Positions 1-64,000 of a stretch of DNA of 64,000 bases are shown here, one piece after another (the stretch's first letter is position 1; every line of letters starts with the position of its first letter). The DNA comes from an uncultured Clostridia bacterium (GTDB lineage: Bacteria; Bacillota; Clostridia; TANB77; CAG-508): positions 15,526 through 79,525 of the forward strand of contig CAKPCF010000004.1 of NCBI GenBank assembly GCA_934141445.1, read 5' to 3'. The notes under the pieces were generated by a model, which saw only the letters and a list, made by a program, of their open reading frames with translations, was not told the origin of the DNA and made no database searches. The translations under genes and the position numbers were made by a program.

Positions 1-192
1 TTCTATAGTTTTTATTTTAGAATAAACAACACTAGATTTTTTAGAATCTTGCCAAAAATTTTCTGACATGCTTTCTTTTTTTAATTGTTCAAGTTCATTT
101 TGCAGACTTTTCAAGTTAATTGTTTCTTTTAGTTTATCTAATTTTTCATTCAAGCTATTTAGTTCTCTTAAATTATTGTCTAAATCTAGCAT
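1..192 (-). CDS. prfB: Peptide chain release factor 2, N-terminal 64 codons (gene runs off the window start)
   Basis: Hand translation from ATG at 192-190 gives MLDLDNNLRELNSLNEKLDKLKETINLKSLQNELEQLKKESMSENFWQDSKKSSVVYSKIKTIE. A helical N-terminus followed by an E.FW.D motif about 45 residues in is the RF2 N-domain pattern. AAAGGAA lies 7 nt upstream and an in-frame TAA sits just before the ATG. It is absent from the ORF track because the window edge truncates it. Confidence 0.55.
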   Translation of the reverse strand, partial: MLDLDNNLRELNSLNEKLDKLKETINLKSLQNELEQLKKESMSENFWQDSKKSSVVYSKIKTIE

Positions 193-346
193 TTACATAT
201 TCCTTTCATATCAATTTAAACTATTATAATTATAGCTTATTCATCTTTAATAGTCAAATAATTTTATACTATAATATATTTGGTATGTTTTTATAAATAC
301 ATGCTGATTGTTGGTTTATAAAGTTAACATAATTTTATAAATTTTC

Positions 347-375
347 TTGACATTTATTCCCAATGGATTTATAAT
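347..375 (+). promoter_or_regulatory. Sigma-70-type promoter of the 64-aa ORF unit
   Basis: TTGACA (347-352), 17-nt spacer, TATAAT (370-375). Both hexamers match consensus exactly at optimal spacing, about 55 nt upstream of the ATG at 432. Confidence 0.55.
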
Positions 376-431
376 AAATTTATGCGGTATTTTGGTATCG
401 TAAATACATATTTTTTGAGAGGTATTTTGTT

Positions 432-626
432 ATGGCTTCTTTCGTGAAGAACTCGTGCATCAACAACCCCACCGTTACTGTACAGCGGATGACTAATTTC
501 ATGGTCGATCCTAAGCGTGTAGGAAATGCAGTTGCTAACAGCAACTATTACTGGTGGACTTGGCAACAAAAGCATCGTGAATTCTTGAAAAGCGTGGAGA
601 CAGCAAAACGTCAGGTTAACCTGTGA
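432..626 (+). CDS. Hypothetical 64-aa soluble protein (NYYWWTWQQ aromatic patch), foreign composition
   Basis: ORF track. GAGAGG (417-422) lies 9 nt before the ATG. Codons end mostly in G/C (hand count about 45% GC, 88/195). It has its own promoter and terminator. I recognise no family, and a non-coding RNA cannot be excluded. Confidence 0.45.
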   Translation: MASFVKNSCINNPTVTVQRMTNFMVDPKRVGNAVANSNYYWWTWQQKHREFLKSVETAKRQVNL

Positions 627-696
627 GCTGTATTCATAAGTCACAACATCAAAAAAGACTGAGGTTTCCCCCTAAAAACCTTAGTTAATCCTCACG

Positions 697-745
697 CACC
701 GTCAGTGAGCTGTCCAGCCTGGGCAACACTGACGGTGTTTTTATT
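697..745 (+). terminator. Rho-independent terminator of the 64-aa ORF unit
   Basis: An 11-bp perfect stem, CACCGTCAGTG (697-707) with CACTGACGGTG (727-737), is followed by TTTTTATTTTATT. Confidence 0.75.
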
Positions 746-775
746 TTATTCTGAAAAAATAGTAAACTCAATTTT

Positions 776-804
776 TTGACAATTATGTAAAGTCGTGTTA
801 TAAT
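776..804 (+). promoter_or_regulatory. Sigma-70-type promoter (extended -10) of the paralog pair
   Basis: TTGACA (776-781), 17-nt spacer, TGT-TATAAT (796-804). The hexamers match consensus exactly and there is a TGn extension. Confidence 0.6.
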
Positions 805-875
805 ATTGTTTATTCGAAATTATTTTTGATTTTTATGAAAGGGTGGTATTTTTTGACTACTTAGAATCACTTCAT

Positions 876-964
876 GTTCGAATATTCACCACTGCAAGAA
901 TATAATAGTTCTTGTTGCAAATGGAGCATTTGCTCTAAGGAGTAAAACAATGGAAGAAAACATT
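876..964 (+). repeat. Conserved structured leader, copy A (includes RBS and first 5 codons of the 950 gene)
   Basis: 83/89 nt are identical to 1329-1417 at a constant offset of 453 nt. It contains hairpin CAAGAAT/GTTCTTG, hairpin GCAAATG-GAG-CATTTGC, then AAGGAG 8 nt before the ATG. Confidence 0.85.
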
Positions 965-1312
965 GTAGCATGGACATTGCTGAATAGATTTGAGAAAGAC
1001 TATAACTTGATATCTTCTTTTCAGCCTAAATTTGAAACTGTGCAAAACTCTGATGCCTTTCAGAAGTTGCTCGATGAATGTGTCGGCTTTTTTGACTGTA
1101 CCCTTCTAGGTAGAGTAGATAATGGTGTTTTTCCTATTAGCTACAGCCTAATATGTGGAGTTATCGACACAACTTCAGAAATTAGAGAGATTGATAAGGA
1201 AATTCCTTTTTCTCTTGATATTGCACGTGATGCTGTTGTTAATATGCTGTCTGCATTAACGCAAGCTTATCAAAAGGAGCTTGAAATCTTTAAAAGAAAT
1301 AACAATCTTTAA
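950..1312 (+). CDS. Hypothetical 120-aa acidic protein, paralog 1
   Basis: ORF track with an AAGGAG RBS. By eye it is about 40% identical to the 1403 product (shared SSF..F..VQNSD.F..LL..C, FP.S, A.VNM..AL...YQKELE.F). No family recognised. Confidence 0.7.
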   Translation: MEENIVAWTLLNRFEKDYNLISSFQPKFETVQNSDAFQKLLDECVGFFDCTLLGRVDNGVFPISYSLICGVIDTTSEIREIDKEIPFSLDIARDAVVNMLSALTQAYQKELEIFKRNNNL

Positions 1313-1328
1313 AGACTTTACAACCAAA

Positions 1329-1417
1329 GTTCGAATATTCACCACTGCAAGAGTACAATAACTCTTGTTGCAAATGGAGCATTTGCTCTAAGGAGTAAAA
1401 CAATGGAAAAAGACATT
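1329..1417 (+). repeat. Conserved structured leader, copy B
   Basis: See copy A. The four differences upstream of the ATG all fall in the first hairpin (two stem pairs changed with pairing kept, one loop position). Confidence 0.85.
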
Positions 1418-1768
1418 AAGGAAATGTTGAAAACTTTCGAAGCAACCAATAGCTCTATCTCTTCTTTTCACCTTCAGTTCGGCTCTGTGCAAAACTCTGA
1501 TGAGTTTCTAGATTTGCTCATCAAATGTGCAAATTTTCTAGATGACGATGTCAAAAAAGGCATAGATGAAAGCATTTTTCCTGTAAGCAACTGTTTGGTC
1601 TGGGGGTTTAGTGATGTCATCAGTTACCTTATCCATGTAGATATCAATGTATATGAAAATTCTTATCCTCTTGATATCACTAGTGAGGCTATCGTCAACA
1701 TGATGTTTGCTTTGCGTTGTTCCTATCAGAAAGAGCTGGAGGCTTTTAGAAAAGACAACAAAGCTTAA
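1403..1768 (+). CDS. Hypothetical 121-aa acidic protein, paralog 2
   Basis: ORF track with the same AAGGAG RBS context. Paralogous to 950..1312. Confidence 0.7.
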   Translation: MEKDIKEMLKTFEATNSSISSFHLQFGSVQNSDEFLDLLIKCANFLDDDVKKGIDESIFPVSNCLVWGFSDVISYLIHVDINVYENSYPLDITSEAIVNMMFALRCSYQKELEAFRKDNKA

Positions 1769-1808
1769 AAAACTCACATCAATATTTCTTCTTTGTTTAA
1801 ATCCTAGC

Positions 1809-1876
1809 AAAAAGTTGCCAGTTCGTGCAAGATTTAGCTGAAATTGCTAATCATTGCACAGCTGGCAACTTTTTTA
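1809..1876. terminator. Long GC-rich bidirectional hairpin terminator
   Basis: AGTTGCCAG (1813-1821) pairs with CTGGCAACT (1862-1870), with further inner pairing (GTGCAA/TTGCAC). An A-run lies on the left and TTTTTT on the right. It can stop both the plus-strand paralog operon and the converging minus-strand sigma operon. Confidence 0.7.
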
Positions 1877-1950
1877 TTTATAAATCTTAAAACTAACAAA
1901 TTCATCTTCAAGTCATTGTAAAACTAACATTGTAATAATACTATAGCATT

Positions 1951-3054
1951 TTAATTACTATAATACATTGTAGCTCCACCAATAATTTCACCAGTAGTAG
2001 CATCAACAAAATAGTTCCATATTCCTTCTGTATATCTTTTTACAACATCTTTATAATTGTCTTCATATTTTATTGTTACTACCCAAGCATTTCTTATTCT
2101 CTCATCTATTAGATAATATTTTCTTGCTTCACTTGGATAATCTACGGTTTGCATTGGCTTATAAAATTCTTCTTTATTCAAACTTCTTTCATAAGCTTTA
2201 GTATTCATTTTTACAACTTCAAGTGTTGCATCAACAGAATCTATTTTATTGCTTTCTACATTTTCATCTTCCATTAAAGCTATTTTTATAGCCTCTTCTT
2301 TAGTAATTTTTATTTCGTTATTATCAAAAGATTCATTTTCTGTTCTAATATATTCAAATTTATTATCTTTTGCATTTATTTCGATACATATATATTCATA
2401 AGGATTATATGTTTCATCATATTTTTTTAGATATTCAATACTAACATAGTTGCCCTCTTCTTCATCCTTTTCACTATTTTTCTTAGCATCATATGATTTT
2501 ATTTCTGTAATATCATAACCTGTTGTATCAATATCAAATTGTTTTAAATATTTATTTGCAACTTTTTTAGCCTCTTCTTTTGATATTTTTTCATCTTCAT
2601 TTTGTGATTGCGTTTGATTATTCCAAATTTCAAAAAATTCGCCACTAAAACCATCTATAGATATAGAATAGTCATCTTCTGTTTCAAATCTATACATAAT
2701 TTTATCTGATTCTACATCTGCCTTATAGTTATCACTTCCTAGTATGTCGCTATTTAGCCCTGCTTTTTTTAGTTTCTTTATAGCAATTTCTTTTGCCTCT
2801 TCTTCTGATATATTAAATTTTTTATTTTCTTCTGTAATCTCAAAAGCTGGGTTTTCTATTTGTTTAGGTACTTTCCAAATTTTTTCTATTATTGTATTGC
2901 CGGCAAAGGCAACACCACTTATTGAAATTATAGTACACGCAACTAATCCTAATTTTTTAATACTGGTTACTTTGTTTGTTTTTTCATCTTCAGTACTATC
3001 CATTTTTGATATAGCTATTCTGAATTTTAGCTTTTCTTTTATATTGTCATTCAT
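1951..3054 (-). CDS. Membrane-anchored PepSY-repeat protein, probable anti-sigma factor by position
   Basis: ORF track. It has an N-terminal cytoplasmic segment, one TM helix (LGLVACTIISISGVAFA), then three I(S/T)xEEAKxxA PepSY-like repeats. Its start is 1 nt after the stop of the upstream sigma gene. Confidence 0.5.
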   Translation of the reverse strand: MNDNIKEKLKFRIAISKMDSTEDEKTNKVTSIKKLGLVACTIISISGVAFAGNTIIEKIWKVPKQIENPAFEITEENKKFNISEEEAKEIAIKKLKKAGLNSDILGSDNYKADVESDKIMYRFETEDDYSISIDGFSGEFFEIWNNQTQSQNEDEKISKEEAKKVANKYLKQFDIDTTGYDITEIKSYDAKKNSEKDEEEGNYVSIEYLKKYDETYNPYEYICIEINAKDNKFEYIRTENESFDNNEIKITKEEAIKIALMEDENVESNKIDSVDATLEVVKMNTKAYERSLNKEEFYKPMQTVDYPSEARKYYLIDERIRNAWVVTIKYEDNYKDVVKRYTEGIWNYFVDATTGEIIGGATMYYSN

Positions 3055-3055
3055 T

Positions 3056-3589
3056 TTATAGTACCTCCTCTTTTAAATACTTTCTTATCTTTTTTCTGGT
3101 TCTATGTAATTTAGTCTTTATATTAGACTCTGACAATCTTAACTCTTTAGCTATATCTTTAATCGAAATGTTTGAATAATAAAACATATTAAATATTTTT
3201 AACTCATCTGGTTTTATGTTTTTTATTTTATTGCACACCTCTTCGATTTTTTCAATTTCTTCTAAATATGATTCATAATAACTAAAGTCTAATGAATTTT
3301 CTATTTGTTCTAAATCTAGTGATAGTTTTCTTTTCTTAAGTTTTTCTTTTATTAGATTTCTAGTTATCCCTGAAATGTATGCTGATAAGTTTTCGATTTT
3401 GTAACCTTCTTCATTTCTTTTCCATACTACAAAGAAAGTATCTAATAAAATTTCTTCTTTATCTTCATTAGATAGATTGTTATATACAGTGTTTCTTATA
3501 ATTGTATTTACATATGGAGAAAAATCATCTACTATTTTGTCTATGTCTAACTCTTCTCCTTTTACATATTTTTCTATTTTACTTTCCAA
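3056..3589 (-). CDS. ECF-type RNA polymerase sigma-70 family factor
   Basis: 177 aa, with a region-2-like segment (FFVVWKR) and a region-4 HTH (ISIKDIAKELRLSESNIKTKLHRTRKKI). Confidence 0.8.
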   Translation of the reverse strand: MESKIEKYVKGEELDIDKIVDDFSPYVNTIIRNTVYNNLSNEDKEEILLDTFFVVWKRNEEGYKIENLSAYISGITRNLIKEKLKKRKLSLDLEQIENSLDFSYYESYLEEIEKIEEVCNKIKNIKPDELKIFNMFYYSNISIKDIAKELRLSESNIKTKLHRTRKKIRKYLKEEVL

Positions 3590-3658
3590 TTTAGTAACTC
3601 CTTTATAAGATATCTTACACTTGTATAGTATTTAAAACATAAAAAAGGTTACACAATA

Positions 3659-4276
3659 TTATAATAAATTTAATTCTTTAATTGTTTCAATTACACTTGC
3701 TACATTATCTGGTTCAACTTTCTTTGATAAAATTCCTAGCTTATTTCCTGTTACTATATTCTTTTGGTTATCATCTATAAATAAACATTCATTAGCAGTT
3801 AAGTTATATTTTTCTAATAATATTTTATATATTCCTTCATAAGGTTTAACTTGATGTACTTGGTATGATAGTATATATCCATCAACTAATTCAAATAATC
3901 CACTTCTTGCTACGTTTTCTGTCGTATACGAATTTATGTTTGATAATAAATAAACACTATATCCTTTGTTTTTTAGTTCTTTGATTAAATCTAAAATTTC
4001 CGTATTTACAAAAGCATAATTGTTGTAGTTATACCAAAAGTTTTTAATAAGTTCATCATTAGAATGATTTGTTCTATCAGATACAATATCTATTGCCTCT
4101 TCTCTTGATATATATCCTGTATCTATTAGTGCATATTCTAACCATTCTGGTGACTTTATTATATTTTCCATAATAAATTTTTGTTCTTCTTGGCTATCTG
4201 TAAATTTCTTTAAAACCTCTTCTACATTAAAATTTAAAATTACATTTCCTATATCAAATATTACATTTTTAATCAT
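3659..4276 (-). CDS. HAD-superfamily hydrolase (subfamily IA-like)
   Basis: N-terminal VIFDIGNVIL (motif I), LLSN (motif II) and FIDDNQKN (motif III). Confidence 0.75.
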   Translation of the reverse strand: MIKNVIFDIGNVILNFNVEEVLKKFTDSQEEQKFIMENIIKSPEWLEYALIDTGYISREEAIDIVSDRTNHSNDELIKNFWYNYNNYAFVNTEILDLIKELKNKGYSVYLLSNINSYTTENVARSGLFELVDGYILSYQVHQVKPYEGIYKILLEKYNLTANECLFIDDNQKNIVTGNKLGILSKKVEPDNVASVIETIKELNLL

Positions 4277-4320
4277 TTTCTTTCTCCTTTTGATTATTAA
4301 ATTATACCAGTTGTATTATA

Positions 4321-4866
4321 TCATAAGACATATTTGTATAAAAAACACTCTTTATCATGTGAATATATAACACCAATTGCTTGCAAATATGAATATATAA
4401 TTGTACTTCCAACAAACTTCATGCCTCTTCTTTGCAAATCTTTTGAAATAGAATCAGATAATTCATTCGTAGTTTTATCTATTTCATATATTGTTTGCTC
4501 TTTAGTAAATGTTCTTAAATAATTGTAAAAGCTTCCATATTCTTCTTGTATTGCTTTAAATATTTTGCTATTAGTTATAGTAGCTTTTATTTTTAATTTG
4601 TTTCTTATAATTTTCTTATTTTCTAATAGTTCTTGTATCTTTTCTTCATTATAAGAACAAATTTTCTCTATATCAAAATTATCAAACGCAATTCTAAAAT
4701 CATCTCGTTTATTAAGCACGCATTCCCAAGATAGTCCAGCTTGAAATGATTCGAGTATTAACATTTCATATAAATATTTTTCATCAAAATTTTGTTTGCA
4801 CCATTCATTGTCATGATATTCTATATATTTTTTATTCTTCAAATTACACCATTTGCATCTTGTCAT
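4321..4866 (-). CDS. tag: DNA-3-methyladenine glycosylase I
   Basis: 181 aa. CKWC..YHDNEWC zinc-snap N-terminus, LILESFQAGLSW, and typical Tag length. Confidence 0.85.
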   Translation of the reverse strand: MTRCKWCNLKNKKYIEYHDNEWCKQNFDEKYLYEMLILESFQAGLSWECVLNKRDDFRIAFDNFDIEKICSYNEEKIQELLENKKIIRNKLKIKATITNSKIFKAIQEEYGSFYNYLRTFTKEQTIYEIDKTTNELSDSISKDLQRRGMKFVGSTIIYSYLQAIGVIYSHDKECFLYKYVL

Positions 4867-4887
4867 TATTACTACTCCTAAAAGCTA

Positions 4888-5790
4888 TTATTCTTTTATA
4901 AAGTTTAGTATGTCTTCAAAAATTTGTTTGTGTTCAGTTTCATTTAGTAGTTCATGTCTTAAATCTTGATATATTTTATGTTGTGATTTAGTATATCCTA
5001 TTTTATTTAAAAATTTTTCTAATTCATCAAACTTTTTTGTACCTTGAATTACTGGATCTTTTTCTCCTGCAATTAGAAAAATCTTTAATTTTTTATTTTT
5101 CATTTTATATAAATTTGCTTTAAAAGCTCTGTCTAATAGCTTGTATAAGTTAATAAAACCATTCGTTGTAAATATAAAGCCGCATAATTCATCAGAATTA
5201 TAATTTTCAACATTACTATAATTTTTTGAAAGCCATTCGTTATCGTTTGTATATCCTTTATTATAAGATTTAAAAGTTAAATTATTTAAAACTTTGTTTG
5301 CTTTTTTATTTAGACCAAAATATTTAAAGGAATATGCAATTGCAATTGCAAACTTTGTAAATGGATTTTTTGTAGGTGGTCCACACAATATAAGTTTTTC
5401 TATTTCATTATCATATTTTTGTATATAACCTCTTGCAACTAATGTACCCATACTATGACTAAATAAATATACTGGATAATTACTATATTTTTCTTTTATA
5501 TAATTAGTTACATCATGTAAATCATTTACTATGAAATCCGTATTTTCTGTATAAAAGTATCCTAAATCTTCTGTGCTTTTAACACTATTTCCATGACCTC
5601 TATGGTCATTTATTATACAAATATATCCATTGTCTGCTAGATATTCCATAAATTCAAAATATCTTTCTTTATATTCAGACATACCATGTGAAATTTGTAC
5701 AATTCCATTTATTTTATCTTTTGGAATTGCATAAGCTATTTCTATTGGTAATCCATCACTACTAGATTCTATTATTTCTTTTTCTATCAT
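4888..5790 (-). CDS. Alpha/beta hydrolase (lysophospholipase / monoacylglycerol-lipase-like)
   Basis: HGMSEY..RY, DHRGHGNS, and nucleophile elbow SHSMG. Confidence 0.8.
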   Translation of the reverse strand: MIEKEIIESSSDGLPIEIAYAIPKDKINGIVQISHGMSEYKERYFEFMEYLADNGYICIINDHRGHGNSVKSTEDLGYFYTENTDFIVNDLHDVTNYIKEKYSNYPVYLFSHSMGTLVARGYIQKYDNEIEKLILCGPPTKNPFTKFAIAIAYSFKYFGLNKKANKVLNNLTFKSYNKGYTNDNEWLSKNYSNVENYNSDELCGFIFTTNGFINLYKLLDRAFKANLYKMKNKKLKIFLIAGEKDPVIQGTKKFDELEKFLNKIGYTKSQHKIYQDLRHELLNETEHKQIFEDILNFIKE

Positions 5791-5870
5791 ACAACCTCAC
5801 TACAATATTATTTTTATAGAACAGATTATAACATATTCAAAATATTTTTCAACTAATGTCTCATATAAAT

Positions 5871-5907
5871 GCCGAAGAGAGAGTTACAATCGTCCCTCTC
5901 TCTTGGC
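5871..5907 (-). terminator. Hairpin immediately 3' of the 60-aa ORF
   Basis: GCCGAAGAGAGAG (5871-5883) pairs with CTCTCTCTTGGC (5896-5907), about 12 bp with one bulge, starting 7 nt after the stop. The U-tract on the minus strand is weak (AUUUAUAU) and is stronger on the plus strand. Confidence 0.5.
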
Positions 5908-5913
5908 TTTTCT

Positions 5914-6096
5914 TTACCTCACCGTCTTTGCTGCCTCCATCAGTGCCTTGCTCTGCACAATGTACCACCGACCGTTGTCGTAGTAAGTAGTGATGCCAGG
6001 CAGGTTCTGATAAAAGGCTCGCAGTGTGTCGTACGCATCAGACTTATGGACAAAACCGAAGGCGTCTACGAGGATAAAGTTTTTAGTGTCGATCAT
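5914..6096 (-). CDS. Hypothetical 60-aa soluble protein, foreign composition
   Basis: ORF track (MIDTKNFILVDAFGFVHKSDAYDTLRAFYQNLPGITTYYDNGRWYIVQSKALMEAAKTVR). AAAGGAA RBS. Hand count 89/183 = about 49% GC. It has its own promoter and hairpin. No family recognised. Confidence 0.5.
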   Translation of the reverse strand: MIDTKNFILVDAFGFVHKSDAYDTLRAFYQNLPGITTYYDNGRWYIVQSKALMEAAKTVR

Positions 6097-6162
6097 AATG
6101 TTGTCGTTCCTTTCTGTAAAACAGGTTGTCGTTCGAACAGATTTATAATTAAATCTACCATA

Positions 6163-6191
6163 ATTATAGCACTTTTGGAAGATTTTTTCAA
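6163..6191 (-). promoter_or_regulatory. Sigma-70-type promoter (extended -10) of the 60-aa ORF
   Basis: On the minus strand: TTGAAA (6191-6186), 17-nt spacer, TGC-TATAAT (-10 at 6168-6163). Confidence 0.55.
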
Positions 6192-6293
6192 CTGGCTAGT
6201 CTTCATAAGAAAATCTTAATATAATTTTAAGTAATTCTTAAAACTTAATCTTCAATTTAGTTTTATAATGTTAGCAATAAGGAGGAGTATTAA

Positions 6294-7004
6294 ATGAAGA
6301 AAAAGAAGAAAAAAATAAGATGGTTACTTCTAATAATTATCATAATATATATTATTTTTCAAAATGATGCTTTTAATATTTTTTCAGAATATAAAACGAT
6401 AAAAGAAGACAAAAATAAAAATTATGCAGGAATTGGTCAACAAAAAGTAAAAAATCAGGATGGATATTTTACTACCTTTACAACTATTGATGATCATAAA
6501 AAAACATATATTGAATATAAACAAAATAATGCTTCTTGGAGTAATAATTCATACTGGGGCGGAACAATGGAAGAAAACGGCTGTGGAATAACAGCACTTG
6601 CAATTATTTTAAGTGGCTACAATAAAACTCACTCTCCTGAAGATCTTAGACAAAAATATTATCCTGTACTAAAATATGATTCTCTTTCAAAAGAATTATC
6701 TGATACATATAATATTGAAAATTCAGATTTTTATTATAACAATACATATTTTACACAAGAAAAATTGCAAGAACATTTAAAAACTAATAGACCTGTTTTG
6801 ATTTGTGTATGGAGCAAACATTATAGTAATCGTTGGACATCTGCCTCACATTATATGGTTTTACTAGCTACTGATGATAATAATATGGTATATGTTTCAA
6901 ATCCTAATGGTGGAGAAAATGATTTCAAAAGTTCAGGATGGTATAATTTCCAAGAAATAATTCCTTATATTGCTAAAGTTTTATACATAGAAAGTTATAA
7001 TTAA
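6294..7004 (+). CDS. Secreted/anchored papain-like cysteine peptidase (C39-like fold)
   Basis: Lys-rich N-terminus plus TM helix, catalytic-Cys context ENGCGITALAIIL, and His context SASHYMVLL followed by SNPNG. Confidence 0.55.
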   Translation: MKKKKKKIRWLLLIIIIIYIIFQNDAFNIFSEYKTIKEDKNKNYAGIGQQKVKNQDGYFTTFTTIDDHKKTYIEYKQNNASWSNNSYWGGTMEENGCGITALAIILSGYNKTHSPEDLRQKYYPVLKYDSLSKELSDTYNIENSDFYYNNTYFTQEKLQEHLKTNRPVLICVWSKHYSNRWTSASHYMVLLATDDNNMVYVSNPNGGENDFKSSGWYNFQEIIPYIAKVLYIESYN

Positions 7005-7051
7005 AGAGCTACTTCAAAATAGTAGCTCTTTAGTTTAAATATAAATACAAA

Positions 7052-9103
7052 TTATTTTTCCTTAATAATATTTTTACTACAAATATAAGTTACTAAGAAA
7101 TATCCACCATATATTGCTATTATAAATACTGCTGTTACAATTATTGATTGTAATAGCTTTTCATTACCAAAAGCACTTAATATGAAATTGCACAATTTTA
7201 TACCAAATATAGAATGAATAATTGCCACTAGAAGAGGAAACATAAAGAATATTCCTATTTGTCTAAATAATGCTTTATTTATCATTTTTTCATCTACACC
7301 AATTTTTCTTAACATTTTAAACTTTTCTACATTATCACTAGATTCAGATAATTCTTTAAGTGCTAAAATTGCTGCACAAGATATTAAGAAAATAATTCCT
7401 AAATAAAGTCCTATAAATGTTGCCATACCACCTAAACCCAAACTTGCTTCTGCAATATATGTTCTTGTTCTAGCTTCTAATGTAGTACTACTTACATATT
7501 CTTCTTTATCTATTGCCTGTATCTTGGCATCAATTTTCCTTTTTTGTTCAGTGTTATTAGCTTTATAATTAGCAATCATTATTTCGTTTTCTTTTTTCAA
7601 TCCAACAATTGCGTCATCAGGAACAACAAAAAATCCAAAATTTGCATAACTAGCATTCATGCTATAAAAGCCATTTTTACAACTTGAATACTTTGGACTA
7701 TATTCTTTATTATTTATTGTTATTTTTGTTCCTAATTTTAAACCTTCATCTCTTATTTCACTCCATTCTTTATAATTAGAAACTATAATATATTCATCAT
7801 TGTCTAAAGAATATTCTTCCAAGTTAAATATTTTTGCTATTTTATTATAATCGCTTATTCTTATTAAAGTTTCTACACTATCATACATTAAAAATGGATA
7901 TTTTTCTTTAGATATTTCGTAATAGTCTCCTAAAGTATCTCTTACCTTTAAATCACTTTGTACATAAATATTAAATTTTACTATATCTTTAAGATTTTCA
8001 TTTATATCAAATTTTAATTTATCTAAAGTTTCTTCCAAACCAATTTTCGAATCTTTTTTCTCTTGCTCAGAATATTTACTATTATCATCTGGGATATTTG
8101 ATTTTTTAGTGAATTCTATATCAGCTGGTGCCAATGTATTCAAATTGTTAGTCATAGAGTTTTTTAATGATAAAGCACTTGATAATACACATATTGTTAT
8201 AAAAAGCATAAGACATATTACAGTCATAGAAAAAGCCATTGTATTTATCTTGCTTGAAAACTGCCTTAAAGTAAAACTATTTAATCCTTTATAATATGTG
8301 TTTTTCATACTCATAAATATTTTTAGCAATAATCCAGATAAAGACCAAAAAATCAAAAATGTTGATATAGCTCCTATAGCAATAGGAATAAAAATATTAT
8401 TTGCATTTGATAATTTATCAATTCCACCAGTAACTTGATAATATGCATATCCTAAAGCTATACAAGAGGCAATAAATATGATTGTACATAGCCAAGGATT
8501 TTTTAATTTTATTTGTTCTGATTTTTTACTAGAATGTAATAAATCAATCAACTTGCATTTACTGATATTTATTGTATTAAATATCATAACAATAAAATAC
8601 ATAATACCAAAATATATTAAAGTCTTTATACATGCTGTTTTAGAAAATATAAATTGAAACTTTGTTAAATCTGCTTCAAACATATTTGCAACTAATATAC
8701 TCATTAGTTGTGACAATAAAAATCCCACACCTAAGCCAACTACTAATGACATAATTCCTATTATCAGAGTTTCAAAAAATAATATCAATGATATTTTTCT
8801 TTTACTCATTCCAAGTGTTAGATATATGCCAAATTCTTTATTTCTTCTTTTTATTAAAAACCTACTTGCATATATAATTAAAAATGCAAGTATAAATGAT
8901 ACAAACACACTAATATCAGATAGTATATTTGTCATAAGTTTTATTATCTCATATGTAGAAGAGGATACATTCATCATAACTGTTTGATCGTCTATTGCAT
9001 TAAATATATAAAAAATTGCAACACCAAGTATTAGAGTAAAAAAATAGATGGCATAATCTTTTATACTCTTACTTATGTTTTTTAATGACAATTTAAAGAG
9101 CAT
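7052..9103 (-). CDS. BceB-type ABC transporter permease (FtsX-like, 10 TM with a large extracellular domain)
   Basis: 683 aa with two FtsX-type 4-TM bundles flanking an extracellular domain of about 200 aa. It overlaps the upstream ATPase gene. Confidence 0.8.
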   Translation of the reverse strand: MLFKLSLKNISKSIKDYAIYFFTLILGVAIFYIFNAIDDQTVMMNVSSSTYEIIKLMTNILSDISVFVSFILAFLIIYASRFLIKRRNKEFGIYLTLGMSKRKISLILFFETLIIGIMSLVVGLGVGFLLSQLMSILVANMFEADLTKFQFIFSKTACIKTLIYFGIMYFIVMIFNTINISKCKLIDLLHSSKKSEQIKLKNPWLCTIIFIASCIALGYAYYQVTGGIDKLSNANNIFIPIAIGAISTFLIFWSLSGLLLKIFMSMKNTYYKGLNSFTLRQFSSKINTMAFSMTVICLMLFITICVLSSALSLKNSMTNNLNTLAPADIEFTKKSNIPDDNSKYSEQEKKDSKIGLEETLDKLKFDINENLKDIVKFNIYVQSDLKVRDTLGDYYEISKEKYPFLMYDSVETLIRISDYNKIAKIFNLEEYSLDNDEYIIVSNYKEWSEIRDEGLKLGTKITINNKEYSPKYSSCKNGFYSMNASYANFGFFVVPDDAIVGLKKENEIMIANYKANNTEQKRKIDAKIQAIDKEEYVSSTTLEARTRTYIAEASLGLGGMATFIGLYLGIIFLISCAAILALKELSESSDNVEKFKMLRKIGVDEKMINKALFRQIGIFFMFPLLVAIIHSIFGIKLCNFILSAFGNEKLLQSIIVTAVFIIAIYGGYFLVTYICSKNIIKEK

Positions 9104-9860
9104 CGTTTAAATCACCACCAAGCAATGTTACAACATCAATTATTTTATCAAAAAACTTTTTTCGTGAATCTGTACCCTTATTTATTTCGTTAAAAATTTT
9201 GCCATCCTTGATAAAAATAACTCTTGTTGCATAACTTGCAGTAAACGCATCATGTGTTACCATCAAAATAGTTGCTTGAATATCTTTATTCAAATATTCA
9301 AACTTTTCTAAAAGCATCTTAGCTGACTTTGAATCTAATGCTCCTGTTGGCTCATCTGCAAGAATCAATTTAGGATTTGTAATAATTGCTCTTGCACTTG
9401 CAATTCTTTGCTTTTGACCTCCACTCATTTGATATGGGTATTTATCCAATACTCCACTAATGTCAAGTTCTTTTGCTACTTTTTTTATTTTCATATCTAT
9501 TTCTTTCGCAGGAACATTCTGAATAGAAAGTGCCAAAGCAATATTTTCATAAGCTGTTAGAGTGTCTAGTAAATTGAAATCTTGAAATATGAATCCAAGT
9601 TCCTCTCTTCTGAATTTATTCAAACTATTTCCTCTTAGTTTGGTAATATCACTACCAGCTACATAAATATGACCAGAAGTTACTTTATCAATTGTAGATA
9701 TACAATTTAAAAGTGTAGTTTTGCCAGAGCCACTAGCTCCCATTATAGCAACAAATTCTCCTTTATCAACATTAAAAGATATATTGTCAATAGCTTTTGT
9801 AAGGCTAGATTTATTGCCATAATATTTTTCAATTTTATCGATTTTTAAAATATTTTCCAT
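9093..9860 (-). CDS. ABC transporter ATP-binding protein (BceA/MacB-type)
   Basis: Walker A GASGSGKTT, signature SGGQKQR, Walker B LILADEPT. Confidence 0.9.
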   Translation of the reverse strand: MENILKIDKIEKYYGNKSSLTKAIDNISFNVDKGEFVAIMGASGSGKTTLLNCISTIDKVTSGHIYVAGSDITKLRGNSLNKFRREELGFIFQDFNLLDTLTAYENIALALSIQNVPAKEIDMKIKKVAKELDISGVLDKYPYQMSGGQKQRIASARAIITNPKLILADEPTGALDSKSAKMLLEKFEYLNKDIQATILMVTHDAFTASYATRVIFIKDGKIFNEINKGTDSRKKFFDKIIDVVTLLGGDLNDAL

Positions 9861-9951
9861 AATCTTTCTCCTTTCTTTCTACATTGTAGTACGAAAGATA
9901 AGATTCGTCGTTATTCTAATATTACAGAACATTACAATTTTGTAATGTTGG

Positions 9952-10971
9952 CTAATCATCAAATTTATAAAAATTGTTTTTAGAAAAAATAATTGTAATT
10001 TTGGTATAATCATGTACTTTAGATTCAATAGTTATCTTATGTCCTAATTTGTCACACAATTTCTTTGCAATATAAAGTCCCATACCAGTTGATTTTGCTT
10101 TTGCTCTACCATTTTCGCCTGTAAATGATTTTTCAAAAACTCTTGTTATATCACTTTCTGGAATTCCTATACCATTATCATAAATAGTCAAATATATTTT
10201 CTCTTTATCCTCTTCTGATTTTATTTTTATACAAGATTCAGTATCATCTCTTTTATATTTGATACTGTTATTTATAATTTGATTTAATATAAATTCTAAC
10301 CACTTTGCATCTGTTAAAACTAGCTTACTTTGAATATCTACATCTAGTCTAACATTATTTTCCAATAAATCATCTTTATTTCGTAAAGCTACATTTTTTA
10401 TAATTTCTTGTAAATCTTTTTCTTTAATAATATAGTCTTTTTCAACATTTTCACTTCGTACAAAATATAAAATTTGGTCTACGTAATTATCTAATTTTCT
10501 GATTTGCTCTATATATCTTTTATCAATTTGATTCTGCATATTATGATTCAGTAATGTTAAACTCGCTATTGGGATTTTTACTTCATGTATCCACATTTCT
10601 ACATATTCTTTAAAATCTGTAATGCTTAAACTGTACTCTTTTACATTTTCAATCATAGATTTATTTATGTCATAAAGAATCTTATAAAATAGCTCTCCTT
10701 CATAAAAATCAGGCTTATTTAGCATTTCTAAAATTAAATATTTTTTATCTAAATTATCTAAAGTTTCAAATAGCTTTTTATAAAATCTGTGCTTTCTAAA
10801 ATAGTCAAAGCCAATATTAAATAATACAACTATAAAAAATATAATTGTTATTGCAATTTTTAGTTCATTTCCTACTTTAAAAGCATTTAAAATAAGAATT
10901 GTAATTATAAAACCAATAAATGATACAATTATCTGTGGAGCTTTATCTAATAAATATTTTTTGAGATTCAT
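9952..10971 (-). CDS. Sensor histidine kinase (intramembrane-sensing BceS-like)
   Basis: Two N-terminal TM helices with almost no extracellular loop, H-box WIHEVKIP, and an ATPase region (YDNGIGI, TGMGLYI). Confidence 0.85.
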   Translation of the reverse strand: MNLKKYLLDKAPQIIVSFIGFIITILILNAFKVGNELKIAITIIFFIVVLFNIGFDYFRKHRFYKKLFETLDNLDKKYLILEMLNKPDFYEGELFYKILYDINKSMIENVKEYSLSITDFKEYVEMWIHEVKIPIASLTLLNHNMQNQIDKRYIEQIRKLDNYVDQILYFVRSENVEKDYIIKEKDLQEIIKNVALRNKDDLLENNVRLDVDIQSKLVLTDAKWLEFILNQIINNSIKYKRDDTESCIKIKSEEDKEKIYLTIYDNGIGIPESDITRVFEKSFTGENGRAKAKSTGMGLYIAKKLCDKLGHKITIESKVHDYTKITIIFSKNNFYKFDD

Positions 10972-11630
10972 AGTAATTTATAACCTTGTCCTTTTCTAGT
11001 TTCTATTTTATTCTCAATTCCAAAATCTTGTAACTTACTTCTTAATCTACTAATGTTTACTGTTAAAGCATTATCATTTATAAACTCATTATTATTCCAT
11101 AAATCAGTCATTAAATCATCACGAGTTACTATTCTTCCACGATTACTTAAAAGATATGTAAAGATAATCATTTCATTTTTAGTTAGCTCCAACATTTTGC
11201 CATTTCTCTCTAAAATACCTTTTTTAGGATTAACAACTATGTCATCATAAAATAAATCATCTCTATTATTTTCCATTCTTTTGAAAATATTTTGAATTCT
11301 TAGTAATAATATCGTTGGATTATATGGCTTGGTAATGTAATCATCTGCTCCATAAGATATAGACAAGACTTCGTCCACTTCTCCTGCTCTACTTGTAACC
11401 ATAATAATCGGAACATTTGACTCTTTTCTGATTTCTTTTAATAATATTTCTCCATTTATATTTGGCAAATTTATATCAAGTAAAATTAAATCTGCTTTAA
11501 TATTTTTTATGTACTCTTTAGTATTATCAAATTTTTCTAGTGTTAATACTTCATATCCAGAGTTTTCTAATAATGTTTTTAATTCACTTCTTATAATTTC
11601 TTCATCTTCTATAATCAATATCTTTTTCAT
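10968..11630 (-). CDS. OmpR-family response regulator (BceR-like)
   Basis: Receiver domain (ILIIEDE, LILLDINLP) plus a winged-helix C-terminus (RKGQGYKL). It overlaps the kinase start by 4 nt. Confidence 0.9.
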   Translation of the reverse strand: MKKILIIEDEEIIRSELKTLLENSGYEVLTLEKFDNTKEYIKNIKADLILLDINLPNINGEILLKEIRKESNVPIIMVTSRAGEVDEVLSISYGADDYITKPYNPTILLLRIQNIFKRMENNRDDLFYDDIVVNPKKGILERNGKMLELTKNEMIIFTYLLSNRGRIVTRDDLMTDLWNNNEFINDNALTVNISRLRSKLQDFGIENKIETRKGQGYKLL

Positions 11631-11658
11631 ATATTGTTAGTCCTTCCATATTACAAAC

Positions 11659-12177
11659 TTATAAATACTGAACAAATTCTTCTATAGCTTTTCTTGAAAA
11701 ATGTAAATTTTTATTAGGCTCGCAATCTTCTGACATATAACCAATTGGCATCATAAAAATTGGTTTTATATTTTCAGGTAATTCCAAAACATTTTTTATA
11801 TCATCTTGCTTAAATGCTCTTACCCAACATGAACCAATTCCTAAATCCCATGCTTTTAACATTGCATATGTGCCTATAATACTTAAATCCATTTCAGCAG
11901 TATTATATTTTCCCTCTCTTTTGTTATTCCAAACAATATCCATATCACAACAAAAAAGCAAAATAATTGGTGCATCAAAAGTCATTCTACAAACTGATTT
12001 GATTTTTTCTTTATATTCTTCACTTTTTATTACATAAATTTTTTGCGGTTGTAAGTTGCACGCTGTTGGTGCTAATCTAACCATTTTCATTATTTCATCG
12101 ATTTTTTCTTGTTCAATTTCTTTGTTTGAGAAACTTCTAACTGAAAATCTTTCCCTTATTATTTCATCAATATTCAT
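11659..12177 (-). CDS. Nitroreductase-family protein
   Basis: RFSVRSF..., APTACNLQP. The 172-aa length is typical. Confidence 0.8.
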   Translation of the reverse strand: MNIDEIIRERFSVRSFSNKEIEQEKIDEIMKMVRLAPTACNLQPQKIYVIKSEEYKEKIKSVCRMTFDAPIILLFCCDMDIVWNNKREGKYNTAEMDLSIIGTYAMLKAWDLGIGSCWVRAFKQDDIKNVLELPENIKPIFMMPIGYMSEDCEPNKNLHFSRKAIEEFVQYL

Positions 12178-12188
12178 TAAAATACCTC

Positions 12189-13235
12189 CTAATTATTTTC
12201 AATTTGATTTGTTTCACTTAATAGCCTATCAAAATCTGATACATAATTTTTATCCTGTATAACTTTATATTTTTCATATTCGTTCTCCGCTTTTTCAACT
12301 GCTTGTTTATGTGAAATCTTACCTTTTCCATCTAAAACTTCATAATGGAAAACCTTCAAAGCATTTTCTACTTCATTTTTCCAATCTTCCATATACATAG
12401 TTATATTTCTTTCTGCATTATTTTCAGCAATATCCAAAAATAAGTTTACTAAATTATTCAAATTTTTCATTTCTTTTTCATCTAAATAATTTTTGGCAAC
12501 GATTACATCAGATTTTAATATTTTTCCATCTGGTGAGTTTTCCCAAGTAGTAAGTCCCATATGCTTTTTTTGAGAATCTGCTCTGTTATAAACTATTTCA
12601 GCAGCTGTATTTCCTGTAATTGCAAAATGAAACTTATTTTGAATGGTTTTATAAAAAATTATTGCAGTATCACTATTTTTATCATAATCAATAGAACATT
12701 CAGCAAATATATCAGTAATTTTTTGATAAAACATTCTCTCACTTGTACGAATTAACTTAATTCTTTCAAGTAATCTTTTAAAATACTCTTGATCAGATTT
12801 TTTTGCTTTTAAAAATCTTTCATCATTTAAAGCAAAACCTTGAACCATATAATCTTTAATTATTTTATTTGCCCAAGTTCTAAACTTTATTGCTTTTTTA
12901 GAGTTAACTCTAAAACCTATTGAGATAATCATATCAAGATTATAATATGGATAAATTCTTTTAACCTCACGAGTTCCTTCTATTTGAACTTGTGCAATTT
13001 TTGCACAAGTTGTATTTGCATCCAACTCTTCATCCTTATAAATATTGTTAATATGTCTTACAATTCCACTTCTGTCAATATTAAAAAGTGTTGCTAATGC
13101 TTCAGTATTTAACCATACATCTTCATTTTCTAATAGAACTTCTACTTTTGTATTGCCTTCTTCATCACTATAAAATAAAATGTTTTTCTCATTTCCAATT
13201 GATTTGTTATCCAATGCTTGTCCCTCCTTTTTCAA
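12189..13235 (-). CDS. RhuM-family protein
   Basis: The N-terminal FYSDEEGNTKVEVLLENEDVWLN and YNLDMIISIGFRVNSKKAIKFRTWA are the characteristic RhuM pattern. Confidence 0.8.
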   Translation of the reverse strand: MKKEGQALDNKSIGNEKNILFYSDEEGNTKVEVLLENEDVWLNTEALATLFNIDRSGIVRHINNIYKDEELDANTTCAKIAQVQIEGTREVKRIYPYYNLDMIISIGFRVNSKKAIKFRTWANKIIKDYMVQGFALNDERFLKAKKSDQEYFKRLLERIKLIRTSERMFYQKITDIFAECSIDYDKNSDTAIIFYKTIQNKFHFAITGNTAAEIVYNRADSQKKHMGLTTWENSPDGKILKSDVIVAKNYLDEKEMKNLNNLVNLFLDIAENNAERNITMYMEDWKNEVENALKVFHYEVLDGKGKISHKQAVEKAENEYEKYKVIQDKNYVSDFDRLLSETNQIENN

Positions 13236-13422
13236 ATATTTTCAGTTAATTTATACTATAACATTTATTTCGATTTGCTTCTTTTTGAATTGCCAAGAAT
13301 TCCTTGACAGTTCAATTTATGTCTATTTTTTTCATTCACGAACATCTGTATTGTATCACACATATATAAAAGATTCAATCTTTTATAGTTAATTTGGTAA
13401 CTTGTTTTTATAATATTAAAAT

Positions 13423-13465
13423 AAAAAGAGTTAGTACAATATCCTATATACTAACTCTTTTTATT
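13423..13465 (-). terminator. Bidirectional hairpin terminator downstream of secA
   Basis: AGAGTTAGTA (13427-13436) pairs with TACTAACTCT (13449-13458), flanked by an A-run and a T-run. Confidence 0.65.
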
Positions 13466-13556
13466 TATTATACAATGTTTAAAGTTGACAATTCGTTGAC
13501 AAATTGATAATTTATATAAATTATGTTAAGCAGTAAAATCTATGTAGCCATTGCTA

Positions 13557-16337
13557 TTATTGATTTCTTCCACAACAGTTCTTATACTTCTTACCACTTC
13601 CACAAGGGCATGGGTCGTTTCTACCAACTTTTGGTCCATCATTTTTTATTTGTTGTGCTTTTTCATTTGAAGATTTGTTTGGAACTGTTTCACCTTCAAT
13701 ATTCATACCATCTATTGCACTTCTATCCATTGATGCAGATGTTATACTAACAGCACTCTTTCTTTCTGCAGTTTTTTCTTGTTTTCTAACATGTAACATG
13801 ATTTTTGCAACTTCAAGTTTGATTTGAGCAATCATCTCATCAAACATTTCGCCACCTTCGATTCTATATTGAACAACAGGATCTTTTTGACCATAAGCTC
13901 TTAAGCCTATACCATTTTTTAATTCATCCATATTATCAATATGATCCATCCATTTGTTATCTACAACTTTCAATAAAACAACTCTTTCAAGTTCTCTTAT
14001 TGGTTCGCCAATGCTTGCTTCTTTTTGCTCATAAGCAGCTAATACTTTTTCTTGTAATTCTTCAAGTAACTCTTTTACATGTATTTTTTCTTCTTTTAAA
14101 GCGTCAACATCTGTAATAACAAAGTTTGCAAATATTTCATTTGCTAAAGTTTCTCTATTGATTGAATTATCTTCAATTTCTGGTCTATATGTTTCTACAA
14201 ACATTTCAACTGATTCATTAAGCATTGATATAATGTTATCACGAATATTTTCACCATCTAAAACTTTTCTTCTTTCAGAATAAATTATATCTCTTTGAAC
14301 ATTCATTACATCATCATAGCTTAAAATATGTTTACGAATTGAGAAGTTTCTACCTTCAACTTTACTTTGTGCAGTTTCAATTGTTTTTGCAACTAATTTG
14401 ACTTCAATAGGTAAATCTTCTGGTAAATTTCCTCTTTCAAAAATATTTGTGATCATATCACCACCAAATATTTTTAATAAATTATCATCAAGTGCAAGAT
14501 AAAATCTAGTTTCACCTGGATCTCCTTGACGACCACTACGTCCTCTTAACTGATTATCAATTCTTCTTGACTCATGACGTTCTGTACCTATGATTTTTAA
14601 GCCACCTGCTTCGATTACTTTCTCTTTTTCTTCTTTTATTTCTTTATCGTATTTTTCTTCTAGTTCTTTAAATTTCTTTCTTGCTTCTAATATTTCTTCA
14701 TCTTTTGTTTCATTAAAAGCTGTTGCTTGAACAATAAGTTCTTCACTATATTTTAGCTTTCTCATTTCTTGTTTAGCCAAATATTCACTGTTTCCACCAA
14801 GCATAATATCAGTACCACGGCCTGCCATATTGGTTGCAATAGTAATTGCATTAAATTTACCAGCTTGTGCAATGATTTCAGCTTCTTTTTCATGATTTTT
14901 AGCATTTAAAACTTCGTGTTTTAAGCCTTCTTTATCTAATAATTTACTTAATTTTTCAGATTTATCAATTGAAACAGTACCAACTAATATTGGTTGACCT
15001 TTGCTATGTGCTTCTTTTATATCAGCTATAATTGCTCTATATTTAGCTGCTTCATTTTTATAAATAATATCTGTTAAATCTTTTCTAATTAAAGGTTTGT
15101 TTGTAGGTATTTCAATAACATCTAAGTTATAAATTTCTTTAAATTCTGCTTCTTCTGTCATTGCAGTACCTGTCATACCAGAAAGTTTTTCATACATTCT
15201 AAAATAATTTTGATATGTAATAGTAGCTAAAGTTTTTGATTCATCAGCAATTTTAACATTTTCCTTAGCTTCAATTGCTTGATGTAAACCATCACTATAT
15301 CTTCTACCATACATTATACGACCTGTGAACTCATCTACAATTAAAACTTCTCCATCTTTAACAATATAATCAATATCTTTCTTCTTTACACCATGAGCAT
15401 GTAATGCTTGATTTATATTATGAACTAAATCTGAGTTTTCCAAATCGTTTAAATTTTCAACGCCAAAGAATGATTCTGCTTTCTTTGTACCTTTTTGAGT
15501 TAAAGTTGCTGATTTAGCTTTTAAGTCTACTATGTAATCATAATTTTCATTGTCTTCTGCTTGATCAACATCTTTTGCATCTTCTTCAATTATAACTTTT
15601 GGTGTTAGTTTTCTGACAAAAGAATCTGCTTTTTTATATAAATCTGAAGATTTATTTGCTCTTCCTGAAATAATAAGTGGTGTTCTTGCTTCATCTATTA
15701 AAATACTATCTATCTCATCAACAATAGCATAATTCAATCCTCTTTGTACCATATCTTCTTTGCGGATAACCATATTATCTCTTAAATAGTCAAAACCATA
15801 TTCACTATTTGTACCATAAGTTACGTCTGCATTATACGCTTGTCTTTTTGCTACTGGATCCATTCTACTTAGAATTAGGCCAACACTTAATCCTAAAAAT
15901 CTGTATACTTTTCCCATCCAGTCACTATCTCTTTTTGCTAAGTATTCGTTAACAGTAACAACATGTACACCTTTACCTGTTAAAGCATTTAAATAAACTG
16001 GCAATGTAGCAACTAAAGTTTTTCCTTCACCAGTTTTCATTTCTGAAATTCTACCTTGGTGAAGTATAATACCACCTATCAATTGTACATCAAAGTGTCT
16101 CATTCCTAATACTCTTTTTGATGCCTCTCTAACTACTGCAAAAGCTTCTGGTAAAATATCATCTAATGTTTTTCCATTTGCTAATTGTTCTTTAAAATAA
16201 TTTGTTTTATCTGCCAATTCTTTATCTGATAATTTTTCCATTTCTGGTTCTAAACTATTGATTTTTTCTACTATTGGCATTACTCTTTTTACTTCTTTTT
16301 CACTATATGTTCCAAAAATTTTTTTAAATAATCCCAT
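13557..16337 (-). CDS. secA: Preprotein translocase ATPase SecA
   Basis: 926 aa. MKTGEGKTL Walker [18 protein letters not shown], and the C-terminal zinc finger [13 protein letters not shown]. Confidence 0.97.
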
Positions 16338-16435
16338 TTAAAAGCCTCCTAAAGTTATCTGCAAATCCTTTGTAAAATTTGTCTTATAAACTATATCATT
16401 AAATAACGCAAATTGCAAGTTTTAGAAATAATCTT

Positions 16436-17732
16436 TTATCTAAAAGTTATATCTGCTTTATCATATTCTTCTGGTTTTAAACCTAATCTAGTAAGCATAT
16501 ACACGTATAATATAAATGTAAATACTAAAAAGATTATTCCGCCTATTATCATAGATATTTTTATGTCAAAATGATTTAATATTACAGTACCTACTATTCC
16601 AACTAACATTCTCATTAAGTTTGAAACTATTGACTCTGTTGTATATACTTTTGCCAAAGTTTCATCATCTATAAAATTGTTCATATATTGTCTTTTTAAA
16701 ATTTGAGAAATTCCTTTGCACATTCCAACCAAAAAATATGCAAATAAAATTACAGCCAATTTAATAATTAAATGAAGATTAGATAAAGCCACCAAACCAC
16801 ATATTACAAAACTTAGTGAATTCCATACTCCGTATTACAGTCAATGTTTTATTTCTATATTTCCTATTTGTTTCAACTGCAGTTTTAGAAGCAATTCCTA
16901 CAAAGACTTGATATAAAGCATCAAATATTCCTATTACAGTTGCTGACACTCCAATTTGATCAAGTAAATCAACCTTATATGTATTAAACAAGCAAATTAT
17001 TCCCCATAAAAATCCTACTGAAAAAAGTAAAGCTCTTAATCGTTTAGAATTAAATATGAAAGAAAATGATTCTTTTAAATTTTTAATATATTCTTTAAAA
17101 TTGCCTTTAGTTTTTTCCTTTTCATTCTGCTCTTCTAATCTTATATCACTAAAGTTTGCCGAAATAAGAGTAGCAAGTAATGAACAAATAAAACATAATA
17201 TCATTGGTATATATGGATTGATATCATACAAAACTCCTGCTAATATTGATGAAACAGCTGCTACATAACAATACTTTGAGTATCCTTTTGCATTTATGCT
17301 TGAAAATATTTCATTTTTATTTGTACATTCAGGAATTGAATCATTTAATATACATGATTCTGTTATTCCTTTTAAAGCAAAGGCTATTGCTGTTACACAC
17401 TCCTCTATTAAAAATGTTAAAAAATTAGGACAGAATATAACTGTTAATATACATAGTGTATTTATTATATTCCCTATAAGAAGTGATTTACTTTTTCCAA
17501 CTTTATCTACAAAAACTAAAGCTGGTATTTGTACTACTATACTTGTAAAGGCATAGGCAGAACCAGCTAAAACAATTTCAGATACACTAATCCCCTTTAA
17601 TTGTGTTAGAAACAGTACTTGTATTGCATAATAAAAAATAAAATCCAATCCAAGCATATTATAAATTGGAAATATTTTGATATTCAATTTTCTCTTTTTT
17701 CTCTCTTCAACATCTTTTTCTTTTGTTTTCAT
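16436..17732 (-). pseudogene. MFS transporter interrupted by a single frameshift
   Basis: The 317-aa and 119-aa ORFs are contiguous halves of one polytopic protein. Around 16830 the hydrophobic reading continues in the +1 frame (..YGVWNSLSFVICGLVALSNLHLII..), while the upstream frame ends 17 codons later at the TAA at 16779-16781. The site is not in a homopolymer run. Confidence 0.65.
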
Positions 17733-17831
17733 TTTTATTTCCTATCTTTTATTTAATATAATTTTATATACTATTTTATATCATTTAACTCCAAAAAAGT
17801 AAACTGCTTTTATCACATTTTAACATATTGC

Positions 17832-17887
17832 TCATACACTTTACTAATTTTAATATTAAAAGATGGTTTATATGTTTGTTTTCAATT
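17832..17887 (+). repeat. 56-bp direct repeat, left copy (decayed copy of the RBS and first 5 codons of the 18344 gene)
   Basis: 53/56 identical to 18304-18359 at an offset of 472 nt. The SD is AGATGG here versus AGGTGG in the right copy. The ATG at 17872 opens a 36-codon frame that runs into the island. Confidence 0.9.
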
Positions 17888-17888
17888 A

Positions 17889-17929
17889 TAAAAAAGAAAA
17901 CTCCCACTCAGCCAAGTTGCCAAATGGGA
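17889..17929 (-). terminator. Possible terminator of the 59-aa membrane ORF
   Basis: On the minus strand a short stem UCCCA/UGGGA (17929-17925 / 17906-17902) is followed by GUUUUCUUUUUU. The stem is weak and the U-tract is strong. Confidence 0.4.
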
Positions 17930-17956
17930 TAAAAGAAAAATTCTTTTCGATTGCGC

Positions 17957-18136
17957 TTAGAGAATCCAAGCCACCCAAGTAAGTCCGATAAGCACAATGG
18001 TTGCTAGAAGCAACCACTTTTCGTTCTTGTTACCATTGTAATACTTGCCAAACAGCAAGCCTACAAAGATACCAAAAACGATGCACCATACAAACACCAG
18101 AGTAACGCGGGTAGCAGCAAGATCATTAAAAAGCAT
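17957..18136 (-). CDS. Hypothetical 59-aa two-TM membrane miniprotein, foreign composition
   Basis: Hand translation: MLFNDLAATRVTLVFVWCIVFGIFVGLLFGKYYNGNKNEKWLLLATIVLIGLTWVAWIL. AAGGAG lies 8 nt upstream of the ATG at 18136. Hand count 75/180 = about 42% GC. It is one codon short of the ORF-track cut-off. Confidence 0.55.
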   Translation of the reverse strand: MLFNDLAATRVTLVFVWCIVFGIFVGLLFGKYYNGNKNEKWLLLATIVLIGLTWVAWIL

Positions 18137-18206
18137 TTTACACTCTCCTTCGCTTCGTAGCTTTACTGAAAAAATATGCTATGTGAACCCAATCAAATAT
18201 ATTTAT

Positions 18207-18235
18207 ATTATACCACAGTTTATGTTAACTGTCAA
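18207..18235 (-). promoter_or_regulatory. Sigma-70-type promoter (extended -10) of the 59-aa ORF
   Basis: On the minus strand: TTGACA (18235-18230), 17-nt spacer, TGG-TATAAT (-10 at 18212-18207). Confidence 0.6.
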
Positions 18236-18303
18236 AAAAGTTATTATTTTTCACAAAAGTATGATTGAAAAATAAAAATCTTTATCATAATTTTGTTTCT
18301 TTA

Positions 18304-18359
18304 TCATACACTTTACTAACTTTAATATAAAAAGGTGGTTTATATGTTTGTTTTCAATT
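18304..18359 (+). repeat. 56-bp direct repeat, right copy (functional RBS and start of the 18344 gene)
   Basis: See the left copy. It contains AAAGGTGG and the ATG at 18344. Confidence 0.9.
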
Positions 18360-18901
18360 TTAAATTAAAAAAATCAAATATTGCAAAAATTCTTTTAGTG
18401 TTATTCGCTATATTTTGCATCATTTTATGCTGTATTGCAGTAAGTAAAATGCTAAAAAATATTACCAAGGAAAATACTTTTGTAGACAGCAATTGTCTAC
18501 CTTCTAATGATGTTGCAACACTTACTGAAAAAAATTATACAAATGTTTTAAAAATGGTTCATGATGATTTAAATACATATGTTGGTCAGCAAATTTGCTT
18601 TACTGGTTATGTTTATCGTGTGCCAGATATAAAAGAAAATCAATTTATCCTAGCCAGAGACATGTACATAGATTCTAATCATTTGCAATCCGTCATAGTT
18701 GGTTTCTTATGCAGTTTAGATAATGCTAAAGACTTCCAAAATGGTGATTGGGTTAAATTAACTGGTACAATAGAAAAAGGAGAATACTTTGGCGAAATTC
18801 CAATCTTGAAAGTCTCAAAAATAGAAAAAACTTCTGCTCCTGAAAATAAATTTGTAGAGCAACCAGATGAAGCTTATGTTCCAACAGCTGCAATATACTA
18901 A
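18344..18901 (+). CDS. Single-TM protein with a DUF1980/TIGR03943-like C-terminal domain
   Basis: The ORF track starts at an upstream GTG. I prefer the ATG at 18344, 5 nt after AAAGGTGG. It has an N-terminal TM helix, and the C-terminal pattern (FILARDMY...GDWVKLTGTI...PILKV..IEK..AP) resembles that family. Confidence 0.5.
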   Translation: MFVFNFKLKKSNIAKILLVLFAIFCIILCCIAVSKMLKNITKENTFVDSNCLPSNDVATLTEKNYTNVLKMVHDDLNTYVGQQICFTGYVYRVPDIKENQFILARDMYIDSNHLQSVIVGFLCSLDNAKDFQNGDWVKLTGTIEKGEYFGEIPILKVSKIEKTSAPENKFVEQPDEAYVPTAAIY

Positions 18902-18903
18902 TA

Positions 18904-19986
18904 TTATTCCATTATAGATTTTACAATTCCTTTATCTATACTACTTGCAAAAATATTTTTTATTATAACCAAAACAACTGGTCCTATTAACATTCCGATT
19001 ATTCCTACTAATTTAAAACCAGTATACATTGCAAGTAGTGTAAATATTGGATGAATTCCTATTTTATTACTTACTAATTTTGGCTCTAGCATTTGTCTTA
19101 CAACAACTATTAAAATATACAATCCTAATAACGATAAAGCTAAGCTATTATTAGCATTCAAAAATTCAATTATTATCCATGGTATAAAAATAGTTCCAGC
19201 ACCAAGTATTGGTAGAGAATCTATAAATCCTATAAACAAAGACATTAAAAATGGATATTCAATTTTCATTCCAATTAAAAACAATAAATTTAGTCCTATA
19301 GTAACAATTATAAATGTAATCAATATTAGTGTAGCTTCTGCTTTCAAATAATTTCCTAATACTGAAAGTATTTCAGATAAATGTGTTCTCATCTTCCCTA
19401 CCCATTTTCTAGGAATATGATGTTCCATTCTATCTAATATATAAATTTTATCTGAACTAATAAAATAAGTTGCGAGTATAGTAATTACAAAATATATAAA
19501 CACAGTTGGAATTGAACTAATTGATTGTAAAATTTTATTCATATAATTCTTTAAAAGTATTGCTAAATTATTCAATATTTCAGTTACACCATTTTGCAAT
19601 AAAATATTTATACTTTCAGAAAAATTAAATTGCTCAAACCAACTCCATAAAATCTGAATAAAATTCATAATTTTATCTATATATAAATTCATTCCACTTA
19701 AAAATCCACTTATTTCATTTATTAGAGTAACAATTCCCCATATCAAAAATACTGAAATCACAACAAATACTAAAGCAAGTACAATTATACTGCTAGCCTT
19801 TCGTGAAAGATTTGTTTTTCTTTTAATAAATTTTATTATTGGTTCTATCAATGCAGATATTATGTATCCAATTAAAAATGGAATATAAAACAACACTAGT
19901 TTTAAACCTAAATAAAAAGCCAATATTCCAGTTAACATTATAATACAATTTTTTATAATTTTAGTATATTCATATTTTGAATTCAT
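18904..19986 (-). CDS. AI-2E family transporter (YtvI-like integral membrane protein)
   Basis: 360 aa with about 8 TM helices. Its length and the C-terminal GMLIGPV pattern are typical of the family. Confidence 0.65.
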   Translation of the reverse strand: MNSKYEYTKIIKNCIIMLTGILAFYLGLKLVLFYIPFLIGYIISALIEPIIKFIKRKTNLSRKASSIIVLALVFVVISVFLIWGIVTLINEISGFLSGMNLYIDKIMNFIQILWSWFEQFNFSESINILLQNGVTEILNNLAILLKNYMNKILQSISSIPTVFIYFVITILATYFISSDKIYILDRMEHHIPRKWVGKMRTHLSEILSVLGNYLKAEATLILITFIIVTIGLNLLFLIGMKIEYPFLMSLFIGFIDSLPILGAGTIFIPWIIIEFLNANNSLALSLLGLYILIVVVRQMLEPKLVSNKIGIHPIFTLLAMYTGFKLVGIIGMLIGPVVLVIIKNIFASSIDKGIVKSIME

Positions 19987-20130
19987 GAACTATCCTCCAA
20001 AATCATTCTATAATGTTTATCATACACTTTTTGATATAAAATCATACATAAAAAACAGACTTTAATAAAATTTGTTTTTTCAAAATTTATCAAAGCCTGT
20101 TTCGTTAGTAGCTTCTATTATTTTTATACA

Positions 20131-20559
20131 CTAAAAATTATGGCAACCACAAATGTCTTCAAAAGTTTTTCCTACACACTCACAAGAAATATCCTCTTGT
20201 TGAGCTATATCACCTATAGTTAAGACTCCTATAACTTTTCCATTTTCTAAAACTGGTAATCTACGAACTTGATTATTTGCCATAATATCAGCAGCTGCTT
20301 TTACATCTGTATCAGCAGTTGTTTTTATTACATTTATAGTCATAATATCTGAAAGTTTTGTAGTATTACAATCTTTATTATGAGCTACTGCTCTTGTTAT
20401 AATATCTCTATCAGTTACAAAGCCTACACATTTGTCTTCTGATGAGCAGATTGGTAAACAACCTATTTGATTTGAATTCATCAATTTAGCTGCTTCTGCA
20501 ACACTTGTTTCTGGTGATGCTTTTACCAAATTATTACACATACAATCTTTTACTCTCAT
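20131..20559 (-). CDS. CBS-domain pair protein with a Cys-rich tail
   Basis: Two CBS repeats (MRVKDCM..., VRRLPVLENGKVIGVLTIGDI). I moved the start to the ATG 5 nt after GGAGG. Confidence 0.8.
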   Translation of the reverse strand: MRVKDCMCNNLVKASPETSVAEAAKLMNSNQIGCLPICSSEDKCVGFVTDRDIITRAVAHNKDCNTTKLSDIMTINVIKTTADTDVKAAADIMANNQVRRLPVLENGKVIGVLTIGDIAQQEDISCECVGKTFEDICGCHNF

Positions 20560-20756
20560 GCCAACCTCCAATTTTTAATATTATAGAGAAAACAATATTA
20601 AAAGTTTTCTTTAATAAAAATATTATGCTATTTTTTCGAAAAACTTATTCAATATATCTTCTTTTTTCAATATTTGCATAAAAAGAAAAAGTTAGATATT
20701 TTCAAGATACTTTTATATTATCTCAAATATCTGACTTTCAAATAAATTACATATTT

Positions 20757-22211
20757 TTATGCTTTTTCATTTACTAATTTCTTAAATTGATTTCCTCTAT
20801 CTGCAAAATTTTTGAACATATCAAAACTTGCACTTGCTGGTGAAAATAAAACTACATCTCCAGATTTTGCCAATCTTTTTGCTAACATAATTGTTTGCTC
20901 TAAAGTCTGACATTTATAAATATTAACTTTCTTTGTAGATTTTTCCATTTCATCTAATACAGCATTCTCAATTTTATCTGCTGTTTGACCAATTAAAATC
21001 AATTCTTTACAATTATCTAAAATAGGTTTTGCAAGTGGTGCATAGTCTAAATTTTTATCATATCCACCTGCTATTAAAATAATATTTCTAAGTGCAAATG
21101 AATTCAAGCCAACTATAGTTCTTGTTGGGCTAGAAGAGGCTGAATCATTATACCATTTTACTCTATTTTCTGTTTCTTTAACTAATTCAATTCTATGTTC
21201 AACACCTTTAAATTCTGAAATTGTTTTAACAGCTGTTTCAACATCTACAAAGTCTTTTGTAGCAGCTAATACTGCACAAATATTTTCAGCATTATGTTTT
21301 CCTTTTAATATAATATTTTTTGTATCTAAAATATGACTTCTTAATCCATTTTGGCAAAACTTTATTTTTCCATCATCAACAATATATCCATTTTCAAGTT
21401 TTTCTTTACTACTAAAATATATTACTCTACTATTTGCAATTTCTCCACATTTTCTTGTTATTTCATTATCATAATTTAGTATTACAACCTCTTCTGGCTT
21501 TTGATATTGGAAAATATTTTGTTTGGCTTCTATATATTCTTCCATTGAACTATGAATATTTAAGTGATTTGGTGTAATATTTGTTATTACAGATACATTT
21601 GGACTTATTTTCATATTCATCAATTGAAAACTACTTAATTCTAATACAACAAAATCATCTGGTGTCATTTCTGCTATTCTAGTAAATAAAGGATATCCAA
21701 TGTTTCCTCCTAAAAATACTTTTTTTCCACCAGCTTCCAAAACTTTTGAAATTAAAGTTGTAGTAGTTGTTTTTCCATCACTACCAGTTACACCAATAAC
21801 TTTACTTGGTGTAAGTTCCAAAACCATTTCAACTTCTGTTGTAACAATTGCACCTCTTTCAGTTTCTTTTGCTAATTCTGGAACTGTTGGTAAGCAACTT
21901 GGTGAACGAAAAATAATATCAAATCCTTGTAGCTTTCTTAAATAATCTTTTCCAAATGAAAAATTCATTCCATAGTCTATTATTTGATTGATTAAATTAT
22001 TATCTATTTTATCAATTTCTTTGTTATCAAAGACTGTAACATTTGCTTTCAATTTGTGTAAATATTCTATTAGTGGTAAGTTACTAACACCTAAACCAAT
22101 AACAGCAACTTTACTTTTCTTTAAATAATTGTTAAACTCTTCTAATTTCTCATTTTTATATGAATTTTCTAATGTACTATTTTCCATAATAATATAAACA
22201 CTCCCTTTCAT
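20757..22211 (-). CDS. murD: UDP-N-acetylmuramoylalanine--D-glutamate ligase
   Basis: VAVIGLGVSN Rossmann N-terminus and GVTGSDGKTTTT P-loop, with Mur-ligase architecture. The true start may be the internal MENST. Confidence 0.9.
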   Translation of the reverse strand: MKGSVYIIMENSTLENSYKNEKLEEFNNYLKKSKVAVIGLGVSNLPLIEYLHKLKANVTVFDNKEIDKIDNNLINQIIDYGMNFSFGKDYLRKLQGFDIIFRSPSCLPTVPELAKETERGAIVTTEVEMVLELTPSKVIGVTGSDGKTTTTTLISKVLEAGGKKVFLGGNIGYPLFTRIAEMTPDDFVVLELSSFQLMNMKISPNVSVITNITPNHLNIHSSMEEYIEAKQNIFQYQKPEEVVILNYDNEITRKCGEIANSRVIYFSSKEKLENGYIVDDGKIKFCQNGLRSHILDTKNIILKGKHNAENICAVLAATKDFVDVETAVKTISEFKGVEHRIELVKETENRVKWYNDSASSSPTRTIVGLNSFALRNIILIAGGYDKNLDYAPLAKPILDNCKELILIGQTADKIENAVLDEMEKSTKKVNIYKCQTLEQTIMLAKRLAKSGDVVLFSPASASFDMFKNFADRGNQFKKLVNEKA

Positions 22212-22253
22212 CTTTTGAAAATATTATGTAAGTATATAAACATTAGTAAATTT

Positions 22254-22955
22254 TTAATACATTTCTTCAGGCACTTTTAAATTTGACATATCTATATTTG
22301 CTAATAAAAACTTTGTAGATTGTTCTACACTTTTACAATTAGTTACATCTATTGTTATTGTGCCATTAGATAGTTCATAAAAACCTGCCTCTTCTTGTAA
22401 TTTATCACGCATTTCTATATTTTTTCTAATTTCCTCTTCTGATTCTTCATTATGATATTGCGCACATTTTCTTTTTACTCTTTCATCTAAATCTGCAACT
22501 ACAAAAAAATGATAATCAGTATCTGGATATATCTTCATAATACTTCTTCCAGAAATAATAACATTATAATCTTTTTTTAAATCATCAATAAGCTTCCTTG
22601 CAAAAGCAAATAATTGCTTATTATCAGCCTTTCCACCAACAGTTGAAACAGCTAAAGAAACATCTTTTGATTGTAGTAATTCTTCATCTATTTTTTTATT
22701 TCCAATATATATAATTGTTTCATTATCTTCTATTTTCAAATTGATATTAAATAAATCCATCATTTCTTTAATATCCAAATTTTTGTTTGTTTTCTTTAAG
22801 TCTTCTATATTTTTTCCATTTTGCATTATTGCATAAACTATTGCTCTATATAAATTTCCACCATTTAAGAGTACAGTATTAGGTAATTCTTTTATAAGTT
22901 CTCTACATATACTAGTCTTTCCGGCTCCAACCAAGCCTTCTATTCCTATAACCAT
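22254..22955 (-). CDS. Cytidylate-kinase-like P-loop nucleotide kinase
   Basis: IGIEGLVGAGKTS P-loop, GGNLYRA (CMP-kinase-like), and a GRS...ADLDERVKR lid region. Confidence 0.6.
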   Translation of the reverse strand: MVIGIEGLVGAGKTSICRELIKELPNTVLLNGGNLYRAIVYAIMQNGKNIEDLKKTNKNLDIKEMMDLFNINLKIEDNETIIYIGNKKIDEELLQSKDVSLAVSTVGGKADNKQLFAFARKLIDDLKKDYNVIISGRSIMKIYPDTDYHFFVVADLDERVKRKCAQYHNEESEEEIRKNIEMRDKLQEEAGFYELSNGTITIDVTNCKSVEQSTKFLLANIDMSNLKVPEEMY

Positions 22956-23449
22956 TTATTATCCCCTTCTAACATTATATTATTTTACGAAAGTATTGTA
23001 TCATTTTATAAAGTGTTTTTCAAGTATGATGAATTATTAAAAATGGCTATTTTGAAGTATTATTTGAATTTCAGCAAATTCAAATGAATATTTTTTTCAT
23101 TATCAGACATAATAGTTATAGAATTATTCAAGGAGGTGTTGAAAATGTCTAAAAAGAAAAAACAAAGTAAAGAAAGAACAACTGATGAAGACTAGTTAGC
23201 AATACCAAAAAATTTTCAGTAGTACTTTATAGAGCTTAATTTATATAAATTATTGTTGTATTTAGTACTACATTCTAGACAAAATATTTTGTTAAAATCA
23301 TTCAATATAGATTTAATTAAATTTAGTTAAGAGAAGTATTTACTCTCTATAAAAAGAAGAGGCTATTCGGTAATAAAAACCAAATATCCTCTTCTTTCTA
23401 TTTAATAAAATATAATATCTTTTAACTTTTATAATAGTATATCTTTGAA

Positions 23450-23608
23450 TTATTTACTATCTTTATTTCCAGAAATTTCATATTCTCTTTTAGCTTTATA
23501 TGCTTTCATTCTTTCTTCATTTATTGAACTTGATTTCTTTTCTTCTAGATCTTCTTGCTTACTTTTACTGTTAAATATATTGTAAATAGATTTTATAATA
23601 TTTTTCAT
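23450..23608 (-). CDS. Hypothetical small Lys/Glu-rich protein (52 aa)
   Basis: ORF track (60 aa). I prefer the internal ATG preceded by GGGGGA. No family recognised. Confidence 0.3.
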   Translation of the reverse strand: MKNIIKSIYNIFNSKSKQEDLEEKKSSSINEERMKAYKAKREYEISGNKDSK

Positions 23609-23659
23609 ATTTTCCCCCACAAACTTTTTCATATTTTAACTTTTATAAATTTTCATTGC

Positions 23660-26485
23660 CTAATTTTCTAGATATTTCTTTAAGAATTTTCCTGTATATG
23701 ACTGTTCATTTTTTACAATTTGTTCTGGTGTTCCTATTGCAATTACTTGACCACCTTTTTCTCCACCTTCTGGTCCTAAATCTATAATATGGTCTGCTGT
23801 TTTTATTAAGTCTAAATTATGCTCAATTACAAGAATTGTATTTCCAGTATCAACCAATCTTTGTAAAATTTCAATTAGTCTATGGACATCTGCAATATGA
23901 AGTCCTGTAGTTGGTTCATCTAATATATATAAAGTTTTTCCAGTAGCTCTTTTTGATAATTCTGTTGCAAGTTTAACTCTTTGTGCTTCACCACCTGATA
24001 AAGTAGTTGAAGGTTGTCCTAATTTCACATATCCCAAACCTACATCTAGTAAAGTTTGAATCTTTTGCTTTATTTTTGGAACATTGCTAAAGAATTCAAC
24101 TGCTTCTTCAATCGTCATATCTAATACATCAGATATACTTTTTCCTTTATATTTAACTTCTAAAGTTTCTCTATTATATCTTTTTCCAGCACATACTTCG
24201 CAAGGTACATAAATATCTGGTAAGAAATTCATTCCTATTTTTACAACACCATCACCTTGGCAAGCTTCACATCTTCCACCTTCAACATTAAAGCTAAATC
24301 TACCTTTTTGATAGCCTCTCATTTTTGCTTCATTTGTTCCTGCAAAGATATCTCGAATACTATCAAATACACCTGTATATGTTGCTGGATTTGAACGTGG
24401 TGTTCTTCCTATTGGTGATTGGTCTATGTTTATAATCTTATCTATATTTTCAATACCTTTTATTTTTGTACATTTACCTGGTTTAACATTTGAGCCATTA
24501 AGTTCTTTAGCTAAATATTGATATAATACTTCATTTACTAAAGTTGATTTTCCTGAACCAGATACACCTGTAACACAATTAAATACACCTAATGGAATTT
24601 TTACATTTACATTTTTTAAATTATGTTCTGTAGCTCCTATAATTTCTATTGCTTTTCCATTTGACTTTCTTCTCTTCTTTGGTACTGGAATCTTCTTTCT
24701 TCCACTTAAGTATTGTCCTGTAATTGAACCTTCTACTTTCTTTATTTCTTCTGCAGTTCCTTGAGCTATAACATTTCCGCCATGTACACCAGCACCAGGT
24801 CCAATATCAATAACTTGGTCTGCTGCATACATTGTATCTTCATCATGTTCTACAACAATTAAAGTATTTCCTAAATCTCTCATTTTTTTCATTGTTTGAA
24901 TTAACTTCTCATTGTCTCTTTGATGAAGTCCTATACTTGGTTCATCTAATATATACATTACTCCGGATAAGCCAGAGCCAATTTGTGTTGCAAGTCTAAT
25001 TCTTTGAGCTTCACCACCTGATAAAGTTCCAGCTGGTCTTGATAAAGTTAAATAGTCAAGTCCTACATCTATTAAGAATTCTAATCTCTTGTTTAACTCT
25101 CTGAATATCATATCTGCAATCATTTTTTCTTTTTTATTTAATTGTAAACTTTGCAAATATTCTTTGATTTTTACAATTGATAATTCAGTAAGTTCATTTA
25201 TATTTTTGTCACCTACTTTAATAGATAGAACTTCTTTTTTTAATCTAGCTCCATGGCAGGTTGAACAAGCACTTTCGCTCATATACATTTCATAGAAGTC
25301 ACGCATTCCTGCAGATTTAGTTTCCCTATATCTTCTATCTAGTGTTGGTAAAACACCTTCAAATGGTGTTGTGAATTTTCTTGTTCCAGCAGAAGAGGTA
25401 TATTCAAAATCTATTTCTTCATTTCCAGTTCCATATAAAATCTTTTCTAAAAATTCACGTGGTAATTTCTTTATTGGTTTCTTTATATCTACACCATAAT
25501 GTTTACCTATACTTTCAAAGTACATTTTAGCCATTGTCTCGCCTTTTTTCATTGTGCTAGATCCAAATGCTTTTACTCCATCATATAAAGTTTTGCTTTT
25601 ATCTGGTATAATTAAATCTTCATCCATTTTCATTAAATAGCCAATACCTGTACATTCAGGACAAGCTCCTTGTGGGTTATTGAAAGAAAACATACGTGGT
25701 GAAAGTTCTTCAAAACTAAAGCCACAATTTGTACATGCATAATTACTGCTATATATTTTTTCTCCCAAGCCTATGAAATCTATTTTTACTAAACTTCCAG
25801 CATACTGCATTGCCACTTCAACACTTTCTGCTAAACGATTTCTGCTTTCTGGTCTAATAACTAAACGATCAACTATAATATCGATATTATGTTTTTTATT
25901 TCTATCTAATTCAATATCATCAGAAAGTTCATATATTTCTCCATCTATTTTTGCTCTTACGAAACCATTTTTTTGCATGTCAGCAAAAAGCTTGGTATAT
26001 TCCCCTTTTTTTGAACGAACAACAGGAGACAATACTTGAATTTTAGTGCCTTCTTCATGGCTTAAAATATTGTCTACAATTTGGTCTATTGTTTGTTTTT
26101 CAATTTTCACACCACAATTAGGACAATATGGTACACCAATTCTAGCATATAATAAACGAATATAATCATATATTTCTGTAACTGTTCCTACTGTTGAACG
26201 TGGGTTCTTTGATGTTGTTTTTTGGTCAATTGAAATAGCTGGTGATAAACCTTCTATGCTTTCAACATCTGGTTTCTCCATAATTCCCAAAAACTGTCTT
26301 GCATAAGATGATAAGCTCTCTACATATCTTCTTTGACCTTCTGCATATAAAGTATCAAAAGCTAAAGATGATTTTCCAGAACCTGAAAGTCCTGTAATAA
26401 CAACTAATTTATCTTTTGGAATTTCTAAACTTATGTTTTTTAAATTGTGTTCTTTTGCTCCTTTAATGATGATCTTATCATTCAT
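23660..26485 (-). CDS. uvrA: Excinuclease ABC subunit A
   Basis: 941 aa. [14 protein letters not shown], zinc modules ([19 protein letters not shown]), and a second Walker [10 protein letters not shown]. Confidence 0.97.
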
Positions 26486-26626
26486 TTTTTAGCCCCCTAA
26501 TTTTTTATAATCTTATATGTAATGTCTAAATGTCATCTTTTTTATTAAGTCTCATAAAATCGAAAATATTATATCATAGTAAATTCAATCTAGCAAGGAA
26601 AATAGAAATATTGTCAAGGCTTTTAC

Positions 26627-26666
26627 ATAAAAAAACTACTAATTGTTTAAATCTCACAATTAGCAG
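26627..26666 (-). terminator. Terminator after the MBL-fold gene
   Basis: CTAATTGT (26639-26646) pairs with ACAATTAG (26656-26663), plus outer pairs. A minus-strand U-run comes from the A7 tract at 26629-26635. Confidence 0.6.
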
Positions 26667-26681
26667 TTTTATTTAATGATT

Positions 26682-27590
26682 TTATTCTTTTTCAAACCCT
26701 TTAGAAGTTAATCTTATTGTTTGGTCACCTTCAAAAGCTACAAAATTTGTTGTGTTCATTTCTTCTAGCCAACTTCTTACTTCAACTGTTTGCCATTTTC
26801 CAGAATTATATCCACCACCATTATCATTATTCCAAAGCCATTTTGGACAATTAAAAAAACATATAGTTGGTTTTATTACATCATAAACTTCCTTCGTGAC
26901 ACCATATTGTCCATGATGTGCCATTTGAACAGCATAGCTTGGTAAATCATCTTTGCAATTTTCTAATAACTCTTTAGATGTATATACATAACTATCTCCT
27001 AAAAATAGTATACTCTTTTTTACATCTTTTGCAGTAAGCTTAAATACCATACTTGATTCATTTCCATTATCTGAATGAGTGATTTCAGGATTAGCAATTC
27101 TTAGTATTTTGCACTCAACATTACCTATTTCAATAAATTGATTTGCTGTACAATCAATTCTGTTTTTTATTTTACTATTATTTAATTCCTTTATCATGGC
27201 AAGTTCTGTTTCTTTGCCTCTGCTATCATTTGCTTCATACCATTCAGCAGTGTTTAAATGATAACATAAATTTTCAATAGTAATATTATTATTTTCATTT
27301 TTTAATATTTCGAGTAATGCTCCTACATGGTCATCATGTGCATGAGTAATAAACCAATAATCAACCTTTCCATTACCATACTTATTTATATATGACAAAA
27401 TCAAATCTGAATCTGTATTTTTGCCACCATCTACTATTATGAGCTTATTATTTCTAGTTCTAATTACATATCCTGCAGAATTTATATTTTCCTTATCTTC
27501 TTCGTTGCTTCCACCAATTAAAGTTATCTTTATACCTTCTACACTTTTATTATAATAATAAAAAAATAAGCAAATAATTATTCCGTACAA
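26682..27590 (-). CDS. Exported MBL-fold metallo-hydrolase
   Basis: THAHDDHVG (HxHxDH) motif and a hydrophobic N-terminus. The start is uncertain (see finding at 27588-27627). Confidence 0.7.
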   Translation of the reverse strand: MYGIIICLFFYYYNKSVEGIKITLIGGSNEEDKENINSAGYVIRTRNNKLIIVDGGKNTDSDLILSYINKYGNGKVDYWFITHAHDDHVGALLEILKNENNNITIENLCYHLNTAEWYEANDSRGKETELAMIKELNNSKIKNRIDCTANQFIEIGNVECKILRIANPEITHSDNGNESSMVFKLTAKDVKKSILFLGDSYVYTSKELLENCKDDLPSYAVQMAHHGQYGVTKEVYDVIKPTICFFNCPKWLWNNDNGGGYNSGKWQTVEVRSWLEEMNTTNFVAFEGDQTIRLTSKGFEKE

Positions 27591-27638
27591 TTACTAAAAT
27601 ACTTAATTTTAAAATTATTTTTTTCATATATTCCTTCT

Positions 27639-28394
27639 TTATTCAATATTACTATTTTTATATATCAAATAGTTATCTGTTTCGTAGAACACATTGTAAT
27701 CATATTTTTCTAATTCTTCATTTTTCTGCATTCCTTTTCCCCAGATAATATAATTGCAATTTGCTGTTTTACAATTTCTTGTAACAAATTGTACATTTCC
27801 CAATTGTTGCTGTACAACAATTGTTACACTATCATAACTTTTTGGTTCACGTGCATACATTAGCACTATTTCTGGATTTACTTGTCTGATATATGACACT
27901 AGATCAGTAGTTGGCATTACTTTTTTAGTTCTAGTATTATCTTGCATAATTGCTGTAGCAATCTCATAAGCTTCATTTGGAACTTTATATAGATTATTTA
28001 CTGCTACATAATTTTCCTTATTATAAATAAGCTTGCCACTTAATACAATTGCTACAACAGCAATTATTCCTAAAATTATTTGCTCTGCTTTTCCTTTTCT
28101 TGACATGATAATCTTTGTAATTACATAAGATATAGTGATTCCAAGTGGAAACATCCAATACATTCGCCAATAAACAGAAACTGGAAAAAATGGTTCTACT
28201 ATAGCACTAAAAATAGGATTTAATGTAATAATTCCAATACATGCAGTTAATCCTATAAAAAACAATTTAATTTTCTTATTTTCTTCTTTAAAAAAAATAT
28301 ATACTAATGCAATTATGTATAAAACAATATATGCCCCTGTTCCTTTATATTCCAAAAAAGTTGTTTTAATTGTATTTAATCCTTCTATTAACAT
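27639..28394 (-). CDS. Hypothetical membrane protein (about 5 TM plus a soluble C-terminal domain)
   Basis: ORF track and hydropathy by eye. It lies at the distal end of glycan locus A. Confidence 0.5.
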   Translation of the reverse strand: MLIEGLNTIKTTFLEYKGTGAYIVLYIIALVYIFFKEENKKIKLFFIGLTACIGIITLNPIFSAIVEPFFPVSVYWRMYWMFPLGITISYVITKIIMSRKGKAEQIILGIIAVVAIVLSGKLIYNKENYVAVNNLYKVPNEAYEIATAIMQDNTRTKKVMPTTDLVSYIRQVNPEIVLMYAREPKSYDSVTIVVQQQLGNVQFVTRNCKTANCNYIIWGKGMQKNEELEKYDYNVFYETDNYLIYKNSNIE

Positions 28395-28449
28395 TCTTTT
28401 TACTTATAATCAAATCTCGTTGATTAACACCTTTCTATTATTTTTTATA

Positions 28450-29505
28450 CTACCCTATTAAATTGTAATGTATAACAACATACAATATAAAATATACAAT
28501 ACAAGGTATACAGCAAATTCCACTTTTCACTACATATGATATTTCTTTATCTTTAAAAGCAAAAATAACTGCTAAGCTTAATAAAGTTATAGCTGGTAAA
28601 CCTATTCCCATTGATGTTGTTAATACCCCAGCAAAAATTATCATACCTAATAATATACAAGATATTATATCAAAATTATTCTTTAATGCTTTTATAAATA
28701 AAAGCCATACACATGGGATTATTATATTTCCTAATACTGCTTTTCCCTGCCAAATCCTAAATAATAGAAATGTAAAATTTGTCCTTTTCGAAAAATTTCC
28801 CCACATATACAAAAAGCATAACATTATAAGAAATATAATTGTAGCTTTTTTATTCTTGCTAAATAGTTCTTCTGCAATTAACCCATATATTAAATATACG
28901 ATTGGAATTAAAACTGCTGGCAAAATTGTATGTGCAACAATTGCTGGACTTATGCAAATCAATTTTGATATTAATGCTATATATATAGGAAATGGTCCTA
29001 CTACATATCTTATTGGTAACTTTCCATATTCCAAACCTGTTGAACCATCATATTTAAACATTGAATTAGTATAAACAGTTGTTGTTGCTGTTCCAACATA
29101 AAAAGCATCATCATCATCTATATGTGCATATTTTACAAGAGCAAATGATTGTACTCCTATCAAAATAACTAATATTATTGTTAAGATCTTAGGCATTTCT
29201 TTAATACTATTCTTTGTATCACTACATATATTATCTATATTTTCCTTATTTCTAGAAATTGATATTATACTTAAAACTACAGAAATAACAATATATATAA
29301 CAACAAAAGTCATAAAACTTGCTTTCAAAAAAATCAATGGTACTGCTATAATTTCAGAAATCGCAAAATTATATAAATATCCTAAAACAAATGCTAAGAT
29401 TAAATTACTTTTTTCATTTTTAAAGAAACTCGTAAAAAACATACCAACTAATAAAGGAATAATAAACATTGTTAAAATAAATAGTATTAGTTTTACAAAT
29501 ATCAT
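28450..29505 (-). CDS. Polytopic membrane protein (GT-C/EpsG-like candidate)
   Basis: 351 aa with about 10 TM helices and an acidic loop HIDDDDAFY after TM4. Assigned only by glycan-locus context. Confidence 0.4.
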   Translation of the reverse strand: MIFVKLILFILTMFIIPLLVGMFFTSFFKNEKSNLILAFVLGYLYNFAISEIIAVPLIFLKASFMTFVVIYIVISVVLSIISISRNKENIDNICSDTKNSIKEMPKILTIILVILIGVQSFALVKYAHIDDDDAFYVGTATTTVYTNSMFKYDGSTGLEYGKLPIRYVVGPFPIYIALISKLICISPAIVAHTILPAVLIPIVYLIYGLIAEELFSKNKKATIIFLIMLCFLYMWGNFSKRTNFTFLLFRIWQGKAVLGNIIIPCVWLLFIKALKNNFDIISCILLGMIIFAGVLTTSMGIGLPAITLLSLAVIFAFKDKEISYVVKSGICCIPCIVYFILYVVIHYNLIG

Positions 29506-29517
29506 ACAATTATCTCC

Positions 29518-30804
29518 TTATTCAACTTTTTTACAATTTGAATGTAATATCGGTAAAGTAACAAAAGTGATAATACAAATCAAATCTACAATACCTATTG
29601 AAAATCTTCCTATACTTTCAGAAAACATATATAGCATGCTTGAAATTTCAAATGATATGTATAATCTTTTATACTTATTTTCCAAATTACTTTTTATAAT
29701 AGTTTTAAATACATTTCCATATATAAAAACAATATATAATACTTCTATTATTCCTCCTGACACAAGTGCTTCAATAAAAGTATTATGAAATTGTGTAAAT
29801 CTATCTCCTCTTGCTTTAATAGCCTTTATGCCATTAAATCTGCCATAACCAAGAAGCATTGTCAATAAACTAGTACTTGCAAGAGTAATTGCTAGACTCC
29901 ACAAATTTGTTCTTCCTGAGAGTGTTTTTAGTGAAGCTGGTCTAATATATGTTTCTTTTAATTCAACTAAAATTTTACTACAAATATTAGGTGCAATTTT
30001 TGAAAATCCAATAAAAATAATCATACCAGCAATCATTATTAACATAGCAATTTCTATTTTATCAGATAACTTAATTTTATCTGTTGAAACAAAAAACATA
30101 AACATAAATAAAAATACAATTAACATTGCCGTTCTTGATAAAGCTATCACAACATTAAATATAAATATTCCCAAAAACACTTTATATTTAATATCTTTAT
30201 TTTTTAGAATAAGCAACATATCCATTGCAATTCCTATATAAATAAAAAATGAAAATTGATTTCTATTTGCAAAAAATCCTTTAAAAACTTGGAAATTTTT
30301 TCTAAATTCACCTTTAAAAAAGCTATTAAATAATTCTCTTGAATAGAAAATCATATTAAATAAACAAGCAACTAATATGATATATACAATTCCTTTTACT
30401 AAAATAAATATTTTTTCTTCTTTTACTTTTACATCTAGCATCAATATATAAAAAGAAAATATTGTTGCGAATTTACAAGCAATGTCCAAAATATCCATAA
30501 ACATATTTTCTTTAAAAACTACAATTTCTAAAATTCTTATAGTAAATTGTACTAATGATATTATAGATAAAAGTAATAAATTTAACTTTCCTTTTTTAGT
30601 TACTTTTAATTCTTTATAAAAAATTAAAAACATTAAAATACATTGTACAGCAAAAGCACTTATTATAAATATTGTACTTGCACCACATGATTTTTTAGTT
30701 AGTGCATTTGGAATCGCAAGTGGAAGTAAGTTTATCACAACAATTACTAATAAATATATTGGTAAATTATCTATATTTATCTTATTCTTTAACTTTTCTA
30801 ACAT
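29518..30804 (-). CDS. O-antigen ligase/polymerase family protein (Wzy-like), locus A
   Basis: Polytopic, with a Wzy_C-like segment: GRTNLW...GYGRF...FHNTFIEALVSGGIIE. Confidence 0.7.
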   Translation of the reverse strand: MLEKLKNKINIDNLPIYLLVIVVINLLPLAIPNALTKKSCGASTIFIISAFAVQCILMFLIFYKELKVTKKGKLNLLLLSIISLVQFTIRILEIVVFKENMFMDILDIACKFATIFSFYILMLDVKVKEEKIFILVKGIVYIILVACLFNMIFYSRELFNSFFKGEFRKNFQVFKGFFANRNQFSFFIYIGIAMDMLLILKNKDIKYKVFLGIFIFNVVIALSRTAMLIVFLFMFMFFVSTDKIKLSDKIEIAMLIMIAGMIIFIGFSKIAPNICSKILVELKETYIRPASLKTLSGRTNLWSLAITLASTSLLTMLLGYGRFNGIKAIKARGDRFTQFHNTFIEALVSGGIIEVLYIVFIYGNVFKTIIKSNLENKYKRLYISFEISSMLYMFSESIGRFSIGIVDLICIITFVTLPILHSNCKKVE

Positions 30805-32026
30805 TTTTTTCCTCCATTTTTTTAGCTTGTACTAATAGAACATTAAATATAATCCATAACACCATTTTTGATGCTAAATTTGCTATTGTAAATCCAATTA
30901 GTCCATTTGTTTTACTAAGTCCATATCCTAAAATAATAAATACTATAAAATATCCAATATACGAATATAGAATTTTCTTAGTATTAGTAAATTTTAATAG
31001 CACAGATTTTATAAGTGTTGAAGCAGTTGCAAAACCTGAACTTAAAGCAATTGGTATTATTAAAATCTTTGAAGCATCTAAATATTGCGAATACAAAATT
31101 CTAAGTGCTATATAAGTAAGTGGCATAGATAATATTGTAACTCCCAATATAACTGGTATATTAGAAAGTAATGTCATTTTAAATATTTTTGATTTATCAT
31201 CACCTTTTTTTATATTTGAAACCCATGAAAGAATTACACTTGACATTGGATTTGTAATTAGACTAGTTATTTTTGCCATTGAATTAACTGCATAATAAAC
31301 TGCTACTGATGCTGAACCAAGTATTGGATATATTAAAAATTTATCAAAATAATTCATTAAATTAGTAAGTAATGATACACTTCCAAGTTCAGAAAAGCTT
31401 TTATATGTATTTTTTATTTCTTCTGTTTTTGCTAATTTCATTTTTAATAAATCACTGTTTTTCAATGCATATACAAGTGATAATAGTTCTGGAATTAGCA
31501 TTATTAAATAGATATTGTTGAAAAATTTGAATACTATTAAACTAATTACTATTCCTACAAAATAACAGATATTTTGTAAGATAACTTTTCCAAATTTTTT
31601 TTGCAATCTGTAATAACAAGTTGCATATAATCTAACATTTGCCATCAATATAGTTAAAACTAGAATAACACTTCCTAAAACAGAATATTTTAAATATATT
31701 AGTATTGGCATTGCAATTACAGCAATTATTGGAGAAATTGTTACTAAAATTCTAGTAAAATCACCTACTATATTTTTCTCTTTATATTCACTGTCTCGAA
31801 TTAGTCTAACATTGCCAAGTTCTCCGCCTGTGACATTACAAATAACATTTAATACAGATATATATAAAACAATGCTTGAATATACAGCATCATCAACTGA
31901 TTTTGCAAGTATTGGTAATAATAATATTTGCTGAGCTACAATGTATATGCCAAATCCAATCATATTCAATACCATATCAGATAAAAAACTTTTGTATTTA
32001 TTTATCAATTTTTTTATAAAATTCAT
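30782..32026 (-). CDS. Oligosaccharide flippase (Wzx-like), locus A
   Basis: 414 aa with about 12 TM helices and an N-terminal pattern typical of polysaccharide-biosynthesis/MOP flippases. Confidence 0.65.
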   Translation of the reverse strand: MNFIKKLINKYKSFLSDMVLNMIGFGIYIVAQQILLLPILAKSVDDAVYSSIVLYISVLNVICNVTGGELGNVRLIRDSEYKEKNIVGDFTRILVTISPIIAVIAMPILIYLKYSVLGSVILVLTILMANVRLYATCYYRLQKKFGKVILQNICYFVGIVISLIVFKFFNNIYLIMLIPELLSLVYALKNSDLLKMKLAKTEEIKNTYKSFSELGSVSLLTNLMNYFDKFLIYPILGSASVAVYYAVNSMAKITSLITNPMSSVILSWVSNIKKGDDKSKIFKMTLLSNIPVILGVTILSMPLTYIALRILYSQYLDASKILIIPIALSSGFATASTLIKSVLLKFTNTKKILYSYIGYFIVFIILGYGLSKTNGLIGFTIANLASKMVLWIIFNVLLVQAKKMEEKNVRKVKE

Positions 32027-32029
32027 ATA

Positions 32030-33241
32030 TTATTCCTCTATAATTTTAAAAATTTCTTTATATGTACTCTTTCTTTCAAATTTTTCTTGTGCTAATTTTC
32101 TATTATTATTTCCTTTTTGCTTTTTTAAATTTTCATCATTATATAAAATTTTTATTTTTTCTGCAATATCATCAACATTATCATTTGAGCAATTAAATCC
32201 GATATTATAATCTTCTACTATTTTTTTGTATTCTTCACATTCTTGAGTATTTATAACTGGTAGTCCTGCTGCAGCATAATCACCAACTTTATTTATAATG
32301 CTTCCAGCAGAACCTTTATTTATTGGGTTAACAGCAACATCACAATTGCACAATCTGCCGACCATTACAGGATATTCTAATCTACCATAAAATTCTGCTT
32401 TTATATCTTTTTCCTTAGCATAATTTTCAAATTCATTTGCCAAAGGACCATTTCCCATAACTTCAAATTTGATATTATCTATTCCTTCATCTTTTATTTT
32501 TTTTATTGCATCTATAATAACTTTTATATTATAGCTATGACCTAATGTTCCTATATAGGCAATTCTAAATAAATTATCAAAATATACTATTTCATTTTCT
32601 TTTTTGCATTTATCAAAATATCCTAAATCTGTTCCTAAAAATACGCTCTTCTTATTTTTAGCAATTTTATTTACTCTTGCTGCTCGATTTGCATAAGTTT
32701 CAGATACCGCAATAATGTCATTTGCATGTGAATAAATATAGTCAGCCTTCTTTTGCATTGGATAAAATATTAAATTACTTATAATAGGAATATTAAATAC
32801 CATTTTAAAAGCTTCTGGCCATAAATCTTGAACATCTATTATAAATTTAATATTATTTTTCTTTGCAAATTTTGCAGCAACTTTTGCAACATCTAAAGAA
32901 GGAACTGCACAATAAATAATGTCTGGCTTTTCAACATTTTCTAAATATTTTTTTGCATTTTTAGCAAATATATAATGGCTATAGAATCTCTTTAATGAAA
33001 TATTTTTAGGATATCCTGGTTCATCAATTAAAGTAATTTTATAATCTAATTTTTTAGTCCATTCTTCATCATATTTACGTTGCTTTTTTTCGCTATGTAA
33101 GAAACTTGATGTAATGACTTCTAAGTCAACTTTTTCTTTATTTAAATTTTCCGCTATATATGTAAATCTGCTATTACCATTCTCCCAAGGTAATTTCATA
33201 AAATTTGCTATTATAAATACTTTTTTCATAAATTTCTCCAA
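32030..33241 (-). CDS. GT4-family glycosyltransferase
   Basis: GT-B fold pattern. The C-terminal half has the nucleotide-sugar binding region (GSAGSIINKVGDYAAAGLPVI). Confidence 0.75.
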   Translation of the reverse strand: MEKFMKKVFIIANFMKLPWENGNSRFTYIAENLNKEKVDLEVITSSFLHSEKKQRKYDEEWTKKLDYKITLIDEPGYPKNISLKRFYSHYIFAKNAKKYLENVEKPDIIYCAVPSLDVAKVAAKFAKKNNIKFIIDVQDLWPEAFKMVFNIPIISNLIFYPMQKKADYIYSHANDIIAVSETYANRAARVNKIAKNKKSVFLGTDLGYFDKCKKENEIVYFDNLFRIAYIGTLGHSYNIKVIIDAIKKIKDEGIDNIKFEVMGNGPLANEFENYAKEKDIKAEFYGRLEYPVMVGRLCNCDVAVNPINKGSAGSIINKVGDYAAAGLPVINTQECEEYKKIVEDYNIGFNCSNDNVDDIAEKIKILYNDENLKKQKGNNNRKLAQEKFERKSTYKEIFKIIEE

Positions 33242-33244
33242 TTT

Positions 33245-34225
33245 TTATTTTCTATATGCTGGGAAAAATGCTTCGTCTGAATCTACATTTTTGATTTTAC
33301 ATTCTTCATTATAAATTTCTTCATTCCAAATCTTTTTTCCTATATAAAAGTCTGCTTGCTCTAGTTTAGCAAAGCTTCTTTTAAATAAATATAAAGTATC
33401 TTCTTCTGAATTTGAACGACCTCCGCCATGATGAATAGTTTCATAGCCATGCTCTTTTCCCCAAAGAGTTACAGCATATCTTAATATATACGCTGGTGAT
33501 AAATATAAATATTCTGTAAGTGTTCCTGATAAATGAATATGGATTGTTTTATTATAAACAAAATATAAACCAGCAGCTATTGTTTTGCCTTCATAAATTG
33601 CTTCAACTAAAATTACATTATCTCTAAAATATTTCAAAATATTTTCAAAATATTCATCTTTAAAATAATAATAATCAGTAGCATTGTTTCTATCCATTGT
33701 TGAATAATATATTTCTTTAAATACACCTATGTTCTCTGGCTTTTCTGTCACTTTAAATGTAATTCCTTTATTTATAGCTTGTCTAATATTTTTTCTACAG
33801 CTTTTGCTAAATTGTGATTGAATTGGGTCATCATAATCTTTTAAGTTTGTAACTAATGTATTTCTCATATATATTGAATTATAAATTTCTTTAAAATCTA
33901 AAGCATTTTGAACAAGTGGATGAAATCTAATGAATTCACTTATAATATCATGCTCTTTACAAAATTTACTAAATTCTTCTTCATAAGATTTTAATAGTTG
34001 TTCTTTATTATTACATTCTCTAATTACTGGTCCACCATATCCATAAGGTGTCACAATATCATAATAAGTTTTATCATTTACTTTTTCAGGCACTTCTCTT
34101 ATTAAAAATAAATTTGTAATTTTTCCAAACTCATTTTCTAAAACAAATTCATAAGCTTTCCCATTTTCTATTTTTTCATATAATTTTGCATAATTTTTAT
34201 CAAAATATATATCTAGTTCATCCAT
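33245..34225 (-). CDS. FemAB-like / GNAT-fold aminoacyl- or acyl-transferase
   Basis: TPYGYGGP motif, duplicated GNAT-like halves, and a length of about 330 aa, as in FemX-like peptidyl/aminoacyl transferases. Confidence 0.6.
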   Translation of the reverse strand: MDELDIYFDKNYAKLYEKIENGKAYEFVLENEFGKITNLFLIREVPEKVNDKTYYDIVTPYGYGGPVIRECNNKEQLLKSYEEEFSKFCKEHDIISEFIRFHPLVQNALDFKEIYNSIYMRNTLVTNLKDYDDPIQSQFSKSCRKNIRQAINKGITFKVTEKPENIGVFKEIYYSTMDRNNATDYYYFKDEYFENILKYFRDNVILVEAIYEGKTIAAGLYFVYNKTIHIHLSGTLTEYLYLSPAYILRYAVTLWGKEHGYETIHHGGGRSNSEEDTLYLFKRSFAKLEQADFYIGKKIWNEEIYNEECKIKNVDSDEAFFPAYRK

Positions 34226-34256
34226 TTAAAGTTTTATCCTTTCTATATTTAAAAAT

Positions 34257-35312
34257 CTAAATAAAAAAATTTACAATGATTTTTAAATACTCTTCTATTT
34301 CTTTTTTGGTATATCTTTGGTCACATATTAAAGATAGTTCCTTGTTAAAAATATTATTCAAATTTTGGTCTAATGGCCAATGTATTGGACAATAAACTTG
34401 ATTTTCTATTAGTATTTTTCTTAGGTTATTTCTTAAATTTTCTTGTAAAATAATTGGTACAAACAAAGGACAATCTTCATTTAACAAATTATTTACTAAA
34501 AATCTAATTTCTTTAATATCCTTTAATTTTTCATATATAATTTTAGCATTTTCTCTGCGACTATTTTGAATTTTCTCAATATCAAGCCCCATAAGAATTT
34601 TATAAGAATTTTCATCTATTCTATAATTTTTATAATCTTCTGATAAAATTTCATTGCTTTTTGAAAATTCATTTAAAAAATTCTGTTTTATAGATGTATC
34701 AATATTTTCGATATAATCTTTTTTCTGTGACATAGCAGTTCTCTTTGAAGTAATCAAATTTTGGTTAGTTTCAATACATTCTTGTATTTTAAAATCTTTT
34801 TCCATAGAAATAGCTATTCCACCACTAGCAATAGGAAACCATTTTCTTAAACTTCCTACAAGATAGTCTGAATAAACACTATATTTTTTTTCAGAAAGTA
34901 TACTGTGTGTTATATCCTCTATAACAGTTATTCCTCTATCTTTGAATTTTTTAATGTAGTTTTCCATATTGGTAGCAGTATATCCAAAATAGTTCATTGC
35001 AAAAAATATGTCACAATCTTTCTCTGTATCAATATTATATTTTAAAGAATCCTCAAAAGCAACATCATAATATTCAACCTTTATATCTGATTCTAAAAAT
35101 GGTTGTGCCATTGAATGACAACTATATGATGGTAAATACACCTTCTCTACTTTCTGTTTCTTTAATATTTCTTGTAATACGAAATATATTGCTGTTCTGC
35201 CAGATAATAAGAATTTTCTATCTTTTCCTATATTCCAAAATTTAGTATTATCAGAAAGTAATTCACCATCATATTGCCAAAATTCACTTCCTATTTCCAT
35301 TAAGCTCTCCAA
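34257..35312 (-). CDS. Divergent DegT/DnrJ/EryC1-fold PLP-dependent enzyme
   Basis: GRTAIYFVL near the N-terminus and a candidate PLP lysine in GSLRKWFPIASGGIA, which parallels FSFNGNKIITTSGGGM in the canonical DegT enzyme at 37317. Confidence 0.5.
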   Translation of the reverse strand: MESLMEIGSEFWQYDGELLSDNTKFWNIGKDRKFLLSGRTAIYFVLQEILKKQKVEKVYLPSYSCHSMAQPFLESDIKVEYYDVAFEDSLKYNIDTEKDCDIFFAMNYFGYTATNMENYIKKFKDRGITVIEDITHSILSEKKYSVYSDYLVGSLRKWFPIASGGIAISMEKDFKIQECIETNQNLITSKRTAMSQKKDYIENIDTSIKQNFLNEFSKSNEILSEDYKNYRIDENSYKILMGLDIEKIQNSRRENAKIIYEKLKDIKEIRFLVNNLLNEDCPLFVPIILQENLRNNLRKILIENQVYCPIHWPLDQNLNNIFNKELSLICDQRYTKKEIEEYLKIIVNFFI

Positions 35313-36568
35313 TCTATTAAAGCTTCAATTATATTATTTGAAAAGCAAGCTATATTCTTGTTTTTTCTAACATTTTCTTTTAACTTTTCATCATTTGAAA
35401 GTAATATACAATTTCCTTTTAGTTCATCAATAAATTTTTCTCTAGAAATTTCTATAATATTCTCAAATATTTTAGGACATGTTGTATGTTGTTTTAGAAA
35501 AGCTACTGCTTTTTCTTTGTTCTCTGTTAATAAATTTTTAACAATATTTTTATTTGCTAATTGATAGATATACATCATTAGCATTGTATTTATTTTTTCT
35601 TTGCTTTCAAAACAAGTCTCAAAATCAATATATACAGTATCATACTCGATTCCTAAACTATATTTACCAAAAAATTGTTTGTCAGCTTCTATACTAATAT
35701 TATTAAAAGATACTTCAACATCTTGACCATCAAAATCTTTTAATGCTAGTAGTGGTAAATTAACATCTAAGCATCTACTCAAACTAAAAGCCCCTGGTAA
35801 TCTAGTTGCAATTTCTAATAGTTTAAATTTTCCATTAACATCTTTCTTAATTTGAAAGAACCAATATCCGCGAAATTCTATCTCTTTATTTATACCTTTT
35901 GCAATATTTTCAATTTCTTCTGATAACTCTATTCTACGAGCATGAACATCAATTCCAGCAAGTATTCTGTCTGCTACTCTTGGATTACAAAATAACAATT
36001 TCCCATTTTTATTTGTAAAGCAATCAACTGTAACTTCTTCGCCTGGTAAATACTCGCAAATAATCATATCTTCATCATGTACATGATTTGCTAGCTCTTC
36101 ACTATTATCTATTTTATATGCATGTCTTGCGCCTTGGTCTGTATCTTTTTTCATAAAAACTGGAAATTCTTTTACTTCTTCAAATTTGAATGTTTTAGGT
36201 ACAAAATCATATTTTTCTAATTTTTTATAAGTTTTTGACTTGTATCTACAAAGCAATGCTGTTTCATATTTTGAACAAACAATTGTAGCATTTATTTTAT
36301 CACTATTTTTTTGTAAAAATACTGCCAAATCTTCATGTGGTGCTAATATAAATTTAAAATCATATTCCTTAATTTTTTTATTTAATATATCTATAAAATT
36401 TGGAGCACTTATATTAGGAATATCATCAATATAGTTTTTATAAACATATACACCATGGTTTTTATTAGTTGAAGCACCCCAGATTTCAAACTCTTTATTA
36501 TCTCTTAAAGCCATATTTATATCTGTTGAAGCAAGTGTACCACAATTTAAAACTAAAACTCTTTTCAT
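35300..36568 (-). CDS. ATP-grasp domain protein
   Basis: Pre-ATP-grasp Rossmann start (VLVLNCG), a central PVFMK..DQGARH region, and EYLPGEEVTVD, typical of ATP-grasp ligases. Confidence 0.65.
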   Translation of the reverse strand: MKRVLVLNCGTLASTDINMALRDNKEFEIWGASTNKNHGVYVYKNYIDDIPNISAPNFIDILNKKIKEYDFKFILAPHEDLAVFLQKNSDKINATIVCSKYETALLCRYKSKTYKKLEKYDFVPKTFKFEEVKEFPVFMKKDTDQGARHAYKIDNSEELANHVHDEDMIICEYLPGEEVTVDCFTNKNGKLLFCNPRVADRILAGIDVHARRIELSEEIENIAKGINKEIEFRGYWFFQIKKDVNGKFKLLEIATRLPGAFSLSRCLDVNLPLLALKDFDGQDVEVSFNNISIEADKQFFGKYSLGIEYDTVYIDFETCFESKEKINTMLMMYIYQLANKNIVKNLLTENKEKAVAFLKQHTTCPKIFENIIEISREKFIDELKGNCILLSNDEKLKENVRKNKNIACFSNNIIEALIDWRA

Positions 36569-36629
36569 ACTCTTTATTTGTTGACTTATAAAAATAAATC
36601 ATACTCTCCTTTTAGTAATTTCTTTAACA

Positions 36630-37274
36630 TTATTTTTCTAACTGTTGTTTTCTATATTCATCAAAATCTATTGTTTTGCCTGTACCTCTAACGCTAATAT
36701 CTTCTTTTTTGAATACTTTTATAAAAGTTTTGAAAAATATTTTTACATCATTTATAAATGTAATATTATTTACATATTCAATATCATAAGCAAATCTATC
36801 TTCCCAATTAAGATTATTTCTACCATTTATCTGTGCTAATCCTGTCAATCCAGGTCTAACATCATGTCTGTGTTTTTCCTTTTCGTTATAATATGGCAAA
36901 TAAGAAACAGCAAGAGGTCTTGGACCAATTAAGCTCATTTCTCCTTTTAAAATATTTACAAGCTCTGGTAATTCATCTAAGCTTGTGCTTCTTAACACTT
37001 TTCCAAATTTTGTTAATCTGTCTTTATCTGGAAGTAAATTTCCATTCTCATCTTTTTTATCTGACATTGATCTAAATTTATACAATGTAAATATTTTTCC
37101 ATCTTTTCCAGGTCTTTTTTGCTTGAAAATTACTGGACTTCCTAATTTAAACCTTACCAAAATTGCAACAATTAAATAAATTGGTGATAAAATTATTATT
37201 GCAATTAAGCTTATTAGAAAATCTAAAATTCTTTTAACATATTTAGCGTACATAATTCTCCTACTTATAATCAT
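36630..37274 (-). CDS. Small monotopic phosphoglycosyl transferase (PglC/EpsL-like sugar transferase)
   Basis: Re-entrant helix LSPIYLIVAIL, then YKFRSM, LDELPEL, LIGPRP, RPGLTGLAQ. The start may be the internal MYAKY. Confidence 0.85.
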   Translation of the reverse strand: MIISRRIMYAKYVKRILDFLISLIAIIILSPIYLIVAILVRFKLGSPVIFKQKRPGKDGKIFTLYKFRSMSDKKDENGNLLPDKDRLTKFGKVLRSTSLDELPELVNILKGEMSLIGPRPLAVSYLPYYNEKEKHRHDVRPGLTGLAQINGRNNLNWEDRFAYDIEYVNNITFINDVKIFFKTFIKVFKKEDISVRGTGKTIDFDEYRKQQLEK

Positions 37275-37316
37275 ATACTAGAAGATTGTTTGGACCTTCT
37301 AGTATATTTTTCATTT

Positions 37317-38450
37317 TTATTCAAATAATTTTTTTATTGTTGATACGATTCTTTCAAAATCTTCTTCAGTTAATTTTGTATCAGAAGGTAAGCAAACACC
37401 TCTGTTAAATAAATCTTCTGAAACTGTTTTTTCTCCATTTTTCACTGTTGTAATAAAATCGTATTTTTCAAATACTGGTTGTAAATGCATTGGTTTCCAA
37501 ACTGGTCTTGATTCAATATTTTCTTTCTCTAAAGCTTCCATTATATCTAATGGTTTTACTTTGCTATTTTCTTTTAAAGTTATTACTGAAAGCCAATGAT
37601 TTGGAACTGTATCTTTTGGAATTGGTTTTATTTCAATATCTGAAATATCTTTAAAAGCTTCTTTATAAGCATTATAAATTTCTGTTTTCTTTGCAATTCT
37701 TTTGTCTAATACTTTTAATTGTCCTCTTCCTATTCCTGCAAGAACATTACTCATTCTATAATTGTATCCAATTTCAGTATGTTGATAATGACGAGCTTTG
37801 TCTCTAGCTTGTGTAGCCCAAAAACGAACTTTTTGTATTCTTTCATCATCATCTGAAACAAGCATTCCACCACCACTAGTTGTAATTATTTTATTTCCAT
37901 TAAATGAAAATACTCCATATTTTCCGAATGTTCCTGTTTCTTTTCCTTTATATGTTGCTCCTAAACTTTCAGCTGCGTCTTCAATTAAAGTTGTATTGTG
38001 TTTTTTGCAAATTTCTACAATTTCATCTAATTTTGCAGGTGTTCCATATAAGTGTACTACTATTACAGCTTTTGGATTTGGATATTTTTCAAAAGCCTTT
38101 TCTAGAGCTTCTGGTGACATATCCCAAGTATTTGGTTCACTATCTATAAATACAGGAGTTGCTCCTTGATAAATTATTGGATTAGCACTTGCTGAAAAAG
38201 TAAGTGATTGACAAAATACAATATCTCCTTTTTCAACTCCAGTTGCTTTTAAAGCCATGTGAATTGCGGCTGTTCCAGCTGAAAGTGCTGCTGCATGTTT
38301 AGCTCCAACATATTCTGCAAGTTCTTCTTCAAATTTGTTTACATTTTCTCCAAGTGGAGCTATCCAATTAGTATCAAAAGCTTCCTTAATAAATTCCTTT
38401 TCATAGCCTTCATCAGACATATGTGGTGAAGATAAATAAATTTTACTCAT
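37317..38450 (-). CDS. DegT/EpsN/PglE-type sugar aminotransferase
   Basis: 377 aa. SSPHM..., and FSFNGNKIITTSGGGML with the PLP lysine. Confidence 0.85.
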   Translation of the reverse strand: MSKIYLSSPHMSDEGYEKEFIKEAFDTNWIAPLGENVNKFEEELAEYVGAKHAAALSAGTAAIHMALKATGVEKGDIVFCQSLTFSASANPIIYQGATPVFIDSEPNTWDMSPEALEKAFEKYPNPKAVIVVHLYGTPAKLDEIVEICKKHNTTLIEDAAESLGATYKGKETGTFGKYGVFSFNGNKIITTSGGGMLVSDDDERIQKVRFWATQARDKARHYQHTEIGYNYRMSNVLAGIGRGQLKVLDKRIAKKTEIYNAYKEAFKDISDIEIKPIPKDTVPNHWLSVITLKENSKVKPLDIMEALEKENIESRPVWKPMHLQPVFEKYDFITTVKNGEKTVSEDLFNRGVCLPSDTKLTEEDFERIVSTIKKLFE

Positions 38451-38534
38451 ATTATTTTCCTCTTTTCTTTTAAAATTTTATATAATTTAAAATCATATTT
38501 TACAAACTAATATCAAAAGTATTACTTAAGTAAT

Positions 38535-40478
38535 TTATTTTTCATCTTTTTTAGATTCTTCTAGTTTCTTTTTGTTTAAAACTTCTGGATCTCTAAATGT
38601 TGGAACAACTTTTTTTATTGTTTCTTTAATATCATCATATTGTAAATTTTCTTTTTTCAATTCTTCAGATAGTATATTTAATTTTTTATCTATATCTTTC
38701 ATTGTAATGTCTAGTGGTTCTGCAATAAATATTTTATTATGACTTGTTTTGTCTAATCCTTCTTCACTCATTAGAACTTCTTCGTAAAGCTTTTCACCAG
38801 GTCTTAATCCAGTTACCTCAATTCTAATGTCTTTATTTGGAACTAATCCAGCAAGTCTTATTAAGCTTTCTGCCAAGTCATATATCTTAACAGGTTTTCC
38901 CATATCTAATACAAATATTTCTCCACCTTTTGCATAAGTCATAGCTTGTAAAACAAGCCCTACTGCTTCTGGAATTGTCATAAAAAATCTAGTTATCTCT
39001 TTGTGTGTTACTGTAACAGGTCCACCTCTCATAATTTGTTTTTTGAACAAAGGAACTACTGAACCATTGCTTCCTAAAACATTTCCAAATCTAACTGCTG
39101 CATATTCAGTTTCGCTCTCTTTGTTTTTTGCTTGAATTATCATCTCACAAATTCTTTTTGTAGCACCCATTATATTTGTAGGGTTTACAGCTTTATCTGT
39201 AGAAATTTGTATAAATTTCTTTACTTTATATTTATCTGCTGCATTTATTACATTTAGTGTTCCAAAAACATTATTTTTTATAGCTTCTTGTGGGCTATTT
39301 TCCATTAAAGGCACATGTTTATGAGCTGCTGCATGGAATACTAAAAATGGTTTGTATTTTTCAAAAATTTCATCTATTCTCTTTTTATCTCTAATACTTG
39401 CAATTATTGCATTTATTTTAGCATCTGGATATCTTTCTTTTAATTCAAGTTCTATATCATATAAGCTATTTTCGTAAATATCAACCATAACAAGTCTTTC
39501 TGGCTCATAACTCATTATCTGTCTACAAAGTTCAGAACCAATTGAACCTCCACCACCAGTTACTAAAATAGTATGGTCTTTTATTAAGCTTTTGATATTT
39601 CTATTATCTAGTTTGATTGGGTCTCTTCCTAAAACATCTTCGATTTCAATATCTCTTAAATTATCCATTAAGTTTTGATTTTTATTTCTAATTATATTTT
39701 GCAAGCCTGGTAAAATTCTAACTTTTGCTTGTGTTTGTTGACAAATATTAAGAATTTCCTTTTTATTTTTATTATCTATTTTGGCTATTGAGAAAAATAT
39801 TAAATTAACATCATTTTCTTCACAAATTCTTACTATATCATTTCTATTTCCTAAAACAGAAACACCTGAAATGGTATGTTTTAATTTATTTGGATTATCA
39901 TCTATAATACCTACTATATTGTAGCATTCTTTCATAGTATCATTTATAGTCTTTATTATCTCATTGCTTGCACTTCCAGCTCCAATAATTAGTAAATTAC
40001 TTTTAGGTTCTGCATTAACTTCATCTATGTGATTTTTTCTAAAAATTTCTGATGATGCAATAAATTTTATTGCTAATCTGTAAGCAATCATCATTATTGA
40101 AATAAATATACTAGCTAATATATTTAACTTAAAAGCTGAAATTACGATATTTAATTCTGCAAGTGGATATCTTAATAAAGAAATAATTATAGCAGAGCCC
40201 ATACACAATAAAATGTATAATATGTAATCTCTACCATTTTCATATCTAGTTATTTTTCTATATACTTTTGATACATGAAAAACAATTTGATATACTAAAA
40301 TTGAAACAATTAAAGAATTTACTAATCTTGTTGAATAGTAATCTGTAAAATGTATTGTGTCTGATACGAATATCGTTCCTAAAATATAAGCAATTACAAC
40401 TATTGCAATATCTATAAAAGACAATATCAAAGTTCTGTTTCTTGTTAAATGTCTTTTAATTTTTTCTATTTTTTCCAC
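38535..40478 (-). CDS. Membrane-bound UDP-sugar 4,6-dehydratase (CapD/PglF-like polysaccharide biosynthesis protein)
   Basis: 647 aa. Four N-terminal TM helices, VTGGGGSIGSEL Rossmann motif, and an SDR core (ISTDKAVNPTNIMGATK). Confidence 0.85.
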   Translation of the reverse strand: MEKIEKIKRHLTRNRTLILSFIDIAIVVIAYILGTIFVSDTIHFTDYYSTRLVNSLIVSILVYQIVFHVSKVYRKITRYENGRDYILYILLCMGSAIIISLLRYPLAELNIVISAFKLNILASIFISIMMIAYRLAIKFIASSEIFRKNHIDEVNAEPKSNLLIIGAGSASNEIIKTINDTMKECYNIVGIIDDNPNKLKHTISGVSVLGNRNDIVRICEENDVNLIFFSIAKIDNKNKKEILNICQQTQAKVRILPGLQNIIRNKNQNLMDNLRDIEIEDVLGRDPIKLDNRNIKSLIKDHTILVTGGGGSIGSELCRQIMSYEPERLVMVDIYENSLYDIELELKERYPDAKINAIIASIRDKKRIDEIFEKYKPFLVFHAAAHKHVPLMENSPQEAIKNNVFGTLNVINAADKYKVKKFIQISTDKAVNPTNIMGATKRICEMIIQAKNKESETEYAAVRFGNVLGSNGSVVPLFKKQIMRGGPVTVTHKEITRFFMTIPEAVGLVLQAMTYAKGGEIFVLDMGKPVKIYDLAESLIRLAGLVPNKDIRIEVTGLRPGEKLYEEVLMSEEGLDKTSHNKIFIAEPLDITMKDIDKKLNILSEELKKENLQYDDIKETIKKVVPTFRDPEVLNKKKLEESKKDEK

Positions 40479-40640
40479 TTTATTTTCCCCCGAAATAATT
40501 ATAGTATTTTGCTTTTCCTATTCTATCATTATAGAATTCTTTTTTCAACAAAAATAGCAAATTTTTTATATATTTCAGCTTTTTCACTTAGAATCATGTT
40601 TTATGATTATTCTATAAATGTAATTTTATGCGCTTTTGTA

Positions 40641-40670
40641 CAAAAAATCAGCATACCAATATATGCTGAT
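40641..40670 (-). terminator. Terminator after the phosphodiester glycosidase gene
   Basis: ATCAGCATA (40647-40655) pairs with TATGCTGAT (40662-40670). A minus-strand U-run comes from the A-run at 40642-40646. Confidence 0.7.
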
Positions 40671-40686
40671 TTCTATAATTTAATAC

Positions 40687-41859
40687 TTATTTTAATTTAT
40701 TTGCTACAACAGAATGGTCACTATCATCACTTTCATCTTTTGTAACAATGAAAGCTGTTGAAATAGGTCTTGTTTTATGAGCACCTGAACTATCAATTGG
40801 GTCATTTACAATTGTATCACCTACAACTAATACGCTTGAAGTTCCACCATCAAGATTTGCAGCATTATATGCTCCATATCTTTCCATAACTTCTATTAAA
40901 TCATCCATATCTGCACCAGGTTTTGTTGCTGTTCTACCATCAAGAACTAAGAATAATACTATTCCATCTTTTCTTTGACCAATTGCTGTTCTTGGAGCTG
41001 TTCCCCAGCCACCATTTCCTAAAACTTCTGATGATTTACCGTTTACTATTAAGAATGGTCCAAATGTAACAGCATCTCTTATTTTCATTTTTTTTGCTTC
41101 AGTAACTGTCATTTTTCCTAAAACAAATTTATCATCTTCTGTGAAACCAATGATACCACCAGGACCTTTATAAGAATTAGTTGTAACATATTTTCCATTT
41201 ACAACTGTAATTCCAAGTGGAGAACCACCTGTACTATTATAGTTTGGATCATCGAATCCACCACCATTTATTGCTATTAAAGCATCATTATCTCGAGCCA
41301 TTGTTGTAACATATTGTCCTGTTACACCAAGCTTTGAAGTTACAACAGTTTTTACTCTCGATGGATCATATACAGCAACTAAATAACCTGAATAGCCTTT
41401 TCCAGTGATATTTATTATTTTGTAATCGTTATTTTTTTCATCTCTTTCTAGTATTTGTCTTTCATATTCATTTGCATATTCTGTTGTTTTATTATCTGCA
41501 GTGTCAATTTGTGATGTATCTGTTGTTTCATCTGTTTCTACTACTTTATTTTTTCCAAGTACACTATTTATTACTTCATCATCATAAAACCATGTTGCAA
41601 AATATTGATGTGTCATAGTTGTCATTGCTGTTGTTACTAACCAATCACGAAATCCATTATATGGTCCATATAGCAAAACTAAAACAGCTATTATTCCTAT
41701 TATTCCTAATCTAAACAAATGTGTAAAAACTATCTTTACTTTATTGCCAGTTGTATATTTTTCTTTATCTTCTTTTTTACCATTTTTTCTTTCTCTTTTT
41801 GCTTTTTTTAATTCATCTCTTTCTGATTTAATTTCTTTGTCAATTGTACTACTTCTCAT
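40687..41859 (-). CDS. Phosphodiester glycosidase family protein (NAGPA-like, membrane-anchored)
   Basis: Basic N-terminus plus TM helix, then AINGGGFDDPNYNSTGGSPLG and NLDGGTSS motifs. Confidence 0.75.
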   Translation of the reverse strand: MRSSTIDKEIKSERDELKKAKRERKNGKKEDKEKYTTGNKVKIVFTHLFRLGIIGIIAVLVLLYGPYNGFRDWLVTTAMTTMTHQYFATWFYDDEVINSVLGKNKVVETDETTDTSQIDTADNKTTEYANEYERQILERDEKNNDYKIINITGKGYSGYLVAVYDPSRVKTVVTSKLGVTGQYVTTMARDNDALIAINGGGFDDPNYNSTGGSPLGITVVNGKYVTTNSYKGPGGIIGFTEDDKFVLGKMTVTEAKKMKIRDAVTFGPFLIVNGKSSEVLGNGGWGTAPRTAIGQRKDGIVLFLVLDGRTATKPGADMDDLIEVMERYGAYNAANLDGGTSSVLVVGDTIVNDPIDSSGAHKTRPISTAFIVTKDESDDSDHSVVANKLK

Positions 41860-42043
41860 ACTTTTTCTTCGTATACTAATATACGTTTTCTCCTCTCATA
41901 TAATTGATTATGTAATGAATTTTGTATAAACATTTCATTTTTTCTTGTTCATACAATACATATTATACATAAATTTATATGATGTGTCTAGTATTTCTCT
42001 AAATTTTTAATATTATCTTAATTTTATAATTATATCTATATTT

Positions 42044-42979
42044 CTATACAAACAGTGTAAATACATAAAATGCAAAAGTTAGCAATAATAAACTTCCTTC
42101 GATTTTTCCTATCGAATGTTTCTTTTTCAAAACACTTATCGCCCAAATTATAAAGCTCGAAACAAATAAAATTATTATATTTTCATTAAATGAAATCGTA
42201 TATTCTACTGGACTTATAATTGCTGTAACTCCCAATACTAATAACAAGTTAAATATATTCGAACCTATTACATTTCCCATCGCAATTTCTTCGTTTCCTT
42301 TAAATGCCGCAACTATTCCAGTTACAAGCTCTGGCAAGCTAGTTCCTATTGATATAATTGTAAGTCCTATTACTTTCTCACTTAAGCCTAAAATTCTCGC
42401 AATTTCAGTAGAATAATCTACTACAAAATCTCCACCAAATTTCAAAAGTACTATTCCTAAAACTATATATATTAGACTTCTTTTGGTTGAAATCGGTTCA
42501 TCACTTTCTTCTTTATATTCCAATAAACCACTTTTCATTCTAATAAATAATTGTAGTAAAAATATTGTAAGAAATAATATTAAAAATATTCCTTCAATAT
42601 TTGAAACTCTGCCATTGAAATTTCCAAAAACAGCAATTAAGAAAATTGAAATTAAATATATTGGAAAATCTGCTTTTCTAGTATCTTCATCTACATTTAT
42701 CTCTTTTACTAAACTAGTTGCTCCTAAAACTAACAACAAATTACATATACAACTGCCTATAACATTGCCAATAGAAACATCTGCCATTCCCTTAAGTGAT
42801 GATTGAACACTTATAATCAGCTCTGGCAAGCTAGTTCCTATAGAAACTAAAGTAAGTCCTATTACTATTTTAGGAATTTTTAGTCTAATAGCAATATTCT
42901 CCGAACCTTTTACTAATAAATCTGCTCCTTTCACAAGCATTATGAATCCTAATATTATCATTGCAACTTTGAAAATCAT
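42044..42979 (-). CDS. Ca2+/Na+ antiporter (CaCA/YrbG family)
   Basis: Two alpha-repeats (GTSLPEL twice, GNVIGS twice). I moved the start to the ATG 7 nt after AAGGAAG. Confidence 0.85.
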   Translation of the reverse strand: MIFKVAMIILGFIMLVKGADLLVKGSENIAIRLKIPKIVIGLTLVSIGTSLPELIISVQSSLKGMADVSIGNVIGSCICNLLLVLGATSLVKEINVDEDTRKADFPIYLISIFLIAVFGNFNGRVSNIEGIFLILFLTIFLLQLFIRMKSGLLEYKEESDEPISTKRSLIYIVLGIVLLKFGGDFVVDYSTEIARILGLSEKVIGLTIISIGTSLPELVTGIVAAFKGNEEIAMGNVIGSNIFNLLLVLGVTAIISPVEYTISFNENIIILFVSSFIIWAISVLKKKHSIGKIEGSLLLLTFAFYVFTLFV

Positions 42980-43117
42980 AAATAACTTCCTTTTCTCTGT
43001 CCTTAATTTTTTATTATTATTCTTTGCAATAATAAAATTAGTATGCATTTAAAAGTTTTTGTAATTGAATACAAAAACTTTTGTTTTATTTGCTTTTTTG
43101 ATACTTATGTGTTAATT

Positions 43118-43759
43118 TTAATTAGCTTTCTTGTGCCAAAATACTACTTTTAAATGTCTAAGTTTAAATATAAAAGCTCCTAATACAGCTACTGTAGCAC
43201 CACAAGTGTCAATTAAAACATCTGTAAATCTGCTAGTTCTTCCTACAATAAATTTTTGATGAAATTCATCAGTACAAGCATATAAAAAGCAAAATAGTAT
43301 TGTAACTAATAAGTATTGCCATTTTACTTTTCCTTTGCTTTGATATATTAAATTTATAAATAATAAAGCTAGCACAAAAAATTCGCTTGCATGAGCGAAT
43401 TTTCTAACCTTTACTTCGTATTTTTTTACAATTTTATTTATTTTTGCTTGTCTTTCTTTTTCTTGTTCTTCTTTAGTCTTAATATCATCCACTACTGAAT
43501 TTGTGCTATTTTTTATATCATTTGTTTTACCTTGTGCAAGTGTATTTGATGCATCAGAATTAGTAAAATTTAAACTATTGCTCGTGTTAGAGTTCTCAAC
43601 CGCATTGCTTGAAACAGCCTGTGTTACTTTTAAAGCATCCTCTATTAAGCCTTTACTTGTTGAATGAGATTCTGCTCCAGTCATCTCGGACATTGTAAAA
43701 ATAAGTAACATCCACGCAATTATTAAAATTATAGAAATTATTTTTTTAGTCTTATTCAA
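43118..43759 (-). CDS. VanZ-family membrane protein
   Basis: HASEFFVLALL, DEFHQ.F..GR, DVLIDTCGA. Confidence 0.8.
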   Translation of the reverse strand: MNKTKKIISIILIIAWMLLIFTMSEMTGAESHSTSKGLIEDALKVTQAVSSNAVENSNTSNSLNFTNSDASNTLAQGKTNDIKNSTNSVVDDIKTKEEQEKERQAKINKIVKKYEVKVRKFAHASEFFVLALLFINLIYQSKGKVKWQYLLVTILFCFLYACTDEFHQKFIVGRTSRFTDVLIDTCGATVAVLGAFIFKLRHLKVVFWHKKAN

Positions 43760-43881
43760 TTTTGTTAGATTTATCTCCTTTTTAATTCACATTATTCTTA
43801 ATGTCATTTCTCATATATATTATATATATCATAAAATAAAGTATTTATACTAGTTTTTAATATACATTTTTTATTATAAGT

Positions 43882-44961
43882 CTATTTTTCAAAAATATCT
43901 TCTCTTAATATATCCCATAGCAATTGCATCATTATTGCTGTTATTGGTAAACTTAAATAATCTGAATTTTCACTATTAGCATGTGCTATATTGTTTCTCA
44001 CGTTTAGTTCTTCTGGCTTAAATAGCATATTTAATAACTTTGAGTATTCTTTCTTAAAAAATGAATTTATATATTTAGAAGTTATCATATTTCCTAAAGT
44101 AATCTTTGAATTTTTGCCATTTTCGATATCAATAAATTCTTTAAAGAAAATCAATTTAGTGTCTTTGTCTTCTTCTGTTACTATTTTGTATTTTAAGAAC
44201 ATATCGTATAAAAATTTTCTTCCATATTTTGGGTTGCATGGAATTTCTTTTACCATTTCACTACTTAAAAAAATATCATAAAATTTTTGTTCTTCTTCAG
44301 TAAGTATTATTTTTTCCAATTTAATTTTTTGAGATAGTTCTTCAAATAAGCTATACATTATTTTGCTATCTAATTGAATTATTAAAAATCTTTCTATTAA
44401 AGTTGGTAATATAAAAGTTGTTCCATAGGCATGTTCATTCGTTATAACTGTTAGCTTTGTTTGACCATTTTTAGCCATTTCTTGTGCCAGCCTGTCCATA
44501 TTTTGTTTTCCAATATATAAAGTATCTAAATATTCTTTTAAAGCTCTATCATATATTTCTTCAAATCTGATAGTAGTTTTCATATTTGATATTACTGGTA
44601 TTCTTTTAGATAACTCTGGATTTAATATTAAATTTGTATGATAGTTCAAATAAATATTTCCTAAATAATATATAAAAGATAATTTAGCTATATGTTTATT
44701 TATAAGTAATTTCTTTTCATTCTCACTTTCAAAACTCCCCTTTGGTTCTGGAAAAGTAGAATTTTTAACATCAAACTTAATTATTTTATATACATCATCT
44801 AATATCTTAGTTTTTAATTCAGCTCTTTTTGCTTTATCTTGCTCTTGTATAAGTTCAACTACTTTTTTATCTATGTATTGTAACATCGGTTCTGGATTAG
44901 TAAGATATAGATTGTTTTTATTATTCATATTATAATTTTTCTTGTATAAAAAATCTTCCAT
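43882..44961 (-). CDS. HEPN-domain protein (putative RNase toxin / abortive-infection-type)
   Basis: 359 aa. The Rx4H motif RNNIAH is encoded at 43998-43981 (verified by hand), 32 residues from the C-terminus and embedded in predicted helices. An AAAGGAG RBS is present. The N-terminal 300 aa belong to no family I recognise. Confidence 0.6.
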   Translation of the reverse strand: MEDFLYKKNYNMNNKNNLYLTNPEPMLQYIDKKVVELIQEQDKAKRAELKTKILDDVYKIIKFDVKNSTFPEPKGSFESENEKKLLINKHIAKLSFIYYLGNIYLNYHTNLILNPELSKRIPVISNMKTTIRFEEIYDRALKEYLDTLYIGKQNMDRLAQEMAKNGQTKLTVITNEHAYGTTFILPTLIERFLIIQLDSKIMYSLFEELSQKIKLEKIILTEEEQKFYDIFLSSEMVKEIPCNPKYGRKFLYDMFLKYKIVTEEDKDTKLIFFKEFIDIENGKNSKITLGNMITSKYINSFFKKEYSKLLNMLFKPEELNVRNNIAHANSENSDYLSLPITAIMMQLLWDILREDIFEK

Positions 44962-44983
44962 ATAACTCCTTTAGTTTTATTAT

Positions 44984-45184
44984 CTATTTTTCCATTTTCT
45001 TTATTAGTTTAGCAATATCTAATTTTTCTAGTTCTGAACTTTCAGTCTTTTCTATGTAGTCTATTGCATTTTCTATCCATAGATTCTTGTTTCCTGTGTA
45101 TGCTATTTTAGCATCATTTAAATTTGTTTCTAATTCTCCGTTCTTTAAAATTAAAACATTTTTGTCTGCCAGTTCATCTAGCAT
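44984..45184 (-). CDS. Hypothetical 66-aa acidic protein, upstream partner of the HEPN gene
   Basis: ORF track. It lies 22 nt upstream of the HEPN start on the same strand. The RBS is weak and the family unknown. Confidence 0.4.
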   Translation of the reverse strand: MLDELADKNVLILKNGELETNLNDAKIAYTGNKNLWIENAIDYIEKTESSELEKLDIAKLIKKMEK

Positions 45185-45295
45185 TTACTCAATACCATTT
45201 TTCTTAATAAGTCATCAATTTTAAACATGTTTGAGTTAGATTGGAATCACTTTAGGAAAAATATAAGTTGTCTAAATTCCAGAATATCTAAAAGA

Positions 45296-46393
45296 TTACT
45301 TTATACTATCTAATTTAATTTTTACTTTTAGCTTTTCAAATATTTGATATATAATATTTTTAAAATGCTTTTCAAATAATATTATTCTTGTTTTATCTAT
45401 CGCTGTACATACAACAAAAATAAAGAATACTTTAACTATTACATGTGTAATTAAAAAATTAGAATTTAAATAAGTTGCATTCGGTGAAAGTTCATTCCAT
45501 AACCAATAACTAATCGTTCTATTATCAGATATTAAATAAACCCCTAATACAGAAGATGAAATCCAATTTATAAAGTTTGATTTTAATTCAATATTTTTAA
45601 ATATTAAAAACATTGAAACTGATGCCACTATACATAAAAAGCTATTTTGAGTTGAAAAATATGTTGCTTTACTTAATAGTTTATTTGCATGTAAAATTTC
45701 ACTTATGAAATCTATAAAAATTGGTGACAAAAATAATAATATTATTGAAATTATAGATATAATTTTTGTTTTTATAGATAATTTATTATCATGATATAAT
45801 CTTATATATGCACCTAACATATACATAAAAATAAATATATCAATATTGCTAAATCTCCATGCTTCTGCAGTAAAAGTTGGAACGATACTCAATATAATAA
45901 ATAATGTTAAAAGTAATTTCTTAAAAGTGATTTCATCCAATTGCTCAATTAATTTATTTATATATGGAATCAGCATATATAACATAATATAGAATATAAT
46001 GAACCAATTACCCCAAAAAATTGGAAATATCGCTTTTATAAAATTCTTAATATTAAATTTTGTAATGCCACTAACTATGCCTATCATCATAAATAAAATT
46101 GAGTAAAATAGCATTTCACCAATTAATAATATTATCTTTTTATAATTTACTTTAGATGTAATCATAAAATATCCAGTTATTAAAATAAATATATTACAAG
46201 CAAATTTACCACCCATTGAAATAATCTGCAAAACATATACATTAAAATTTAATTTTTCAATATCAAATTCTGTATGAACTACATAATGATGTAATATAAT
46301 TAAAGCCATACAAAAAATTCTTAATAGTTCAATACTAGAAATTCTGCTTTTAGTTGAATTGTCAGCTTTTATCATTTTCTTTTTTCCTCTCAT
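45296..46393 (-). CDS. Acyltransferase-3 family membrane O-acyltransferase
   Basis: SIELLRIFCMALIILHH start motif and 10 TM helices. Confidence 0.8.
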   Translation of the reverse strand: MRGKKKMIKADNSTKSRISSIELLRIFCMALIILHHYVVHTEFDIEKLNFNVYVLQIISMGGKFACNIFILITGYFMITSKVNYKKIILLIGEMLFYSILFMMIGIVSGITKFNIKNFIKAIFPIFWGNWFIIFYIMLYMLIPYINKLIEQLDEITFKKLLLTLFIILSIVPTFTAEAWRFSNIDIFIFMYMLGAYIRLYHDNKLSIKTKIISIISIILLFLSPIFIDFISEILHANKLLSKATYFSTQNSFLCIVASVSMFLIFKNIELKSNFINWISSSVLGVYLISDNRTISYWLWNELSPNATYLNSNFLITHVIVKVFFIFVVCTAIDKTRIILFEKHFKNIIYQIFEKLKVKIKLDSIK

Positions 46394-47768
46394 TTTTTAA
46401 CTTTTTTATGCTATTATTTAACATTTCATAACATTCTTTTATTACATTTTTATTTAATATCCATGTCAAAGCTATAAACATAACTAAATATATAATGCCA
46501 CCAGCTAGCCAATTAAAGCATTGTGTACAAATAAGAAAAAATATAGTTAATGAAAACATATATATATACATCTTTTTGGTAATTTTAACATTTTTCAGAT
46601 CATAAGTAGAATATATTACCCAAGTAATTAAAGTTAGTACCGTTGCAAAGGCTATTGAAATAGTATTTTTAAAAATAACAACTGCTATAATATTATATAT
46701 AATTGAAATCATTAGCATACTAACAACTACTTTAAAATATTTTTTTTCATTTTTATTTACTTTATATAAATTAACATATAAAGCATTAATCAATATCATA
46801 TATGGAAACACTGAAAATGTTATTGCTATTATATTTAATGATAGTATATATTTTTTCATAAAATATTTTACTATAAATGCTAATGCAAAATATCCTAAAC
46901 TTGCAAATCCGCCTAAAGTAATTAAATAGTTCTTTAATTTTTCTATGCTTTCATTACTATTATTAGTAAATAAGTAATTATAAAATGTAACTGAAATAGC
47001 ATTAAATAATGTATTTATTATATTTAACATAGAAACAGCAAAAGAATAATATGCAAAATCTTCTGTGGTTAAAAATAATTTAACAAACCATTTATCAATT
47101 CCAAATAATGCAACTACAGATAAGTTTCCTAATAATACAAGAATCCCCATTTTAGTAACATTTTTTATATCTGTTGGTTTTATAGGTTTAATATTGCCAT
47201 AGTTTTTTCTTAATTTAATTTCAAAAATCATTAAAGTTACACTATGACTTATAAATATTGCTAAACAATACAAAACATAGATTTTGCTTTTTAATAAAAG
47301 TGCCAAAATTATATTTAGAGCAGTATAAATCAAAGTATATACCTTTATAACTTTTGTATATTGATTAAATTCTCCAGTTGCTTGAAAAACACCTTTGTAA
47401 AAAGTACATAAATTTGCAGGCAAAATAGTTATTGCAAATAATATAAAAACTAAATTTTCTGTCAAAATTCCTATCAATAAAATCAATAAACTGATTATCA
47501 TTTCAGCAATTGATATAAATTTATGTTCGCCTTTTAAAATTCCTTTATCTATATTTTTAAAGTTTTTTCCGCCATATTTTATAGATAAGCCATCTAAATA
47601 TCCAAAGTGAAGTAACCCTACATATGAAATTAAAAGCGTATAAGTTTTTAATTCTGCATATTCTTTTATTGGTAATATTGCTGGAACTACAAATCCAACA
47701 ATTATCCCTGCTAATAGTTGAATAAAATTAGCTGAAAATACTTTAGTTATAGCTTTTTTTATATTCAT
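46362..47768 (-). CDS. Oligosaccharide flippase (Wzx-like), locus B
   Basis: 468 aa with about 12-14 TM helices. Assigned by MOP-flippase-like topology and context. Confidence 0.65.
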   Translation of the reverse strand: MNIKKAITKVFSANFIQLLAGIIVGFVVPAILPIKEYAELKTYTLLISYVGLLHFGYLDGLSIKYGGKNFKNIDKGILKGEHKFISIAEMIISLLILLIGILTENLVFILFAITILPANLCTFYKGVFQATGEFNQYTKVIKVYTLIYTALNIILALLLKSKIYVLYCLAIFISHSVTLMIFEIKLRKNYGNIKPIKPTDIKNVTKMGILVLLGNLSVVALFGIDKWFVKLFLTTEDFAYYSFAVSMLNIINTLFNAISVTFYNYLFTNNSNESIEKLKNYLITLGGFASLGYFALAFIVKYFMKKYILSLNIIAITFSVFPYMILINALYVNLYKVNKNEKKYFKVVVSMLMISIIYNIIAVVIFKNTISIAFATVLTLITWVIYSTYDLKNVKITKKMYIYMFSLTIFFLICTQCFNWLAGGIIYLVMFIALTWILNKNVIKECYEMLNNSIKKLKNERKKENDKS

Positions 47769-48655
47769 TATTTTTTACTCTCTTTCATATCCTCATCAAT
47801 TAAATTTTTAAAAGCTTCTAAAGATTTACACATACAATTATTCATAAAAATAGACTTTTTCACATACGATTTGTATGTAGCATTTGTAGCAACATCTTCA
47901 TGATGTAAAACTTTAATTTCCGGACTATATACTCTAAGCCAACTATTTTTTTCACATTCATAGTCTAAAATTTGTGCTTCACAATAGAATTTGGTTTCTG
48001 GATAAAATACATACTTTCTATTATCTATAAAATCTCTTGAAAAAATCAAACAAGAACCATGTAATGTTTTATTATATTGTTTTTCTAAATAGCCTGCTTG
48101 ATTTTTTATTTTTCTATTTTTTATTGATTTAACTATTTTTTCTAAAAATGGTATTTTTTTCAAAAAAGCCTTTATGTACAATTGTTTTTTAGTGATTCTT
48201 TTCATGTGTTCTAATTCTTTTAAAATTTTTTCTTTTGTTCTAATTGTTCTAACTTCTGGATTTTGGTGAATCTTATTGGAAGTAGAATATACATCTGGTG
48301 CTAAAACAAAAAACTTATCTTGTTCATACAATTCATAAATTTTTTCACAAAAATCATTTTGATTAATTTCCATATCATTATTCATTGCTACAATAAAATC
48401 AACATCTGTAAAATTTTCTTTTACATAGTTAAATCCGAAATTATTTCCATTTGCAAATCCTAAATTTTCTGAGGTTTGTAATAAAATAACATCTTTATTA
48501 TTAATATAGTATTCATTTAATTTATTAAATGAATCATTTGGTGAACAATTATCTACTATTACAATTTTTTTACTTCCATCTAATTTTAAAATTGAATCAA
48601 CACATTTTTCTGTTTCTTTCTCTACCATATAATGTAATATTATAAAATAAATCAT
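47768..48655 (-). CDS. GT2-family glycosyltransferase
   Basis: IVIVDNCSPNDS, GFANGNNFG, and the DxD region MNNDME. Confidence 0.8.
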   Translation of the reverse strand: MIYFIILHYMVEKETEKCVDSILKLDGSKKIVIVDNCSPNDSFNKLNEYYINNKDVILLQTSENLGFANGNNFGFNYVKENFTDVDFIVAMNNDMEINQNDFCEKIYELYEQDKFFVLAPDVYSTSNKIHQNPEVRTIRTKEKILKELEHMKRITKKQLYIKAFLKKIPFLEKIVKSIKNRKIKNQAGYLEKQYNKTLHGSCLIFSRDFIDNRKYVFYPETKFYCEAQILDYECEKNSWLRVYSPEIKVLHHEDVATNATYKSYVKKSIFMNNCMCKSLEAFKNLIDEDMKESKK

Positions 48656-49366
48656 TTATCTTCTCCTTACTACTTCATTAACTAAATTTTCAATATTGTT
48701 TTCTAAAAATTCTGTTCTAGGTACCACTTTTATTTTATTAAGATTTTCCTTATCCGCAATTTCTTTATTAATATTTTTTAATATTTTTTGTTGTTCTGTT
48801 AAAAATTCATTTAACTCCACATCTTTTAAATAGTCAAAAGAATATATTTTTCTATTCCTACTTTTTATTCTATTTATTGACTCATTTACAGAAATCTCAC
48901 AATTTACAAAAATAAATTCATTTTTACTTTGAGTATATTTTTCCAAATAGTTTTCAATAACATCATCAGTTATGTCTCTAAACATAATATAGTCTGAAAA
49001 ATCTTGAATAATCCCTTGGTCTACTAAAATAACTGAATCAGATTTAGTATATGCAAGCTTATCATATAAAATTACTAATCTTAATTCTTTCCAAATTCTT
49101 TCTTTCAAATCATATTTCAAAACTTTTTGATTTTTTTTATACTTTTTTATATTAAAAATAATTTCAAATATAAATTTTAAATTATGTGGCAGTAATAATC
49201 TAATATAATCTTTTAAATAATTCTTTTTTATCTTACATTCTTCTAAGTATTCATTTTTATTAAATAAACTCACATCAATTTGTAATTTCTTTAGATTTTC
49301 ATAAACGCCTTTTGCTATTGTACTTTTTCCACAACCAGGTAACCCATAAAAGTCAACTATAATCAT
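48656..49366 (-). CDS. P-loop NTPase / kinase-like protein of unknown specificity
   Basis: Walker A YGLPGCGKST at the N-terminus and Walker-B-like ILVDQG. Family not recognised. Confidence 0.5.
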   Translation of the reverse strand: MIIVDFYGLPGCGKSTIAKGVYENLKKLQIDVSLFNKNEYLEECKIKKNYLKDYIRLLLPHNLKFIFEIIFNIKKYKKNQKVLKYDLKERIWKELRLVILYDKLAYTKSDSVILVDQGIIQDFSDYIMFRDITDDVIENYLEKYTQSKNEFIFVNCEISVNESINRIKSRNRKIYSFDYLKDVELNEFLTEQQKILKNINKEIADKENLNKIKVVPRTEFLENNIENLVNEVVRRR

Positions 49367-49367
49367 T

Positions 49368-50246
49368 TTATTTTCCTCTATTCATTATTCTTGAATAAAT
49401 ATCATACAGAAATCTTTCTATATATGCAATTATACTGCAAAAATCAAAAATTATTTTTTGTAAAAAATTGATTTTCAAATAATAATATATATATATTCGT
49501 ATGCTTTTATTGATAATTTTGAATAAATGCAATTTTGATTTATATGTTTTCTTTATTGATGCAGCATGACAATGGTCATAAGTAACATTACCTAAAATTG
49601 CACTTTTATATCCTAAACTTTTTATCTTAAAAGCTAATATATTTTCTTCATAATATAAGAAAGTTCTCTCATCAAATCCATTCACTTTTTTAAAAATATC
49701 GCCACGAATTGCAAATAAAGATCCAGCCACTACATCTACATAATTAATTCTTTCTTTTTGGTTTTTATAAACCTTATTTCCAAACATCTTACTTAGTAAT
49801 AAAAAATTTGATGCAAGTGTTTTAGAAAAATTTGGTAATTGCCAAGAATTATATCCTTTACTGACCATTGGCGCTAAAATAGCAATATCATCATTTTCTT
49901 CAAAAACTGTATTTATTTCTATTATTACATCTTCATTAAAAAATATATCTGGATTAGCTACTAAAATATATTCTGGATTATATTTTTCTATAGCAAAATT
50001 TATTCCAAAATTATTTCCAGTTGCATATCCATTATTTTCTTTTGTATTTATCACATCTATTTTTTCTATTGTATCATATTCATTTTTCAAATAACTCAAA
50101 GAATTATCTAAAGAACAATTATCAACAATTATAATTTTTTCCATCTTTTCTATTTTCAAAATATGATCAACTAATTTTTTTGTCATTTGAAAATCATTGT
50201 AATTTAATATTACTATTGCGTTTTTCAATAAAATCATTCCCTCCAT
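49368..50246 (-). CDS. GT2-family glycosyltransferase
   Basis: VILNYND, IIIVDNCSLDNS, GYATGNNFG. The start is uncertain: it overlaps the upstream gene, and a TTG at 50228 lies 10 nt after GGAGGG. Confidence 0.8.
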   Translation of the reverse strand: MEGMILLKNAIVILNYNDFQMTKKLVDHILKIEKMEKIIIVDNCSLDNSLSYLKNEYDTIEKIDVINTKENNGYATGNNFGINFAIEKYNPEYILVANPDIFFNEDVIIEINTVFEENDDIAILAPMVSKGYNSWQLPNFSKTLASNFLLLSKMFGNKVYKNQKERINYVDVVAGSLFAIRGDIFKKVNGFDERTFLYYEENILAFKIKSLGYKSAILGNVTYDHCHAASIKKTYKSKLHLFKIINKSIRIYIYYYLKINFLQKIIFDFCSIIAYIERFLYDIYSRIMNRGK

Positions 50247-51321
50247 TTATATATTTATCATAAAACATTATTGCTAATATTATAGCAAATTTTATTCTTG
50301 CATCTCCTGACAGTACATTAAAAAATAAAAAAACAAAATAAAAAATGTATAGTTTTTTATATCTTAAACTAACTTTTTCCTTTTTTATTAATTTTATTAT
50401 AAAACCAATTAAAGGATACATATATATTATAAAACCTAAAATTCCCCATTCAGCAAAAATCTCTAAAAAATGGTTATGTGCAGTTAATTCCGTAGAAGCT
50501 AATTTCACTCCTATAACATTTTGAGCATAATAGTTAAAATTTCCTGGCCCAACGCCAAATATAAAGTTCTCTTTTATTTCTTCAATAGTTGTATTGAGTA
50601 ATAATGTTCTTTCTGTATTTGAAGCTGATTTTATAGCTAGATTTTCTGTAAAATAATTTAATCCTATTAATGCTGATATCAGTAACATAGTTATTACTAA
50701 TACTTTTTTTAATTGTCTTGATTTTTCTCGTTTATTGCTTAATATATATTGATACATTTCATATAATATAGTTATTAACAAGATTATCAATGAAGAACGT
50801 GAATGTCCAACTATTGATAAAATAAAAGCAATTATATATAGTAAAGTTTTAACTTTTTTGTTTTTATCATATATAACCAAAAGAATACACATTAGTAATA
50901 TAAAAAAAGAATAGTGTATAAAGTAACTAAATGATTTATATGTATGTCCTAAATAGCTAAAAACAAAATCTGTTAATAAAAATACTTCAAAGAACTTCAA
51001 AAATTTGTCCACATCATATATACATTGTTCATAAGCGAGAAAAGTTATAATGAGCATTTCTGTGTATTTTATTGCATTTTTCATAATATTCTCATTACTT
51101 ACTATTTCTAATTTATAGTAGCAAAATGTATACATTATAAATATAAGAGAAAATATTATATATGTATTAAAATTTTTATCAATTTTTATCTTTTTCTTTT
51201 TTATTAAATAAGCAATACTGTATAATATAAATATGATTTCTGCTATATTTATCGAACCAAATGATATATTTAAAGTTATTCCACATATTATTCCTAATAC
51301 CATATTCCCCTCACTACACAT
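50194..51321 (-). CDS. O-antigen ligase/polymerase family protein (Wzy-like), locus B
   Basis: Polytopic, with a Wzy_C-like segment: FGVGPGNF...HNHFLEIFAEWGILG. Confidence 0.7.
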   Translation of the reverse strand: MCSEGNMVLGIICGITLNISFGSINIAEIIFILYSIAYLIKKKKIKIDKNFNTYIIFSLIFIMYTFCYYKLEIVSNENIMKNAIKYTEMLIITFLAYEQCIYDVDKFLKFFEVFLLTDFVFSYLGHTYKSFSYFIHYSFFILLMCILLVIYDKNKKVKTLLYIIAFILSIVGHSRSSLIILLITILYEMYQYILSNKREKSRQLKKVLVITMLLISALIGLNYFTENLAIKSASNTERTLLLNTTIEEIKENFIFGVGPGNFNYYAQNVIGVKLASTELTAHNHFLEIFAEWGILGFIIYMYPLIGFIIKLIKKEKVSLRYKKLYIFYFVFLFFNVLSGDARIKFAIILAIMFYDKYINGGNDFIEKRNSNIKLQ

Positions 51322-51327
51322 TAAATA

Positions 51328-52368
51328 CTAAATACTTTCATAAATATTTTTTATATGTTCCATATACCACTGATAATTTTCTATCTCTTTAGCCCTTTTT
51401 AAACAATTATTTTTTAAATTTTTATAATTTTCATTATTTAATAAATTTTTAATATTATATAAAAAATCATTTTCATTGTTACATAAAAAGCCACATGTAG
51501 AATCAATTATATTTGGTATTCCTCCAACATTAGATGTAACAACAGGTACACCTAATGCTAGTGCTTCAAAAACTACAAGTCCATATCCTTCCCAATCTGA
51601 TGTTAAACAAAAAATTTTTGATTTTACCATTTCATTATATACATTTTTAGAGAATCCCTTCATTTCTAAATTTTTTCCTATATTCAGTTCTCTAATTTTT
51701 CTTTCACATTCTTGAAATAATATACCATCACCTAACATAACCGCTTTTATATATTCATTTTCTTTAGTTATCTGATACATTATATCTATAAATCTTAATG
51801 GATTTTTTTGTTCTGTTAATCTTCCTACAAAACAAATATCATATTCTTTTTCTATATTCAAATCAATATTCTTTTGAATATTATGACAGCTAATCGGATT
51901 TCCTATAATCTCGATTTTATTATTTATATATTTTGAAAAAATATATTCATCTTTTATAGATTCAGAAACCAAATACACTTTTTTTACATTTTTGCTTTTT
52001 AAAGCTAACAACAATAAATAATTGTAGGGATGAAATTTCTTTTTTATAAATGGAGAATTGTTATGTAAATGAGCTATAATTTTTGTATTTTTTGCATACA
52101 AACCACAAATCAAAGTCGCTCTATAATCATGAGCATGTATAATATCTGGATTGTACTCTTTCTCAATCCTTTCTATTTCAGATTTAGTAATTCCATTAAT
52201 TTTTATCCTATTTATATTTTTCTCTTTCAAAATACCTACTATTGGTCCATCCTGACAAGCATAAAAAAAATCAATATCATCATTTAAACTCTCTATAATC
52301 TCTATTGCAACTTTTTCTAAACCAGAATAAATCTTGCTATTAACTAAATGAATAATTTTTTTCTTCAT
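51328..52368 (-). CDS. GT4-family glycosyltransferase
   Basis: EGYGLVVFEALALGVPVVTSNVGGIPNII (EX7E region). Confidence 0.85.
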   Translation of the reverse strand: MKKKIIHLVNSKIYSGLEKVAIEIIESLNDDIDFFYACQDGPIVGILKEKNINRIKINGITKSEIERIEKEYNPDIIHAHDYRATLICGLYAKNTKIIAHLHNNSPFIKKKFHPYNYLLLLALKSKNVKKVYLVSESIKDEYIFSKYINNKIEIIGNPISCHNIQKNIDLNIEKEYDICFVGRLTEQKNPLRFIDIMYQITKENEYIKAVMLGDGILFQECERKIRELNIGKNLEMKGFSKNVYNEMVKSKIFCLTSDWEGYGLVVFEALALGVPVVTSNVGGIPNIIDSTCGFLCNNENDFLYNIKNLLNNENYKNLKNNCLKRAKEIENYQWYMEHIKNIYESI

Positions 52369-53435
52369 ACATAATAAACTCCTTTATATTCCTCTACCAT
52401 TTTATTTATATTAAATTTACTAATTACATCTTTTCTTGCATTTTCTGAAAGTCTAATGTAATTATCTTTATTTATTTTTTGAATAATATCTTTATAATTA
52501 TTTTTTTTTATAATATATCCGTTTTCATCATCTTGAATAACATCTCTATTTCCAATACAATCACTAACAATACATAATTTTTTCATATACATAGCTTCTA
52601 ATAATGAAATTGGTAATCCTTCCCAAAGTGATGTTAAAACAAATACATCATTTTCATTTAAGATTTTTAAAACTTCCTCTCTTTTCTTCCAGCCTGTTAC
52701 CTTTATATTTTCACTCGTTAATTCATTTTTTAATTCTCCATCACCTATCCAAGTAAATTGAATATTGGGAAAAACTTTAGCAATTTCATTAAATAACATT
52801 GGATTTTTTTGATAGCCTATTCTACCTACTGTACAAATTTTTAAATCATTAAAATTTATATTTTCTTTTAACCTTATACTTTTTGTATCTTCTTTTAGTT
52901 TATCTATATCAATGCCATTGTTTATACATATAGCATTTTTAGTTAACTTTAAAGCCTCTTCATATTCACCATTAGAACATCCTATTATCGTACATTTTTT
53001 TAAAGCTGCTATTTTTTCAATCAACCAATATATTGCTCTTTTTATCTTTGAAGTATTTTTCATAAGAAAAGAAAAGCCATGTGGATTATACAAAACTTTT
53101 CTTTTTTTACAATTAGTAACAAATCTTCCTAAAAAACCAGCCTTAGAAGAATGTAAATGTACAACATCTGGATTGACTTCTTTTACAATTTTCTTTAATT
53201 CAAAAAATGCTTTAAAATCTTTTTTTAGGTTAATACTCCTTGCAAAATTTTCAACTTTTATAAATTTTACTCTATCCGAAAAATAATCTTTAAAATTTAC
53301 TAAAGTTTCTTCTCTAATACCGTATGCTATTGTTATATCAAAATCATTATCTGTATTATTTATTAAGTCTGTCAAAAAAGAAAATACTCCACTTCCAAAA
53401 GATTCAACAATATGTAAAACTTTCTTCTTAGCCAT
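52365..53435 (-). CDS. GT4-family glycosyltransferase
   Basis: WEGLPISLLEAMYMKKLCIVSDCIGNRDVI (EX7E region). Confidence 0.85.
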   Translation of the reverse strand: MAKKKVLHIVESFGSGVFSFLTDLINNTDNDFDITIAYGIREETLVNFKDYFSDRVKFIKVENFARSINLKKDFKAFFELKKIVKEVNPDVVHLHSSKAGFLGRFVTNCKKRKVLYNPHGFSFLMKNTSKIKRAIYWLIEKIAALKKCTIIGCSNGEYEEALKLTKNAICINNGIDIDKLKEDTKSIRLKENINFNDLKICTVGRIGYQKNPMLFNEIAKVFPNIQFTWIGDGELKNELTSENIKVTGWKKREEVLKILNENDVFVLTSLWEGLPISLLEAMYMKKLCIVSDCIGNRDVIQDDENGYIIKKNNYKDIIQKINKDNYIRLSENARKDVISKFNINKMVEEYKGVYYV

Positions 53436-53739
53436 CTTTTTCCCCTCATTTAAAAATTTACTTTTTTAGTATATCATTACTTACATTCTATTTCAATATA
53501 AAATCCCTATTTTCCAGGTCAAAGACACGAAAAATTTTATTGTATCTTTGATACTTTGATATATCTGCTTAAGAGAGTGTTGATATAGAAAAATCACATA
53601 ATATTATGAATATTTCTAGACATTGATTTTCTTATCTTCTTCATCTTTTTTACTTTGTTTAATATCTTTTTTACTCTTTAATACTTTCATTAATTACTTT
53701 AATTTTTTCATGCTTTCAAACTGAACATAATTAAATATT

Positions 53740-53764
53740 AAAAACCTTGCTCATTTAAGCAAGG
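53740..53764 (-). terminator. Terminator directly after the tandem PGT gene
   Basis: CCTTGCT (53745-53751) pairs with AGCAAGG (53758-53764) across a 6-nt loop. A minus-strand U5 comes from A 53740-53744. Confidence 0.7.
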
Positions 53765-53772
53765 CAATTTTA

Positions 53773-55140
53773 CTAAACAGCTCCTTCTTTTTTTACAACG
53801 GAAATTACTGTTTTTAATAAGATTCTTATATCTAATTTAATAGACATATTCTTAGCATAATACGTTTCCATTTCAACTCTTTCTTCGTAAGACGTATTAC
53901 TTCTTCCATTTGCTGCCCAATAACCAGTGATACCTGGTTTTACACTTAAAACCTCTGATTTATGTTCACCAAAAAGATCAATTTCACCATCTATTACAGC
54001 ACGTGGTCCTACTAAACTCATTTCACCTTTTAATACATTAATAAATTGGGGAAATTCATCTAAGCTTGTTTTCCTTAAAAAATGTCCTACTTTAGTTATT
54101 CTCGGATCATTTTGTAGTTTTCTAGTTGTTTCAAATTCTTTTCTTAAATCTTCATTTTCCTCAAGAATCTTTTTTAATTTTTCATCAGCACCAACAACCA
54201 TACTTCTAAATTTATACATTTTAAAGTATTTTCCATCTTTACCAATTCTTTTTTGAGCATAAAAAAGTGGTCCATTCTCTTTATTTATAAAATTAACGAT
54301 TGCAACAATACAAGTTAACGGAATCAATATTATAATTCCTACTAAACCACCACATATATCTATGCATCTTTTTATAAATAATGTTATTCCTTTTACAATA
54401 TCATTTGCTAAATCATTTACTTGAACGCCAACATCTGAATATGTATCTTTTCTTTTCAAAGTTACTAGCATAGTGATTAGTAAAACTTTTAAATCTAGTA
54501 AGAAATTCTTTCTATAATGATATCTTAAATCCATATCCAATCTATCTGCAAACTCTACTCTAGCTCTTCCAGAAATTTGGCTTATTCCTGTGATACCTGG
54601 TTTATGTTGAATTATGTAAGAATAATATTTTCCCATATCTTCTTGTTCTTCCGGTCTATATGGTCTTGGCCCTACTAAACTCATTTGACCTTTTAAAATA
54701 TTAAGCATTTGAGGTAATTCATCTAAACCTGTTTTTCTTAAGAAATAGCCTGCCTTAGTAACTCTTGGATCATTATACAATTTCTTATACTTATTAAATT
54801 CTTCTCTTCTATTTTCATCAGTATTTAAAATTTTTGTAAGTTCTTCATCTGCATTTTTATCCATTGTTCTGAATTTATACATTTTAAATACTTTTCCGTT
54901 TTTTCCAATTCTATCTTGTGTATAAAATATTGGTCCATAATCCTTGTTAATAGCATTTTTTACGGCTACTGCTATTGTTAATGGAACTAGTAAAATCAAC
55001 CCTATAAATGAAACTAATATTTCGAATATTCTTTTAAAGAAAGCCTTTAGTAATTGTTTAATTTTTACTAGTATTCTTTTTGCAAAATTTCTGTGCAATG
55101 CTTTTGCATCAAATGGAATAGCTAATTGCTCCTCATCCAT
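53773..55140 (-). CDS. Tandem (duplicated) monotopic phosphoglycosyl transferase, PGT-PGT fusion
   Basis: The product has two complete sugar-transferase modules. Module 1 has LLVPLTIAVAV, KMYKFRTM, LDELPQ, LVGPRP, KPGITG. Module 2 has ILIPLTCIVAIV, KMYKFRSM, LDEFPQ, LVGPRA, KPGITG. The DE dyads are 221 residues apart. I moved the start to the ATG at 55140, 10 nt after GGGGGAG. Confidence 0.8.
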   Translation of the reverse strand: MDEEQLAIPFDAKALHRNFAKRILVKIKQLLKAFFKRIFEILVSFIGLILLVPLTIAVAVKNAINKDYGPIFYTQDRIGKNGKVFKMYKFRTMDKNADEELTKILNTDENRREEFNKYKKLYNDPRVTKAGYFLRKTGLDELPQMLNILKGQMSLVGPRPYRPEEQEDMGKYYSYIIQHKPGITGISQISGRARVEFADRLDMDLRYHYRKNFLLDLKVLLITMLVTLKRKDTYSDVGVQVNDLANDIVKGITLFIKRCIDICGGLVGIIILIPLTCIVAIVNFINKENGPLFYAQKRIGKDGKYFKMYKFRSMVVGADEKLKKILEENEDLRKEFETTRKLQNDPRITKVGHFLRKTSLDEFPQFINVLKGEMSLVGPRAVIDGEIDLFGEHKSEVLSVKPGITGYWAANGRSNTSYEERVEMETYYAKNMSIKLDIRILLKTVISVVKKEGAV

Positions 55141-55331
55141 TTTAAATACTCCCCCTAAAATAAAAATTGACAATTTATACTCTGTTTTTTATTTTTTAAT
55201 ATTTACAACTTTTGTTTTTTATATCGTCTTCTCTATATTATGTAAATCTACACTCAATGGTTAAATTGTATCATAAAATGATGCTAGTTTCAACCCTCAT
55301 CTTAACAATTTATTAGTAAATTTTAAAAATA

Positions 55332-57302
55332 TTACTCTGCAATTTCATAATCTTTAATAGTGCTAATTTCTCTTGTAGCTTTTCCGGCATTTCTTTTAAT
55401 TGATGCTTCTATTGTTTCCTTTTCACTTTCTGTTATTTTACCATCTTCACTATTTAAAATAATATCTTTAGCTTCTTTTGACAAGTCCATATCATTTAAA
55501 ATACTATGTGCTATTTCTTGTTCATTTACTGGTAACCAACCAACTTGCATATTTCCTTTGCTTAAATGAGTAGCAGTAATTGTACAATTTGGATACATAG
55601 CTTTTATTTCTGAATATGTCATTCCAGAGCCATTTTTCATATTTACTTGTATATTTCTTCCATCTTCAGTTACTATATTTACTCTTGATATTTCAAATTC
55701 ATTTCCATATTTAGCTGTAAAGTTTTCTAATTTATATTCTGTTCCATTTCCTGTTGGGTCTGCATAATAAGAACCTTCTGTTAATTTAACAGTACTTCCA
55801 ATACCAATATTATCCTCTATACTATTTGAAAGGCTCTCTTTTAAGTCAATATTACTTTCTTCAGCTGGTAATTCAAACTCAACTTTTGAATTATCTTCTG
55901 AATCTTCTATTAAAACTTTTACTCTATTTCCTGATAAAGTACCTGTCATATTATCTTTGCTTTCAAAATCCATACTATAACTTGATGAAGCTTTTGAATT
56001 GTTTTCTCCAACAGCTTTTTTATCAAGTGTTTTTCCAGTTCTATTCATTGTAGTAGTAAGAGCTCCTATTGTAATAGCACTCATAATTCCAGCAACAGCA
56101 ATCTTTTTAGCTATATTTTTTCTATGTTCTTTACTTTCAGCAGCTTTCTTCAATTTATCAATTGTTCCCTTTGCTGTTGTATATGTACTACTTAATTTTT
56201 CACTACTTTTTACAGTTAATCTATCAAAAGCACTTGTTACAGCTTTTCCAAAACTTTTAGCTGATTTCATCATTTCAGAAGCCTTTGATTTAATAGCTTT
56301 CAAGAACCCAGACTTATCTTTTTTTACATTTTCGTTTTCTTCATCTGAATACAAAGCACATAATTCTTCAAATACTTTACTTGTTTCTACATTTTGAGTA
56401 GGAGTATGAGTATTCTCATCATCTGGGTACATTGCAGATAGTTCTTCAAATTTTTCGCTGATTACATAATCCTTATCAACAACGCCATCAAATACACCAA
56501 GTTCTAATTCTGTATTAAATTCCTCTGTTTCATTTGCTGAATTTGTTTCACTAGCTTCTTCACTTAATGGCTCTATACTTTCTCCATCTTCTGGAACTTC
56601 TGGCTTTTTAAAAGATTCTTCCAAAGATTCTTTATTTTTCCTAGCAGCTTCTTGTCTTACTTTTTCTACTAAGGCTTCCACATTATCTTCAGCACTTAAG
56701 TCGTCTTCATATTCTTCAGAAAGACTATTCATAATTTTAATATGTTCTTTGCTTGAAATTCCCGCATTTTTCTTAGCATCATCTAACATCTTTAATTTAT
56801 CTTTTAATGGCAATTTAGCAAACATTAAACCACGCAAATCATAGTTTATAAAAATACCAATATTAGCCAACTGTTCTTTTTTTAATTTATTTACTCTTTC
56901 TTCATAAGCCTTATCACTTTCCCCTGATAATCTTTCTACTTCTTGTAGCATTATTTCAACATAGTCATCTGCACGAGTATGTGTTGCAAATTCTGTTTCA
57001 AGTACAAATTCATAATCCTGAATAGCCTTATAAATATTAGGGTCTATCGTTTTTCTAATTTTACTTTCAAGTTCATCCTCATTCATTTCGTTATGAAATT
57101 CAATACTTTTTGAAACAATTTGACTATAAATAATATTTCTCTCGTAATTAGAATAAATCTCACCATAAAACCCATTTGCTTGTATTCCTCTAAATGGTGT
57201 TTTTACATATTGACCACCATTATCTTTATCGCAAGTAATAATTTCACCTTCTCCAGGTACAAAATTAACTAAAATTCTACTTTTACTATTATCCATATAC
57301 AA
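55332..57302 (-). CDS. Hypothetical 656-aa bitopic protein (acidic cytoplasmic half, one TM, extracellular C-terminal domain)
   Basis: ORF track. A single TM helix IAVAGIMSAITIGALTTTM sits at about residue 400. No family recognised. Confidence 0.6.
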   Translation of the reverse strand: MYMDNSKSRILVNFVPGEGEIITCDKDNGGQYVKTPFRGIQANGFYGEIYSNYERNIIYSQIVSKSIEFHNEMNEDELESKIRKTIDPNIYKAIQDYEFVLETEFATHTRADDYVEIMLQEVERLSGESDKAYEERVNKLKKEQLANIGIFINYDLRGLMFAKLPLKDKLKMLDDAKKNAGISSKEHIKIMNSLSEEYEDDLSAEDNVEALVEKVRQEAARKNKESLEESFKKPEVPEDGESIEPLSEEASETNSANETEEFNTELELGVFDGVVDKDYVISEKFEELSAMYPDDENTHTPTQNVETSKVFEELCALYSDEENENVKKDKSGFLKAIKSKASEMMKSAKSFGKAVTSAFDRLTVKSSEKLSSTYTTAKGTIDKLKKAAESKEHRKNIAKKIAVAGIMSAITIGALTTTMNRTGKTLDKKAVGENNSKASSSYSMDFESKDNMTGTLSGNRVKVLIEDSEDNSKVEFELPAEESNIDLKESLSNSIEDNIGIGSTVKLTEGSYYADPTGNGTEYKLENFTAKYGNEFEISRVNIVTEDGRNIQVNMKNGSGMTYSEIKAMYPNCTITATHLSKGNMQVGWLPVNEQEIAHSILNDMDLSKEAKDIILNSEDGKITESEKETIEASIKRNAGKATREISTIKDYEIAE

Positions 57303-57446
57303 TCTCCGTTCCTTTCAACATTTTCTATTATACAATATTTTCCCGTATTTTGCAACTACTTATGTAAATCTGATGTTGATTTTTATAAATTTATTATCAA
57401 ACAATTTAATTTTAGGAATAACTCTTTATTATTTATTAAATTTCAA

Positions 57447-57501
57447 ACCAAAAAGACTCTTGCTTTTCAGTGCCAAAATAACACTCTTTGCAAAAGTCTT
57501 T
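57447..57501 (-). terminator. Long hairpin terminator after the AAA ATPase gene
   Basis: AAAGACTCTTGC (57452-57463) pairs with GCAAAAGTCTTT (57490-57501), 11/12 bp. The minus strand continues UUUUUGGUUUG. Confidence 0.6.
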
Positions 57502-57525
57502 TATCTAAAAATTCAATATAATACT

Positions 57526-58815
57526 TTAATCTTTCAAACAGCCTATTGGAACAACTAGCACACCATTTTTAGTAGTATATGCCATTTTAGTATTAGTAAT
57601 AATCATTAAAAATTCTGGTTTTCTTAATCTTCCATTTTCTTTAATCAAATTTTCCAATTCTAACAAATGCTTTTCAGCTTCATCAATTGATTTTTCACTG
57701 CCAATTTTAGTTTCTATTAAACAATATTTTCCATTATCAAAATGAGCAACTTCATCACATTCTAAACCATATCTATCTCTATAATGACTTAATGTACCAC
57801 CTATTGCATTTATATACACACTTAAATCTCTATCTACCAAGTTTTCAAATAATAGTCCGTAAGTATTTGGATCAAGCATTAGTTCTTTAGGTGAAATTCC
57901 TAGTATTGCAGTTGCTAAAGAAGGGTCAACTAAACTCTTTTTAGGAGTAGATCTAATTGCTGTTTTACTCCTAATATTTGGATTCCAAGCAGGAATTTCA
58001 TCAATTATATATAGTTTTTTCAAAATTGCTAAATAATCATTTATTGTTCTATCTGTTACATTATTATTATTAGCAATAACATCAGATATTAAAGTTTGAT
58101 TAGATTCAATTGTTGAATCCAATCTTGCATAAGCTCTTAAAATCAATCTTGCAAGCTCTGTATTTCTTGAAATTCCGTCTATTCTTGAAATATCTGATTC
58201 ACAAACAGCAGTAATATAGTTTTTAGCTATACTTAAAGAAACATCTTCATCTTCTATATTAAAAATATCTGGCCAACCACCTCTGCAAATTAAAAAAGCC
58301 ATTCTTTCATAAGTAATATCACTCGTAATTCCATCAATTTTCCTGTTTCCATTCAATATCTCTGCTAATGAAATCTTTCCATTTGAATCTCCACTCTCAT
58401 ATAACGACATTGTTTTCATATTCAAAAAAGCAAATCTTCCAGCACCAGAATGTAAATTTTGATTTTCTTTTTCATTAGGAGTAGCTGAACCAGTTAATAA
58501 ATACTGTCCTTTTTTTCCTGTTTCATCAACAGAGTGCCTAACTGTATTCCATAAGTTAGGAGCAAGTTGCCATTCATCAATCAATCTTGGCTTTTCTCCT
58601 TCTAATAATAAAGATGGTTTCAATTCAGCAAGTTTTAAAGCATTTGAATTTTCCATGTCAATATCTTCATCTTGTAATTCTATATAACTTTTTGCTCTTT
58701 GCTTACATGTAGTGGTTTTGCCACACCATTTTGGACCTCTTATCAAAATAGCTCCAGCCACTTTCATTTGTTTAGATAGTTCTTTATCAATTATTCTTTC
58801 TTTGTATATTCCCAT
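57526..58815 (-). CDS. AAA+ ATPase with C-terminal DUF4143-type domain (COG1373-like)
   Basis: Walker A GPKWCGKTT and Walker B LIDEWQ, with a restriction-endonuclease-like C-terminal region typical of this family. I moved the start to the ATG 6 nt after AGGAGA, because the first ATG of the track ORF (58842-58840) starts only 5 nt downstream of the -10 box. Confidence 0.75.
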   Translation of the reverse strand: MGIYKERIIDKELSKQMKVAGAILIRGPKWCGKTTTCKQRAKSYIELQDEDIDMENSNALKLAELKPSLLLEGEKPRLIDEWQLAPNLWNTVRHSVDETGKKGQYLLTGSATPNEKENQNLHSGAGRFAFLNMKTMSLYESGDSNGKISLAEILNGNRKIDGITSDITYERMAFLICRGGWPDIFNIEDEDVSLSIAKNYITAVCESDISRIDGISRNTELARLILRAYARLDSTIESNQTLISDVIANNNNVTDRTINDYLAILKKLYIIDEIPAWNPNIRSKTAIRSTPKKSLVDPSLATAILGISPKELMLDPNTYGLLFENLVDRDLSVYINAIGGTLSHYRDRYGLECDEVAHFDNGKYCLIETKIGSEKSIDEAEKHLLELENLIKENGRLRKPEFLMIITNTKMAYTTKNGVLVVPIGCLKD

Positions 58816-58846
58816 AATCATTCTCCTATCCACTTTATTCATATAT

Positions 58847-58875
58847 ATTATACTATAAATTTTATTTCATTTCAA
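58847..58875 (-). promoter_or_regulatory. Promoter of the AAA ATPase gene
   Basis: On the minus strand: TTGAAA (58875-58870), 17-nt spacer, TATAAT (58852-58847). The -35 box lies inside the first 23-bp repeat unit. Confidence 0.5.
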
Positions 58876-58962
58876 TGATTTGTGGTATTTTATTTCAAAG
58901 ATTTGTGTTTTTTCATTTCAAACATTTGTGGTATTTTACTTCAAAGATTTGCGCTACCAAAG
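58871..58962. repeat. Four tandem 23-bp direct repeats (TTCAAAGATTTGTGGTATTTTAT-like)
   Basis: Units start at 58871, 58894, 58917 and 58940: ttcaatgatttgtggtattttat / ttcaaagatttgtgttttttcat / ttcaaacatttgtggtattttac / ttcaaagatttgcgctaccaaag. The period is exactly 23 bp. Confidence 0.85.
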
Positions 58963-58974
58963 TTTTATATGGTG

Positions 58975-59151
58975 TTAATAGAAGAAAAAGAAACTTTTAA
59001 TTTTATGTATTGCTCTTTTTACTATATTCTCTTTCTTCACAACCATAGCTTTTATTTGCTCTTTCTCTGCTTTATTATCATAATGATATAGCAAATCATA
59101 ATAAGCTATTCTAAAGGCTTTTAAATTTTCACTTTCTTTTCTATCTGACAT
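58975..59151 (-). CDS. Hypothetical 58-aa protein downstream of the 340-aa membrane protein
   Basis: Hand translation: MSDRKESENLKAFRIAYYDLLYHYDNKAEKEQIKAMVVKKENIVKRAIHKIKSFFFFY. AAGGAA lies 8 nt upstream. It is below the ORF-track size cut-off. Confidence 0.35.
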   Translation of the reverse strand: MSDRKESENLKAFRIAYYDLLYHYDNKAEKEQIKAMVVKKENIVKRAIHKIKSFFFFY

Positions 59152-59175
59152 TATAAATTTCCTTTTATTTTATTT

Positions 59176-60198
59176 TTACAAAAGTTCTTTTTTATTTTTC
59201 TTTCTACCATATTCTTCTTTCATCTTTTGTTTATTCTCGTTTGAATATCCTAAAAGAATTTCTGAATTTTTATTAGCAATTGTATTCCATATCTCTTCAA
59301 ACAATTCTTTTCTTGACTTTGTAATCATTTGAAATGTTGCAATTGTACTTAGTTTACCATCATTTGTCATTATATTTATAGTTTCATAAGCTTTAACGAA
59401 GTTAACTCTTTGTACGAATTTATACATCCAAACAACATCTTTGTATGGAATCGCTTTAAAATTTCCAGAAAATTGTATAATATAATTTTCTGTTAAGCAT
59501 AAATGTTGCTTATCATAGTAAAAAGCACTTGCACTATTCATTTCATCATCTAATAAATTGATATCTTCTTCACTTAATTTATTTATGCTTCTATTATATT
59601 TTATTTTTAAAACTAAGGCTATTACAAAATATATTATACCTATTATTCCGACTAATGCTCCAAATGCAAAATATGTATCATTTGCTTCTGTAAATTCTGT
59701 TGTAGCATCTAAATAAACAGTTCCAAAATAACTTTTAGCTTCATCTTCTGAAATTTTATTTTCTTCATCTAAAGTCTCATTATAAGTTTCAAGTGCATAT
59801 TCTAATATATTATCTGATATTGCTTTAGTAATTCCATCTATTCTAATAGGTGTAGTTTCAATATCTTCTCTATCTAATTCGTTAAATTGTTCATCTGTTA
59901 AATATACAATATATAAATATTTCCCATCTGTTATTAAATAATATTTATTGCTTGTTTCTGATTCTTCTGCAAAAACATAAGGAATTACAGCTACATTTAC
60001 ATATGACTTTTTATCTGTATTTTCTTGTTCCATTATAACATCATTTAAATATTTTTTGTTTTCCTCTTCTTTTGCATCATTGCTACTAGCATATACAAAT
60101 AAAACTACAGCAACAATAATAATTAGTATAGAAATAATTAAATTTCTATTTTTCTTTTTTGCTTCTTTTTGTACGTTCTCATTTCTAAATTTTAACAT
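59176..60198 (-). CDS. Hypothetical two-TM membrane protein
   Basis: ORF track. It has an N-terminal TM, an extracellular domain of about 150 aa, a second TM, then a cytoplasmic C-terminal domain. No family recognised with confidence. Confidence 0.55.
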   Translation of the reverse strand: MLKFRNENVQKEAKKKNRNLIISILIIIVAVVLFVYASSNDAKEEENKKYLNDVIMEQENTDKKSYVNVAVIPYVFAEESETSNKYYLITDGKYLYIVYLTDEQFNELDREDIETTPIRIDGITKAISDNILEYALETYNETLDEENKISEDEAKSYFGTVYLDATTEFTEANDTYFAFGALVGIIGIIYFVIALVLKIKYNRSINKLSEEDINLLDDEMNSASAFYYDKQHLCLTENYIIQFSGNFKAIPYKDVVWMYKFVQRVNFVKAYETINIMTNDGKLSTIATFQMITKSRKELFEEIWNTIANKNSEILLGYSNENKQKMKEEYGRKKNKKELL

Positions 60199-60527
60199 TT
60201 TTATATCCCCTTTATTAAAATAAACTAGATTGAATACAATTTTATTTTACCATTTATTAAATCATATATCAACCACTTTTTTTCCAGAAAAAAAGCAGGA
60301 TTACCTGCCTATATTTTTCTATTTCAAATAATTCTACTATTTCATTAAGTGTTTTATTTTCTAATGAATTATACCAATCCATTTCTCTATATTATACCAT
60401 ATATTTTTCCAAAAAAGAAAGTATATATACTAATAGCATTATTTAGTTTCCAAAAAAGATATATGTCATTTTTCTCAAACGTAATAAAAAAAGTGACTAT
60501 TATAGCCACTAAATTATATATATCCAA

Positions 60528-61286
60528 TTATTCTTCATAACCTATTATGTCTTTAATTACTTCTCCTGCAATTATTAAACCAGCAACTGATGGTACGAAA
60601 GATATACTGCCCGGAATTTGATTCTTAGCTGTACATTTTCTTTTTGTTCCTGGTGGACATATACAATGATTTTTACAACTAATTTCCTCTGTTTCTTTTG
60701 GTTTTATTGGTACTTCTTTTGAATAAACCACCTTTAATTTTTTTATTCCTCTAGCTTTTAATTCTTTTCTCATAACTTTTGCAAGTGGACATACACTAGT
60801 TTTGTATATATCTGTTACTTCAAATCTTGTAGGGTCTAATTTATTTCCTGTTCCCATACTTGAAATGATTGGAATATTTAGCTTATTTGCCCTCATTATT
60901 AATTCTATTTTTGCAGTTACTGTATCAACACTATCAACTACATAAGATACACTTTCATCTAAGATTTCCTTGCTGTCTGGCATAAAGAATTCTTTATATG
61001 TTTCTACATTAGCTTTTGGGTTTATATCCAATATTCTTTCTTTTGCAACATCTACTTTATATTTTCCTATTGTTTTATATGTAGCAATTATTTGTCTATT
61101 CAAATTTGTCAAACAAACTTTATCATCATCTACAATTATAAAATTTTGCACTCCTGCTCTTGCTAAAGATTCTACAACAAAAGAACCTACTCCACCAACA
61201 CCAAATATAGCTACTTTTGCATTATTTAATTTTTCTATTGATTCTTTTCCTATTAGTAATTCTGTTCTAGAAAATTGATTTTGCAT
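60528..61286 (-). CDS. tcdA: tRNA threonylcarbamoyladenosine dehydratase (ThiF/E1-like)
   Basis: FSRTELLIG...KVAIFGVGGVGSFVVESLARAGV. I moved the start to MQNQF (ATG at 61286, GAAAGGAA RBS), which removes the overlap with mnmA. Confidence 0.8.
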   Translation of the reverse strand: MQNQFSRTELLIGKESIEKLNNAKVAIFGVGGVGSFVVESLARAGVQNFIIVDDDKVCLTNLNRQIIATYKTIGKYKVDVAKERILDINPKANVETYKEFFMPDSKEILDESVSYVVDSVDTVTAKIELIMRANKLNIPIISSMGTGNKLDPTRFEVTDIYKTSVCPLAKVMRKELKARGIKKLKVVYSKEVPIKPKETEEISCKNHCICPPGTKRKCTAKNQIPGSISFVPSVAGLIIAGEVIKDIIGYEE

Positions 61287-61350
61287 TTTAAATTTATTCC
61301 TTTCTCGTTTTATATTCAAAAATAAACTCTTTATTGCATACTTCTTATAT

Positions 61351-62415
61351 TTAGCAAATCTTGCCACCACCAACAACAATATCATCAATATAAAATACTG
61401 CTGACTGTCCTGGGGTTAAGGCTCTTTGGGGTTCAGCAAAGACAACTTTTATATCATTTCCTTGTTGAGAAATTTTTGCTTTAGCAGCTCTTGTAGAATA
61501 TCTTGTTTTTACTTCTACTTCCATTTCAGCTTCTATTTCATCAACTAACAATAAATTTATATCTTTAACTATAATTTCTTTTTTATAAAGCTTATCTTCT
61601 TCTCCAACAATTACTTCATTCTTTGCTCTATTAAATCCTAATACAAAAAGTGGTACTGGATTTGAAATTCCAAGTCCTTTTCTTTGACCAATAGTATAAT
61701 TATATAGTCCTGTATGTTTTCCTAAAACTTTTCCCTCTAAGTTTACAATATTTCCTGCCTTTGGCTTTATATTAGAATTGTTTTCTAAAAACTTTTTATA
61801 GTTTCCATCTGGAATAAAACAAATATCTTCACTATCTGGTTTATTAGCAACTTTTAAATTCTTTTCTCTTGCTATTTCTCTAATTTGTTCTTTACTCTCA
61901 AAATCTGAAAGTGGAAATAAAACATATTGGATTAAGTCTTTTGGAATATTCCATAATACATAACTTTGATCTTTTTTACCAGCCTTTGATTTCTTTAAAA
62001 CCCATCTACCATATTTTTCGCTATATTCAGTTTTTGCATAATGTCCAGTAGCAATATACTCGCAACCAAGTTCTTTTGCTTTTTCATACATTATTCCAAA
62101 CTTCATATATTTATTGCATTCAATACAAGGGTTTGGTGTTTTACAATTTGCATAACAATCAATAAAATCATCAATAACATATTTACTAAATTCTTTCTTA
62201 TAGTCAAAAGTAAAATGTGGTATTCCTATTGATTTACACACATTTTTAGCATCTATATATGTATTTATATTACAGCAACTACTTCCTGCATATAATTCCA
62301 AAGTAGAGCCTATTACATCATATCCTTGCTCTTTTAATAGTAAAGCAGAAACACTGCTATCTACTCCACCACTCATTCCTAATAAGACTTTTTTATTCTC
62401 CATTTTATTTTCCAT
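61351..62415 (-). CDS. mnmA: tRNA 2-thiouridine(34) synthase
   Basis: PP-loop GMSGGVDSS, CNK..KF, ATGHYA, with typical length. Confidence 0.95.
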   Translation of the reverse strand: MENKMENKKVLLGMSGGVDSSVSALLLKEQGYDVIGSTLELYAGSSCCNINTYIDAKNVCKSIGIPHFTFDYKKEFSKYVIDDFIDCYANCKTPNPCIECNKYMKFGIMYEKAKELGCEYIATGHYAKTEYSEKYGRWVLKKSKAGKKDQSYVLWNIPKDLIQYVLFPLSDFESKEQIREIAREKNLKVANKPDSEDICFIPDGNYKKFLENNSNIKPKAGNIVNLEGKVLGKHTGLYNYTIGQRKGLGISNPVPLFVLGFNRAKNEVIVGEEDKLYKKEIIVKDINLLLVDEIEAEMEVEVKTRYSTRAAKAKISQQGNDIKVVFAEPQRALTPGQSAVFYIDDIVVGGGKIC

Positions 62416-62419
62416 CTTT

Positions 62420-62863
62420 CTAGTTTTTCTTTTCTCTTTTTTCTAATATATCGTCTAAAGTATGCCATGCAAGTAATGCACATTTTACTCTAGCTGGCAT
62501 GTGAGAAACATTTTTAAAAGCAATTGCATCTTCCAACTTCTTTAATTCTTCATCACTTACTGCTTCTCTTTTAATCATGTCTATAAATACTTTTATAATC
62601 TCTTTTGCCTCTTCTACAGTTTTTCCTTTTAAAGTATCAATCATTATTGATGTAGAAGCTTGTGAAATTGCACATCCATGACCAGAAAAAGCCATATCTA
62701 AAATTTTATCTCCATCCATTTTTACTTCAATGGAAATTTCATCACCACAATTAGGATTATGTCCTAATTCTTCATAATCATATTTATCTAAATGCTTTTT
62801 ATTATATGAATTCATACTATGTTCCATAATAAGTTCATTGTATACATCATCTAAATCATCCAC
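62420..62863 (-). CDS. sufU: SufU/IscU-type Fe-S cluster scaffold / sulfur acceptor
   Basis: NPNCGDEI, GHGCAISQAS, and a C-terminal Cys in VKCALL. Confidence 0.85.
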   Translation of the reverse strand: MDDLDDVYNELIMEHSMNSYNKKHLDKYDYEELGHNPNCGDEISIEVKMDGDKILDMAFSGHGCAISQASTSIMIDTLKGKTVEEAKEIIKVFIDMIKREAVSDEELKKLEDAIAFKNVSHMPARVKCALLAWHTLDDILEKREKKN

Positions 62864-62886
62864 TTTATTTGCCCCCTCGAATTATT

Positions 62887-64000
62887 TTAAACTTTTATAT
62901 ATTTTTTAAACATATTATATGCTTTTTCAAGTGCTACAACAAGTTTATCTACATCTTCTTTAGTATTGTAGAAATAAAAGCTTGCTCTACAAGTTGAATC
63001 TATGCCTAAAAATCTCATTAGTGGTTGTGCACAATGATTACCAGAACGCACACATACACCTTCTGAATCTAAAATACTTGCAACATCATGTGGATGAACT
63101 CCTTTTATATTAAACGAAATAACAGATGAATGATGTTCATCATTATTAGTTAAATATAAATCTAAAAAGTCTAATTTTCTTAATTGCTCTCTAGCATATT
63201 TTAATATTTCATGTTCCTTTTCTTGTATTGCATCATATCCAATTTTTTGAATATAATCAATTGCAGCGCCAAGACCTACTACACCTTCAACATTCTGTGT
63301 TCCAGCTTCAAATTTATTTGGTAAACTAGCAAATGTAGTATCTTGTTCATAAACATATTCAATCATATCTCCACCCATTAAAAATGGTGATATACTATTT
63401 AAAATTTCTCTTTTTCCATATAATATTCCAATTCCCAATGGTGCTAACATTTTATGGCCTGAAAACACTACAAAATCCGCATCTAAAGCTTGTACATCAA
63501 GTCTCATATGAGGAATACTTTGTGAAGCATCTAATACAACTATTGCTCCTTTTTTATGTGCAAGTTTTATAATTTTTTCTACATTATTTATTGTTCCTAA
63601 CACATTTGATACATAAGTAATTCCAACAATTTTTGTTTTATCTGTAATTTTGCTTTCTATTTCTTCATCAGAAAGTTCAAAATTTTCGTTAATATACATA
63701 TAATTTAGTTTTGCATTTTTAGTTTTAGCAACTTTTTGCCAAGGAACTAAATTTGAATGATGTTCCATTACTGAAATAACAATTTCATCATCTTTTTGTA
63801 TTTTATCCAAACCATAAGAATATGCAATTAAATTTAAACTTTCTGTTGCATTTTTTGAAAAAATAACTTCTTCTCTATGCTTAGCATTTATAAATTCAGC
63901 TATTTTAGTTCTAGTATTCTCATAAATTTCCGTCGCATCTTGACTTAATGTATATGCACCTCTATGAGGATTTGCATTCAAATTTTTATAAAAATTTTCT
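62887..64000 (-). CDS. sufS: Class II cysteine desulfurase (5' end beyond window)
   Basis: HHSN, SGHKM (PLP Lys), and RSGNHCAQPL active-site loop. The frame stays open to the window edge. Confidence 0.85.
   Translation of the reverse strand, partial: ENFYKNLNANPHRGAYTLSQDATEIYENTRTKIAEFINAKHREEVIFSKNATESLNLIAYSYGLDKIQKDDEIVISVMEHHSNLVPWQKVAKTKNAKLNYMYINENFELSDEEIESKITDKTKIVGITYVSNVLGTINNVEKIIKLAHKKGAIVVLDASQSIPHMRLDVQALDADFVVFSGHKMLAPLGIGILYGKREILNSISPFLMGGDMIEYVYEQDTTFASLPNKFEAGTQNVEGVVGLGAAIDYIQKIGYDAIQEKEHEILKYAREQLRKLDFLDLYLTNNDEHHSSVISFNIKGVHPHDVASILDSEGVCVRSGNHCAQPLMRFLGIDSTCRASFYFYNTKEDVDKLVVALEKAYNMFKKYIKV

What the first reader, a model, noticed from the sequence alone, without database searches (positions are those of the whole stretch)
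43882..45184. HEPN (RNNIAH) toxin-like gene with small upstream partner wedged between two glycan loci
The 359-aa protein carries the HEPN Rx4H signature RNNIAH 32 residues from its C-terminus (codons verified at 43998-43981). Its N-terminal 300 residues are unfamiliar to me. As far as I recall, the overall length and motif position are close to RnlA/LsoA-type toxins (about 357 aa, Rx4H near residue 320). In those systems the antitoxin is downstream, whereas here the only candidate partner is a 66-aa acidic ORF 22 nt upstream, and the downstream neighbour is vanZ. The pair interrupts an otherwise coherent run of envelope genes, which is a typical position for a defence or addiction module. It may be an uncharacterised HEPN toxin-antitoxin or abortive-infection pair.
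Basis: partly seen in the sequence, partly recalled or inferred. Interest (0 to 1): 0.6.

Follow-up and report, generated by a model that had tools for sequence, protein, structure and literature searches.

The report
Solo HEPN gene beside a dead nuclease stub
The 359-residue protein is a real, conserved member of a rare, uncharacterised branch of the HEPN (predicted RNA-cutting) proteins that sits among changing anti-phage genes at the edge of capsule gene clusters in gut Clostridia, while its supposed small "antitoxin" partner is only the leftover tail of a deleted OLD-type nuclease gene.

Summary
A 359-aa ORF (43882-44961, minus strand) carries RNNIAH at residues 322-327. A 66-aa acidic ORF lies 22 nt upstream, and glycan genes lie on both sides.

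The toxin-antitoxin reading does not hold. The 66-aa ORF is the 3' tail of an OLD-family (ATPase-TOPRIM) nuclease gene. In one related contig it runs on in frame from such a gene, and in another the frame is open for 118 codons. A 94%-identical HEPN gene keeps only the last 10 codons of the tail. No other relative has it.

The large protein belongs to a rare family, with 123 clusters at 50% identity among 1.8 billion representatives. E190, N320, R322, N323 and H327 are nearly invariant. Its C-terminal half matches Pfam DUF4209 (the C6orf70 HEPN family) just below threshold. The N-terminal half matches nothing. It is not RnlA/LsoA-like.

Its neighbours change from genome to genome: Old, AbiL, KAP/PDC-S49, Abi_2, WYL, type I R-M. 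About half of the informative contexts lie at the end of a glycan gene block.

The best reading is a stand-alone, Abi-like HEPN RNase in a defence hotspot. The function is inferred, not shown. This scan noted the same family before on other DNA (e1-690230). Interest is modest.

The parts
43882..44961 (-). Gene for the 359-aa HEPN-family protein (stop codon 43882-43884).
   Evidence: The ORF is. The family has 123 clusters at 50% identity. The AF2 model has pLDDT 91.8 and pTM 0.91. dN/dS is 0.32 against the 94% relative.
44461..44961 (-). N-terminal all-helical domain (aa 1-167) with no detectable relatives. Conserved D64 and G101.
   Evidence: There is no Pfam, NCBIfam, PADLOC or PHROG match. 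The PDB profile search finds nothing. hhalign against the C-terminal half gives 0.1% probability. Helices are at 24-39, 43-67, 80-113 and 133-163.
43885..44460 (-). C-terminal HEPN-like domain (aa 168-359) of the DUF4209/C6orf70 type, with an insert of about 60 aa (roughly aa 215-275).
   Evidence: Pfam PF13910 scores 20.1 bits against a cut-off of 22.3. Of 55 relatives, 39 match at E<=0.01 and 13 at about the cut-off. hhalign to bona fide DUF4209 proteins gives 88%, E 2.8e-6.
43981..43998 (-). RNNIAH, the Rx4H motif (R322, N323, H327). Predicted catalytic site.
   Evidence: Coordinates are. The residues are nearly invariant. The motif sits in a short helix at 321-326 in the model. It aligns with NLRNxxxHG of DUF4209 proteins.
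44392..44394 (-). Codon of E190, in the LPxLIE motif of the first long helix of the C-terminal domain.
   Evidence: E190 is nearly invariant. Bona fide DUF4209 proteins have a similar ILIPQ(I/L)E motif. hhalign did not align the two motifs, so the resemblance is my reading.
44984..45184 (-). The 66-aa ORF. It is the 3' remnant (C-terminal tail) of an OLD-family ATPase-TOPRIM nuclease gene and starts at an internal Met codon.
   Evidence: In L016 the same sequence lies in frame behind a 475-aa AAA_21/OLD-TOPRIM ORF, after one TAA and 17 codons. In L017 that codon is GAA and the frame is open for 118 codons. The 475-aa ORF best matches the PADLOC 'Old' model. The gene body is not found in the window's own genome.
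44993..45016 (-). Junction at the 3' end of the remnant, where the homology to the two sets of relatives overlaps.
   Evidence: Window and L016/L017 match only over 45186-44993. Window and L009/L010 match only over 45016-43128.
43118..43759 (-). VanZ-like membrane protein gene. It is the conserved downstream neighbour in three lineages.
   Evidence: Pfam VanZ E 4e-20. VanZ also follows the HEPN gene in L009/L010 and L018. DNA homology to L009 ends at 43128.
45296..46393 (-). Acyl_transf_3 gene, the last gene of the upstream glycan block.
   Evidence: Pfam E 1e-20. An Acyl_transf_3 gene also precedes the intact Old-HEPN-VanZ run in L018.

Best explanation
The 359-aa gene encodes a stand-alone HEPN-family protein. 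It has a family-specific helical N-terminal domain and a C-terminal DUF4209/C6orf70-type HEPN domain. That domain's nearly invariant R322/N323/H327, probably together with E190, would form a metal-independent endoRNase site.

The most likely role is that of a single-gene abortive-infection-type effector. In this reading the enzyme is kept inactive by its own N-terminal domain or by low expression, is switched on by a phage cue, and cuts RNA. This step is inferred from what is known of other solo HEPN Abi proteins and is not shown here.

The gene lives in a recombination and defence hotspot at the 3' end of a surface-glycan gene block. The 66-aa ORF upstream is not an antitoxin. It is the tail of an Old-type (ATPase-TOPRIM) nuclease gene that once preceded the HEPN gene, as it still does in a distant relative, and whose body has been deleted.
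For: Shown:
- The motif and E190 are nearly invariant over 55 relatives.
- DUF4209 is matched by 39 of 55 members at E<=0.01 and by 13 of 55 at about the cut-off. hhalign to bona fide DUF4209 proteins gives 66-88%, E 5.5e-5 to 2.8e-6.
- DUF4209 is the C6orf70 HEPN family, predicted catalytically active and noted in R-M related operons (PMC3710099).
- The gene is under purifying selection: dN/dS 0.32 overall and 0.19 in the HEPN half.
- The family is rare and patchy. It occurs in 1 of 399 genomes sampled in the window's class and 2 of 301 in a related order.
- No neighbour is conserved across about 15 contexts.
- The neighbours include known or candidate defence genes: Old, AbiLi/AbiLii and PDC-S49 by PADLOC, and Abi_2, SocA_Panacea, WYL and type I R-M by Pfam.
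- An intact Acyl_transf_3 - Old - HEPN - VanZ run exists in L018.
Against: - Foldseek on the confident whole model and on the C-terminal model finds no HEPN or any other structure in the PDB or BFVD. The HEPN fold therefore rests on sequence profiles only.
- The query itself is 2 bits below the Pfam cut-off.
- There is no PADLOC, PHROG or NCBIfam model, and no match on phages or plasmids.
- There are no expression or activity data.
- The gene has kept the same neighbourhood (VanZ, glycan block) across 38-49% identity. That stability is unusual for a mobile defence gene.
- The small ORF shows dN/dS 0.21 against L016 (7 synonymous and 7 nonsynonymous changes), so some retained use of the stub cannot be excluded.
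Confidence: 0.6

Rival explanations
1. Old nuclease plus this HEPN protein form a two-gene defence module (as in L018). The window carries a decayed version in which only the HEPN half survives.
For: The run Acyl_transf_3 - Old (662 aa) - HEPN - VanZ is intact in L018, whose HEPN is 38% identical. The window and L009 keep nested 3' stubs of an Old-type gene in the same place. P-loop NTPases lie next to the HEPN gene in six contexts. These are Old or its stub in L018 and the window, KAP in L009 and L034, AbiLi in L001, and an AAA_23 ATPase in L024.
Against: Only one intact pair was seen, and it is syntenic with the window, so it may reflect a single event. The Old proteins of L018 and L016 are only about 27% identical over the part that aligns. 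Both best match the PADLOC model of the single-gene Old system. In L016/L017 the same Old tail is followed by an unrelated 306-aa gene. Most relatives have no Old gene nearby. The HEPN gene stays intact and constrained without it.
Confidence: 0.12
2. The protein is an accessory RNase or RNA-binding regulator of the surface-glycan locus rather than an immune gene.
For: About 7 of 13 informative contexts lie at the 3' end of a glycan gene block. In these the gene is co-oriented with the block, often with a short gap (27-93 nt). The HEPN-VanZ block is the only DNA shared between the window and L009, and it lies between two different glycan cassettes.
Against: The family is not found in more than 99% of the sampled relatives, which do have glycan loci. 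Other members sit next to a type I R-M system, a Tn916-type Xis, a transposase or metabolic genes. The glycan contexts are partly one inherited neighbourhood and so are not independent.
Confidence: 0.1
3. One reading: a HEPN toxin neutralised by the 66-aa acidic protein, forming a type II toxin-antitoxin or Abi pair.
For: The two ORFs are 22 nt apart on the same strand. The small one is acidic, with pI 4.7. Its dN/dS against L016 is 0.21. The exact 66-aa sequence is present on 33 contigs.
Against: The ORF is the in-frame tail of an Old-type gene. It is absent, apart from its last 10 codons, beside an intact 94%-identical HEPN gene. It is absent beside all other relatives. Elsewhere it sits in front of an unrelated gene.
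Confidence: 0.04
4. The gene is an inactive or decaying relic with no present function.
For: Its former neighbour has decayed. There are no expression data. The N-terminal half evolves faster (dN/dS 0.48).
Against: The full-length ORF is intact in every strain cluster seen (P0001-P0005). The catalytic residues are kept. dN/dS is well below 1.
Confidence: 0.05

Closest known systems
DUF4209 / C6orf70 (ERMARD) HEPN family, Pfam PF13910 (Anantharaman et al. 2013, PMC3710099)
   Same: The C-terminal sequence block is shared: TLGxxL ... LLxxLF ... LN(L/I)RNxxxHG. Pfam matches are just below or at the cut-off, and hhalign reaches 88%. One distant member lies behind a type I R-M operon, as the paper notes for this family.
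   Different: The bona fide bacterial DUF4209 proteins found here are about 580-600 aa with a long, different N-terminal region. This family is about 330-390 aa, has its own N-terminal domain, and has about 60 extra residues inside the HEPN domain. The query scores below the Pfam cut-off.
Single-gene HEPN abortive-infection proteins of Lactococcus (AbiD/AbiF = Pfam Abi_2, AbiJ, AbiU2, AbiV; HEPN assignment in PMC3710099)
   Same: Both are solo proteins of similar size with a C-terminal Rx4-6H HEPN domain and a family-specific N-terminal part. Both have no cognate antitoxin and lie among other defence genes. An Abi_2 gene lies about 1.2 kb away in L011.
   Different: No sequence match to any Abi Pfam or PADLOC model. 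No phage phenotype is known for this family.
RnlA/LsoA (RNase LS) toxins with RnlB/LsoB antitoxins
   Same: Similar length, and an Rx4H motif near the C-terminus.
   Different: There is no profile or fold match. The N-terminal part is all-helical, not the RNase H-like or TBP-like domains described for this family (PMC3710099). There is no conserved adjacent antitoxin.
Old (P2 Old-type, OLD-family ATPase-TOPRIM nuclease), a single-gene defence system in PADLOC
   Same: The gene from which the 66-aa ORF derives (L016, 475 aa plus tail) and the gene upstream of the HEPN gene in L018 both best match the PADLOC 'Old' model. Both carry AAA_21/AAA_15 and OLD-like TOPRIM domains.
   Different: In the window only the last 66 codons remain, with no ATPase and no TOPRIM. 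The gene body is not found anywhere in the genome.

Membership tests
HEPN superfamily | Conserved Rx4-6H motif near the start of the last core helix | tested here: met
   R322-x4-H327 is nearly invariant in 55 relatives, with N320 and N323. It is predicted helical at 321-326.
HEPN superfamily | Profile similarity to an established HEPN family | tested here: met
   DUF4209 is matched by 39 of 55 members at E<=0.01, best 2.9e-7. hhalign gives 66-88%. One member also touches HEPN_RiboL-PSP at E 0.003.
HEPN superfamily | All-alpha four-helix core fold, seen by structure comparison | tested here: inconclusive
   The models are confident and almost all-helical. Foldseek finds no HEPN structure, with best E 0.9 to 2.6. 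The model coordinates could not be inspected.
HEPN superfamily | Metal-independent endoRNase activity | not testable with these tools
   Needs an enzyme assay.
DUF4209 / C6orf70 (PF13910) | Score over Pfam's gathering cut-off (22.3 bits) | tested here: not met
   The query scores 20.1 bits. About 13 of 55 relatives reach the E-value that corresponds to the cut-off.
DUF4209 / C6orf70 (PF13910) | Shared overall architecture with bona fide bacterial members | tested here: not met
   Four bona fide members are 581-599 aa. Only the last 60-170 columns align.
RnlA/LsoA toxin family | Sequence or fold similarity of the nuclease (Dmd-binding/HEPN) domain | tested here: not met
   No RnlA Pfam match in 55 members. 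No PDB chain is found by the family profile at E<=10. Foldseek finds none.
RnlA/LsoA toxin family | Adjacent cognate antitoxin (RnlB/LsoB) | tested here: not met
   The downstream gene is VanZ. No neighbour is conserved across contexts.
Type II toxin-antitoxin pair | The two genes co-occur as a pair in other genomes | tested here: not met
   The small ORF has 3 clusters in 5.8 billion. It is absent beside all other HEPN relatives and is present beside an unrelated gene.
OLD-family nuclease (for the 66-aa ORF) | Contiguous with an ATPase-TOPRIM ORF in relatives | tested here: met
   In L016 it is in the same frame after one TAA. In L017 the frame is open for 118 codons, with GAA at that codon. 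The 475-aa ORF matches PADLOC Old at 3.5e-19 and Pfam AAA_21/OLD-like_TOPRIM.
OLD-family nuclease (for the 66-aa ORF) | Own ATPase and TOPRIM domains present, i.e. a working gene | tested here: not met
   A stop codon lies directly upstream of the ATG. Homology starts at 45186. The 475-aa body has no match in the 99.5%-complete genome.

The most novel reading that the evidence does not exclude
This HEPN family may be functionally tied to surface-glycan loci. It could be an RNase stationed at the end of capsule gene blocks that couples the state of the envelope, or attack on it by phage, to RNA cleavage. It might act together with whichever NTPase (Old, KAP, AbiL-type) lies beside it, rather than merely hitch-hiking in a recombination hotspot.
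Probability: 0.1. Interest if true: 0.7.

Novelty: new variant of a known kind. Interest (0 to 1): 0.33.

Why it matters
If the inferred function holds, this family would add a short, single-gene HEPN effector with an unknown sensor domain to the list of anti-phage genes of uncultured gut Clostridia. It is missing from the copies of PADLOC, PHROGs and NCBIfam searched here. It would also give an experimental handle on the bacterial side of the DUF4209/C6orf70 family, for which I found no functional study in the searchable literature. The locus also illustrates how defence genes turn over at the edge of capsule cassettes: three lineages carry nested stubs of one Old nuclease gene. It is a caution as well, because small acidic ORFs next to toxin-like genes can be gene debris.

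Tried and rejected
- Foldseek of the whole model and of the C-terminal model against the PDB, and of the whole model against BFVD, gave nothing significant.
- phmmer and profile searches of the PDB gave only chance hits.
- PADLOC, NCBIfam and PHROGs gave nothing for either ORF.
- An internal-duplication test of the N-terminal against the C-terminal half gave nothing.
The 13-sequence alignment gave few loci because it depends on one exact motif.
- tblastn against plasmids and phages found no match.
- The promoter and terminator scan was uninformative in this AT-rich DNA: 25 sites found against 31 expected, and no terminators.
- The composition profile showed no island signature.
- A direct blastp of the 66-aa ORF against the L018 Old protein was not significant. 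The link to Old rests on L016/L017 and on a motif-level resemblance only.
- The literature search for ERMARD plus HEPN found nothing.
- I considered and rejected a HEPN-MNT type pair, because there is no nucleotidyltransferase neighbour, and a programmed read-through of the L016 stop, because a nonsense mutation is the simpler reading.

Full report
**1. What is in the sequence**

On the minus strand, an ORF at 43882..44961 encodes 359 aa. RNNIAH is at residues 322-327 (nt 43998-43981), 32 residues from the end. A 66-aa ORF (44984..45184, pI 4.7) ends 22 nt upstream. The gap holds an AAAGGAG ribosome-binding site, and a TAA stop sits directly before the small ORF's ATG.

The upstream genes are Acyl_transf_3, a 468-aa multi-span protein, GT2, GT2, Wzy_C, GT1, GT1 and a Bac_transf protein. 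The downstream genes are VanZ, Na_Ca_ex and NAGPA, followed by a second glycan block with Polysacc_synt_2, DegT and Bac_transf.

**2. The large protein**

An exhaustive search of 1.84 billion cluster representatives finds 123 relatives at E<=0.001, of which 26 are at E<=1e-30. In an alignment of 55 full-length members (19-50% identical to the query), the nearly invariant positions are D64, G101, E190, F314, N320, R322, N323 and H327. The Rx4H motif is therefore a family feature and not a chance string.

- **Pfam.** DUF4209 (PF13910) matches residues 279-333 at 20.1 bits, against a cut-off of 22.3. The same family is hit by 39 of 55 members at E<=0.01, with the best at 2.9e-7. Thirteen of 55 reach roughly the cut-off level.
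- **What DUF4209 is.** It is the C6orf70 family, assigned to the HEPN superfamily and predicted to be catalytically active, with bacterial members noted in R-M related operons (PMC3710099).
- **Bona fide members.** I fetched four true DUF4209 proteins from 401 genomes of the phylum. They are 581-599 aa long. hhalign of the family against them gives 66% (E 5.5e-5) over residues 280-340. With the C-terminal half alone it gives 88% (E 2.8e-6). LNxRNNIxHG aligns with NLRNxxxHG.
- **Difference from those members.** This family has its own N-terminal domain and, by my reading of the models and alignments, about 60 extra residues between the first long helix (LPxLIE, E190) and the beta-hairpin/TLG segment.
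- **Other libraries.** There are no matches in PADLOC, NCBIfam or PHROGs. The N-terminal 167 residues match nothing and are not a repeat of the C-terminal half.

**3. Structure**

AlphaFold2 with the family alignment gives a confident model (pLDDT 91.8, pTM 0.91). It is almost all helical, and the motif lies in a short helix at 321-326, before the last long helix at 338-352. The C-terminal half alone also models well (pLDDT 90.5).

Foldseek finds no significant neighbour in the PDB for either model, nor in BFVD for the whole model. The HEPN assignment therefore rests on profiles and the motif, and 3D comparison has not confirmed it.

**4. The small ORF**

It has no family. There are three clusters in 5.8 billion: itself, a read-on variant, and a 65-aa copy at 91% identity.

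- **L016.** That copy lies directly behind a 475-aa AAA_21 / OLD-like TOPRIM ORF. It is in the same reading frame, separated by one TAA and 17 codons.
- **L017.** In a second contig the TAA is GAA, and the frame is open for 118 codons across the junction.
- **Identity of the parent gene.** The 475-aa ORF best matches the PADLOC model 'Old' at 3.5e-19.

The 66-aa ORF is therefore the C-terminal tail of an OLD-family nuclease, beginning at an internal Met codon. The window's genome (99.5% complete) has no match to the 475-aa body, and it has the tail only once.

DNA homology between the window and L016/L017 covers only 45186-44993. Homology with L009/L010, whose HEPN protein is 94% identical, covers only 45016-43128. 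L009 therefore keeps just the last 10 codons of the tail. In front of them it carries an unrelated 187-aa gene and a KAP NTPase. The three lineages carry nested 3' stubs of 118, 66 and 10 codons.

The HEPN gene is intact without the small ORF in L009/L010. tblastn with the ORF on the HEPN-bearing loci held at that point finds nothing significant apart from that 10-codon stub, and none of the later loci has a called small upstream gene.

One caveat remains. The stub's dN/dS against L016 is 0.21, based on only 14 changes. That may date from when the gene was whole.

**5. Where the family lives**

A MAG of a Clostridia bacterium from roe deer (L018, HEPN 38% identical) has the run Acyl_transf_3 - Old (662 aa, PADLOC Old 1.2e-48) - HEPN - VanZ - rml genes - Wzz. 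This is the intact form of the window's arrangement.

Other contexts:

| Locus | Upstream of the HEPN gene | Downstream of the HEPN gene |
|---|---|---|
| L001-6 (49% identical; a very common gut species) | Flippase, Dockerin protein | AbiLi, AbiLii ... sortase, Wzz |
| L008 | Flippase, Acyl_transf_3, GLF | DUF6119 ... SocA_Panacea, Wzz |
| L011 | Y1 transposase, radical SAM | 258 aa, Abi_2 |
| L012 | WbsX, Hexapep | 334 aa |
| L013 | HGD-D, BcrAD | Tn916-type Xis |
| L024 | Flippase | AAA_23 ATPase |
| L034 | KAP NTPase | 548 aa |
| L029 | (contig end) | WYL-WCX |
| L019 | PDDEXK_2 transposase | — |
| L022 (IMG/VR contig) | hsdM, hsdS, hsdR, DUF4357 | ParB-methylase |

The neighbours are unrelated to one another. 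No further Old gene is adjacent.

The family is patchy. It occurs in 1 of 399 genomes sampled in the window's class, which is the window's own genome. It occurs in none of 8 genomes of the same family. It occurs in 2 of 301 genomes in the order of L018's genome. Pattern scanning found it in 4 species-level genomes. It is not on known plasmids or phages. dN/dS against the 94% relative is 0.32, with 0.48 for the N-terminal half and 0.19 for the HEPN half.

**6. Reading**

- **Shown.** This is a conserved, constrained, rare HEPN-motif protein of the DUF4209 type. It has no fixed partner and lies among turning-over known defence genes, and about half the time at the 3' end of a glycan block. The small ORF is debris of an Old gene.
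- **Inferred.** The protein is an RNase acting as a single-gene, Abi-like effector, and the N-terminal domain is its sensor or regulator.
- **Rivals.** They are weighed in their own sections.

The stable HEPN-VanZ neighbourhood and the glycan-edge position remain only partly explained. Recombination at capsule cassettes, with breakpoints at 45016 and 43128, is the simplest account.

**7. Earlier notes of this scan**

Note e1-690230, on another genome (the 378-aa relative beside AbiL), reached the same view of the family: a separate HEPN gene at the ends of capsule blocks beside changing defence genes. My contexts were gathered independently and agree with it. The family is therefore not new to this scan.

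**8. Verdict**

The protein is HEPN and lies in a defence-type location. It is not RnlA-like and not a toxin-antitoxin pair. It is a new variant of a known kind, and the interest is modest.

Noticed in passing
window 43128-45016 compared with L009 4946-6834: The HEPN-VanZ block (1.9 kb, 93.7% DNA identity) is the only DNA shared between the window and the closest relative's contig. The glycan genes upstream and the genes downstream of VanZ are both different. The block therefore sits between two swapped cassettes, which looks like capsule-type switching by recombination.
   Followed up: partly
L016 2173-3093 and L017 2453-3136: A 306-aa protein with no Pfam or PADLOC match follows the Old tail by 8 nt. 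In L016 it is followed by an AbiLi-type ATPase (PADLOC 4.3e-93). It occupies the slot that the HEPN gene has in the window and may be another unknown defence gene.
   Followed up: partly
L012 3632-4636: The 334-aa gene whose start overlaps the HEPN relative's stop contains LRNYLVHA, another Rx4H-like motif. It has no Pfam match. It may be a second HEPN-like protein in tandem.
   Followed up: no
L016 1913-1915 compared with L017: The Old-type gene of L016 carries a TAA where L017 has GAA. This is a nonsense mutation 83 codons before the end, so this Old gene seems to be decaying in several strains by different routes.
   Followed up: yes
L009 2153-4114 and L034 2905-4851: KAP-family P-loop NTPases lie just upstream of the HEPN gene in two unrelated contexts. 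The L009 protein matches the PADLOC candidate system PDC-S49 at 1.5e-52. The L034 protein has no PADLOC match.
   Followed up: partly
window 46362-47768 (-): The 468-aa multi-span protein in the flippase position of the glycan block has no Pfam match at E<=1e-5. The flippases in the related loci all match Polysacc_synt.
   Followed up: no
L022 6087-7900 (IMG/VR contig): The most distant relative seen (320 aa, 23% identical) overlaps the end of a DUF4357 gene by 4 nt, directly behind a complete type I R-M operon and in front of a ParB-methylase. This fits the R-M association reported for DUF4209.
   Followed up: partly
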